The notes under the pieces are model-generated. The model worked only from the letters and a program-made list of their open reading frames with translations. It did not search any database and was not told where the DNA came from. A program made the position numbers and the translations under genes. From NCBI GenBank assembly GCA_017499595.2, contig CM039000.1:2046001-2110000 (forward strand): a stretch of DNA of 64,000 bases. The letters are read 5' to 3'. Each line of letters begins with the position of its first letter. Positions within the stretch are counted from its first letter, which is position 1. Shown piece by piece: positions 1 to 64,000 of the stretch. This stretch comes from Psilocybe cubensis. Lineage: Eukaryota.

Positions 1-123
1 TACATGGGGACTTTGACCCTTGGCGGACTCGCGGAAGAAATCTGGCTGGGTCTTGGAGACTGCCTGTGCCCACTGGACGTTTGCATCGAGCAGACGTTCA
101 ATAGGGTTGAGGGGCTGGGGCAT
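1..123 (-). CDS. NCE103: Beta-class carbonic anhydrase, 5' end only (runs off the window)
   Basis: ATG at 123 reads MPQPLNPIERLLDANVQWAQAVSKTQPDFFRESAKGQSPH, the typical fungal beta-CA N-terminus (LL.AN..W....P.FF...AKGQSP) that precedes the CSDSR motif. Not in the ORF track. Confidence 0.75.
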   Translation of the reverse strand, partial: MPQPLNPIERLLDANVQWAQAVSKTQPDFFRESAKGQSPHV

Positions 124-431
124 ATCGAGATGGTGGAGAAGAGCAAAGGTGGCGGGCAAAAGAGAACCCGGTAAAGTCTGAATCTAAATACTCAAATACT
201 CCCGGTCCGCCTGTCCCACACAAATAGCCTCAAACGACGTTGCTCAGCTACCAGATTGTCGCCCATGCTCACTTTTCGTTCTGGTCACCATGGATGCTTT
301 AAATTTTTTTTGGGGAACCAGCAGACAAGCAAATATCAACGGGGTGGCATAGTTGCAAGTAATGGTAATATGTAGAAATGGCCGAGTGTCTACCCTCACG
401 CCCATCGCCTCGCAGCTCATCAAATTACAAC

Positions 432-1667
432 TTAGTTCATCTGTCTAATGAGCTTGTTGATGTTGCTCTCCCGGTCTCCAAAGTCACCACCCTGGACGTA
501 GTGTTTGAATTTCCTTGTCCTCCAGCCGCCAGTAGGGTTGGAGAGCTTGAAGGGCCAAAGGAAGTTGGACGCCTGGTAGAAAGCTCAATTAATTCGATGT
601 CACGCATTTTTACGACGTGTACGCACCTGCTTAAAGTTGGGGCCCGCAGTGATGATTTCGTGGACGAGATCCTCAACGCAAAGGATGTCGAATTTACCGA
701 GGGCGTTCTCAATGACGCTGTTGTTCGACAGAGGAATGCGCTGCTTGTCGACCTTTCCGTATCCGCGCTTGTAGATAAGCTCGCGAACAGTCTTCAAGTT
801 GGGTTCACTACACGCAGTACGACTATTAGAGACCAGAAGAATCAGCAGTAACTCAACATACCCATAGGTGATGTAAGGCTCGACCAATCGGAGCATCTGT
901 TGGGTGGCGCGAGTAGCCTTGACAAAGACACCGTTATTGATCTGGAGGAGGCGAAGAAGTTGCAAAATTTTTCGGGGTTTGGGGGCAATCTCATTGATAC
1001 TAATAGATATGTTAATGTTCTGAAGCGGAAGCACATAGAGACCACAGGCGTACCCTCGGATACGAACAACAAAGTAGACCTTGGGCTGGGCGGGAACATA
1101 GAAGTCACCCGCGGTGCGAGCAGCACGCTTCAAGCGAATTTCCTCCTTCTCCTTAGCAAGGTATTCCTTCACATAAGACTCCGCGCGCTTGAAGATAACC
1201 TTTCGCTTGGCCTTTGAAGCCTGAGGAATAGAAATATGTCAGAAAACAAATCTAAAATGATCAAACACGAAAATATAGTATCAGTCCCGAAAGATGGTTA
1301 ATTGAATGGCATCACTGCAAGTTGTACTCGCTAGCCTTCGAGTCGAAAGAATCGTATGCATCATGCTTATACAGATCGCTAAAAAGTATCTAAAATCAAA
1401 AAATTCGAAGATAATCTCACCTTGCGAGCGGCTGTGGCGGCAGCGACGCGTTCCTCCCGGGCCTTTTCATTTTGTTTTCTCTTCTTGAGGAGAGTCTCCG
1501 GGACTTCAATCGCCTAGCAGACAGTAACTCGAAGATCAGCGTATGTGTCCGACGACGTTTGGTTCAAACTGACCGAAGCACTCGGGACGCTGCACAGAGT
1601 CGACAAGTACCGTCAGAACTATTGAAAGGGTTGCAATGAGAGGGACGTACGTGGTAGAGGGGGCCAT
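432..1667 (-). CDS. RPL7: 60S ribosomal protein L7 (uL30), multi-exon
   Basis: Spliced translation [24 protein letters not shown]...[17 protein letters not shown]...[14 protein letters not shown]...[11 protein letters not shown]...[23 protein letters not shown] introns. Confidence 0.97.
1278..1368 (-). ncRNA. Intronic box C/D snoRNA, snR39B/SNORD2-like (predicted guide for the 25S rRNA Gm805-equivalent)
   Basis: Lies in the ~200-nt RPL7 intron (1221-1420). C-like ATGATGC at 1364-1358, C'-like GTGATGC at 1315-1309, D box CTGA at 1284-1281. The D box is preceded by ACCATCTTTCGGG, complementary to the conserved LSU rRNA segment CCCGAAAGATGGT. RNA ends are approximate. Confidence 0.85.
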
Positions 1668-2216
1668 GGCGGATCTTGAGGACGACGTTAATTTGGGGGG
1701 GCGCTAGCACGACCAACGATCAACAGCGGTGGCTGGAACTATACAGTCTGACTAATAAAATCCCACGATTAGAACTCTTACCTAATAAGGTTATTGTTCT
1801 AGCTTGCTTTAAACGCTCGCCATGATCGAGGCCGCCTGTGCGCTATTTGCTTTGTTCTGTTAATGAATGACTATATTGTTGTCCCCAAACGATTACAGAC
1901 TCTCTCGTCGCTGTTCATGGCCATTTCACCGACATTGACCAACTATCTGCGGTCGAACCACGCGTCCTCGGTCCTGTGAACTGATCAATCATTTTATTCA
2001 GGTCCATCAGCAACCAGTGTTACGGTGTGATTCTCACATGGCACCCCAGGCCCTCCAGGGCATTACAGTCTCCGTGAGACTGCGCGGTATTACTACCGCG
2101 CATAAGCATGTTCCTTGGTTCACAGATGCGTTCCTGTAACATACTCGGTCTCTATCTTGCTTACTCCTCTTTATTCACATTCGTTCGCATCGAGGCGGGC
2201 GTCCTCAACTTCGACT

Positions 2217-3819
2217 ATGGCCTCATGTCCAGCTAACTTTGATTGGGTTCGGGATAGCTAAATATTTGCACCTGACTGTAGCTAATTACACAATAATTTA
2301 TTTCAGGCCAGAAATGCTGAGGGCATGGATCCATGTGAAGTCGCCACACGTCTCAAAGCTGTCTGTCGACAAGGTGAACGAATCTGCATAGTATTGTTTC
2401 CGTCAACTGCCCTGCGCTTACTCGCATCCCTCAGACCCAGCATTAGCTCCTATCTCGCCGGGCCATTCTTATAGTCCTCCAACAGCCCAGGACCAAACGC
2501 CCTGCTCTTGTTCTTCTCCAGTCTACTACCTCACTTCTGCCTGTGCCGATTGCCAGGGTGGTTCGTTTGGCAGGTGAGTAAGACAAGCCATACGGGTTTT
2601 ATCATCCTCAACAGCGCATTATTTGTAGTTGGAGTAATTGGGCAACTCGATGCACAAATCCTTCCGTTAATTTGTATGTTTCGACTTCCCCGATGATGGA
2701 AACATTGGCTGATAACATTGATACAGTTTCCCCAGACCTGCACCAAGTTAGTAAAACTCGCCTTTATACTCCCGAAGCGATCAGCTTATCATTTGATAGA
2801 TGGTGTCACCATTCCCAACTGGGCGTATCTCGACGTTGGGGTAAAGTATATTGTAACTTATGTATTTACATGTTCTCATATAATGTTTTACAGACTAATC
2901 CTACTTTCAATCCTGCTTTTGCCAAGTCAATCTCCCCTTCTCCACCGCCTCTGCCAAACACACCGAGGCCTACGACTTCGAGTGCTCGCCCTCCTCAGAA
3001 TACCCCGAGGCCAGATCCTACTACGTCTTCGACACAAGCACCACCAGCATCTACACCGGATTCTAACCCAGATTCGCCCAGCAATATTGCCATCTCTTCT
3101 CCGACCAATTCTGGTTCAGACACCACGTCCAGCGACATTAGCACAAGCACCGATACGGAAACGAACACCAATACAAGCACTGGCAGTGCCAACCAATTAA
3201 ATATCCACTCAACGGCAAATCAAGCATTAAGTGGCACTTCTGGTCAAGCTACAGGCTTGGCCAGTGACAGAACCCTCGCCAACGCTGCCTATTCTACAGA
3301 TGCCCTGACTGGCTCTATATATACACAAATTGATCCCAGCAAACCTACTGATAGTTCTGGAAATCCTATCGATACCGTATCCGGTTCTTCGAAAAAGAGT
3401 AACGCAGGTGCCATTGCTGGAGGAATTATTGGTGGCTTGCTTTTCCTTGTTATTGTGTGTAGCCTTGTGTATTGGCTAATCATGCGTCGCCGCCGCCGGT
3501 CTCGTATAGCACCTTCGACAGCTTACTTGGCGACCTACGGTTCTAAACGGCCAGATTCTTCAATGAGCAGCCGACCGCTAGCAGATCACTCTACCTCAGT
3601 GTTGGATCTGGTTCAAGGACACGCAGAACGATATTCTCCCTATCGAGTGAGTTAACCGTTATGCAGTGTTCATGGAAATCAATTGTATTCACAATAATTA
3701 ACTTCAAGGACGACGACGAAATCCGCGATAGTTCAGCCGCAATCAATGGCACTACCTCACAGGTCCAATTTACACAAGCCAGGGCATCCAGTATCGATCA
3801 TTACCAGCGTCCAGATTGA
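2217..3819 (+). CDS. Single-pass cell-surface protein: Cys-rich ectodomain, Ser/Thr/Pro stalk, TM helix, basic stop-transfer (Mid2/Wsc-like architecture)
   Basis: Exons give CPANFDW|ARNAEGMDPCEVATRLKAVC...CSCSSPVYYLTSACADCQG...IPNWAYLDV, an S/T-rich region, then AGAIAGGIIGGLLFLVIVCSLVYWLIM-RRRRR. The true start is uncertain (see findings). Confidence 0.7.
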
Positions 3820-4150
3820 TTACTCCCGACCTTCATGCGTTCATTCCTTGATAGCATTCTTTACGACCGTAAGAGTGTACACATCGCATGTGTCGCTCGT
3901 TTCTGTCATTACCCTTGTTTTAATTATTACTTGTCGTAAAATATCATGAAGGATTTGAAACGCTGTTTATTAAATATCAGTAAAGCTCGTGTTTATTCAG
4001 TTCGATGATGCCTGAAGACTTGGCCTTCAATGACTTTTTAAACATGTACAAACATATATTCTTTCCAAAAATATATTCAAAACTTCGAGCGAACAATCAT
4101 CTTCAAGTTAACCTGATTTGCTTTTATTGATTTCGGCTGCTACTCATACC

Positions 4151-5175
4151 ATGGCATCCATACTATACCCATTGGCATCTCTATCTCAAATTGAAAAAAC
4201 ACCGTCAAGGGAGGACGGTATTCCTGAAGACTTGGAGGAAGATCTAAGAGCATATGGTTGCAAGTTGATACACCAAGCTGGGATCCTCTTGAAGCAGTGG
4301 GTGGCCCATTTGTTACTATGGCTGGGCTGAGAAGAACACGCAGTACTATGCCTTCAGGAAACAAGTAGCGGTTGCTGCTGCTCAAATACTTTTCCAGAGA
4401 TTTTGGTTTGTTAGTTCCATGAAACAATTTGGTGTTGGTGTAAGCTAATTGGCATACTTCATCGTGTTCGATACTGAAACTTCTCTCCTTTGCTTAAGGA
4501 TGTCGGTATGGGGGCCCTGTATCTGGCATCTAAACTGGAGGAATGTCCACTCAGAATGCGAGATCTGATTAACGTATACGACCTGCTCCTGCAACGTGCT
4601 TCGCACTCCCTTAGCTCCAAATCTGACCAAGACTTCCGTTATCACCCTATGTCATATTTTGGCTCGACGTTCTACGAACTCAAAGATGCACTTGTTCTTT
4701 CTGAAATGCAGATACTGAAGCGTTTGGGCTTCAATGTACACGTTGTACTACCTTATGGAACTTTGATCAGCTACCTGCGCATTTTGGGACTGGATAAAAA
4801 CACGGAGGCTTGCACGCGTGCATGGGGATACCTGAACGACGCGTATGTGTTTCTTGAGATTGCCCACAGAGGATCTAAATTTACATTCTCAATAGGCACC
4901 AAACGCCGGTGTACGCCCTTTACCAGATTCCTACCATCATCTGCGCGGCTATATACTTGACGGCAATGCACCTGCAGATACCCCTGCCAGCGAGTTCGCC
5001 CCTGTCGTGGTGGGAACTTTTCGATACGAATGAGGAAGACGTGTTGAGCGTCAGCGGACACATCATGCGCCTTTACCGAGAACGCACGGCAGAGGAGAGA
5101 CGACGAGTAGTGGGGCTGGTGACGAAAAAGGAAGTCCGAAGGTGGCTAGAAGAAAACATGACCGCCTCGAAGTAG
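4151..5175 (+). CDS. Cyclin L-type transcriptional cyclin
   Basis: TPSREDGIPEDLEEDLRAYGCKLIHQAGILLK, AAAQILFQRFW, ALYLASKLEECP, EMQILKRLGFNVHV, AWGYLND are cyclin L hallmarks; 3 introns. Confidence 0.9.
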
Positions 5176-5723
5176 ACCGGGCCACTACATATGGGCAACC
5201 TTGAACCCATTCGAGACGCTTCCATTTTGTATTGGCTCATGCGTCTACCGCTCTACACTCTCAGGAGGCCACAGGGCAATGGTGAACACGACTGCTTGAA
5301 TTGTGCGAGAGAATATTTATAGAAGCACCATGGCTTTTGTCAAATTGCCGATCACTGTGGGCGATTCGACGATGTCGTAACATGCTCGTTATTTACAATT
5401 GTCGAATGATTGTGCGGATACGAGGAATTACAGCCTGTGCGTCTAGAACAAGCATAACAGTGTTAGTATGCGCAAGAATAAGACTGATGGACATGAAGGA
5501 GCGAACAATGGAGTCTGGATGGATGGCAACGAGGTAGACAGGAGGGCGCCGTCTAATTTTAGCAGGACTATAAATATCGAGGTTTATAATGCGAAGAGAG
5601 ATTTCGCACAGGCTGCTCTCTTTCCTCCCCTTCGCCACTCCCCCTCCGTTCGGTTCTTATTTGTCGCTCTTTTGCCCTTTCCTCCCTGCTTTCTTTCGAC
5701 GGTGCATAGACACCAGTCCCGGA

Positions 5724-6765
5724 ATGCAGAGTATCAAGTGTACTCTCCTTGTCTCTTTGGCTCTCCTCGCCAATGTTGTAGACGCTTTCAGCATACACCA
5801 TAACCCCGCGTCACGGAGACACCACGTTGCTCGTGTCCCAGCGCCAGAACCCCCTGCTATCCAGCAAAATGTTACTTCCAGAAGTCTAGAGAAGCGTTTC
5901 GACGGCGCCAGGTTTACCTTTTACGATGCTGGACTCGGTGCATGTGGAAAGGTCAATTCTGGCGGTGACTTTGTAAGGCGTTTCTGCATGGAAAGTGATA
6001 GCATACACTAACTTGGCCCTGTTCATCCAGATTGTCGCTTTGAATTCTGCTGTCAGTCCCAGCTTCTTCTTCCCCTAACTTGTTCAAAACTCACTCAAAA
6101 TTCTAGCAATACGCAGGTGGTGCCCATTGTTTTGAGACCATAACAATCAGTGTCAATGGCAAATCTCATTCTGCGCAAATTGTCGACGAGGTTCGTGCCC
6201 CTTGTCGTCCTAACTGACTTGCAATTTCCGTGTTCTAATGTTCTTCATTTGTCAGTGCCCGGGTTGCCCATTTGCTGGCCTGGATTTCTCCCGCGGTCTC
6301 TTTGATTTCTTTGCACCAGAGTCTGAGGGTGTTTTGACCGGTTCGTGGAACTTTGGAGGATCAGCTGCCCCACCGCCTCCTCCACCTCCTCCGCCTCCTC
6401 CCCCACCACCACCGCCGCCGCCGCCGCCGCCCAAACATACCCCACCTCCGCCTCCGCCTCCTCCCCCTCCACCAAAGACAACCGAACATCACGATACCCC
6501 CAAGCCGACACCTACACCAACGCCTTCGAGCACACATTCTTCAACTCCTTCTTCATCTGCGACACCTTCATCGTCGGCGTCTGCTTCTGCTTCCAGTGAC
6601 GCTGCCCGATCAGCTTCCAAGTCTGCAAGCGCGTCGGCATCTGCCAGTGCCTCCAGTGTACCCGTTGCCCCTGATAGTGGCAATGTGCAGCAGATGTATC
6701 AAGTGTTTGTGCAGATGGGCTCTTTGGTCATGGCTGGTGGAGCCAATGGAGGAGGCTCGAGTTAA
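5724..6765 (+). CDS. Secreted expansin-like/RlpA DPBB protein 1 with poly-Pro and Ser-rich tail
   Basis: Signal peptide, KR site, RFTFYDAGLGACG...DF|IVALNSA|QY...CFETITI...AQIVDE|CPGCPFAGLDFSRGLFDFFA...GSWNF. Confidence 0.9.
6370..6474 (+). repeat. CCN-codon repeat encoding two poly-proline tracts
   Basis: Mixed CCA/CCG/CCT/CCC codons give about 22 Pro, KHT, then 11 Pro, in frame within DPBB gene 1. Confidence 0.9.
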
Positions 6766-7362
6766 TCAGTAAACTTGCCACTTGACAGGATTCAAGACTA
6801 GCCCCTCAGCGGGTGTGATTTATTGTGCACCATCTAGCGTGCTGCGTGGAACATAGAGGGCTCTTTTCCTAGGTTATCGGCGCAACAGTCGCCGCTATTA
6901 ATTGCAAGCAAGCTTTCGCCACTCTCGTTTACTTATTTTTTATCGGAAAGTTTGCGGTCGGATTGTCTATCTCTCGCCTATTATCACTTGCGTTGATTTT
7001 TTTATTCTATACATCACATACTCATTAGTGTTGATACCCGTTCAATGAAACAGATTTGTGCGTCATGTCTACCTTTGACGATGACATGGATACTAATTAC
7101 TTTGTGGTGGTGAGTGCGGCTGAGGGGTCATACGGCATTTGAAATACGAAAAGGCTTGGCTTGTATGGTAAAAGTAGGGTACATAGGTGTTGGCCGGCGA
7201 ATGGCCGATGTGCATCGTTTGTTTGGCTGTTGTCAAGCGAAAACAAGACTTGAGAATTGAGTGCGGCGAGTTTGAGGACGACTAACCTCCTTCTCTTCTC
7301 TTCTAAATCCCATCCTCCGCTCTTTCCTTAATTCACACTCTTTTCGCTTTTCAGCATTCATT

Positions 7363-8462
7363 ATGTTGTCCAATATCCTCAGTCTATCCCTCCTCTCTCT
7401 TCTTCTCCCAATTACCGCCTCCGCTGCCGCACACGGAAACCCCATCCTCAACCGCCACCACGACATTGCGAGGCGTGCAGACGGCCATATCGATGTCTTC
7501 AAACGCGCTGCGGGCGCTAAAATGTCATACTACAATGTCCAGACTGGCAATGCGTGAGTTCTTCTGTTCGCATCTGTTCTATTTCGGGCCCTGATCGATG
7601 GCGCGAACTATAGTGGGTCCTGTGGAAGATTTCACGTAAACAGCGACTTTGTAGGTCCTATGTCTGCGCCATCCTTGCGTGTCGAAATTTACTCACTATC
7701 AATCTTCCCTAGACGGTCGCTCTCAACGCAGCTGTATGTTTACTCCTGACTACGTATTGCACTATCTTACGGAATGTTTTTTGTATAGCAAATGAACAAA
7801 GGTCTATGCTTCAAGACCATCAGGATCTCATACGGTGGAAAGACTGCAACGGCAACCATTAGTGACACAGTCGGTTTACTTTTCATTTTTCGTTCATTAT
7901 ATACATACTCAAAACATTGCTATGACAGTGCCCCGGATGCCCATGGAACGGTCTAGATCTCACAGAGGGACTCTTTGCCTTCTTCGCACCTCATTCAGTT
8001 GGTATCATCCATGGAGACTGGGAGTTCACTGATGCAGCTCCTCCTTCTCCTGCGCCCCCAAAGACCACCTCGGTTTGGGTTCCCCCCACCACAACCAAGA
8101 AGTCCACTCCTGCTTGGACCCCACCTACCACTACTTGGTCTCCCAAGCCTACCCCAACTAGTACCTGGGTTCCTCCTCCTCCTACAACCACCAGGACTTC
8201 TACAACTCGTATTCACTCCTCTTCCTCTTCTTCCGTCTCATCCTCGTCCTCATCATCTCAGTCCCACGCCTCGTCGTCCGCCAGCTCTTCCTCATCCGGT
8301 TCCTCGTCTTCTCCCATCAACTACTCTACAGGAGCGGCGGCAGGTCTCGCTGTTCCCACTGGCACCGTCAACCGCACACCTGGCTCGGCTGAAAACTTGG
8401 CTGATCTCTACCAAGTATTCATTCAAGTTGGAGGAGTTGCCGCGGCTGCCAACAACCTATAA
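7363..8462 (+). CDS. Secreted expansin-like/RlpA DPBB protein 2
   Basis: Signal peptide, KMSYYNVQTGNA|GSCG...DF|TVALNAA|QMNKGLCFKTIRISYGGKTATATISDT|CPGCPWNGLDLTEGLFAFFA, then a P/T/S tail with W-containing repeats; stop TAA at 8460-8462. Confidence 0.88.
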
Positions 8463-8968
8463 TTACTGCCTTCTTTTGCGGGTTGGTTCGTTTCAATGAT
8501 TTATGGAGGCCTGGTCATCTTGAGTGTTATATTTTTTACTCCACTCAATGCCACAATTTACATATTTAACTGCTCGTTTTATTTTTCACTATCTACATTT
8601 GCCCATGCTTTTATTTTGAGCCGGTCGATCTTTTCGATCCCTTTTATATACCCCTCAAGCGCAACACGCTTACGCGCCCTAAAAATTTTTTCGTGCATAC
8701 CAGTGAGGAGTTTCTGTGGACGCGATCGGTGAGTCACCGTCATCGTCACGCGCAATTTTTTTGGCGCTCGGCCGCCCGAATCAGGGTACACCCATACGGT
8801 GGTGGCTCAGGTTTTTAGCGGCAGCGCAGTATATAACGCCTTGTTTTATGCCTGTTGAAATCTTCGTCCAACGTTCCTCTCACTGTGTGAAGGACCACGA
8901 TCTCGCTCGAACACACACTCAACTAACCACATTCTTTGGTTCCCGTCATTGCCTTCACATCTACCGAC

Positions 8969-10338
8969 ATGCTATTCTCAACTCTTTCTTTCCTTGCGTT
9001 TGTACTTTCTGTGGCTGGTTTCCACGACGGAGTCCACTCGCGTCCGAGAATGGTCCACCAAAATGTGGCCAGACGACCTCGAGGCAATGTTGACCTTCAT
9101 AAGCGATATAGCTCTACACGATGGTCGTTCTATGATGTCGGTTTGTAAGTTATCTTTGAAAGATCAGGTCTATGAAACTTTTGTTGAATCACTGTTTCTC
9201 TTCAGAGGTGCATGTGGCAAAACAAACGTTAATAGTGATTTCGTGCGTCCCATTCGATATATCATTCCTGCTATACATCTCTGAACATGGTTTCGGCATG
9301 TAGATCGTGGCTCTCAATTCTGAGGTATGCATATTAAGTCATTTTCGGTCCAAAGTCTGGAATTGAATATTCTCTAGCAATTCGGGTCGGGCTATCCTGG
9401 AACCCATTGCTTCAAGCCTATCACTTTGACGTACAAGGGGAAAACGGCGACGGCGACGATCATGGACTCTGTACGCTTCTTCGTTTATTCGAGCGCCTAC
9501 GATCATTGTCCCTGATTCTGTGGTGTATCTTTAGTGCCCCGGTTGTCCCTATGGAGGCCTTGACCTGTCCCGTGGACTCTTTAAATATTTTGCATCTGAG
9601 GATGAAGGTATTATCTATGGGGACTGGTCGTTCGCTGACAGTGCACAGGAGGCTATCACCACATCCAAGCATACAGTTGCGGCTGTGACTATCTCGGCTC
9701 CCAATGCAACCTTGCCGACCATTATCGCAGCGGCCGGTGCCACACCTTCCGCGAATACAACCAGCACTGGCAGTAAAAATGCACCCGGCACTTCAGCTAC
9801 GCCTGAGAATGTTTCCCCATCGGCTATAAAAGTTAGACCGTCTGCAAGCATCGTTCCACAGGCCTCTACTAACGCCTCTGCCTCTGCTAATGAGACTGCC
9901 AACGCCACTGCCGCCTCTTCTCCCCCATCCACCGCCTCTTCTCCTTCCACTACCTCTTCTCCCTCACTCACCACCTCTTCTCCATCCACCACCTCTGCTT
10001 CTTCCACCGCCTCTGCTTCTCCTTCCACCACTACTTCTCCTTTCACAACTTCTTCTTTTAATGTCAATCCGACCACCACCTCCTCCTCCGTCATCTCCTC
10101 CAGCACAGCAGCGAACTACACCTCCTCGATAGCTGCTGCCAAATCCAGTGTGGCTAACATCGCAAGCAGTCTCTCCTCTGTCGCACCATCTCCTACTGGC
10201 AGCGCTGGTGCCGCTCTCAACGCGACGAACGCCAATACTACTGCGCTCATCGAAGACCATCTTGAGGCTATCATCATTCTTCTCGCCGATCTGGAGAAGA
10301 TGATTGCGGCAGCTGGCCTTGGGCGCGACCAGGATTAG
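8969..10338 (+). CDS. Secreted expansin-like/RlpA DPBB protein 3 with Ser/Thr-rich tail
   Basis: Signal peptide, RWSFYDVGL|GACG...DF|IVALNSE|QFGSGYPGTHCFKPITLTYKGKTATATIMDS|CPGCPYGGLDLSRGLFKYFA, continuing in frame into ORF 9685-10338. Confidence 0.88.
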
Positions 10339-11209
10339 ATAACTTTTGCTGGACTGGTTCCAAATTTTGGGCGTGTATCTTAGGGTACATAGAATTATTG
10401 CTCATTTAGAATCAAATGAAATTGTATCATCATGGAACTACTATCATACTTAGGGAGATTCGGATACTTTTGTGAATTTGCGAATTGAAATTTAGTGACT
10501 CACTCCCGTGGCTTGAAATTTGACACATTAGCAAAGTATCTCCTTACTATGAATATTAAGTTAGATGCGAAGCGCAAAGTAGGGGAGTCGGAGCATTTCT
10601 GCGGCAGCAAGTACCCAAAATCATAGAGATTCAAATCTCGACACATACATGTTAATAACGATGGTCTAGGAAAAAAGTCATTTGATGCTTTGTTACCTTG
10701 TTAGGTCGCCAAAGATCATTAACTACAAACTAATTGATCCCCAGCAAACATTTACAACACATATAATATATGATGCGCAAAAATCTAATAGGAAAACGAT
10801 ACAAAAATATAGTCAATACACCAGAAACCGAGCAAAAATATGTGTAATACGGATGAAGGTTTATGGAACAAATACCAAAACATCAAGGTGCTAACAAGCA
10901 AGTAGAATACTAGAAGTACAGGTTGAATAACAATAGTAAAAAGAACGTGGAAAGAGCAAAATGGAGGGCAAGACGCAAGTGAAAGCGCTCGGAGTGCTTT
11001 GCAAGCACCCACAAAACATAGATATTTTACATGTCCAATTAATCTGCGAAACGTATTCCACCATTGGTGAGGGCTGTGTTCAATTAATTATTCCTTTGAT
11101 CAAAATGTAGCCTGCTTTGCGCAGTGCGGGTCGGAATTGACAGTAGGTGGGATCGCCCAACGTCAAGTCTCACGGCGTCGTACCGCGACCGGCGACAGAA
11201 ACCGATCAA

Positions 11210-12339
11210 TCAGTGTGTCCATCCAACGAGGAGAACTTGGAGACCATGTTGTTTGACCCATTTCAGTGATGCTGTTTTACGTGTTTTCTTGATATCCTTG
11301 ATTAGGGCGCTCTTGGTAGGATAAAGGACACGTTGTACAGCCTCCGGGCCTTGCTCACGAACGGCGATGTACTCCCGAATATTCAAGAATGCGCGTGACC
11401 TAAGAAAGGCCTTCGCGGCAGATAATGAATCTGGGAGAGATGGCGTCGCAAGACCCAATTCGATAATAAGGGATTGAAGGAGAGCAAGTTTGCAGACGTT
11501 ATCCTTCTTCGCGTCGGGGTTTGACAGAAATCTTGCAGAAGGTAATGACAGTAAGTATAAAAATATTGAAAGAAGACATGAATAGACACTCACGAGGAAA
11601 TGAATGTCGAGGCTTCCTCGTACAGTGTTGGTGACGGATCGGACTCGTCATAAGAAACCACAGACAGTCTATCTGAATAGTCATCGACGATTGAGCGTGC
11701 TCCGAGACCGGTAAGATTTGAAACTGCCATTTCTTCGAACCATTCTACATCTCCAATGCTGTGGGCAGGATGGACAGAGGTTTTGGAGTTATTCCCCTTG
11801 TGAGCTTGAGGTGATGATTGAGATAAGAGGCCTGCCTTGGGCTTTCCCTTTCGCCGTTTAGTCTTATTCGTTAGAGCCTGTGGAGTAGACTGGCCTGCTT
11901 CAGCTTTCTTCTTCTTCTTCGATTTCTTTTTGTGGGCAGATGACCTTGGATCCAGAGTCAGGTCATTCATCTGAATCTCCAAAACCACAGATGCAGCAGT
12001 ACTGTCTGAGGCGTAGGGACCCTGTTTCGTTCCCTCTGCGTTGGTCTGTTCGGAATCAGTTTGCTTGATGATAACATAGTCGGAGTCGTCAGAATCATTC
12101 CCCGAGGAATTGTTGAACAGGGAATCATCTGAGACACCCCAGACAATCTCGTCGTCGGAATCATCTTCGACAGGATTTAAGGGTAAGGTCATCTTAAATT
12201 GTGGTTTTGCCGAGGCCATAGTACAAGACAATGCAATAGTATGCGATAAAGTTGGTGAATCTGGCTGCTGTATATCAGTTGTTCGGGGTGCGTTGAGTGG
12301 ATCCGGAGGTATGTGTGAATAATGAGAAACGGAGATCAT
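11210..12339 (-). CDS. Hypothetical protein (acidic and basic low-complexity N-terminus, helical C-terminal domain)
   Basis: Two long ORFs joined by a GT-AG intron (~11534-11593): EEASTFIS|RFLSNPDAK...KLALLQSLIIELGL...FLNIREY. The start could be the downstream Met of MASAKP. Confidence 0.7.
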
Positions 12340-12743
12340 ATAGGCAAGGATGAGTAGTGGAGACGAGTGGTGGGAGATCAGGTAGAGAACATTGAGATAT
12401 TCTCAGGTCCGTCGTACAGGATAGACGAGACTGAATGATACGTACCGTCAAGTCAAAGATGGGACGAGGCCAGCCTAGTAACCATTAAGCACTTGTATAA
12501 AGATAGTGTATTGCTGACAATCCTGTGAGAGCCGCTGCTGTTCTTATAGACAAGCTTTCAGAGATGAATAGTCATGAACTAGCATTAACCACAGTAAGAG
12601 AAGCCAGGATAGTGAGTGGATAGTGATAAGTAGGAGAAAACCAGGAGGTAGATAGGAAATCACTAATTTGGGAACGGATACATTTCGCAAGCTTTGCTCC
12701 ACCTCATTTACCGCCAGCACCATGTACACAGTCAAGTTTACCG

Positions 12744-14845
12744 TTACTCTACAATCTTCCAGTAAATAACGCTGTTTGAATATCCAGCCACAGCACGTTG
12801 TTCAACCTTGACGCCCTTTTTCCAAACTTTTCCGTGCAGGTCTTTTACCTCCTTCGCCGTTCGACTCATGAGCATGAAGCGTTCACCCTCACTGTTTTCC
12901 AACGCCGTTGGGATAACCAAACTCGCTTTTTTCCCGTTGCCTAGCTCAGAGTCGTAGTTTCTACCCCAAACCATAAGATCGCGCCCACCGACTCCTGATT
13001 CAGCAGAAGTGTTAAGTGCTAGAAGAACGTGTCCAGAGGGAGAAATTGATATCTCCTCGGGTTTGATTGGCTCAAGGCGATCCAGGCGGTCGCTGTCTGT
13101 AAAAAAGTTAGATAACACAGTCCGGCCTGCCATAGAGAGGAAAACACTCACATTGTAGTAAACCACTAACACCCTTTACTCGTGATGGATTTCCTTGTGA
13201 GCTTGTGTACAAATTGTTTCCTAGTCCCCCGTGTTGTCCATTTCCAGACATGAGCACATCAACTGTGGTTGGAGTGTGGGCAGTGCCCTCGCGTTCAACG
13301 ATGAACGACGTTAAATCGCCTCCTACAGGATTTTGAGTATGCAACTACATTGCCAATAGAGTTTTGCATACCAGCGGATACGTCAAGGCACTTGCTCTGA
13401 ATGTTGGTAGGAACGAAGCGCCAAAGAACGACTTCTGTAGGAACTGTAATGGTATCGAGAGCTACATTTGCCCCAAGACCAATTTGACTGAATGGCGCAA
13501 CAATGAATTTACCCGCTAAGATTTTTGAAAAAGTGGACGAACCCATATTCATTCGCACCCCAACCCAGTACCCGTCCGTCTTGTGTTCGAAGAAAACTAG
13601 TTCTCCCACCAGCTGCAATCTCGGCTCCCTGAACTCCGCGAAGGACAGGTATCTCGAAGAAGTATGGACAGAATCTGATTCCTGTGTCGTCAACGTTGGC
13701 CAAATTTTCAGATGTATAAGTGGTTGATTTGATTCTGATGCCCCGAGAACTGTTGGCGAAAGGGTCTGCAAGGGATTTAGGGACAAGTTCTACATGTAGA
13801 TGGGCTTCTTGCTTGGTGATTGCTGAAGCCGGATCAGGAATGGAGAATTTACTGAAGCCCAGCTGTCCGTAATGATTCGCCTGTTTATTGACCGGATGGG
13901 CAAAAACGCGTCCGTTGGAAGTCAGCCCAAGAAGATGATTCTGGCCAGCTTTAATGGATACAAATCTACGGGGTACCGAAGTTGAGCACCAAGATCAAAA
14001 TTCGTGATACAAAAGATAACTAACGATTCTCGCCAGCTGAGTTTCTCTGTTGGTGTAATCTGGACATAATCTGTCGTCTCATCTTCGCCCCACAACCAAC
14101 CAGTCCCCCACCACGAGTCACTGGAGGGAGTAGGTGACCCTGGAAGTAATTCCTGGTTCATGAATTGGCTGGAGAGAGAATACACCTTTCCAGAGGCAGA
14201 CAGTGCATATATTTTGTCATCGGTGAGCTGCAATTGCACAATATTCTAATTAATACTGTCAGCAATATTGCACACTTTGATGTGAACGTTGCATACATAC
14301 TTTGCCTCTAAGGGTAAGCTTAGGAAGGTGTGCTCCAGAGAAAGCTTCACCGTAGAAGCCACTACCCCACTGATAAACATCACCACGAGCATCAACGCAT
14401 GCTGCGTGTGTTTGATGAAGCTGTAAGTCTCTGAGTGCAATGCCATCTAACCAATGTGCAATCACAGGTGTACGAAGTGCAGCATCCCTAGCTAGGGCAG
14501 GTGAAAGTGTCTTATTCCTAATAGAAATGATGAGGTGTGTATACAGATGCAAGGGTGTTAGACTCACGCATTAGATCCCCATACCAAAGAATAAAGAGTG
14601 TCTGGGTCCTCGGGCTTTTCTACTGTAACGGCAATTATTTTGGGTTTGTCCGCATTTAAACTTTGGACTGCAGAATCATTATGAATTACGCCCGCAGAAA
14701 GCCACAAAGCTGAACCGGCTACTGCTGTCGAGGCGATGGCTAAAACAACACCAGTGTTTCTGCGAAGTCCTTGATGTGATGAGGCCGTGTGGATCTGACG
14801 CAAATGAGGCTTCAAGTTTTGCAGGAACCGAGCACTTCGAAACAT
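12744..14845 (-). CDS. Mitochondrial RCC1/BLIP-II repeat protein, FMP25-like
   Basis: Arg-rich presequence plus TM segment, then RCC1 repeats (VYQWGSG, IAAGGRTSF..GRVLGWGANEYG, SAGGDLT, GNGQHGGLGN, VWGRNYDSELGNG). Confidence 0.8.
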
Positions 14846-15360
14846 ATTGCGCGAGTGCAGTGAGGTTAGAGTCTCATGGAGTTCAGAAGGAGGTTCAAGG
14901 CAAACAGTAGCAAGTTAAGACATGGAGCCAGACTTTTTGCCGCCAATTTGGCCGTGAAACCGATACTGCCACAGGCGTGACTGGAAGGAGTAAGACCATA
15001 GACGCGACAGTCACGTGACTGATGCCGACAATGTCAAGTCGCCCAAAACGAGTGAACGACTTGTGCACAACGAACTTTGTACTTTGGAGTATAATAAACT
15101 CGAGACAAATGTATCTTTCAAGTTACAATTAAAATTTAATAAATTTAAATACGTTGATGTCGAAAATATGGGTGGTGTCCAATTTTTCCTGCGATATCTC
15201 AATTGAAAAGACACCCAATGAGAAGGCTCTACCGTCTTACTAGTGGTGGCTTAGACTTTATTGCTCGTCAAAAAATTTCAAAGTAAGAAAGCACGGTGCA
15301 CGATCACATTTCATGAACAATCTTTAGAGGCCATATACATTATAAGAGATGACCAAAGGC

Positions 15361-15815
15361 TTAACTAGAACGACGACGACCTTCCTCCCTGGATGGTGTT
15401 GGTGGTGTCAGAAAAATTCTCATCGAAAGCTCAGGAGATTTATCGTCTCCGAATATAGCTGGGTTAGAAGGGGAGATTCTTATCGATTCGATAATTTCGT
15501 TGGATCCAACAAGACTTCGTCTCCCAAGGACATTTCTAAATCCGCAAATTGGCGGTATTTCATCCGGATAAGCGACTGGAGGGCGTCGATTATTATTTTG
15601 GTTGATTTCAACAGTGCCAACGGGTTGACGGGGTAGTGGGACAGCGAGAGGGTAACTCCATGCCAGAAGTCCCACACCAATTGCGAGTATTATAAACGAG
15701 CAGAGAATAATTACGGTCGTTAGCGATGCTAAATTGTTGTTGTTAAGTACAGTCCCCTGTGCAAATAGAAGGTAAAACCAAACATACTCGTGGATAATTG
15801 TGCAGTAGTCGCCAT
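15361..15815 (-). CDS. Small single-TM hypothetical protein (~131 aa, one intron 15729-15787)
   Basis: ATG at 15815; a GTATGT...TTTAG intron joins MATTAQLST to TSLTTVIILCSFIILAIGVGLLAWSY and ORF 15361-15675. Confidence 0.5.
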
Positions 15816-16064
15816 AGATCTTGAAGGTTGCTAAAGATAATTCAATTAGATAGTAGTCTCATCGCATGTCAAGTGGCTGGCAGAACAATCGGAGAAGCAA
15901 AACAAAAAACCACGATTTCAAGTCAGCCAACCTTCTGCGGAGTCTGTGATTTCACAGTGTCCTGGGCTATCGAATGCACCATTCAAAACGCAAAAGTTGC
16001 ACCGGTGATAGAGTAAATCGACGTGTAAATGCGTGAAAAAATATATGAGAAAATGATGTTTTGT

Positions 16065-17264
16065 TTACTTCTTGCCAGGTTGTCCCAATTCACTGGCACG
16101 CTCTGTGGCAATTTGGATACCACGAGCTATCGTAGATCGAACCCTCCCATCTTCCAAAGCTAAAAGGCCGGCGATAGTACAACCACCCGGTGCTACAAAC
16201 CTGCATAAGTCACCCCTATCATTAATTTTTCCAAAAAGTGACGTACTAGTGACTGAATCCTTGATTTGAGCCGGATGAGCACCGCCTTGGAGTACCATAC
16301 GTGCGGCCCCTTGAAGAGCTGAATATAGTTGATTGAGTGTACGGATAACAAGACATTTAAAAGAGAAGACATACTCTGAGCTGCTAGTTCCAAAGCCTCC
16401 GCTCGCGGAAGCCCCATCATCACGCCACCATCTGCCATCGCCTCCATAAAGATACAAGCGAAAGCAGGACCTGATCCCGATAGAGCGGTACAAGCGTCAA
16501 AATGTTTCTCTTCCAAGAAACGACATCGTCCAATAGATGAAAAGATTTTCAGTATCACGGCCCGATCTGTTTCTTCATGTGCGGAGGGGACGAGATTGGA
16601 AACGACGGTCATCCCTTCACGGATCTGCAAGCAAATAAGCTATCAATGTCATTGGACAGACAGGTAAAATACCTTGCATGGAGTGTTGGGCATAGCGCGA
16701 ACTACTCGGGTGGTGGGAAGCACCCAATCTGTAAGCTGGCGCATGGTGATACCAGCCAGAATACTAATCAGAAGTTTCCCATCCAACGCCTCTTTGATTC
16801 CAGACTCAGACAGAATGGTGTATGCAAGCTGAGGTTTACAACTATGAAAACGCATCAAAAGTGCAATAGCAACTCATCCAGGAGCGTATTTCTTACCACA
16901 AGATTACAACATCTGCAGCTTGAACAGCTTCTAGATTTTTGGACGCCAGGACTTCAACAGACGATCCAAGACCTCCTAAGCTGCTAAAAATCTTGCGTAG
17001 CTTCTGGGAGCTGTCTTCACGGCTAACGCAAGCCAGGAATCGACTTGGAACAGAAGCATCCGGGACAGGAGTCAAAGTTCCTGGGGTGTGTGATTCCCAT
17101 TTTGGGGCTCCTCCATTCGACAATTTGGCGGAGATGGCATCAAGACTATCTATCACACCAGAAAGGATGGCAATACCCATAGTACCGCATCCTAATGAAC
17201 CATGAGCTGGGTTTCTATCCATAGATAAAGAGAACAGACCGAGGATGCAAAGAGAATACCCCAT
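16065..17264 (-). CDS. PRO3: Pyrroline-5-carboxylate reductase
   Basis: LCILG|CGTMGIAIL Rossmann motif, CKPQ, LISILAG, VVRAMPNTP, TALSGSGPAF, GGCTIAGL..LE. Confidence 0.95.
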
Positions 17265-18095
17265 TATTACGATACAAGATTGAGGCAACAGAGAGAGGGG
17301 CGCCGATCATTCTGAGTACACTTTCACCGATTTACACTCCAAGTCATTCTCTCTTTGAAACACAAATAAACATCAACGACATCCACCAACTATACATCAT
17401 CATAATTCACAATTGCACTATTCCGTGTTGATTTACTTAATGTACATAGATTACAGTAGATGTCACCTAGCAAATCTTCGCACTTCTAATACAAAAGAAA
17501 TTTGAAAACAATGCAGGTTTCTATCCTCAAGAAGAGAACAGGCAATATGGTCTTTCTAGCTTCCATAAAATGAGAACGTGCGTGTGGGTTTATCAACGCC
17601 GTCCAGAGTGTCGGGAAGCGGGTGCACAGATACAAGACAAAAATGTAGTTGAAGTAAAAAGGTGAATATTAATGGTGTCTAGATAAATACAATAGATACA
17701 AGTTGTCAGAATCAACATAGTACATAAGTGGACTCATCTTTGTGTGTACTTGTTTCGAATGCGCTCCGCTTTTTCTCCACAACGAACTGCGACCAAACCT
17801 GGGACGCAGAAGAAGACGCCCAAGCGATGGAGATTCAAGAATGAGAACGCAAGCGACAACTCAATGTTGCTCTTTTGAATGGGCGCCAATCCGTCGGGAG
17901 ATACCGGAAGGACGCTAAAGTGAGGAGAGCGTAGGGAACTAGTTGATCAAAAAGAGTACTTTTTGTGAACGATGTAAAAGAATGATTGCCAAGGTGAATG
18001 TGTATAAAGTACAAAGGATGTCATCTGAATGAAAACAAGCAACCGACATGAAAGAGTCGCCCGTTGAATGAGAGAATGTACAAGATACAGTCCTA

Positions 18096-19736
18096 CTACC
18101 GATCTAGAGAGGAGTGAGCATAAGCAAGAAGATAAATGGAAAGTTTTTGGGTAATACGAACAGAATTCATGGGTTTCGTCCGACCGTTTGACGGTTTGCT
18201 GTAGTGGGAAGAAAGAAAGGATAGTTGAGTTTTTAAGGTTTGATGAGAGGTTGATTGTAAGCAAGACCAAACAACTTACTTTCCAAGCTTCCTCGAAGTC
18301 GACTGGCAAAATGACATAACGATTCTTACGAACAGCTATCTAACAGTCAGAAATAATGCTAGTCAGTGGTAAAAGTGATTACCTTGGAGTCCCGCGGCTT
18401 GTACAATAGATGCAATTTCTGCGGAGGATATCCGGTCAGGTCGAGAAACATCTGGTTTGTTAAATTAGTGAACAGTTCATAATGCTAGTGTTAGAAACGC
18501 ACAATCTTCCAGATCTACGTCTGGGCCTAAATTCATTTTGCTCGTCACAGTTTGGAATATCAAACGTTTCTCTCTTCGTGAAGGAAGAGGGAATTCAATT
18601 TTGCGATCAAGACGACCAGGACGCATCAGGGCAGGATCGAGAGTATCAGCTCGATTTGTAGCCATGATAACCTTGATTGGAATACGATTTAGTTCCAAGA
18701 CAGGGTTATATGAGTGCGCTAATGAATACCTTGACAGTGCTACCTTGGTCAAAACCGTCCATCTGGTTGAGCAGCTCAAGTAGAATACGCTGGACCTCTC
18801 GATCCGCACCCGTCTGCGCATCGAAACGTTTGGTGGCGATGGCGTCAATTTCGTCGATAAAGATGATAGCAGGGGAGTTTTCTCGAGCCATTCGGAAAAC
18901 ATCTCGAACCATACGGGGACCTTCACCGAGATACTTCTGAACAAACTCGCTTCCGACGACACGGATGAAAGACGCTGATGTGTGATGCGCTACAGCCTTT
19001 ACTAGCATCGTTTTACCGGTACCTAACGTAGAGATGAATTAATATATAATAAGGGAGATGTGGTCTGCGCACTTACCAGGAGGACCGTACAATAATACAC
19101 CTCTTGGAGGGTCAATACCAATCTTCTTGTATAGGTCAAAGTGTGTAAGGGGTAGCTCGACAGCTTCCCTAATTTCCTGCTTTTGCGAGTCCATTCCACC
19201 CACATCTGAGTAGGAAACGTCCGGCTTCTCGTCCTTTCCAAGCATGGCAATAGATGAATCTGCTTCCGGGGGAAGGATATCCACTAGAGCATTTGAATGA
19301 CGATGAAGAGCGACAGATGACGAGGGTTTGAGAAGCTCTCGATCCAGAGTTGACAAAATTCGAACCACATAGTTAGACCCGGTCGTAGAGCCGACGATAC
19401 CTGTGTGCTGGTCGATAGGCTCCAGGAATTGGCCAATGACGAGTGGAACCGATTGTATGCGTTTTACTTCCTCTTGTGCACGAATGAGTTCTCGTTTTAG
19501 GTTGGCCTGCTCGTCCTTAATATAGCTTTCCTGAATGTCGAGCATTTCTAGATGTCGCGCGAGTTTCTTGTATTTGATGTACAGATCCTCTTCTTGAAGT
19601 TCTTGGATGAGCGCCGACTTCTCGCTCACCACCGAGTCAAAGGTTGGTTCCTGCATATGAGTATAAGTGACCCAACAGATTGTAGTACAGAGAAATAAAT
19701 CACATTTCGCTGAATGTCGATGCCAATTTCATCCAT
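18096..19736 (-). CDS. RPT3: 26S proteasome AAA-ATPase subunit Rpt3 (PSMC4)
   Basis: [31 protein letters not shown] Walker A, IIFIDEID Walker [17 protein letters not shown]-terminal HbYX-type ...EFYR*. Confidence 0.97.
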
Positions 19737-19880
19737 GATGTTGTGAGTGAAATGAGAGAGAGCTGACGCGGCTTGGACGCGTAGCTTCCCAATGTAGTTA
19801 ATGGACCGTGGGAAGTTAGTCCCCGAACAATCTTTCTTGGTCGGTGACTTGCAAACATCCAAGTTGCATTGAAATTCAGA

Positions 19881-20746
19881 ATGGCTCATGTAGTCTCTCC
19901 CTTGGACCAACCTTCAAATTATAAGGATTCTCAGACCCGCGTCGACCGCCAGAAGCAAAATGATCTCCTTGCAAAGTCAACAACACTTTATGTAGGTCGT
20001 TGCTGTTGTTCGACAACGTCACGAAGAAATGAAACAACCTTCAACTCCAGATTGGTAACTTGAGTTTCTATACTACGGAAGAGCAGATATATGAGCTCTT
20101 TACAAAATGTACCAGCCCAGAGGATGGTGGAGGGATTAAACGAATCATTATGGGCCTTGACAGGAACACAAGGTGAGCTACTTTGCTATCTTGTATTGCA
20201 GAAGCCATTCAGCTCAATGTAACAGGACACCATGCGGATTCTGCTTTGTAGAGTATTATACTCATGCAGAAGCTCTCGCAAGTATGCGTTATGTTAGTGG
20301 CACCAAACTTGACGAACGGATAATACGTTGCGACCTTGACTTGGGCTACAAGGAAGGTCGGCAATTTGGACGGGGTAAAAGTGGTGGTCAGGTAAGAGAT
20401 GAACACCGGCAGGATTATGACCCAGGCCGTGGAGGATGGGGTGCTCAGGCCCAACGGATTGAAATTGAAAGGAGGAGGGAAGTCGAGGAACGGTATGCTG
20501 ATGCCCAGGATGGTCCTGGTGCTGTGGCAGGTGGAGGTGGGGACTGGAAACAAGAAAATGTATCCCAAGTTGAAAAGAAAAAACGAGCAAGGTCACCAGA
20601 AGACGAAGGTGAAGGTGACAGCGATGTACGCCTTGTAAGTTCTGACTTAAACTCATCGTCATACCTGGACTAACAAACGATCTTTGTTGTTGTAATAGGG
20701 CCAAAGACCAAAGATGGACGAGGAAATGGAAGCCGAAAGAATGTAA
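19881..20746 (+). CDS. CBC2: Nuclear cap-binding protein subunit 2 (CBP20)
   Basis: [67 protein letters not shown]. Confidence 0.95.
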
Positions 20747-20861
20747 AGGAGGTCTTCATACTGTGTTATTTTCACGTTTATATTGCTTGCCGTTGGACTT
20801 TTATCGTATACCTGCGCTATGTATGTCCGTGAATAACTCCAGTTACAGGGATATGTTAGGA

Positions 20862-21654
20862 TTAATAGATAATGGTTGCTTTCAGAAGGCCATTGGTAAT
20901 TTTATGTCTAGTCATATGGTACTTCCTGACAAATCTTTGCGCTTCCGATTCCGATTCAAGATAAACCAAAAATCTTGACACTAGGGCGAACTTCCGCTCC
21001 GGTCTGAGCAAAATGGATTATCAGTGACGTCCAGTGTCGAAAAACAAAGAATCGTACAGTGGGACCATTTCTGCGGGAACAGGAAGATCTTTGTCGACGC
21101 GGAAGCCTTCCAGCAACTTCACAACTTGAGAAACAGGTGTTCTGCCAGGAAACCCATGAATAGTCACGGTCCTTCGTTCTGGACAATTGGCAGATGGGCC
21201 CGTGCCAAGCACTGTTGAACGCTGTCCGCCCGTACCAATGCCATAGCTTTTGATATTAGTGATAGGTTCCGCATCTATCTTTCGACCTGGAAAGGATAAT
21301 GAGCTGGCTTCCCGAATAGCATTGCGCGTATAGTCAGGGAGAGCCATAGTGAGAATTGCCTTTCCAGTAGGCCTGCAGTGCTTGTAGAATAACGACACTG
21401 AACATGACATTTAGAATACGATAAAAAATGAGGGATGGTAAATTTCACCTTCCGAGACGCCCTTAATCTCGTTTCTTATGAGAAGTCTACGAAGGTCATG
21501 AGAGGTCGTCATTGGGGGTAGGCCACGAAGCAAAACGTATTTTGATTCTGAGAGGGCTGAATGCTCCGAGAATAAGAAACTTTGAATTATTTCAGTTGCA
21601 AACACACCCACCATTTCCCGCTGCCTGATATGCACGACCTCCTAGTGCAGACAT
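20862..21654 (-). CDS. Hypothetical protein with two degenerate RRM-like folds
   Basis: Spliced: MSALGGRAYQAAGN|ALSESKYVLLRGLP...RTVTIHGFPG...|PERKFALVSRFLVYLESESEAQRFVRKYHMT...KATIIY*. Confidence 0.65.
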
Positions 21655-21808
21655 GGGTATTGAGAATGCCCAAACACTGTGGTTGGTACTTGGCGTAAAC
21701 TTTTGAATACAGAATCCCCATGTCACAGTCACAAACGCGTCTGGCGTGCGTGACGTGCCCATAATGACTTAACTTTGACTTGGTCAGAACCAAGTTCCAC
21801 CTGTTACG

Positions 21809-22775
21809 ATGTCTTCCCGCACTGAGCCCAGGAGACGGGACCGTAGCTGGGAGAGAGAAGACCGAGGAGATAGGCACTCATACGGAAGTAGCAGTAGAGG
21901 TGGTCGTTCAAGAGGCAGTCACTCATACCGCGACCGCGACGAACCGAGAAGACGCTCAAGTCGGTCACGTAGTCCACGTAGGGATAGGGTCTCAGAACGG
22001 CGAGGTGGACACGGTATGGCATTTGGACTCATAAATGACTGTTATGTTAACTTTCCTTTTTGTACTAGAACGCCGAGATAGGGACTACAGGCGCGACAAA
22101 GATGATGACCGTCGGGACAGGGACAGGTCTAGGGACAGGGATAAAGAAAGAGAGAGACGAGTTGATGACAGAAGACGGGATCGTGATGAAGATAAACGAG
22201 AAGTATCCCGAAGAGATTCAAGAGATGGTTCCGTCTCACGAGCAGAGCCAAACGATCGCATACCGCCACCTAGAACACAACCAGGGCCTTCTGGTGAGTG
22301 TAATGTTATAGTTCTGGAAGTAACTAGCTGATTCATTTACATCTCAGAGACTACTAAGTCATCTCAACCATCTAAGCCCAATCTTGACCCAGATGTACCT
22401 GACCATGCTGAAGAAGAAGGCGAAGCTGTTGATAATGCAAACGACGACGAGGCAGCTATGATGGCCATGATGGGTGTAACAGGGTTTGGTAGCACCAAGG
22501 TTCGTTTCTTGGAATATCTAATAATGCATCTTATAGAGCAATGTACAGGGAAAGCATGTCGCTGGGAATCAGGAAGGTGCTGTTAACATCAAGAAAGAGC
22601 GGACATGGCGGCAATACATGAATAGGTCAGACCTTTATATATCATTCATTCTACGATCCCATTTCTTACTTAAAACCATCAGGCGAGGAGGATTTAACAG
22701 GTCTGCTGTCATTTCTTGTTACTTTAGACGACCTATTGATTTCCAGCTTGTAGGCCCCTTGACAAAATCAAATGA
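21809..22775 (+). CDS. SNRNP27: U4/U6.U5 tri-snRNP 27-kDa protein
   Basis: RS/RD-rich N-terminus plus C-terminal MMAMMGVTGFGSTK|GKHV...KKERTWRQYMNR|RGGFNR|PLDKIK*. Confidence 0.92.
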
Positions 22776-23141
22776 TACAGGAGACACTATGTTATACTGT
22801 ACGACAGCTGAGTGTATTGGCTTGATCCTCCTCAACGTTTATTTGTAAAATTATGCAGGGAACAGATTCTACTGTGATTGCTATCTTCATATTAAAAAAA
22901 TATAAATTCAATGTTTCAACTTTGCGAGGTTGGATTTGTGCAAGTAATCGTGTAAAGGAGGCTCGTATACAACAGAAGAAGTCGGAAATATTAATACTAA
23001 ATCTTCAAACGTCCGGTCATTAACTTGATCATCCATATGTACAGGCAGGCAAAGCCTTGAGGATGGAAATGTAAGGTCTTGAAATCGTCTCGCATATCCC
23101 TTCCCACGAATGAACCAAACCAACGAGGTGTGTGCAAGGAT

Positions 23142-23651
23142 CTAGAATCCATGAACCTTGATGGTGGATTTTTCCAATCCATTCTCGACGAGGAAAGCAG
23201 AAATCTTTGCCCTCTGGTCTCCTTGAAGCTGAATAACCTGACCCATCTTCTCATCATCGACAAGGGTACCGTTACAGGCGAATTCCTGGACACAAAGTCA
23301 GATTTAGCCATGCCCATTTGATTAGCATATCCACCTTCTTGAAAGCCTTCAAAAGCTTCTTGGAATCATATTCTGTAGGCGATATTAGTCAGCGCTCGTG
23401 TGTGGAGACGGGTAAGCGGTGGAACACGGACGTTTAGGCAGACCCTGGAGAGTAGTCAGAGTCTTGCGTCCATTGCGCTGTTGAATACGAATGTGTATGT
23501 AATCTGCGGTGGATCCAACGTCGGCACTGTCGCCAAGCGGGTCCCCTTCGTCTGCAAAGGGATCTATTGGCGGGTAGAGTCAATTTTCGAGGAAAAGAAC
23601 AGATCCTAAGCGATAAGACGTACCGTATGTATTGAGGTTCTGTACGCTCAT
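23142..23651 (-). CDS. SUI1: Translation initiation factor eIF1 (4 exons; missed by the ORF track)
   Basis: MSVQNLNTY|DPFADEGD...YIHIRIQQRNGRKTLTTLQGLPK|QYDSKKLLKAFKK|EFACNGTLV...VIQLQGDQR...IKVHGF*. Confidence 0.97.
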
Positions 23652-23862
23652 GCGATAAATGGAAAAGAGACTGAAAGATTGTTTGCTGGGAACGAAGATG
23701 GAGGTAAGAGACAAGAAGAAGATGGCGAGAGCAATTGCGGTGTGTCTGTGATGGAGTCAATCTCGGTTCAGCACTCATTACATAAGCAATCAGCACAGCT
23801 CTCTCCAATCCATTTACTCTTTTCGGCACCTGCCTCCAGACATCCATTGACTCCGTCTCACA

Positions 23863-24508
23863 ATGGCTGACTCCGCTTCCTCCGGTCCAAAGCGCAAGCA
23901 TCCACCCACTTTTCACCACTACCCGACCAACAGGGGTATGTATGCCCCTGTCTTTGTCTTTCGCAGCTAATCTGCTTGTAGCAAAGGCATTGAAGAAAGC
24001 ATGGGTCGAGAAAACCAAGATCAAAAGCAAATGGAAGGCTGAAAAACGCAAGGAGGATCTGGCGTCGAACTACAAGCTGGAAATACCTGTGTACAGCGAC
24101 GATGATGGCCCTAATGTCCCCCAAGTCTCAACATCACAGCCAGAATCACCATCAACAAGTAGTGCCCCAGCTCATCTTCACCATTCTCGCGCACACATAC
24201 ACCCAGAGCTGCCAGTTAAACCTCATAAATCTGTGCAGCCAGATACAGAGCCTAGACCTGCAAAGCGGCGGAAAATATTAAAAGGCAAGGACGAAGATAA
24301 ATCTGCTGAATCTGTTTCTCTGCGCGAACTCACCAGGGAGGCGTATTCTCGATCGACATTACACACATTTAAGGCCGATCCTTTGAAAAAGAGGTATGAT
24401 GGAAAAGATAAAAACAATAAAAGGGGAGCCAGCACAGGTCGTGGGCAACCTAACATGAAGCTTCGGATGAATGCCATGCTTGCCAAAATCAAACAAGACT
24501 TCGCGTAG
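23863..24508 (+). CDS. rRNA-processing protein, Fyv7-like
   Basis: Basic protein with AKALKKAWVEKTKIKSKW and a C-terminal GQPNMKLRMNAMLAKIK motif; one intron. Confidence 0.65.
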
Positions 24509-24823
24509 TGCGCGAATGAGCTAGGTGTGTCAATTTGGGCATTAATTAGTCGATCTAATATCTTATTAGACGTCCCACCAGGTCATGTTTTCCTATCGGA
24601 ACCTGTCCATTTCAGTTCAGGTGGTCTTCGCAGAACAGATCACCCATTCGTCAGAGCCCTTGACATTTTTGAATGCATATGATGCCCGTAGCGTCAGGTC
24701 AAACGGCATACATTTCAGTATGTGAGTCCAGGGTAGTAGCCAAGAGCGCAAACGCATGAACGCTCAAAAAGTATAATATCGCCTTCTACATTTGTTATCG
24801 TAATCAAAAGTTCTAGGTGTCCA

Positions 24824-25953
24824 TCATTCTGCTTTGGTATTCTCTTTGTCTTCATCTAAATCCATATTATCGGGTGCAGAACCAGCAGTTCCGACACTTG
24901 TGTCCATATCCTCTTCTGATTTCACGAAACGTTGATCTAAACTTGCTAGAAATGGTCGTGAAGTATCCCCTAGAGAAGTGACGGATGACAGTGCTGTAGG
25001 ATGATCGCTCATATGTCCAGGATTGGGATCGTCTAGTTCATCAACCAGTCCTAGTGCTTGTACTTCTCCCAAATCATTTGCGCTAGGCATCGTGGCGTCT
25101 AAGGTGAATGGGGTTGGAGGTGGGCTACGAGACTTAGATCTTCGTGCATCATCATGCAGGAAAGGAATGGGAGAAAATAGTGGTGTGCTTGGAGCAGACT
25201 GCATTGTCGACCCAAGCATAATTGCACTGCGACCTGCAGAGTTCAATTCACCTTCGGTGAGAGGTGGGAAGCTGTCCCATGTCGAAGTCACTAAGATCGA
25301 CTTCTCGACGGCCCGCAGATATTTGCCAACAGACTTGTAATGTCTTTTTGGTTCCAAGCATAACTCACAAAGGCGTTGTATTGTGAATGGCGGATTACTG
25401 GTAAAGGAATATGTTAGTTTAGTAGGAGGACTAGAGGCATAAAATTTACCTTTCGAATTGATCCAGTTGGGCAAAGATGTTTTCCTTCATTTCATTTGCC
25501 TCTTCTTCAGTCATATAGCTAACGGGAGTATCGTTAAATTGTGCCTGGCCTACTGGACGAGGTAGGAATGGAGGCAGCTTGAGACCTCCGAGCGCAGTGG
25601 TAATCGGGCTGTAAGGGGCGGGCAAAGGAGGTTTCTGGGTTGTTGCCAAAAACAGTGAGATATTCTGAGGAGAGCGGAATTCAGAATGCCGCTAACGCAC
25701 GAGTAGATATCAGTCCACCTTTTCCAATTTCTCTTTGATTGCAGCACATAGCGTAGGCCAGTCTGAACTGGTGAAAAGACAGGTGAGCGTTGATCGCCAA
25801 CGAAAGAAACCGACAAACTCTACGATGTCAGTGTGCGCGATTTTTTCCAGTATCGCGTCGTATTCTAAGATGCGTATCAGAAATGTACAGCCTAGAGAGT
25901 TGATAGCACGTACCAGTGCTGGATTGCCCTGGAATATCGGTAGATTCTGTCAT
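24824..25953 (-). CDS. Protein phosphatase 4 regulatory subunit 2 (PPP4R2/Psy4)
   Basis: [32 protein letters not shown] signature; multi-exon; start approximate. Confidence 0.85.
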
Positions 25954-26224
25954 GGATGGTCGTGGTTTGAGTCCAAGGAGTTTACGTAAGTCGCTATAAG
26001 TGGATGGCTGTGTGGTGTGGGGCTGTTCTGTCCTTTCCAACAGTCCATTTAAATTTAGTACGGTCTATCCGAGAACGTTCTCCTCAGGCAGGAAGTCACA
26101 CTCACAGCCGTTTCTCTTATTATCTGCCTGTTGTCTTGCTGGAGGATTCCACAGCTCAGTGTTGCTGCGGTCGAGACAACACAAAGGTCGCACCCACCGT
26201 GGAGACAATCGTGCCCAGTGCCTC

Positions 26225-28012
26225 ATGCCATTCTACAACAGAATCAATAGCCCCGACCCATCTCAACACCCTTACTCGACCATCATGAGCAATTTATTTC
26301 AGCCGGTCTATCCCATGCCCAAAGCAGCGCCAATGACTCCCATCCGACGCAGGAAGCTGATATATTCGTATGCTCCTGACTGGTGAGTCCATGGATCAAT
26401 CACACGAACTAGTTTGATCATCATGTATCTGAATCTAGGGCATTGACAATTGTGCTGGCGTATGTAACCTGAATCATTTGAATTCGGTGCCTCATTGATG
26501 AGTTATCCAGCGCATTCTTCTTCTCTTTGGACAAGGTAGATGGTTACCGAAGAGTATTCTCCTTGGAAGATTCGTCGTGAGTGCCTGTTCGTCATTATTA
26601 GTTCTTGGTCAGACCTGACATCATCTTGAATCAAAGAATTCGCCACCCGTAAGCGCCTTACCAAACTTCTTCATTAATTCAAAAATCTAAAGTTTATCAT
26701 TTCCAGCTACGCGGTACATGAACGCGTTCCTGTACGTTTTCCTGATATGTAAGAGCCGAACAATCTTTAACTTTTAGTTATAGAATGTTGCACTGTATTT
26801 CATCTGCTTTGTTGCGCCGTTTCTCATTATGCCAATCGTCAACTTCATCACTGTCCGGTCCTGGTGGGATTTCCACAATAGTAAGCTTTGGCCACCTTCC
26901 TTTACTTAGCCAAACAATAACCCCTATTGCGTACAGGTTCCCTAGGGTGTATGTAGATAGTCTCATACCTCAAAGCGTTCTCTGACACGAATTACAGTAA
27001 TTCTTGGGTTGTCGATGACCGGCTCTTTGACTCAAATTGTTAAAATCACTGTTGGACGGCCTCGACCAGGTATCAACAATGTTCAGTTCATCTAACAAGC
27101 TTGAGTGCTTACATCTGGCAATCTATCATAGACCTCCTTGACCGATGCAAGCCACCTCCAGGACTAACAGACCCCCCATATGGCTCCACGGATTGGACCG
27201 TTTGCACGCAAACTGACAATGGTATTTTGAGAGATGGGTTCCGAAGTTTCTTCTCTGGCCATTCTAGCAGTGAGTTTGGATAGTCACTACGGAATCTTCC
27301 ACAATACATTTTTGCTCAATATAAATCTATAGTGTCTTTTGCTGGACTAGGCTTTTTAGCATATTATTTGGCGGGCAAAGTGCATCTATTTGACAATAGA
27401 GGCCACGCGGTTAGTCTTTCATATATGTTTGTAGACGTCCGATACTTAAATTTCTCAGAGTAAAGCGTGGTTGGCACTTTCTCCGTTCATGGCAGCTTCA
27501 TTAGTGGCTATCTCTCGTACTATGGATTATCGCCGTCAGTACATGCTTATGTTCGTAATAAAATCACCAATAAGGACTGACGTTACAACGGTATAGATCA
27601 CTGGCAAGATGTGCTAGTTGGCTCACTTGTTGGAACCTTCTTCGCATTCTTTACCTATCGTCAATATTATCCGCCTCTTTCATCTGAGCTCTCTCACCGT
27701 CCCTATTCCCCTCGCATCAAGAGGGAAGACAACGATCGTGCTGTTCTTCCTACTCATATTGACCAATTTAATGGTCAAACGAACATCGGTAACAGGCATC
27801 AATACTCGGATAGTACCGATGATCATTTCGAATTGGCTGGAACGGTTCCTCGACCACCTGGACCTGGTAGATTGGAAAACGTCTGGAAGCAAGGAGCGGG
27901 AAGCCCCGATTTGAGCCAGGAAGATGTTGTGGCAGGTGGCTCGGCGAACATTCAATCTACTTCGGGCGGTGCTTTCGTTCCTTTGAGGAACCCGGGGACA
28001 ACGATGACGTGA
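26225..28012 (+). CDS. PAP2-family lipid phosphate phosphatase (DPP1/LPP1-like)
   Basis: Catalytic motifs KITVGRPRP, SFFSGHSS and SRTMDYR|HHWQDV; multiple TM segments; many short exons. Confidence 0.92.
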
Positions 28013-30019
28013 GTGTTGAAGGGGTACGGAATGGACAATCGTTTTCTCGCCTTTAGGGCTTGCACACCGTGTTTTCTTTCTTAATATGTGAATTTGACCT
28101 CTCTTTTATCTACGCGAACCCCACAAATAAATTTTATAAACCGGTTGCAGAATAAAACACTCACTAACTTAACTGTGGACTTCACACCTACGATGTCCAG
28201 GGAAAATTTTGGCACCTAGTAACAACTCGGACAACACAGATTACTTAGTTCTTATCATGCTTCGGTAAAGTTGGCATTTAGGCCGGTCTCCCCCTAATGC
28301 TTCTAAATTCTGATGTGTGATATTTTCTCAAAGAAAAAGAGATTCTAGGCTTTGTTGGAGACTCCTGGTTGCTTAAGCGCCACGCACGAAGTCCACTTGT
28401 CCCTTGTCCGAAGTCGTTAATCTCGGCCACAGCCAGCCACAGCCGTAGATAATCATGGATACCCTCGGCGATGTGGAACCTCATCGCAGCGCGGCTTCTT
28501 AGTTTACCCCTCAATTGCAGAGTTAACAAGAAATTTACTGGATACCTACACGAAGGACCCAGAAAAGTCACCTAGGAAGATATGAAAGCTTCTTCATTTA
28601 TGTCAGACGACCACTGAGCCGTTTAACTGGGGCGATAATCGATGCAGGGACGCTCATCTTTCAGCCTTGCGGCGTTTCTAATCATGTCAAGGGCACGTTT
28701 TTTATGAGGCCTTAATTCGTGTGTTGACGATCTTGATTCCTGAGCTCAGGTACTTACTGTATGATGCTAAGACACACGCATAGTATACTTGGTTCTGAGA
28801 CCAGTGTCGAGCGACTATATAGTATGTAGTCGACCCGGCCTTGGGAATAATTTTTGTCTTGTTCAATTTTTCGATTCTCTCTTCCGAATTCAATAGTAAT
28901 GCTTGCATGACCTCTATAATTGCCTATCTCGAAATCAATATGAAATCGTTGATATTTTTACAATCCCATAGGCATAGTTTGTAGAACGGTTGGGCAAAGC
29001 TTGGTTCTATTATATTTATGTCAGTGGGAATTCATCGCGAAAGAAAACGCGGAGAACATGCGGCGGGTGACATGAACACAACGCCTGATTCGTTAGCGTT
29101 GTCGCTCCGGATTTTGTTAAAAAGTAAGAAAAAGGGAATGTCTGATAGTATGAAGCGGTTCAAATGGTATCTATTTCTTTGCGATGACCATACGGCTAAC
29201 CGGTAGATAGAGCCGCAGTGTGGCGTACGTATGTACCTCGACCCGCAAAGACACCGGTGATCCATCAGCGATCACATCGCAAGGTCTATTTCCCCAACAT
29301 CTAGGTTGATCTGGGGACTGTGCAAAAATTCCCATATGATGTAGAAAAAAGGACCAACAACAACAGTGAAGACAAATTAAGGATCCAGTCTTGACAGCAA
29401 ATCATTGGTGTATTGTAACTTTCTTGTAAAACCCTCAGTCAGGTGGATTTGAGGATATCCTTCAGGACACATAATAAACCACGTATGGGCAAGCGTGTCC
29501 TCTGGAGAAGAGATAGCGTTGGGATTGGTCGATCGTAAGTCCGAAAGACTCACAACGGTCTAGCGCGTGTGAGACGGAAAGTTAAAATACAGAACAACTA
29601 GGTATGTTCCGACCGACTCTCATGAAGTTGAAAAGGAATAATCAAAGACGACGGTCGCACAAGAAAAGCATAGACTTAACTCTATCCAGAGTAATCTCAG
29701 AGCTGATAACAATCTATATTGGGCGTCAGCGTTCGTTAAGAAGCGCCCCTTACCTTTAACCTCAAAACTCAAGTCCAGGTTAAATACTTTTCATCGGCCA
29801 TAATGAAGAGAAAAATTCAATAATTTGTAGTGCGACATTTCGATAACATGACTCACGTTAGCAGAGGCGAAACAACATGCTTCCCGTTCTGACCTAAATC
29901 AGGTGGATTTGGGCAGGCGTCAAGTTCGTCCTCCAAAAGTGCAAGGTCAAAAAATGGCCGCTCATGGAGGACGCCTATAAACAATGAAATACCTGTAACG
30001 GCAAAATTAAAGAAATTAA

Positions 30020-32064
30020 TTAATCGTACTCTTCTTGGTATCGAGAATCCGATACGATATGATCAAGTGTTGGTGGACTCCAATTTTCAAGGGCAAAATC
30101 TGCCTCTTGAGCTACCGTGTCTCCAGACATCAGCGACGCGTAATAACGACGATACGCATTTGAAGTAGTAGTTTCGTCGGCTGAGTGTAAATCATCGTCG
30201 TCATCGACCAAACTAGCGTCTAGGCCAGCAGCAATGGTGCTTCGATGCTCATCTTCCAAGATAAGAACATTGTCTTCCGCTTCAAACGAGTTGTCATTGA
30301 AGGTATTTTCGCTGAGGTCTGGGCCGTTGTCTTCATGATGACGCTCAGCCATGAACAGTGCAAGAGCTTCCAGATTGAGACGCGATTTTTTTCGCGGATT
30401 TAAAGGCGTTCCGTGTAGGATTTCATCATTCTTTCCTGATGCATTGTACTTCTTACGTCCCGGTTGTTGGTCATTGTGCAGATTATTCTCATCTTCGTCT
30501 TCTAACCAACCGAATTTTTCTCTAAGTGTCGAGATTTCTGAATCCGGACGGATTAGCTTCTCGAGTTCTCCTTCAACGAAAAGATCTTCATCGGGAATAT
30601 GAGCTTCATCCACGCCACCGCGATCATGGGCGAGAAGCTGCAAGCGGGTAGGCGCCTGGAAGGCGGGGGAACCAGTTCGACTAGCAAGAATGTAGCCAGC
30701 AAGTGGAAGGTAAGACATCAGAGAAGAGGTGGACCGTTCTTGATGCGATGACAATGACGTCCCAGTCGGGTCGAGAAGAAACTGGGCAGCATGCGACATT
30801 GGACTGCTTAGCCTTGGTCTTTTAGAGGGCGGTGGTGAAGTTCCACTAGATTGATTGCAGTTATCTTCTTCTTCTTCTACCTCAAGGTCTAGTTCTAGTG
30901 ATGGTTTTGATTTTTGTTGAAAAAGGTCTTCATGAAACTTTATTGCGTCTTTCAAACCCCTAGCCACTATGAGACGTTTGGAATTTTTTGCGCGACCATT
31001 TTTGTTTTCATATTTTTCCAACCAAGGTATTTTTGCGATCCATGTTGCAATTATGTCCTGAATGGATTTGTAACGCGCCATAACGACGTTTTTTGAAACG
31101 TGGTTGGGAGTGCCCAGGTATTGTGCAAGGTCACTGAGTGGATTAAAGACTGCTCGTTTTTCGGCTTCTAATGCCAAAATGAATATACCACAAGCTGTGG
31201 GCGGCGTAGGCAACCGGAGGACATCATGGTCGGGACAAAGTCTGGCGAGGGTTTGCCCAAGGGCAGTCGCGATATTGGCAGCAGAACGTAAGCACACATT
31301 CCCCAGAGAGTTGACCAGAGTAGAAGGAAGGGAAGAGTCTTGTCTAGAATCTTGATGAATTGCAGAAGCGATATGTGCCTGGAGAGTAGACATATGCACG
31401 GATGGATCAGCGAAGGGGAGAGATAGACCGAGTGCCGATGTAATGGCCATAAACTGGCGTGAAATAGAAGTTGGTGGGACATCGGCTATTAAAGCAATGT
31501 CGTGAAGTGAATCGGGACGGCTGGACTCGCGCAAAGCGATGGCCAAACAAGCTGCAGCTACGGCCCTAGACTTCTTCCCCCAGCGAAAGCTACTGGCGGA
31601 TTTTACCTGATTAAAGAGAGTTGTAGCACGCGGTGATAGACCGGAAGCGTTGAGTGACACCGCGAGAGATTTAATGAACTCGGCAATAGCATACTGTGAC
31701 GAAGGATAGTGAGTGAGAGAGAGGATATTAAAAACGATAAATATAGAGGGGTGGGACTGGAGGCGTGGATGATGCGAAACGGATTGCCAAGGAGCAGGAG
31801 ACTCACCGAATTCTTTCTGTCCCTTGATTCCTTGCCCTGGCCCGCGAGGTCCCAATTGTTGCGGGTGCGGAGACTTTTGAGGGTCGTGGAAGCCGATGGA
31901 TCCCAAAGCGAAGGTTCCAAGGTATCATTCTGATGCAGGTACGACGAGGAAGACAGAAGCGACTGGGATGGGTCGGCAAGAGAGCCACAGGATGTACATA
32001 CGGCAGAGGCGACGCTGGCGTCCCAGACTGTGGAGGCCGAGCATTGGAGACAGCCAGCGGACAT
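30020..32064 (-). CDS. Divergent TFIIB-related factor (BRF family; BRF2-like architecture)
   Basis: N-terminal Zn ribbon CLQC...VCTSCGSL; intron ~31695-31806; cyclin repeat 1 FRWGKKSRAVAAACLAIALR...PDSLHDIA; repeat 2 RLPTPPTACGIFILALEA; C-terminal DEDLF.EGELEKLIRPDSEI segment. Confidence 0.8.
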
Positions 32065-32220
32065 GTGAATGGATAGCCGACAACGAGGACGAACAGGCGA
32101 GAGATTCTGTCTTTATCTGAGATCACGTGGATCAAATTGGTCCGATTCTTGCATCAGTTTGGGACCAAGGCAGACTTGCCATTTGGGGATAGCAACCCCA
32201 GACCTGCATTACCAGATTCC

Positions 32221-32227
32221 TATATAA
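32221..32227 (+). promoter_or_regulatory. TATA box of the trehalose phosphorylase gene
   Basis: TATATAA 47 nt upstream of the ATG, followed by a pyrimidine-rich leader. Confidence 0.5.
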
Positions 32228-32267
32228 TCTCTCCACCTGCCCACTTTTCATTTCTCCAACCACTATC

Positions 32268-35130
32268 ATGGCCCATCTTTCCTACTCGTTCGAGTCTGTT
32301 CCCTCCGCCGCGGTCAGGCGCAGGCTTTCATCCAGCGTCTCCAACGACAAGAGGCCCCATGTCCCCTCCACCTTTGCCAGTTTGACTGCAAGTCCACTTA
32401 GCCATCTTGTCTGCCTCTTACTTATTAACAATTACAATATTAGCCCATGTGGGCTGCTGTCGCTGGCGCAGTCATTAACAATAATACCCAATACGAGATC
32501 GCAGTCTCCATCCACGACTCGGTCTACAGCACCGATTTCGCATCCATTGTGATTCCATTCAACGCGAACAACCCGGACAAAAATGCCAAAGAAATCGAGC
32601 AATATGTACTTCAAACTCTCCGCAAGTTCTCTGTTGGTCATCTCTGCAAGTTTTTGGGAGCCGGTGTCACCTTGTCGCTCCTCAAGGAGGTATTGATATC
32701 CGTTGTCCTCTCTGCGATCAGTAGATTGACGCGCGTCGTTTCGCTCTAGTCCCCCAATTTATGCACTCGACTTTGGCTTGATATGGACATTGTTCCATAT
32801 GTTTTCAATATCAAACCTTTCCACACAGATTCTTTGACCAGACCCAACATCAAACACCGTGTTTCTTCAACGACTGGCTCGTATGTACCATCTGGAACCG
32901 AAACTCCTACTGTATATGTCGACTCTGCACACTTGACCGCTATGTCTGGCCTTCAGGCAGGCGTAAGCGGACGTCTTCCAATTCCACGCACTATAGACGA
33001 GCAGGCTGATTCGGCAGCCCGTAAATGTCTAATGCACTTTGGTCCTGGTAACAACCCCCGACTTACCATCGGTCCTCGTAATCAGGTCATGGTAGATGCT
33101 GGTGGAAAGGTCCATCTGCTCGATGATCTTGACGAATACAAGGCTACAGTCGGCATTAGGTAAAATAGAAGCCATTTCATCGATAAGTGATTTAATCTCT
33201 TTGACATCTCAGGACGTGGAACGCCGTTATCAAGCTCGCTGATGAACTACGGGAGAAGAAAGTCAAGATTGGATTTTTCTCTTCTACCCCACAAGGAGGT
33301 ACGTCCGTGTCATAACTTCTCCACCGTTTCCAACAACCTTATCTTTTTGTTTTTAGGTGGTGTCGCCCTCGTATGTGTTCCTTAACTATAAATAAATATA
33401 AGCTAATCTATTTATATCAGATGCGCCACGCGTTGATTAGATTCTTGACGGCGCTTGACGTCGATGCTGCTTGGTCAGTACCACCCTTGTTTTCGGTTTC
33501 TCGCTGTCAGCTTACGCCTACACTCATAGGTATGTTCCAAACCCGTCGCCGAGTGTTTTCCGTACCACCAAGAACAACCACAACATCCTCCAAGGAGTTG
33601 CTGCACCGGACCTTCGTCTCACACAAGAAGCTAAGGACGGTTTTGACGCCTGGATATTAAAAAACGGCTTGCGTTGGACAGCAGAAGGCGGTCCATTAGC
33701 ACCTGGAGGTGTTGATATTGCCTTCATCGGTAAGTTCTGTTAATGTGATGTCAAAGTCTACGTTAATTTCTTGCTAGATGATCCACAAATGCCTGGTCTT
33801 ATTCCTCTTATCAAAAAAATCCGACCTGAACTTCCTATTGTTTATCGTTCTCATATCGAAATCCGAAGTGACTTGGTTCACGTACCAGGATCTCCCCAGG
33901 AAGAGGTCTGGAAATACTTGTGGAACAACATTCAACTTGCGGATCTTTTCATCAGTCAGTCCTCTTCCTTTTTAGGACTCAGTCTTAGTTGACTCTTCAA
34001 CAGGCCACCCGGTTAGCAAGTTCGTCCCCAGCGATGTGCCCACCGAAAAGCTTGCACTACTCGGCGCTGCAACAGACTGGTATTTATTCCCTTTATTTGA
34101 ATATCCTATATTTAACGTTGTATGTTTTTATATAGGCTTGATGGCCTCAACAAAGAACTCGACCCGTGGTACGTAAATTTGGCACTTGCTGCATCGTTTT
34201 CAGCCTTAAATTGATGTAACTATAGGGATTCTCAATACTACATGGGAGAATTCAGAGCTCTCTGTGCAAAGGAGAAGATGAACGAACTTCGCTGGCCAGA
34301 ACGCGATTACATCGTACAAGTTGCTCGCTTTGATCCAGCCAAGGGTCTGTCTTAATCACCAACTTTATCTATCAATTTCATTAACAAAGATATCAGGCAT
34401 CAACAACGTCATCGACTCTTATTACAAATTCCGTAACCTTCTCAAAGAGAAATCCCCTGATCTGTCTGACGAAGAGCACCCTCAACTCTTGCTTTGTGGG
34501 CATGGCGCGGTTGATGATCCTGACGCTAGCATTATCTACGATCAAGTCATGCAGCAAGTCAATTCCGAGCCATACAACAAGTATGTTAAGGACATTGTTG
34601 TCATGAGGCTCCCTCCGAGCGATCAATGTAAGTTCATCTTCTTTACTGCAGGTTGTGTAATCTCACCGTAGACGGCAGTGTTGAATGCTTTGATGGCCAA
34701 CTCTAGAATTGCTTTGCAATTGTCAACTCGCGAAGGGTTCGAGGTGAAGGTTTCCGAAGCTCTTCACGCTGGAAAGCCCGTCATTGCCTGTCGCACCGGT
34801 GGCATTCCTCTCCAAATTGAAGATGGCAAATCTGGTTATCTGACTACCCCCGGCGATAACGATGCTGTCGCTGGTCACCTCTACGACCTTTACACCGACG
34901 TGGAGAAATACAGGGAAATGAGCCAGTACGCGAAAACTCACGTGTCTGACGAGGTGTCGACTGTTGGTAATGCAGCTGCGTGGTTGTACCTTGCCGTGAT
35001 GTACAACCGTGGTATCAAGATCAAACCCAACGGCGCTTGGTTGAATGATATGTTACGCGCGGAGACAGGAGAAGAATACGTCGAAGGCGAGCCCCGACTG
35101 CCTCGCGGTGGTCTAAACATGCAGGGATGA
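32268..35130 (+). CDS. Trehalose phosphorylase/synthase (glycosyltransferase family 4)
   Basis: RRRLSS..., SLT|PMWA, FFSSTPQGG|GVAL|MRHAL, DDPQMPGLIP, RSHIEIRSDL, QVARFDPAK, QLSTREGFEVKVSEAL; typical basidiomycete trehalose phosphorylase. Confidence 0.95.
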
Positions 35131-35541
35131 TCAGCCTTTTTGCTCTGGTTTAGTATCGACATCTGCTTATAGAAAACGTTGTCCGTCATCTCACTGATCT
35201 GTAGAGTAAATTGTAAAACCATACCTTCCAAAATGTATTCCCCTGTGTACAGTCGCAACTGTACAGTCATGATTGTAGATAAATAGATATGAAATTGCTT
35301 TGCCTTGTAAAAGCTTCGCGGATTTTGTTTATAATGGCAACGCCCTCATTGCTGAGCGTATTTGATGTTTCCGAAAGGGCACGGGAGTCCGGAACGAAGA
35401 TGTATTGACTTGAAAGGCCGCTCCCGGAGTTTTCCAGGCTTGAGCTTGAGGCCTCAGGCCTTTGACTTCCTTTTGACCAATCCAAGCCACATGCCTCTGT
35501 AGACCCTTTATTCTTTAGGTAGACATATTCCGGGTCACCAC

Positions 35542-36465
35542 ATGGCAGTAGATCATAAGCTTCCTTCTTTGCGTCCATCACACAGAGGTTTCCACAAGTT
35601 GGGAATGAATTCAAGCAAGAGAGCGCGTTCTCCAGAAGAGGGTGGGGGTGACAGGCCTTCGGTGCGTATGTAGATTTATCTTATATCAATGTTGGAAGCT
35701 TATTTTTTTATTAAATGTCTAGAAAAAGCCTACTTTGGCCATAGGTGGAATTACTGACCGTGTCAATGATCGTCATTTGAGCGTGAGCTCAACGAGCAGT
35801 AGTCGACAGCCTTCTGAGGATTGGGTGCAACAGACAGGAGGGCTCTCTATCGACAGCCCTCTTTATGCTGCATCTGATCACGACAATTCCTTTGCATCGA
35901 GATCTGGACAGAATATTGGGGATGTGGATATGGTGAGGAAGTATTCAAACACTTTGGACCCTTCCCGTTTATTGTTTTGAAGGTCATGGATTCTGAGGAA
36001 AGTAACGAAAACGTGCACACAGACTTGGAAAAGCCACAACTTTCTCCTCTCCATATTGTGTCATACCCCCTTTCAAAACCTGAGCAACATATACAAGATC
36101 AGCACCCTTCACAGCAAGGTCCAAGTAGCTCCCCTCGACATCAATACTCAACGCGCTATGCTGAAAGGGTGTTTGGTCCGACCGTGCCACCGCTTATAAA
36201 CGTCGTCCCAGCGACTCCCATTAGTGTTCAACATCCATCACAGCACCGGGTTGATAGCAGTGATAATTCATCTGGATTGATGTTTTCGCTGTCACAACCA
36301 TCCACTCCACCTCCTTCTGACATTGCGCCAATGTCTGTCTCGCCTGCAGCCTCCTTTGCTCAACTAGGATCCGTAATGTCGCCGAAAAGACGCGTCGTTT
36401 TCGGTCCACGATCAAATTGTGAGAAATGCAGAGCTGGTGAACGTCACTTTATACATTACGAATAA
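35542..36465 (+). CDS. Hypothetical disordered protein with C-terminal CxxC..H..H motif
   Basis: Three exons: SKRARSPE...RPS|KKPTL...PSEDWVQQTGGLSIDSP...|...FGPRSNCEKCRAGERHFIHYE*. Start is 35542 or the in-frame ATG at 35605. Confidence 0.65.
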
Positions 36466-36856
36466 ACGTCACGGATCCCCAAGGTTAGAAATTTGCTAGA
36501 CATCGATATTTGATTTATCATTCACCAATTCTCAAATTACCCACCTATTACGCATTGCTATTGCTATTGCTGTTGTCTGCTGTTGTCTACGCACTTGATA
36601 CCTGTACTAATCGCTGATCACCTAATATCAAAAGCAATATCATTTTTTCCGTTCGAGTTTGCTATCTGTTCATGGCGTTGAAGTTCTTAGTTTCAATTGC
36701 GAATACGTCATACTTAACTGTCTTCAATCTTCTGCAGTGCTTGGCACCGGCTTTCGTTATAAGCAATACCAAATACGCCCATCAATCTAATCACGGGATA
36801 CGTAAAAAAAAGTTAGAGAAATGCAAGTTGTCGAGCGCGCCGACCCCACAAAAGTA

Positions 36857-39800
36857 ATGACCACGACACTTCCTCTCTTCTGGCATCTTTCATCTGCATC
36901 CAAGAAGGAACGTATAGATGCTTCAGTAAAACTTGTCGGATCTTTGGAGCAATTTCAAGCTCAATTTACTCAAAAGGTCGCACCAGTATCCTCAGTTTCT
37001 GACGACGAAGATGATGCCGACGATACACCAAAATCAGATGGACTTGATTTGCTCAACGCTCAGGACGTGTCCTACTCAATACGGAGGCTTATTAGAGGTC
37101 TAGCCAGTTCGAGGGAAAGTAGTAGATTGGGTTTTGCGGTGGCTCTTACCGAGGTGAGTTCACTGTTTAATTGTCATATACTTTGATTTTTGATTTGTTC
37201 ATCTTTTTGTCTTTGATAGCTTCTATCTCGTATAGACACAGTGACATGCTCCCAGATATTGAGTATCATTGTTGAAAGCACCAAACATCAAGGATCCATG
37301 ACCGGCCAAGAAGAACGCGATGTTATGTTCTCCAAGTTATTTGGCGTCATGTCGGTCATCCAGTCTGGCCTTATTGTACGAACAAAACCTCTTGCTACTT
37401 CTGCTTCGTCTTCTACTTCCGCTTCGTCCGCGGAAAGTTATGAGCAAATCATTACTCTCCTCGTTGAACTCGGCGAAAAGAAATCTTGGCTACGGGAGAG
37501 TGCTTGGTTTGCCATTAGTTTGGCAGTAAGCGCGTTGCATCAATCTGAAGTTCCTTGGAAGGATACAGCTGTCGATAAAACAGTCCAAATACTCTTCGTC
37601 TTAAATACTGTGTGGTCAACGGAGAAGATTGCATTGGCTCTGATACTTCAAGAGTATTATCCCAAACACGACTGGAAAGTAGTCCTCTCACCGCACTTCA
37701 AAAGTCCGGATCTATTAAGTTCAGGAAATCTTTTGGTGATTTCGCGAATCTTGAAGGCTAGTCAATCTTAATAATTATTCTCGACTTACTTATTATTTTT
37801 TCAGGAATCAACAGCCGACGAAGACGGCTCCAAGGATCCCAGCAAAGCCCCAAGCGGTACTTGGAAACCACAGGTCAATTTTGCTTGGGATATCATTCTC
37901 GACCAGTTGTTGCCTGGCCCCAACTCCTCAAAACCTCCCAAAGGTTCTTTTCAAGATTTCTTCAGGATTGTTGTTGATGGTATGCATACCATAACCGATG
38001 TGATGCTGGAAGTCAAGAACTAACATTACTGTGAAGAATCACTGTTCTCTTCAACAGCTTCTTCCCAGCGGAAGTACTGGGGTTTCCAGGTGTTCCAGAA
38101 GTCTTTGAAGAGGGTATCCGAAGACACCATGCCCATGTTGTTTACGAAAAACTTTATGAGATCGTGGATCAATCATCTCTCTAAAAAAGACCGATACCTG
38201 CACAAAATTGCCCAACAAACGGTTAGCTATTCCTCACAAATACTTATGTTCTATATTTATCATTATATGTTCTAGGCTACAGAGGTTCAAACCTTCGTCG
38301 AAAGAAAGCCGCAATTAGGCTTTGCACTAATTCTGCAACTCACCGGAGTCAATGGGAGTCAACAATTTGACAAATTGACTAGGACCAAGACCGTCGAGTC
38401 TATACTACCATCCCTCGATTCAAAAGGAATTCAAAGTTATATCGACCATCTTCTAGCACAAGTCAACGAACCTGAAAATAGTGGGTGAGTTATGTAAGGA
38501 CGTCAACTTTCTCCAAGTCACTTAGAGGTCCGCATAGGGTTGATATTGCCGCCACCAATTCACGAAGAGCATGGATCATTGAACAGCTCGGTGGTTTAAT
38601 TCGAAATGGTAAAATTCCCAAAGAAGATGAATGGGTTCTTTCCGTTTTGAATTGGTATGTTGTCAACGGCCTTTTCGTTATCAAAAAGAAATCATCGAAG
38701 AGCCCTATCATTCCGGTCAGTTCAAGCGTCTCTGTCAACTTTCGAAGAGTCATTTATGCCGATTTCAGCTTCGCACGATTCCAAATCCCGTTTTCTCTGA
38801 CGACCTAAGGCGTAGTTGTCGTGATCGTTTGTTAGCGTGTTTAAGCGACCTCGGCGGTCAGGTAACTGCTATTAAACATGGTGCGCATTCTACATGTCAT
38901 CCAAACACACTTTACCCTATATCTATCCTACAGACGACAAGGTAACGAGAATCAACGCCGTTGCTTCTGATGGTGAATTCTGGGTTGCAAAAGTTCTATC
39001 AACCATCGAGTCACTGGAACAGGATGAAAAGCATGTTGAGGCCATTGTTGAAGTCGATAAAGAGGATGCAGCTCTATTCGCCAAAGCCCACCAAACAATA
39101 GCCAAACTACGAAAAGTAAGGATTTCCTGCTCCTGGCCTTTCATGTGTTGATATCATTTTAGGTCTTACATGGTAAATCGGAAGCAGCTCAAGGTGCCGA
39201 ATTGCTTCTGCTCGGAACTTTATTAGAACGCCGTTGTGTTGGTGAGGACGATGATAACGGGGAGTCCGATTCTCTAGAGGTATGCCTTGCTATTCTTCCA
39301 TACCTTATCATTGTTGAATGTTGTATAGATATGCATTGAAGCTATTTCGCGCATGCTTCTTTCTGATAACAAGAAGAAGAAGAAAACTAAAGAGTCTACA
39401 GAGGAATCTGATCACGAGCCAGTCGATGTCCTCGTCGATACAATTATCGGATTCTTAGAGAAGTCAACTGCATATATGCGCACAATCGGCAACCAGGTTT
39501 TCGCTTTGCTATCAGGGTCAATCAAGGAATCCACCATTGATCTTATTGTAACGGTCAGTTTGGTGTTTGGTTTTCAACGATTATTTGTATTCAATTGATT
39601 TCGTGTGTAGCAATTGGAAAGACGAGATCCATCCCAACTTGCGGAAGACGATGAAGACGATGAAGATGACGACATGGAAGATGTTGAGGACGAAGAAGGC
39701 GACGAAGAATCAGACTCTGATGAAGACAGCGGACAGGGAGATGAAATTTCTTCAGAGGATGGTGACGATGAAGAGGACCCGGAGCTAAGACGTAAAATCG

Positions 39801-41065
39801 AGGAAGCCTTAAGGGTGAATGGAATCGAGCCTGCTACTGGTGAAACAGACAGCGAAGACGAAGAACTCATGGATGACGATCAAATGATGGCCATCGACGA
39901 GCAATTAGCCCAAGTCTTCCGTAGTCGCGCAAACGAGAGAAAATCAGGCAAAAGTAGGTGTTGACTTCAGGTGGTATCCTAGTGACTTTAATTCACCTCT
40001 CAAACAATACAGATCTCGATGTCCAACGGGAGGCCACGCATTTCAAAAATCGTGTTCTCGACCTTGTAGATACATATTTAAAGAAACAACCCTCAAATTC
40101 TCTAGTTCTGCGCTTAATCACCCCTCTCATCGATATCGTCTCAACTGCCAGTCAAGATGAAAGGCAGCTGGCAGACAAAGCCCGTGGCATTCTTCGTTCA
40201 CGTTTTGGAAAGTCAAAAGAAATCCCCACAGACGCCGATATAGAACAACTTTCTCTCGTCGCATCCAACATACACACTCTGGCACGGAAAACACATTCGT
40301 CTGACCTCGTTTCCATTCTCAGCCTGTGCAGTGTATACCTCGCCAAAATATTTGTCCATTTGAAATCCGAAAGCGCACTTGTCGAAAATTACAGGCAGTC
40401 CCTCGTTGACTTTATTACCCGGAAGAACTCTTCCCTTAACTCTCATTTCTTCCAAGACTTCATACGCCGCTTCCCAGTGCAGGCATGGGCCCTTCGCCAA
40501 GATTTTATAAATCTTTGCACGAAGTCGGTCAACACATATCGACAATGCCAACTGTTACAACTCCTTGAACTCCTTATTGGGTTGTTACCTTCAATGGTAT
40601 GTATAAATTTCAATCTTTAGTTATTTTCAGTATCTTACCGGCTGTAAATAGCCTGAACAGACCGGCGAGGCAGTCACATTTATGCCAATACTGAGACAAC
40701 TTCTCTTGGAACTCATAACCGATTCTTGTGACGAAAAGGCATCTCTCACGTCGGTTCAGTTGAAAGAAGTATTCAAACTTGCATTGTTATCTGTTAAACA
40801 AACCAAGCGTATATCTCCTGCGAAGGTCCAGTCGATATGGGATCATAAATCCTGGATATCTTTGCAATCTAAACTCAAAACTTCTCGCTTCAAAACTTCC
40901 CCCGCACTCCACAAGATGTGCGAACAAATTGCCAACTCGATAGGTGCCGCTTCTGAGGAGAATGGGGTTGAAACTGCTGCACCAAAACGGAAGGCAGACG
41001 ACGAGGAAGTAGAATCAGTTGTTACTAAAACTAACAAACGCAAAAAAACGAAGGGAAACAAGTAA
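36857..41065 (+). CDS. POL5: Pol5/MYBBP1A-family nucleolar ribosome-biogenesis factor
   Basis: LPLFWHLSS..KKERIDAS..L, YSIRRLIRGLASSRESSRLGFAVALTE, acidic tract with MDDDQMMAIDEQLAQVF, HFKNRVLDL, C-terminal NLS. Confidence 0.92.
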
Positions 41066-41095
41066 TCCAGACTAGATACCACCTCCTTATCTACT

Positions 41096-44000
41096 TCACA
41101 TCGTTTGCAGCGCTATTTGTAGTTCCCCTAATGCAGCTTTTGCCATAATACCTTTGTACTCAAAGCATTTTTGTATCAGGTACGGAGTTTTGCATAATCT
41201 GATGCTCCAGTTCAGCACGCGCCAAGAAATCTTCAAAAAAACGTACTTATTTCTCCGCATCCGACCTTCCACTTCCTCCTGCATATGTGCAGCACGCTCA
41301 GCGGCGACACTCAAGATCTCAGTAGGAATTTTGGCAGATCGTGCACATTCGATGCCAAAGGATTCTATACGAGCATGCCCTGTGAATCTCAATGTCTGAA
41401 ATCTAAGGCAGTGTTTTACCTGTAGCCAAACCCGTAACAAGGCGATAAAGGAATGTGATGTCGCGGGTGCCATCTATCCGCACTTCGGATTCATATCCCA
41501 TGTGGAGGTTCTGTATGTCACACGGAAATTTCTTTTCCAATCTTGTTGCCAGCAGAGGATAGTGAGTGATAAATAATGTTTTGCATTTTTTAGTTTGTAC
41601 CAGGTATTGCAATGTCGCATCCGCAATGGCCATCTACAGGAGCATTCAGTAAAACCCTCTGCGTAAAGAGAGCTGTAATCAAATCAGGGAACAAAAAACT
41701 TACACCATCAAAAGTTGACGTCCCTCTGCCTAACTCATCTAGGATGACCAAGCTCTTGGAGGTTGCTGTGTGTAAAATTTCACTGGTCTCCGACATCTCA
41801 ACCATAAACGTCGATCGTCCCCTAGCAAGGGCGTCGGAGGCTGAGGCGCTATGTAAGCAAAATGTAGTGTAGACAGATCAATATACATTCTTTACCTCCC
41901 ATCCTAGTTAGAATTGAATCGAGAAGACCCATTTTGACAGAGGTGGCAGGTACATAGCTGCCTATCTGTGCCATAAGGGCAATAAGAGCAACCATCCGGA
42001 CACAAGAACTCTTCCTGTCATTAAAATAGGTTGAGTCTCTATGTTTTGACATCATAATAATGCGCACCCTCCCATATTTGGGCCAGTGATGATCTTTGTT
42101 TTACTACTTTCAGCGCCGATTTGGATTGTGTTGGGAATATAGGGATTTTCACTGAATGCTTCAATCATAGGATGACGGCCGTCAATGATCTCGAGAGTAT
42201 CATAGTCGGTGAATTGCGGTCGAACATAATTTTCTTGAAGAGCCACCTGCGCCAGACTAAGTAAACAATCAGCTGTTGCTAGATTGTTGATGGCATCCCT
42301 CATAATGCCATAGTAGTTGTTCGAAATCTCCTTCAAAAACGAGAGGTATGCCTTGTTTGATTCAACCTGGTATAAATCGAGTTAATCATTTACTTTATTG
42401 CGATCGAAGGGTGTTAACACTACTTCAAGGATCTCGCGGCATTGTGCACGTTCATCTAATTTGGCCCGTACACTAGGCGGATAGTACCGAGCTAGAGTTT
42501 TCGTTCTTGATATTCGTTTAGAGCAATCCTATTATTTATTGCATCTGAATGCTTACTTTGAATGAAGAATCCAATTGTCAGGGATAGGTATTTTGTCGCC
42601 TTTCTTGATCACCACCAAATACTGAATGAATAGACATTAGAACGGACGTTCCTAGGGCGGTTATAAAAAGCTTACGTCGTCAGTTGCCACACTTGTCCAT
42701 TCTAGCGATGGTGTTTTTAACAACTTTCTGACTGATTCAAAGGTCACACAAGAGTTTCGGACATAAACAATATTCGCTTACTGCTTTTCAATTCATCCTT
42801 TAACTCTTCGGCTATTGCTGCTAACGCCTAAAAAGCGGGACAGTTAAGACCATTGCGACGCAGAGTCAGTCTGGCACATACTCCTTCCGCATCGCTTATC
42901 GCTGGGAACTTTTCAGAGTCGGTCCACATAGAGTTCTTTTTGCCTTCGGCCACCTTCTTGATGTTGATAGCGCCCATCAACTCCGTTATGGCCCCCTTTA
43001 GCTTCGGCAGTGAACATATTATTTGTTTTAAAATTGGAGACTTCAAGCCGATATTTTCAGGTTCAATCGTATCATACGCTAACGCAATCTTTTGAAATGC
43101 CGGAAGCAGAATGGATAGTTCTTTCGGGGTACACTCAAAAGAATTCGTCAACCTTAAAAAACTTGTATAATTGACTGTGCCTTACCTGCCCATATTGTAT
43201 CCGACTCAATCCTTTTGCTAAGTCTGGGAGGCCTTTGATCAAATTACGAAGGGTGAGCAACAGATCGTCATAGCTTTCTAGTATCTCTTGTATTGCATTT
43301 ATCCTTTCCTCTAGTATGCTATCGCAATCTATTATCAGTTTGGACACTGCCGCGGGAAAAGCCACCTACCGTTTGTCTACCAATGGTCTACCTACCCAGC
43401 TCCTCAGAAGCCTGGCTCCAAATTTAGTTTTTGTTCGGTCTAAGACCCATATTAAAGAACCATGTGAAGTACAGTCCGTTTCATTACGGTAAATTTCCAG
43501 ATTGATCAAAGTGTTAGCTGCCAGAAGCATGTGCGCTTTTGTAGTAAATTTGGTGAAAAATCTTGTTTCCAAACAAGCTTCTGCAAGACCGAAGGCCGAT
43601 AGATATTTAATGGCATGAGCTAGAGCAATCACGACAAGTTCAGGCAAATCAGTGATTTCAGCCATCAATTTCCCTAACAAATGAAATTGTCATTAAATGA
43701 CACCAAACAGATATAATCAGTGAGGGATTACCAGATGAGAAACTCGTAGAAGCTGCCCCAAATCTGCTCCTGTCTGTGTAGAACCTTGAAACATCCGAAA
43801 AAGCATCCGTGTAGTTCGACATTTTTCTGAATCTTTCAATTCGGATTTGATGTCCTGAAGAAGAGAGCCTGGCCTCCCAAGGTCAGTTGGAGAGATCGAT
43901 GCACAAAATTCAGCGTACCCTGAGAATTGCGACAGCATTTTTTCCGTGGGTTCCGTTAATCCATCATCCGAAATGAGCAATTCTGAAGGTCGTGTGTGTA

Positions 44001-45425
44001 CAAGCCTTGTCTATCTGGTGTTAAGTTATTGCTAATTTTTCTCAGCGAAGGAGACCATACTTCTAGTTCCAATCTCATGATTGTGTCTGATTTTAAGCTA
44101 TCTCAGAATAACGGCATTGGAAATCCATGCGTGAACCATTTACCATCAAAATTGTCCCAGACGACGTCTCCTGTGCTGGGACATATTGTAATCATCCCGA
44201 TAGAAACATCAGCTTGGTGGACGTCTTTGCGTTTTTCAATGAGACACATAAATGGTGGCGCGCTGTATCTTTCGTTGTCGTCAACAGAGTCCAATTCTTC
44301 AACGTAGCTTTATTACTTCGGTTAGCATCTGGGAGGATGAAGGAAATTCGTATTCTTACGTTGTCGCTGTATATAGCTGTGTGAGTTTACGCTCAAATAC
44401 ACCATTACGATTGTCGCTAATTTTCTTCAATGCAGCAGTTTCAATTTGCTCCACAATCCCCACGCGATATCCTCGAGATATTAGCCTACGAGTATGTGTG
44501 CAAAGTTAAGACAAAAAAGGGTAAGAGAACCTTACTACAACATACTTTTTAAGATGGACATCCCGCCGATGCACAGGAACAGATGCGACGAGAAAATTTC
44601 GGTCCATGTATGCGACCATACCTAGTTCTTTCCTGGCTATCTATGACTGATAATTAGATTCAGTGTGCCTGGCTTTACCGTATGTGCAACTCGCCTCTGC
44701 GTCATTGCCAAAAAACTTATACTTGTAGCCTACTTCCACCATTAGCAATGTTCCCGCGTTGTCTTTCTTCAGCTGAAGTATCTTAAATGATATAAAACCA
44801 AGTAAGAAGTGATATTTGATCAAATGTGTTGTTGCGGACTCACCTGCTTCTCCAATGAGGTATAAGTTTCACCACTTGGCCCAAGCTCAACGATAGTTTT
44901 GGGCCGCTTTGCAGATTTTCCCTTCTCTTTCGATTTCCCTTTAACTGAGTGTGATATTAATTCTTTAAAGCCAGATGGAAAACCAGCCTCGTCATGCTGC
45001 ACTTCTTTCGCGTCGTTTTCTCTGTCTCCATAGTCATCGACTAAATCATGGGATTCGGTTTCTCTTTCCAAAAAGATGCTATTGTCGTTCAAAAGTTTTT
45101 TTTTGAAGGCTTCGTGGCGCTCTTTTTCAAAAGTGGTGCGCTGATTCGATGAGTCCACTTTTCTGGGCTTTTCAGGTGAAAAACGCCATGATTCAACAAG
45201 ACCACTAGTAGAGTTCGAAAGACTAGAAGGGAAGGAGGAAGCTAGAGACTTTCCCGTCAAGCGTGCTCGTTTAGATTGCCTTTCATCCTGTTCATCATCA
45301 CCGGTTAAGTCAATGGGTGAGCTGCTTCTCTTTCCCTTCCGTGGTGGCACGACGGTGGGAGGGGATTTAAAGTAGGCTGAGAGCGTGGATTGTGAGGCAG
45401 ACCCATGCGGGACATTAGAGCTCAT
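41096..45425 (-). CDS. MSH3: DNA mismatch repair protein Msh3
   Basis: [31 protein letters not shown] (Msh3-type), [23 protein letters not shown] Walker [29 protein letters not shown]. Confidence 0.95.
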
Positions 45426-45656
45426 ATTAAGATCAGACAATAGGTTAATCAATAAGTGCTTTGTGTTAAAAGGTAGTAGAGGCTCGAGTTCGTGGACATA
45501 ATCAAGAAGAAGTGGAGGTTATGATTGTCGTTGTAAGACCCAAGAATGTGCCTGTGGCCAGCCCATGACACAATATCACGTGATGGCGTTTCCTCAAAAA
45601 CACGAAGTATAAACGCCGGTGCCGGGTGAGGGAACTTACCACGAACATAGACTGTA

Positions 45657-46779
45657 ATGCTCACTCATCGTCTTGGGAGAAATACTTACTTAACTTGCCG
45701 GTCTTTGCCTGCAACGAGGTTTGGCCAGAAATGCAACAATTTGCGATGGCAGTCTACTGACACGCACGACGGCCTCCCAGTCACCGACACAAATCGTAAT
45801 GTGGCTCTATTAGCATCTTTAGTTGCGCTGTGTTGACAATCCCTCTTAGGCGCCGAGTTATCTCAGAAAAGGTTTTGGAAAGATGTTGGTGTTGAACGTC
45901 GTGGAGAGTCCTTAGTTGTAACTCTTGACAAGCGCGCTTTGAAAACTCCTGGCGGACAGACACTCCAATTGCCCTTAAATAAAACTCTTCCTGCTGCTCT
46001 GGCTGCTGCAGAGTGGGACCATCAAGAAGTTCTTTTAAAACCTCACGCGTTGCCTATGGTGCGTGTTACTTGTTTGTGCGGAAATGGAAAGTTTCCAACA
46101 GTCAAGTCCAGACATCTATTATTTCTAGAGCCGTTGATGCCATGGTCGAGGAAAAAACTCGTGCTGAAGTCCGAGCCGCTTTGGTCAAGTACATTCATAC
46201 AGATACCATTTGGTGGGCACCACATCCCTTCTTATGTTTGCCTGCACATGCTAATCAATGCGAGCTTCAGTTTCTTCCACGACAACCCCGAACCACTAGA
46301 ACGACTCCAATCCCAACATTGGACGCCACTGCTGGAATGGGCCAGGAAAACGTTCGATGTGAAATTAGATGTTTCTAACTCTATCATGTCTGTGCGTCAG
46401 TCAAAAGAAACCGAGGAAAAAATGTTGAAAGTAATGGAGTCTTTCGACCAATGGGAGATGGCAGGTACGTAAGCCATTGACCAATAAATCAGGCACCAAC
46501 TTATACAAGCCTGAAGCTATGGAACGCGCCACTTATGCTGCCAAATCACTTATTATTGCATTGGCGTTGGTAAAGAACCGCATATCTGTAGAAGAAGCTG
46601 CTCTTGCTGCCACCGTTGAAGTGAATAGCCAAATCGAGAGGTGGGGTGAAGTCGAAGATAGTATGTCGTTGTCTACTCATTATTGAGGGTACTGATCACA
46701 TTTGGCAGCTCACGACGTTGATTACCATGATATCAGGAGGCAGCTAGGAAGCGCCGCTTGTCTCCTATCAACTGTGTAG
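45657..46779 (+). CDS. ATP12: Mitochondrial F1-ATPase assembly factor Atp12
   Basis: Presequence, KRFWKDV, VTLDKRALKTPGG, LAAAEWDHQ, KPHALPM, VEVNSQIERWGEVED|HDVDY.DIRRQLGS. Confidence 0.93.
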
Positions 46780-47617
46780 TATGTTTTTGCACTGTCGGGA
46801 CAGGTTTTGGCTTCTATCTCCAAAAGCTCCCATTGCATTACGCCATTGGGGCCCTGCAATACCATCAGCCGGTAGAAGCACGATGAGATGTGCCTATCCA
46901 GATGTTGGTATACGGTTCGCGGAACGAAGAGAAATCACCCTTCTGACTCCATCAATCGCTTCTTGTCAGTTTTTGTATATCTTTTCCAAACAGAGTTGCA
47001 TAACATTACTGTATTCTTGCCACGGACCTAGTAGGGCTGCGATCAGCATCCCCTTGTTCATCCCTTCAGGTTAGGTCGGTGCTGGCGGGACTGGAGTCAA
47101 TGAAAGCGCATTCGGCTATCCTGTTCCATTCTCATCCGTTCAAAACAATAATGTCATGTCGACAAATCATAAGTTGACGTAGGCTATGGTCATTGCATAA
47201 TGCATTGAATGTGATTTTTTGGTATCGAGTTTCAACCAAGAAGGGCATGGAATGATAATCGCGCTTTATATTTTTCTACATATATAGTAGTCCAACGAAA
47301 GTATGCATAAACTGCTATGCCCAGCCAAATAGACGAAAGAATGGATCGCATTACCCGAGTGCGGGGAAATAACACGTGCACGAGAATACTGAGCAGACAT
47401 CCAGGCACTCCGACAGGCTCCGCTTCCAGGGGATGCTCTAGATAGCTTGAGCCACTTCTATACCTGGATTGCTACTTCAAACCAACCGGATATCGGTCGG
47501 ATGCAATGTCACTGAAATTCAGTATATAAACTTGACCTTGGCCTCCTTTTCTTCCTCTAACACGATATCGCAGCTGGTGATCCTTCTACTCAGACGTTTC
47601 AAGAACCATCGCACAGA

Positions 47618-47980
47618 ATGAAATCTCCATTGCTCGAGTCTTTCAACCCTTTTGCGACACATCCTTTCACAAATATACGCGGTGTGATGCCGGAGCCACC
47701 AAGTCCTTCAGCCTACCTGATGCCTGTGCCGCAAACAAGAGATACCACTGAGTATTCTCGATATACCACATTCAACACAAGCCCAGTTGGCCACAACTTC
47801 ATCAGCTCGCCTCAGCCTCGACGACATTCCCCTCAACATGCACCGACCGAAATGTTAATCGCATCCCAAACAAAACAAGTATTCGTGCCATGTCGGAAAC
47901 CCACGTCATCTCCAGATCTGGTACTGAAGAAAAAGAGACCCTCGATGCAAAAAGAGGAGTTGATCCAACGCACGAAATGA
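47618..47980 (+). CDS. Small intronless hypothetical protein
   Basis: 120-aa ORF (FNPFATHPFT...FVPCRK.TSSPDLVLKKK) preceded by TATATAAA at ~47523 and a pyrimidine-rich leader. Confidence 0.55.
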   Translation: MKSPLLESFNPFATHPFTNIRGVMPEPPSPSAYLMPVPQTRDTTEYSRYTTFNTSPVGHNFISSPQPRRHSPQHAPTEMLIASQTKQVFVPCRKPTSSPDLVLKKKRPSMQKEELIQRTK

Positions 47981-49046
47981 CGATATCATACCCATTTGTT
48001 TAATTATACCTCATTCGTGGTGAGTATATTTTTGGATATCTATTGCCAAGCGCTCACACACTTTGATTCTTGCGATTATGTCCATTGGTAGGCTTTCAGC
48101 CTCTATTTACCCCACCCATACGTCCACATACGTAGTCGTTGGAGCTCTTTCGTAGACCTAGTTTTTGATCTTATCATGACATACCCTTCCCAGAAACCTC
48201 ATTCTTCCGAAGCCATGCGTTTGCACCATTTATTTTGACGAAAATTTGACTATGTTACAAATACCCTCTTGTAATCACCATGCTCCCATTAATTTTGACT
48301 ATGCTTTTCATCTATGCTGCCCCTTGAGATATATCCAAGGGCATGGTGTGCAGCCTCCAGATGTTCTATTGAATCGATCCTGGACACCCTCATTTCTTTG
48401 ATGATAATACGATTTCATCGATTTAGCCAATGAATTTCCCCAGTATTATGTGTGGGTTACTGAAAATCTGATACAGGATATCGAGTCGCTGTATGTCGGA
48501 TTACCGAATACTACTTTCATTTTTCTGGCGGATATGTTGGGATTTATGATTTACACTGATTTATATATCTGTCATCAAACGAAAAATGGCAGATAAGAAA
48601 GGGATTATATACTTAGATGTTAGAACAACATAGCACTCCGGGCCCCTAACTATAATGATCTAATCTTATCTCTCTTCTTCTATCTAACATCATACCAAAC
48701 GTTGAGCAAACCAGGTTTACTTTCGGACGACAATTGCGATGAAACCTCCTGATTTGCCTGCTGGAAGTGTATACACCCAATATTACTGCGAGGAAAATGT
48801 GTACCTTCTGTCGCAGACATTCTTGGAAACACCAGTAGTGAGCGACTTCTGGGAAATTGTTGTAATTTTCATTTCGAATAATAACAAGACGGTGAGCAGA
48901 CACTCATACTGAAGTAGAACTAATTATCAAACATACATATTTGTAATTGACGACTCTACGATTAGGTTGCTCTTTGGTATCAAAAAGCTGCTGCTGATGA
49001 TAACAGACCTGTCGTTTGGGATTACCATGTCATCCTGGCGCTAAAG

Positions 49047-49345
49047 TGGAAGGCTGTCGGGATCGGCAGCCTCACTCGCTGAAACAGAAGGGACAACGCT
49101 CTCTTCGTTGCGTAGCGTTCTAGTCAATACATGATGTGTAGTAAATTACTATAATATATTTACCTTCGTTGCGTAGCGTTCTAGTCAAGCAACGAAGGTC
49201 ATTTGTTTCCCTTTTGTCTTTCGGTCTCAATATCTTTGTAAGTTGATTAGCGAGACCCAATCTGGGCTCGCGTTTGTGCGCCGTTTTGTTGTGCGCGTCC
49301 GCCTGCGGTGCGTGTTTGCGTGTGTGGTAAGTCTCCAGGCTTACA
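49047..49345 (-). repeat. 3' LTR (299 bp)
   Basis: Identical by eye to 54390-54688; begins TG and ends CA. Confidence 0.97.
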
Positions 49346-49359
49346 CCCCTCCCCCCTCT
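49346..49359 (-). other. Polypurine tract of the retrotransposon
   Basis: Minus-strand AGAGGGGGGAGGGG directly abutting the 3' LTR. Confidence 0.9.
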
Positions 49360-49397
49360 GAAGAATTCCATCGTGAAAGGGTCTGTTCTCTATGGCG

Positions 49398-52300
49398 TTA
49401 TTCGTCTTCTTTGTCCTCGGCCTCTTCCTCTTCCCATCTATCCAGTGCTTCATTCTCTTCAAGCATACGCCCTGGAAGCCACTCATCATGCTCCTTCCCA
49501 AATCCAGCCCATCGTACCAGATATTGCATCCCTCTACCACGTTTTCTCGCATCCACAATTTTCTCTATCACTGTCTCTTCCACCCCGTCCTCGGTTATCA
49601 CTGTTGGTGGTCGTACCAATTCTCTGTCCGGAAATTTCTCTGGATCATTCGGCACGAATGGTTTTAAAAGGCTGGCATGGAACCCCGGGAACGTCTTTGG
49701 GTTGTTTGGTAACCTCAGTGTATATTCTGATCGTTCGGGGAAGGCAGCCTCTACAACGTACGGTCCATCAAACCGTGGCATGAACTTTGCCACCCTTTTC
49801 TTCCCCTTCCGTTTGTAGTTGCGTCGCCGGTTCTTTGTAGAGAGCATTACCATATCGCCTGGTTGGTACACGATCTCGTTACCTCGCTGCTCATTTGCCT
49901 GAGCTGCTTGTCGGATCTTGGCTGTATGTAAGGCATCCTGCGCTTCCTTCACATCGATCTCAATTTTCCGAATGATCTCTCTTGCTGATGTTTCCACCAT
50001 TGGTGCATCCTTGTTTGCCTTTGCCATTGTAGGAATAATCCGTGGAGATCGACCTGTCTTCAGTTGGAAACCCGAGTATCCTGTCGATGCATTTACTGTG
50101 TTCATCATTGCGAACCGAATGCGAGGGAGCTTGTCTAACCAGCCTTTTTGGTTTCTATCCACATAGTATCGTATTGCTTGATTGACGGTTTTATTTGTTC
50201 TCTCGCTCGCTCCATCGGTTTCTGGATGATAGGCGGTCGACATCTTGATCTTTACATTCAAAATCTTGCATATTGCAGTCCATAGATCTGATGTAAAGAT
50301 TGTGTCGCGATCACAGATTAATTCTTCCATCAATCCATTTTCGCAAATCCAGTGGTCAACAACTTTGTGCGCAATTTGTTCTGTGGTCCATGAGGAGTGA
50401 GTTGCAATCAGTTGTATATCAGTACCTAAACGGCAAGTCATCGTGAGTATTGTGTCGCGTTCCTTCTCCTCGGGCAATGGTCCAATAAAGTCCAATGCAA
50501 CTGACGTGAGTCGTTTGTCTGGGACAGGAAGTGGGTGAAGTGGTCCTGTAGGTTTGGTTGTTCGGTCTTTGTTTCGCTGACATTCCGTGCACGAAGGAAT
50601 ATATGCCTTTTCGAGATCTCTTCGCATGTTAGGCCAGTAGTACGACCCGTGTAATGCTTCATACGATTTGTCAAATCCAAAATGACCCAAAACATCGTGA
50701 GCCAGATAATACAGTCGTTCTCGGATCTTCCTATCGTTTGGGATTACTAGTCTTTGTCCAAGATAAATCAGCCCTTCTTCTTCTCGTGCTCCTGTTAGAC
50801 TGTGCTTTTGCATTCCATCTCGAAATTGCTTAACAAACGGATCGGCATCATACCCATCCTTTATTGCCTGTACAAACTCCTGGTCAATTTCAATAGATAA
50901 CACTGATCCCACAAATCCTCTTGGGGCGCGATTAGGGTTCCGTGTATAGGCCAATGCACAGGCTGCAAATCTTGAATTTGGCTCTTCGTCCGGCATCCTT
51001 GATAGGGCATCTGCTGCTACATTTTCCTCCCCTCGGATGTAACATATCTCGAAATCGAAATCTGCCATGTACATCGACCATCTCATCTGCCGACGTGACA
51101 TCTCTTTCTGCGCCTGAAAATATTCCAATGTTCGGTGGTCAGTGTAGACTTCAAATTTGACCCCTAAAAGACTGCTGCGCCACTTTTTCAATGCTTTCAC
51201 AATTGCCAGGAGTTCTTTTTCGTGTGTTGGATAGTTCTTTTCTGCGTCTTTCAGCTGATATGAATCGTATGCAACTGGTCTTGCTGATTCCCAATCTTTT
51301 CCAAAACTCAAGACTGCACCTGTTCGCCTATCGCTTGCATCTGTTGTCACGTAGATCTTCCCTTCAGGGTCATCGTAATCAATGACAGTGAGGCATTCCG
51401 CCCCTGTAACCAGTTCCTTGATTGCGTTAAAGGCTCGATCATGATCGGCGGTCCATTTGGGGAAGTCGCGATCGCATTCTTTGCTTGTCAGTGGTGATAA
51501 GATGCTAGTATGTTCCGCGAGCGCAGGGAGAAAGACAGCCAGATATCTTGTGAGTCCTAGAAATCCACGTACATTTGTTGCGTTTGTTGGTCGTGGCCAT
51601 TTCTTGATTCGGTCTGTCTTTGCAGGGTCTGCGTGAATGCCGTTTGCGGAAATAACATGTCCCAGAAAGATAATTTCAGTTGCAAAAAGGACTGATTTCT
51701 TCGCATTACAATAAAGTCCCGCTTTCCGAAGCGCTTTCAAGACCTTTTCTACTCGTTCTGATAGTTGTTCCAAGGTGTCTGCCCAGATCACAATATCGTC
51801 TAGATAGACGTGACATACTTGTGCAATGAGTTCCCGTAATGCATCTGTCATTCGCCGTTGATGTGTAGCTGGCGCATTCTTCCCGCCCATTGGCATCACA
51901 ACCCATTCGTATAGGCCCCATGGTGTACGCACAGCTGTCAAGTGAATGTCGTCTGGGTGTACTCGTGTTTGGAAGAAACTGTTGGTCATGTCTAATTTTG
52001 CAAAGAATTTGCCTTTTCCACAGTCTGCAAGAATGTCATCTACTCGTGGAAGTGGAAATTTGTCAGATATAGTGTTCTTATTGATCTCCCGATAATCGTT
52101 TACCCATCGTGGTGGTACTGACAGGTCAGGTACTCCGTTTTTATACTTTGGAATGCAGAATGCTGGCGATGCATATTCAGATGAGGATGGTCGGATACGT
52201 CCCGCGGCCAGATGCTCGTCAAGAAGCTTCTTCCATGCATCGTGATATTTCTTTGGAGCAGCGTATCCTCGACCCGCATGTATCTTGTCTTTGTCCACCA

Positions 52301-54332
52301 ATCGTATCCGGTGATATATGTGATCAGGAATATCTACGTTGTCTGGTAGGCGGTCAGGAAAGCGATCTCGATATTTCTCTTTCATTTCTTTGTCCATGCG
52401 CAATAGCTTCTGCTGAAATTGAATGTTGCTGATTTGCTCATTAATCGCTGCTACCAACTGTTTTGCACGCTCTGGTTCGACCTGTGATCGCAGATGTTGT
52501 TCCTTTGCCATGGCCGATCTTCTCTGTTTGTCCTGATCTATCCCTGCGTCCGTCTTTAATCCCTCACAGATAGCAGTGCTCTTTGCAGCAAGAGTATCTC
52601 TTGTTGGTGGATTCATTAAATCATATCCAGAACGCTTATCAATAGCCGTTCGTTTCCGAGTATCAATGACTATATTTTCTGGGGAAAGAAATGACAATCC
52701 AAGTAGCAGCGGTATAGATAGGTTTTGATGAATCTTTGCTTTATGTGTCCGTGATATCCAGCTCCCGTTTCCTGATGCAACCCGAATCTTAACATACTCC
52801 CTGCATTCTAGCGGTGTATTGTCAATCGATGACAAATTGTCCTCGGCGGGTGGTAGTGGATATCGGGGGAGGCCGAGCTGGGTGACGAGTGTCTCGTCAA
52901 TCACTGTGGAAGGAGATCCCGTATCAAGCATTGGTCGAATGCGAAGAGGAAAATCCACAACCGCTGGCCCCTCAATCTCCATAACTGGAAAGAGGTGCGG
53001 AACGGTCATAGACATGGTAGGGACGTACGAATCAGAATCTGTCTCCTCGTCATGCACGGTATATGAGGAGGAAGCATTGATTTGCCCCACGGGCAAGGAC
53101 TTCCTAGTGCCCTGCTCTTTGGCATCCTTCTCACGTTGTGCCTTTAATGCCATCTCTTCTGTAAGGGTCTTGTATCCGTTTGCTGTTGGCCATCCATTTG
53201 GGCAGTTCCTTGCGCGGTGGTTGACGTAAAATCGACGGCATTTGGTACAGCCATTGTGATTGTCGAGTAATGTACGTTCTTCTGCTGTGATTTTAGGTAA
53301 CAGTGGCCTTCGCACCCCATTATCGAACTCGCTGTTTGATGGTCGAGGGTTGGGATTTGGACTATCCGAGAGACGCAATAACAAGGATTTCTTGTCAAGC
53401 CTGCGTGCAGCCACTCGTGTTGCGTAGCTCGCATCGATTTGACGTTGGGTGCGTGCACGTTCCTCACGAAGGCGGTCGTCACGGTCCTTTACTTCCAGTG
53501 ACCAGGCGGCTAATTCGGTGGCCTTGACTGGCTCGAATCCGAGCGACTCACGAAGCTCCTGGTTCAAGTGTGACTCGAGCTGTATCTTCAATGCTTCATT
53601 GGGGAAGGCGTACCCCTCTGGTGCCATCGTCTTCAAGATCGCATTCAAATTCTCCATTTCGATCTTCCAGTCGATGAAAATACGGTCGCCCTGATAGGAC
53701 GTTAGGATCTGTTCACGGACTTTGTGAGCCCACTTCTTCTCCAACACGAGCACTTGAAGCTCCTCCAGATATTTCTCCAGCGGCAGTTCATCAATCCGTG
53801 TGGAATCTGCTTGATACCAAGCCACCAGTCTTGGTTCTTGCATTCCATCGGCCACAAACTTCACAACTTCTTTTGGCGACTTCGCTGCATGCTTCATGTA
53901 TTTGCGGCAAGCAACCGCCCACTGCTGCATTACCAGAGGATCAATCTTCCCTGGTGTGAGAATCGGTACGTCCTTCATCTTATTTTGGACAACCGTAGCG
54001 AGCGGTTTATCGTCATCGTTTGGCATCTTGACTCTGACAACGGTGGGATACCTAGGGTTGCGGCGATTGCGTCGATCTCTGATCGGATTGCTGATCGCGG
54101 TGGGAGTGTGTGTGTCGGTATGGTCTTCGTCCTCTGAGTTAGAGGTCGCTGAATCTGAGAAGCTGAGATTCACTGATGAGGCAGACGGTGACGGCGGTGG
54201 ACCTTGGGGTTCAGTTCGTGGTTTGCGGAAAACAGTAAGGCCTGGAACAAGCTCTGAGGGTAATCCAAGCTCTTCTCGTCGTTGGGTCGACGCTCGAGTG
54301 GTCCGCGACGATTCGGTATACAGTGTGGGCAA
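49398..54332 (-). CDS. Gag-Pol polyprotein (single ORF; first ATG at 54026)
   Basis: Gag knuckle CTKC...H...C, protease LDTGS, RT YLDD, RNase H TDAS/EKELLAI, integrase HHCC + D,D,E + GPY, chromodomain IEKIVDAR...YLVRWAGFG.EHDEW. Confidence 0.97.
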   Translation of the reverse strand: MPTLYTESSRTTRASTQRREELGLPSELVPGLTVFRKPRTEPQGPPPSPSASSVNLSFSDSATSNSEDEDHTDTHTPTAISNPIRDRRNRRNPRYPTVVRVKMPNDDDKPLATVVQNKMKDVPILTPGKIDPLVMQQWAVACRKYMKHAAKSPKEVVKFVADGMQEPRLVAWYQADSTRIDELPLEKYLEELQVLVLEKKWAHKVREQILTSYQGDRIFIDWKIEMENLNAILKTMAPEGYAFPNEALKIQLESHLNQELRESLGFEPVKATELAAWSLEVKDRDDRLREERARTQRQIDASYATRVAARRLDKKSLLLRLSDSPNPNPRPSNSEFDNGVRRPLLPKITAEERTLLDNHNGCTKCRRFYVNHRARNCPNGWPTANGYKTLTEEMALKAQREKDAKEQGTRKSLPVGQINASSSYTVHDEETDSDSYVPTMSMTVPHLFPVMEIEGPAVVDFPLRIRPMLDTGSPSTVIDETLVTQLGLPRYPLPPAEDNLSSIDNTPLECREYVKIRVASGNGSWISRTHKAKIHQNLSIPLLLGLSFLSPENIVIDTRKRTAIDKRSGYDLMNPPTRDTLAAKSTAICEGLKTDAGIDQDKQRRSAMAKEQHLRSQVEPERAKQLVAAINEQISNIQFQQKLLRMDKEMKEKYRDRFPDRLPDNVDIPDHIYHRIRLVDKDKIHAGRGYAAPKKYHDAWKKLLDEHLAAGRIRPSSSEYASPAFCIPKYKNGVPDLSVPPRWVNDYREINKNTISDKFPLPRVDDILADCGKGKFFAKLDMTNSFFQTRVHPDDIHLTAVRTPWGLYEWVVMPMGGKNAPATHQRRMTDALRELIAQVCHVYLDDIVIWADTLEQLSERVEKVLKALRKAGLYCNAKKSVLFATEIIFLGHVISANGIHADPAKTDRIKKWPRPTNATNVRGFLGLTRYLAVFLPALAEHTSILSPLTSKECDRDFPKWTADHDRAFNAIKELVTGAECLTVIDYDDPEGKIYVTTDASDRRTGAVLSFGKDWESARPVAYDSYQLKDAEKNYPTHEKELLAIVKALKKWRSSLLGVKFEVYTDHRTLEYFQAQKEMSRRQMRWSMYMADFDFEICYIRGEENVAADALSRMPDEEPNSRFAACALAYTRNPNRAPRGFVGSVLSIEIDQEFVQAIKDGYDADPFVKQFRDGMQKHSLTGAREEEGLIYLGQRLVIPNDRKIRERLYYLAHDVLGHFGFDKSYEALHGSYYWPNMRRDLEKAYIPSCTECQRNKDRTTKPTGPLHPLPVPDKRLTSVALDFIGPLPEEKERDTILTMTCRLGTDIQLIATHSSWTTEQIAHKVVDHWICENGLMEELICDRDTIFTSDLWTAICKILNVKIKMSTAYHPETDGASERTNKTVNQAIRYYVDRNQKGWLDKLPRIRFAMMNTVNASTGYSGFQLKTGRSPRIIPTMAKANKDAPMVETSAREIIRKIEIDVKEAQDALHTAKIRQAAQANEQRGNEIVYQPGDMVMLSTKNRRRNYKRKGKKRVAKFMPRFDGPYVVEAAFPERSEYTLRLPNNPKTFPGFHASLLKPFVPNDPEKFPDRELVRPPTVITEDGVEETVIEKIVDARKRGRGMQYLVRWAGFGKEHDEWLPGRMLEENEALDRWEEEEAEDKEDE

Positions 54333-54389
54333 TTTACGGTAACGGTAACAGTGTGCGGCGGTGGTACGTAGTCGGCTTCAAAAAAAAAG

Positions 54390-54688
54390 TGGAAGGCTGT
54401 CGGGATCGGCAGCCTCACTCGCTGAAACAGAAGGGACAACGCTCTCTTCGTTGCGTAGCGTTCTAGTCAATACATGATGTGTAGTAAATTACTATAATAT
54501 ATTTACCTTCGTTGCGTAGCGTTCTAGTCAAGCAACGAAGGTCATTTGTTTCCCTTTTGTCTTTCGGTCTCAATATCTTTGTAAGTTGATTAGCGAGACC
54601 CAATCTGGGCTCGCGTTTGTGCGCCGTTTTGTTGTGCGCGTCCGCCTGCGGTGCGTGTTTGCGTGTGTGGTAAGTCTCCAGGCTTACA
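54390..54688 (-). repeat. 5' LTR (299 bp)
   Basis: Identical by eye to 49047-49345; upstream of gag on the minus strand. Confidence 0.97.
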
Positions 54689-55510
54689 TAAAGCCTAGGA
54701 AAAGACACATGGATTCACAAGGGATCGAGGCATCGAAGCTGCAGAGCTGGGTATACGATTTTGATACGACTTTACCACAGCCATGCAAATGGGAAGGCAA
54801 GCGAAACACGCCCGGTTTATCGTGTGAAATTGTATTAAACAGTTATGTTGAACCGATGTCCAGAATACCTAGACAAGACATTCCCTGAGGGACTATTGGC
54901 ATCCTATGAAAGGCGAGAGACGTTGTTTAATATCCAGATACCTCGTTTCTTATTTGCATGGTGCAGCATGTTCCGCATAATTCCTGCAGAGCAATTTTTC
55001 CAGAATTTTGCATCAGATCGGAGTCATATGGTGGGTATCTCAATCCCTGAGCTCATGTCAAGTCTGCTGAACGGCGCGACAAATAGCTTTTAAAGACCGC
55101 AGCAGAAAAGGGGTCGACCAGTTTAGATGATGGGGACACTCTTTACTCTGCTCCTCCGCCGCGTTATGCAGCAATATGTGGGTCGAGGGCAAGGCAAAAT
55201 GGAATCAGCAACAATTTGATGTCGCATTATGTGACGATGAAAATATGGGAGCAGGATTTATATGGAACTGTGGTGAATAGATCGGAAATTGACAAAGCCT
55301 TCCGCAATGGCCTCTTAGTAGTTACTTGAACATAGTTAAGTTGTAGCTTGTTGGATTGGACTTACTTGCCGAGCTAAGTGTCACGGTTGTAAAGAGTCAC
55401 GTGCTGTAGTGTGATGTTCGGAGGTGTTGGAGTTGGCAAAGAACGGTCGCGCTGTTCATCCATTGGCCACTCCCTTTTATCTCCTTCCACCGGTCCACAC
55501 CTCGACCAAC

Positions 55511-56966
55511 ATGACATCCATTCCTTCCACATCAACGTTTACAAATGGCCATTCGCACTCAAATGGATCAACCTCTCACAGTGAAATATCTGCAGAATCG
55601 TCGTTTGACGGGAATACCAGCTCACCCTCCTCGTCTGCTTACCCAACCAATGGCTATTCTCAGTGAGTTTCGACCACCCGTTAACAGGTTCAGAGGCGAA
55701 CACATCCGCACTCTGGACATCTGCGTAGGGTATCCTTACAGGACTATCAGAGCTCTCTTTGTAATTCTTTGCCTCCCCGACTGATCATTCCATTCTCAGG
55801 CCTCCCTTTCAAAACTCACATAACGAGGAAATTGTGAGCCATCTATATCATGCAGGATTTCAAACAGGTGTAAGTACTGCATTTCTATACATCTTTTATG
55901 TGTGTTAAGTTGTCTTCTCGCAGAATTACGCAGATACGATTCTTGTACGTTTTTGAGGATTCTGATGCCTTTTGCGGTGCCTAATATTAACACCCGCTTC
56001 AGCACGTTCACCAAAATGTGTACCGCCTTCATGCCATTATATTATCGCGGTCGCCATATCTTGCACATCTTATGTCTACTTCTCCACAAACCACTGGGCA
56101 ACGCATCATATATGTTCACTTAGATCAGGAACCAGAAGTCACACAAGAAGTAGGTATTCCTGTTGCTCTCTGTAAGAGATACATTGATCTAGATCTTTTA
56201 TTATTAGGGCTTTGCGATCGGTGATTACTTTCTCTCTCAGGCTTCTGCTTGTTTTCTCAATTCTGATCTTATGTTTGCAGCGCTGGGCTATCTTTACTCA
56301 GCAATATCTCTCAACCTCGTCCGTCCTGAGAACTCTCGAGCAGTTCTAGCAGCCGGTTGCTTACTAGGTGGCATGGATGAATTGTGCCAATACGCGTATA
56401 ACGTATGCAGGCAATCTATGTCGGTGGAGACCATCGGCAGCTGGGTTGAATTTATCGATACATTACCCTCAAACACAGATGGTGCAGCAGCTCCTGACCT
56501 CCCTTCTACATCAGTTTTTGGACGATATGCTCAAAGACTCAGAGATGATGTCTTCCATTTCCTCGTGGTTACACTTCCCGAAGTCCTTGAAGTTCAAAGG
56601 CCACCGCAGGATCCTTCTTCCGGAGCAAATGGACGTGATGTCCTTTTACAAATTTATTCGCGCGTGCCCTTCGAAATGTTCAAAACCGCCGTTGAATCAC
56701 CCACATTTTTGATTGGTTAGCATGGATCACCCCTGTAACCATTTTCGAAGCACTGACCTGAACTTTTTATATTATCAATAGGCTCCGACCAAGCTCGATT
56801 CAAGTTCGCAAAAGACGCCATTGAACTACGCAAGCGAGGGATTGCCCGGGGGCTTGGTGCTGAGGAAACCGTTGTTCTGGCCTTTGGGCAGAGCAACTTT
56901 GGTAACAGTGCTGTACATATCACGCGCAAAATGCGCAAGAGACCATTGTGGAAGGTGAACTCGTAG
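55511..56966 (+). CDS. BTB/POZ-domain protein of unknown function
   Basis: HIYHAGFQTG, YRLHAIILSRSPYLAHLMST, ALGYLYS, VLAAGCLLGGMDELC, SDQARFKFAK..IELRK...EETVVLAFG...RKRPLWKVNS*. Confidence 0.75.
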
Positions 56967-57494
56967 GCTTGTGAATGTACGACTGATTTTTCAATACACT
57001 TTTTTTGGTTGGAGGGCTTTTGGCCAAAAAGGGTTTGGCTGTGTGGGTCCTGCAGTGATCCAGCGTTGTACCGTGCGGAGGCAGCTGAAGACGCCCGAGG
57101 AGAGATGGCAAAACGTGGCGAAAACGTGGTTGATCGTGGGACGACGGAAGGCTTGCACCAAATGAGGCAGGCACATTCCATAAAAGGGAAGGTGCCGGGG
57201 ATTGCCTAGAGTTTTTTAGACTTTAAGTGGCAGTGGCAGATTTGACATGTCTTCCGAATAGTGAGCGACTAGAGAAAGCGTTGGATGAGTATAAAGCAAG
57301 CATAATTTACGAGGCTCGGGGCGCATTTACATCCAACGGCGGCTTCTCTTCCTGCGCCACTATCGATGGAAATGTTCCCATGGATCCGAGACGCGCTAAT
57401 CACGGGAGCCAGGGCTCGATAGAGTCCATGTTATAAGAACAGGAGCATGGCTTCGTGTCTGGTGTCTGGGCACAAGTATTCACCGGGCCTTCTT

Positions 57495-58215
57495 ATGGCA
57501 TCCACCACCTATGATCTCTTCTTCACCGGCAGAGATGATCCTCGAAGTTGTGTTATCATTGGTGAAGACACAAAACCCATTTACCTTTCCTTTGAGACTG
57601 CAGAGCGCAATCTGTTAACGCCTTATGTACGGACGATGGTCGGTCCTGGCTACTTTTTCTTGGCGAATTGCTGACAAACTTTTAAGTGATTACATTTATG
57701 TCCCTCACAGGTCTATAGGAATAACAAGGAAGTATGCGCGAAACTCGAATGGAGCCCAGGTAACCATTTGGGCGGCGCGACTATAGGGAATCGCCACTTG
57801 CCAATGTCACAACTTATCCTCGCGGGCTCAACGAGCAGGTAAAACTACTCAAGTCTTTATCGCGGAGAGAAGTGAAGTTGATGGTACTGGTCAAAAAAAC
57901 TTTGATAATCGATCCAGTGCTCGCGCTTTCGTTTCGTCTGAGGGAAAGAGATTCGAGTGGAGGCGGAATCGAGACGACCCAACCTCGTATGATGTTCGCA
58001 TTGGCATGCCATCTCCTCTCCCCCGTTACTAAATTTAGCCACAGCTTTATGCCTCCCACAACACACGAATAGCGGTGTTTCGTCGCTACAAACAGGCAAC
58101 GGCTATCGGCCCTTCGCACGCTGTTCTTCAGTATTCATTCACGCAGGATTCATTACTAGTTGATGCCCTCGTGGCCTTGTGTGTTGTTCGCTGGGTCGAC
58201 ATTCATGGGCTGTAG
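57495..58215 (+). CDS. Small hypothetical protein, DUF6593-like beta-rich family
   Basis: Four exons: YDLFFTGRDDPRSCVII...|VYRNN...LEWSPGNHLGGATIG...|SARAF.SSEGKRFEWRR...|RIAVFRRY...LLVDALVALCVVRW*. The family assignment is from memory. Confidence 0.65.
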
Positions 58216-58436
58216 GATTTTGTGTTGTTCTTCGCTTTCATCTTGCTTTGGGGGTTAATTTCTTTGCTGTTATTATTGGACAAACATATTTATCAACTAC
58301 TGCACTGGAGAGAAAGATGGAAGGAGGGAGGAATTCAGGACAGTTAAACATACATAGCAGAGCACCCATTCAATAGAATCCATTAGCATACCACGACCTG
58401 GAAAAATAAGATCAAGAAAATAACAAAATAGTCAGA

Positions 58437-61400
58437 TTATGGGGCGTTGTTCATAGACCCCAACATATGTTCTAGACGCTCTTCCACTGTCCAATTGATA
58501 TCGTTGGTGGATAAAGACGACGAATTAGAGTGGCCTGGACCGCGATTTGGGATGATGTTGAATGATCCTGCGTCAGCGCCTTGCGAAAGGCTCTCGATTA
58601 GGCGGCCTATTTGTGCCGAGGAGCTGTAGAAAACCTGAGAATAGAGTGTGTTGAATATCGGTCAATAAGGTTTGATGAGAGCGAACACAAACATTGGTCT
58701 CAGGGCGATTTTTCCCTTGAGGTTTCTTTTTAGAAACAAAGGAAGATATGCTGCCCTTTGAACCTGATCGGGCATGCTCTTTCATGAATGCCTGCAAACC
58801 GTCATTTCCAGGTTCACGGGTGGAATATTCTGATGCAAAACTGGCACGACCGGAGTATATAGACTCGTCGTCGCCGTCGCGCAAACCATTCACGATGTTC
58901 CTAGTATTGTGTGAGAAACATTTTGAAACATTTTGCTTACGGGGAATACAATACTCACCATATAGTCTCTCCATTAGCCAACTGGATAATTTCTAGAGCA
59001 GGGCCGTCGGATGCGGCCAAATATTCACCCTTTGAGGCTGCTTGGTCGACCAATGAATTCGAATCATTGGGTGCTGCACTGGCCGCTCTAGATTCTCCGG
59101 CATACATGTCATACCTAACAACAGCCTTAAGTTTGAAGTTCACGATATAAGCAACGATTACTTACAAGGAGTCATATGTCGAGTTAGACTTCTCGATAGG
59201 GCCCGCTGCTGACGTAGATGGCGCATTCAACATTTTACCTGCTTGACCAACAAAGTTAGGCATCTGAGGTATCGGCGGCATGCCGTCAGCAGAGAAGCGC
59301 TTAATGGTCGGTGACTTCGGGGGAGGAGGCGTTGGTGCACGGTCGTGAACTGAACGGCTGGACACAGAGGTTGCGCTGGCACGTTTTTTACGCATAGATG
59401 TTTTTCGTTGTGTGAGAGCGCTCAACGCAGTAAAATCTGACGGTGATAAATCGGATGCAATTAGGATTGTCCTACGCACAATCGCATTTCCAGCATTCTC
59501 TGCCTGCCCTTCTTTCGGTCGCCGTAATTGATCGGTTCTTCGGGCAGAAGGCTTTCTTGTCACTGTAACATCCTCTGGGGTAGCAGGGCGAAGCTCGGAT
59601 TTGGAAGGTGGCTGGAGCTGCTGTTCTGGAGGAACAATATAACTCGTGGGTGTAGCTGTCTGATCTGACCCAGTACTACCCACATACGCGACCGGTTCGG
59701 CATCCACTTTGCTATCATTCTGACGAGTTGGTTGCGGCTTAGCAACGGAGTTGTTCCTTGCCAAAAGATTACGAGAGGAAGTAGACCCAGACCGGGCCAA
59801 CAGGGCATTTATGACATTCTCATCGAGACCTATATTACTTGCAGCAGCAAAGAATTGTTCCAAAGCAGCATCCGATAATTGAGTCGTCTCAGCCGGCGAT
59901 TTCATAGGCTCCTTTGTGTGTGTAGGCTGAGGTGGCGATGGAGCTACAGGGGGATTCGCAGGCGGAAACCTGGAATACATAGGACGAGGTTGACCCGCAG
60001 GCCTAGGAGTAGATGTGTGACTTCTATCAGTCGGAGACATCTGCTTGGGCGTGGTAGGTTCAACTTGACGAGGTGTGAGAGAAGATGTTGGACTGAGAGG
60101 TAAGCTTGTTCCGGGGAATGGGTTCTCTCCGCTAGAAGAATTCTCCGACATGCGTTGCTTGTTCCTAAACCTAGCCATGAATCCTTTCAAACCAGGTCCT
60201 GCAGAAGCAGGTGGGCTAGGTACTGGCACTTTGAATCGACCTGTTTCAGTAGCACTTGAAAGTTTAGGTGCGCCGGGAGGGTTGATTTTAGCAGGATCAT
60301 AAAAAGCTGTCTGGCTAGCCAACGGCGATTTAGAAGTATCAGGAGTAACAGTTTCCTCGCCAGATGAAGCAATATTTTTGGCACGCAGAGATCCTCGTAG
60401 TTTCTTGAACCGTGATCCAAGCTTGGATGCGCCAGGGCTGGATGTGTTGTTAGATAATAATGAAGGGGTACGGAGGGGTATCGTTTCGACACTGGTTGTA
60501 GTAGACAAGAGTTTTGGTGTGGATATCTGGCTTGTATCCACCTTTCTGCGAACAGAGGGCACCTGTTTCAAGCCGTCACCTAAATTAGTCCTTGACGGAT
60601 TTTTGTTGAGAGCCAACATAGCGGCATCGGTCTTTTCTTGGACGGCACGAGCAAGTTCTGCCTGTTCTTGAGGAGTTGGGGGTATCTTGGGTGTAGAAGG
60701 ATTGCGTAACAATAGATAGGGAGAATTAAATGAGGGTGATCGGATAGCATTTGGTTGGGTAGGAGAAACAGGAACAGATGTTGTCAGAGATGGAGATTCA
60801 GTGGTGACAGACTCTGAAGTGGAGATCGCAATAGGTGCAGGAGGAGAGAAGACGGGGTCTGGTTTCGGTTGTTCTGGAGCTGGACCTGCAGGTTCTTCTT
60901 CCTCTTTTCCATCTTCATCGTTACCAAAAAGAACATGCGCTAGATCACGATTACGTCGAGTATTGGGAGATACTTCTAGATCCTCGAGGGTGAGATTAGA
61001 AACAGCAGCGTTGACATTGACAGTCGGTGTAGAAGGTCGTTCATTAATGCTGTCAACCACAGAATTGAGCAGAGCGCTGGCTTTTGAAAGTTTATCATCG
61101 ACGACATAGGAAGGAGAGGCGGGAGTTTGCATCTGTGGAGGAGGACTCGCAACCTAAAAATTAAATAATGCATAAGAATATGACTTAATACTGAGAAAAA
61201 TAACTTACTCTATAATTGGATTGTGAGGTTGACGGCCGCCGCCGTCTCAACGCAGAAGGTGCACGATCTCGAGGGTCGGTATTCGCTATCTTGGCAAAAG
61301 CTGCAGCCACAAGTTTTTCCTGCACAGCTGCAATGTCCGCTTTCTTAAGGCCAGCATACCGCTCAATGATCTCTTCTGGGTCCCATTCATCGTCATCCAG

Positions 61401-63688
61401 AGAGCCCTGACCTGGCAGGATAGAGTTCAGTTCCTTATCCAAATCGTGCCACGCAATTGCTTGTTGATCTTTCGCGTCCGAAAATACACTAAAAACTTTG
61501 TCCGGTTCATCCCATGAATGGAAACTCGAGCCCACCGAATTGAGTGAAGACCGCGAAGAATTGGCACGAGGTGACAGCCCAAGAGAGGGAAAAGGGCCAA
61601 TATTGAAGGGAGATGAAGGGGGGTTTTGCCGAGAGGATCGCCTGCTGATATTGCGTGGTGAAAGATCGAAGCTGGAGAAGCTAGGAGAAATAGGAGACCG
61701 CTGAGCTGTTTGCGTCGGGGTGGCCGACCGTGGCACAAGTGTGGCACCCAGGATGGGTGAACCTAGCTCGACTTCGGGAATATAAGCCTGTGGTCGCTCA
61801 GCCGATATCATACTGCCATTCGACAGGATGTTATTCGCGAAATTAGATGAATATGACGCGGTTGGGTCAAGAGTGGGAGAGTCGGGAAACGCAGGAGACT
61901 TTAGAGAGCGAGGTCCCAACTGATGATGTCGATCAAAACGAAGATAATCTGAATCTAAAGCAGGTCCCTCTGTTGTCAAACTGTTATTCCGGCCGTGACC
62001 ACTGCGATTGTTCCTATGCCCGTTACTGCTGTTGACACTGGGTGTCCAGATTACGTTGGAAGGCGTTGTGGGCCGTGAAGGAGGTCGATTTGTGACTGCT
62101 GTCATCGGCTGATACGATGGGCCTGAGAGTGGCGATGCAGGTCTACGACGACCAAGAATAGATGAGTTCAACGGGCTATCAAATTCGACAGAATCACCGC
62201 CTGATGCACGCTGACTATCGTCTGGCGTATACCGTCCATTTGTACTTCTTTGAAGAAATAGTGGGGCAGCTGCCACAGGTGTAATAGGTGTAGATCTCGC
62301 TGTTACCGAGGATATTGATTCGCGCCTAACCTTACTTGAAGCACTATTAGATAGCGGGGATGATTCGGTATAGGGTGATTGCGCGCGAGGTGTAGTAGAA
62401 TGCGAACGTTGCTCGTCAAAGTCAAAGTCTCGAGGTGTCATGGGCCTGGGCATGCCTGGGATGTAGCCGGGAACAGTTCGAGCGGGTATAGGTGACTGCC
62501 TGCGTTCACTGAATTCAGAGTGTATAGTCTGGTCAATAGATATAGCCATTGCAGCTTCATATAGAGCACTGTTATTAGAAACCTGACTCTCCCGTTGCTG
62601 CGAAAAATTTTGTAAAATGGCATTCCACAACTAAAAAATATGGGAGAAACACGAACCACTTCAGCTGTAGGCTGGTCCAAACTACTACGCGGGACGGGGA
62701 CAGAACGGGGCAGCAAAATTTCATCTTCAACCTCGTCTTCAATCTCCTTGATGGCCTCCTCGAGCGCCATGGAGGCACGAAGTACAGACGGTCCTAGGGC
62801 TTTTTGCAGACGATACTCAGCAACGGAAATCGGCGCATTGTCGCCAAATGGAGCCGGAGGGATGTGAGGGGCGCTATGAACAAGGCCATCCTCGTTTGGA
62901 CTTGGACTGGACTGGACTGAAGAAGGAATACTGTTTTCAGGGGTGACAGGTCGTATGCTGGTGTTAGATGCTTCTCTTGCCGACGTTGACACCTCTGTAG
63001 GAGTTAATGAAAGGGCGCGAGTGCTATTAATTGAGGCCTTGGAGGAGGCGACGCTCTTCAAATAGTTGTAGTCTCGTAGGCGCCCTGAGCCGAAGAGGTT
63101 GTTGCTGTATCGTTTTGAACGTGAGTTAGGGGATGATGTAACGCTAGAAGATGTAGCTGTTGAACGTATTGATGTCCTTGTGACAGTCGTTGAGTCGTCA
63201 GTTTCAGCGACGTGCTCCTGGGAGGCGGCAGGCGAGGGTGTCTTCGTCGACCGCAATTTGCCCAAAGTCTCAAGCAACATATCCTCCTCTTCCTCAGTAA
63301 TTTGATTCTGTGCACCACGAGCTCGCTGGTTTGCTAGCCTAGTCCTGAGGTGTTCTAACGACACGGGATCGCCTGTGGACGAACGGAGGAGGGAGAATCG
63401 ACGAGATAGGCTGGTGTGTGTTGAAGCGAAAGAGCCAAGTGGAGTCGGTTAGTTTACGTTACAGCAGCAGGGCCGACACTCACTCAGGCAAGATAAGCGA
63501 CGTGCGAAAATCGTTGGCGGAAGGCAGCTCTGGAAGTATATTTTGCGCGTCCTTTTCGTGCGTGTGCTGGAGATCGGGGACTTGACTGCGTTTCGCGTCA
63601 GACCGCTTCCTGTAACGGACAGATGGCCTGAATGAGACGGACGGTGCGATGCGCGCCGAATGATACAGACTTACCGAAAACGATTCAT
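58437..63688 (-). CDS. Large Ser/Pro-rich, mostly disordered hypothetical protein
   Basis: Spliced MNRFR|KRSD...DFRTSLILP|DLSRRFSLLR, long exons 62438-63364, 61185-62630 and 59162-61132, C-terminal block ALEIIQLANGETIW|NIVNGLR...RPETN|VFYSS...VEERLEHML*. Confidence 0.8.
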
Positions 63689-64000
63689 AGTGTGATACTA
63701 CGGCCCTCGCCTTATACACGTTGAGACGGGGGTATGTACTTGTCAATAGCTGTTTACAAAAGACACACGAGGCAACGTGGTAAACACGAGTTTGGAGTCG
63801 GAGAAGATCAGAAAGAGACTTTGCAGGGATGAAGCGCGAAAAGGCGAAAAATTACAACAAAAATGAAGCAAGCATAAGAAAAAGTAAAAAAGGCCTGGGT
63901 AGAGTCCTGACGGTCAAGAAGGAAAGAATGAATGCCAGTAAAAGGCATGGACCTCAATACTTTCCGCGAATGGCATCAATTCCATCATCGGTTAAATGAC

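Follow-up and report, generated by a model that had tools for sequence, protein, structure and literature searches.

The sequence analysed here is a 64,000-nt stretch of Psilocybe cubensis DNA (the window; coordinates are positions within it throughout). On its plus strand lies the gene for NTAQ1, the amidase at the head of the Arg/N-degron pathway's Gln branch, with its ATG at 48739 and its stop codon TGA at 55327-55329 (Table 1). Exon 2 is interrupted directly behind ...WDYHVILALK by a Ty3/gypsy chromovirus of 5,642 bp (49047-54688), which is inserted antisense to the host gene, a detail missing from the initial annotation of this locus. That annotation had placed the element immediately 3' of WDYHVILALK with a duplicated TAAAG, and both copies of the pentanucleotide were found at the element's borders.

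Table 1. Features of the interrupted NTAQ1 gene and of the chromovirus, as positions within the 64,000-nt window
Feature	Positions	Strand	Evidence or remark
NTAQ1 exon 1, 51 aa, YCEEN with catalytic Cys17	48739-48891	+	PF09764 1-39, E 3.3e-8
NTAQ1 intron 1, 74 nt, GTGAGC...TAG	48892-48965	+	P0001 gene call uses the same intron
NTAQ1 exon 2, left part, 27 aa, ends ...VVWDYHVILALK, catalytic His72	48966-49046	+	PF09764 40-64
Target-site duplication TAAAG, left copy	49042-49046	.	Single TAAAG in the X5, X9 and X14 empty sites
Host-frame read-through into the LTR, WKAVGIGSLTR then TGA	49047-49082	+	Same as the P0001 C terminus
LTR (3' LTR in the element's own sense)	49047-49345	-	299 bp, identical to 54390-54688
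Polypurine tract, sense strand AGAGGGGGGAGGGG, abuts the 3' LTR	49346-49359	-	Putative role, from position
Single gag-pol ORF, 1,644 aa	49398-54332	-	Pfam matches and motifs in the translation
125-nt intron in the element RNA, sense GTACGT...CACAG	52904-53028	-	Joint in one X10 contig
LTR (5' LTR in the element's own sense)	54390-54688	-	299 bp, TG...CA ends
Target-site duplication TAAAG, right copy	54689-54693	.	Perfect repeat of the left copy
NTAQ1 exon 2, right part, PRKRH...WVYDFDTTLPQPCKWE, catalytic Asp100	54694-54796	+	PF09764 70-91
NTAQ1 intron 2, 67 nt, GC-AG, AAG/GCAAGC...TCCAG	54797-54863	+	Homologue alignment, profile score
NTAQ1 exon 3	54864-54921	+	Homologue alignment, profile score
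Probable NTAQ1 intron 3, 45 nt, in frame, stop-free if retained	54922-54966	+	Homologue alignment
NTAQ1 exon 4, ends ...FRIIPAEQFFQNFASDRSHM	54967-55030	+	PF09764 109-131, homologue alignment
NTAQ1 intron 4, 56 nt, GTGGGT...ATAG	55031-55086	+	Homologue alignment
NTAQ1 exon 5 with stop TGA	55087-55329	+	PF09764 133-183

Structure of the interrupted gene and of the element

When the element and one TAAAG were omitted, NTAQ1 became a stop-free gene of five exons coding for 233 aa, and no internal stop appeared under any of the four intron models, as expected from the earlier claim that removal of the element restores the reading frame. The five exon pieces are collinear on the Pfam profile PF09764 (Nt_Gln_amidase, profile length of 184), and three of them exceed its 27-bit cut-off singly. 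Against a profile built from 13 fungal homologues (all five of those scanned match PF09764, with E values from 1e-51 to 2e-57), the complete model scored 278 bits over positions 3 to 210 of 215. For intron 2, the model with the GC donor (278.0 bits) was preferred to that with a GT donor (266.5 bits); the GT donor at 54815 was rejected, having yielded 259.0 to 266.5 bits compared to 270.2 to 278.0 bits with the GC donor. Probable intron 3 corresponds to 15 residues that are missing in 16 of 17 aligned homologues, and its retention lowered the score to 270.2 bits, from 278.0 bits without those residues. A word-indexed search for longer proteins with the last exon and exon 1 as queries returned none at an E value of ≤0.001, while an exhaustive protein search with exon 1 gave 180 matches.

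The chromovirus is intact. Its two LTRs are 100% identical and bounded by TG...CA, and a 35-nt pattern taken from the LTR start had two matches in the window against none expected (100 shuffles). In the gag-pol ORF, five Pfam domains were detected above their cut-offs, namely, RVT_1 (residues 745 to 894), RT_RNaseH (988 to 1092), Integrase_H2C2 (1200 to 1256), SH3_Tf2-1, and a C-terminal Chromo (PF00385, residues 1588 to 1635, 34.7 bits versus a cut-off of 25.1), together with weak matches to Asp_protease_2 (465 to 547, E value of 0.007) and rve (1292 to 1370, E value of 0.062). The Pfam scan gave the domain order PR-RT-RNase H-integrase, as in Ty3/gypsy elements, and the translation contains a Zn knuckle, the protease motif LDTGS, the reverse transcriptase motif YLDD and a D..D(35)E signature. 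The assignment to the chromoviruses made in the initial annotation is thus borne out by the Pfam matches of this ORF, the chromodomain included.

Well-known fungal Ty3/gypsy chromoviruses are Tf1/Tf2 of fission yeast and MAGGY. The P. cubensis element resembles them in its TG...CA LTRs, 5-bp duplication, single gag-pol frame, Tf2-type SH3 domain and C-terminal chromodomain, but differs in having no recognisable primer-binding site. A run of nine T (CTTTTTTTTTG) directly follows the 5' LTR; no primer-binding site of the TGG type was recognised beside this LTR, nor was a complement to the LTR of at least 8 nt found that could serve in self-priming, and no tRNA gene was present in the window for comparison with a primer-binding site. 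This copy landed in an exon, in a region populated by housekeeping genes. Chromodomains are held to direct integration to heterochromatin.

The insertion is polymorphic among strains

We compared three DNA runs from two studies, two of them as contig sets (X5 and X9) and one as raw reads (X14). The exact empty site was present in all three, carried by a 64,847-bp contig in X5, a 75,440-bp contig in X9 and 20 raw reads in X14. These sequences align with the window from 54689 rightwards, while the 30 letters to the left are identical to 49012-49041, and in each of the three runs this loose end had only one match in the window. The junction CTGGCGC-TAAAG-CCTAGG, predicted before these runs were compared, was therefore found in three of three. 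Because other strains with the same species label carry this precise empty site, the interrupted allele is young and strain specific.

The element itself has a variable distribution. In X5, it is located at another locus, with a duplication of its own (TCTAC), from which it follows that a 5-bp duplication is the integration mode of this element. In X14 it has other flanks, and X9 lacks it (depth of 0 over 49346-54688). A search of the window for six strings, taken from the other flanks of the element (X5, X14) and from inverted-repeat ends present in X14, found none of them. Along the right half of NTAQ1, the interrupted allele and that of X9 showed 0 differences in 1,012 bases, an identity that points to no decay since the insertion. 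The polymorphism is better evidence of the youth of the insertion than the identity of the LTRs. As a clock, 0 differences in 299 positions bounds the age only loosely; at typical fungal substitution rates, the limit would lie anywhere from hundreds of thousands of years to millions.

All three examined runs contained only the empty site at this locus, which might be taken to mean that the element was misjoined into the NTAQ1 locus during assembly and that the sequenced strain truly has an empty site. The possible source runs (X1 to X4) share 0.97 of the sampled words with the window, a figure that is no proof that the junction words are among them; indeed, such shares (0.95 for X5 and X6, 0.71 to 0.79 for X7 to X9) proved too coarse as a proxy for the junction and were abandoned. 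However, a chimeric join would not give a complete element bounded by TG...CA with a perfect duplication of the TAAAG of the empty site, and the X5 copy has its 5-bp duplication, TCTAC, elsewhere in the genome. We give an assembly artefact very little credence. The initial annotation had called this a recent natural allele specific to a strain, and the empty sites, the identical LTRs, the open ORF and the identity to X9 all support that view. The insertion is confirmed as real and recent, and the allele that it created is strain specific and belongs to a familiar class.

Probable consequences for the N-terminal Gln amidase

NTAQ1 of human and mouse (WDYHV1, C8orf32) belongs to the same PF09764 family and has the same Cys-His-Asp triad and YCEEN, WDYHV and YD.D motifs, residue for residue; the fungal orthologue differs in its 233 aa, in a longer loop behind WDYHV and in being interrupted in this genome. 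Using human NTAQ1 as the alignment reference (PDB 4W79 and 3C9Q), exon 1 aligned to residues 20 to 60, the left part of exon 2 to residues 63 to 84 and its right part to residues 90 to 108, and hence Cys17 equals human C28, His72 equals H81 and Asp100 equals D97. Cys28, His81 and Asp97 form the catalytic triad of the human enzyme, and the mouse mutants C30A and H83A had lost almost all activity, according to PMC4214742. The alignment bears out the triad proposed in the initial annotation as well as its division by the element, with Cys and His to the left of the insertion and Asp to the right. As read from the sequence, the insertion allele cannot place the three residues on one polypeptide.

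The predicted product of this allele has 89 aa, consisting of NTAQ1 residues 1 to 78 and 11 foreign residues, and covers only positions 3 to 83 of the 215 in the homologue profile. The foreign tail, WKAVGIGSLTR followed by a stop, was reproduced from the sequence just as first described. Exactly this protein (P0001) exists in UniRef as UniRef100_A0A8H7Y5B1, where it is labelled Psilocybe cubensis and named as an amidase; it was called independently in the public annotation, and this record was the only exact protein match. The record thus describes what remains of the enzyme after disruption by a transposon, whereas the normal P. cubensis protein is longer, and comparative work based on it will be misled.

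We consider it very likely that antisense integration of the chromovirus into exon 2 of NTAQ1 gave rise to a young, strain-specific allele that encodes only the 89-aa fragment. Integration generated the 5-bp TAAAG duplication and placed 5.6 kb between the codons for His72 and Asp100, and the host frame continues for 11 codons into the LTR before the stop. The fragment would amount to about a third of the fold, with Cys and His but without Asp or the C-terminal two thirds, and the transcript may well be a target of nonsense-mediated decay. Judging by the truncation to 89 aa, the allele is probably null. In a nucleus that carries the insertion, NTAQ1 would no longer convert N-terminal Gln into Glu, and the Arg/N-degron pathway would lose its Gln branch, provided that neither the other nucleus nor a further amidase stands in.

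The allele would not be null if the element were spliced out as a 5.65-kb intron, restoring an in-frame protein with Cys, His and Asp. There are 28 in-frame, stop-free GT...AG pairs that would allow this, 13 of which keep both WDYH and YDFD, and one of them (donor at 49046 and acceptor at 54698), near the duplicated TAAAG, would cost only Pro-Arg, at a site in a loop of variable length among homologues. Yet the candidate donors GTGGAA and GTCGGG fit poorly to those used by NTAQ1 (GTGAGC, GCAAGC and GTGGGT), and the four introns of the gene, of 45 to 74 nt, are about 100 times shorter. Such rescue by splicing seems to us extremely improbable.

It could also be argued that the species no longer needed NTAQ1, or was losing it, before the element arrived, in which case the insertion struck a weakly constrained gene to no effect. 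The last exon differs between strains at four single bases, each change being non-synonymous (P>S, S>T, T>I and A>V), and X14 carries a second, transposon-like insertion polymorphism 46 bp past the stop codon. Nevertheless, the four changes fall at positions that vary among homologues and are too few to judge, the frame is open with YCEEN, FISN, WDYHV, YDFD, FASDRSHM, PPP.Y and NNLM all kept, and an end-to-end profile fit of 278 bits is unlike a decaying gene. Prior dispensability thus appears unlikely, if somewhat less remote than rescue by splicing.

A reading in which the allele is truly null but its phenotype is masked has considerably more in its favor, although we hold it to fall short of an even chance. 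The insertion could be hemizygous in a dikaryon, or an Nta1-type or second PF09764 amidase could take over; Nta1 of yeast deamidates both Asn and Gln. Within NTAQ1, X14 has three heterozygous sites at about 60%, and strains with two haplotypes must therefore exist. In X5, the element had a depth of 42.9 compared to 86 in its flank, as would be the case if only one haplotype of the two carried it.

That null alleles arise when transposons insert into exons is textbook knowledge. The present case is like the classical ones in its exonic position, truncated product, polymorphism and precise empty site, and is of the same kind; what is particular is the target, an N-degron amidase, together with an intact element and the absence of any other lesion. 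Nothing is overturned by it, since it is an ordinary type of natural knockout, though a very clean one. No study of a fungal NTAQ1 was found in the literature, judged by titles and abstracts, and a natural, probably null allele could be compared directly with the undisturbed gene of other strains. If the allele is as proposed, a pair of strains with the insertion and the empty site would allow the first test of the Gln branch in a mushroom-forming fungus.

Probable activity of the element and a candidate spliced Gag-only RNA

The varied insertion sites, the absence from one strain, the identical LTRs, the open frame and the RNA contigs described below are the reasons to regard the element as probably active now. 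It is probably autonomous and low copy as well. To our knowledge, active LTR retrotransposons that make tractable cases are uncommon in Agaricomycetes. A literature search on P. cubensis retrotransposons gave no paper on this element, by the titles and abstracts listed.

Run X10 is presumed to be RNA and carries a spliced host mRNA, from which the intron at 55663-55799 is gone. It contains contigs identical to the chromovirus that cover gag only, and one of them lacks a 125-nt intron that spans the protease active site. The joint has a depth of 12.4, with 114 letters on the shorter side and 0 mismatches, and was seen in just one contig, from one run; it was absent from X5 and X14, both of the DNA runs with the element. 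Removal of the intron leaves a 436-aa Gag-only frame whose stop lies one codon past the joint. No X10 contig covered the right part of NTAQ1, a gap that proves nothing about its expression.

A broader picture, in which the chromovirus is transposing at near single copy, balances Gag and Pol by splicing and made its newest jump into NTAQ1, creating a null in one P. cubensis lineage, is offered tentatively, and we consider it possible but rather doubtful as a whole. Balancing Gag and Pol by splicing is known for Ty1/copia elements, whereas none was found for fungal Ty3/gypsy among the literature matches listed, no title of which concerned a spliced fungal chromovirus. BARE is reportedly another Ty1/copia element grouped with those that produce an shGAG-type subgenomic RNA. 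According to PMC5580714, shGAG subgenomic RNA with premature termination occurs in EVD and other copia elements of Arabidopsis. The P. cubensis case would share with copia shGAG a single-ORF element in which a splice just behind gag shifts the frame onto a stop. It differs in the type of element, a Ty3/gypsy chromovirus of a fungus instead of a copia element of a plant, and its evidence comes from one contig in one run. The spliced X10 contig stops 114 nt past the joint, an end that resembles the premature termination described in PMC5580714.

A chromovirus within exon 2 of NTAQ1

The gene for the N-terminal glutamine amidohydrolase NTAQ1 (PF09764), which acts in the Gln branch of the Arg/N-degron pathway, is broken in exon 2 after ...VVWDYHVILALK by a 5,642-bp LTR retrotransposon (49047-54688) that is complete and flanked by a duplicated TAAAG. 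The element lies antisense to NTAQ1, a point absent from the initial annotation. A 35-nt pattern from the start of the LTR had two sites in the 64-kb window, both of them the LTRs, and none in 100 shuffles. Within the gag-pol frame, the RVT_1, RT_RNaseH, Integrase_H2C2, Tf2-type SH3 and C-terminal chromodomain matches exceeded the curated Pfam cut-offs, and those to the protease and the integrase core were weaker. These domains, together with the anatomy of LTRs and duplication, make the earlier label of chromovirus correct. No primer-binding site was recognizable beside the 5' LTR (54360-54389, minus strand), where a C and nine T are followed by GAAGCCGACTACG; neither a TGG-type site nor a self-priming complement of at least 8 nt to the LTR was found there. 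We consider an assembly artefact at NTAQ1 very improbable, as mis-joining would not leave the element complete and the single target pentamer perfectly duplicated.

Features of NTAQ1, the inserted element and the empty site
Feature	Position	Strand	Details
NTAQ1 exons (best model)	48739-48891; 48966-49046 joined to 54694-54796; 54864-54921; 54967-55030; 55087-55329	+	
Candidate GC-AG intron	54797-54863	+	AAG, then GCAAGC; from comparison with homologues only
Candidate in-frame intron, very short	54922-54966	+	45 nt; from comparison with homologues only
LTRs	49047-49345 and 54390-54688		299 bp each; every base identical; TG start, CA end
TAAAG pentamer	49042-49046 and 54689-54693		directly outside both element ends
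gag-pol frame	49398-54332	-	1,644 codons, open from start to stop
Polypurine tract			adjoining the element's 3' LTR
Empty site, X5			64,847-bp contig
Empty site, X9			75,440-bp contig
Empty site, X14			20 raw reads

The NTAQ1 reading frame begins with the ATG at 48739 (plus strand) and consists of five coding pieces, each of which matches PF09764, in the right order (positions 1-39, 40-64, 70-91, 109-131 and 133-183 of 184). Exon 1 alone retrieved 180 relatives at an E value of ≤0.001 in an exhaustive protein search. Alternative gene models were aligned with 17 full-length relatives, 13 of which supplied the profile used for scoring. The best model, with the element left out, encodes 233 aa and reached 278 bits in one continuous match to positions 3-210 of the 215-position profile, compared to 259-270 bits for its rivals. 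According to this model, NTAQ1 appears to hold a GC-AG intron as well as a 45-nt in-frame intron. Internal stops were found in none of the models with the element left out and all family motifs are kept in the homologue alignment, which bears out the earlier claim that the gene shows no other lesion.

Long ORFs examined in other parts of the window belong to housekeeping genes (those for ribosomal protein L7/L30, a proteasomal ATPase, PPP4R2, a TFIIB-like factor and ATP12), and not one of the 17 was transposon-like, indicating that the element landed in gene-dense DNA. On the minus strand at 59165-63448, no Pfam match at an E value of ≤0.001 was obtained for three long frames of 663, 481 and 336 aa.

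Polymorphism of the insertion among strains

Fifteen public runs matched the left flank plus LTR, and four of them, the DNA runs X5 and X9 (contigs) and X14 (raw reads) and the RNA run X10, were aligned to 49346-55700, a stretch that takes in the interior of the element, one of its LTRs and the flank to the right. The predicted empty-site junction, set beforehand as a check, was present in all three DNA runs compared. Their sequences align from 54689 (TAAAG CCTAGG...) rightwards and continue to the left as TCGTTTGGGATTACCATGTCATCCTGGCGC, a string with only one site in the window, at 49012-49041, immediately ahead of the left TAAAG. Therefore, other strains carry an uninterrupted NTAQ1 in which TAAAG is present once. 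Between the window and X9, there were 0 differences in the 1,012 bases of 54689-55700. Three heterozygous sites (~60%) in the last NTAQ1 exon indicate two haplotypes in X14, and its 20 empty-site reads, compared to a flank depth of about 22-32, are consistent with the insertion being absent from both.

The element has moved between strains. It is absent from X9 (depth of 0 over 49346-54688), sits at another locus in X5, with 5 base differences and its own 5-bp duplication, TCTAC, and is found in X14 beside flanks other than those of the window and X5. Its depth in X5 was 42.9 versus 86 for the NTAQ1 flank, i.e., half. This pattern is that of a low-copy element still moving, and the chromovirus is apparently active. 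The earlier reading of a recent, strain-specific allele gains support from the empty sites and the identity of the right flank to X9, and we read it as a young, strain-specific insertional allele of NTAQ1 made by this element.

In the last NTAQ1 exon, the strains differ at four single bases (55153, 55208, 55268 and 55298), and each difference changes the amino acid (P>S, S>T, T>I and A>V). The affected positions are variable among homologues as well. At 55375-55377, 46 bp behind the NTAQ1 stop, the alignment of about half of the raw reads of X14 breaks off (14 and 20 reads). The loose ends are exact reverse complements of each other over 30 nt, and the aligned parts share 3 bp (TAA). This pattern suggests the insertion of an inverted-repeat DNA transposon or MITE into one haplotype; the window lacks it.

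The truncated product and its annotation

Alignment to the human structures 4W79 and 3C9Q equates Cys17, His72 and Asp100 with C28, H81 and D97, described as the catalytic triad of the human enzyme in PMC4214742, which also reports that activity was almost lost in mouse Cys and His mutants. Hence, the triad is split as initially annotated, with Cys and His to the left of the element and Asp to its right. The host frame enters the LTR, adds WKAVGIGSLTR and stops, also as proposed, and of the 215 positions in the homologue profile, the 89-aa product retains 3-83 only. The top hit of the exhaustive search with exon 1 (100% identity) was a public protein letter-identical to the translation of 48739-49082, a cluster of one (UniRef100_A0A8H7Y5B1) named [quoted passage not shown] The match identifies the organism as this agaric. 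The truncated allele thus stands in public annotation as the protein, in a record that bears no sign of its transposon-disrupted origin.

Since this fragment is missing the Asp along with two thirds of the fold, the allele is probably null. Its transcript would be expected to undergo nonsense-mediated decay, as the stop lies far upstream of three further introns, and the product of the disrupted gene would then fail to convert N-terminal Gln to Glu. The loss may be masked if the other nucleus, or another amidase, compensates for it. Alternatively, the element may be removed from the transcript as a 5.65-kb intron: the 28 in-frame GT...AG pairs around it include 13 that would preserve the two catalytic motifs. 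Such splicing would, however, depend on poor donors, and the introns of NTAQ1 itself measure only 45-74 nt. Insertional disruption is a known kind of event; the points of note are what would be a clean natural knockout, the misleading annotation and a possible splicing strategy of the element.

A candidate spliced form of the element RNA

One contig of X10 skips 125 nt of the element (52904-53028; GTACGT...CACAG on the sense strand, the minus strand of the window). The skipped segment extends across the protease active site, and without it the frame is Gag-only, 436 aa long, and meets a stop one codon past the joint. This joint was absent from X5 and X14, both DNA runs with the element, and the X10 element contigs cover only the gag region. 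That X10 is truly RNA follows from a contig over the gene downstream of NTAQ1 that lacks a GT-AG intron. The splice, seen in a single contig of one run, resembles the Gag-only strategy of shGAG, the spliced RNA of Ty1/copia elements described in PMC5580714, but would here belong to a fungal Ty3/gypsy element. The downstream gene itself (ATG near 55511; about 55475-55830) had an X10 contig depth of about 280, with its first intron (55663-55799) spliced out.
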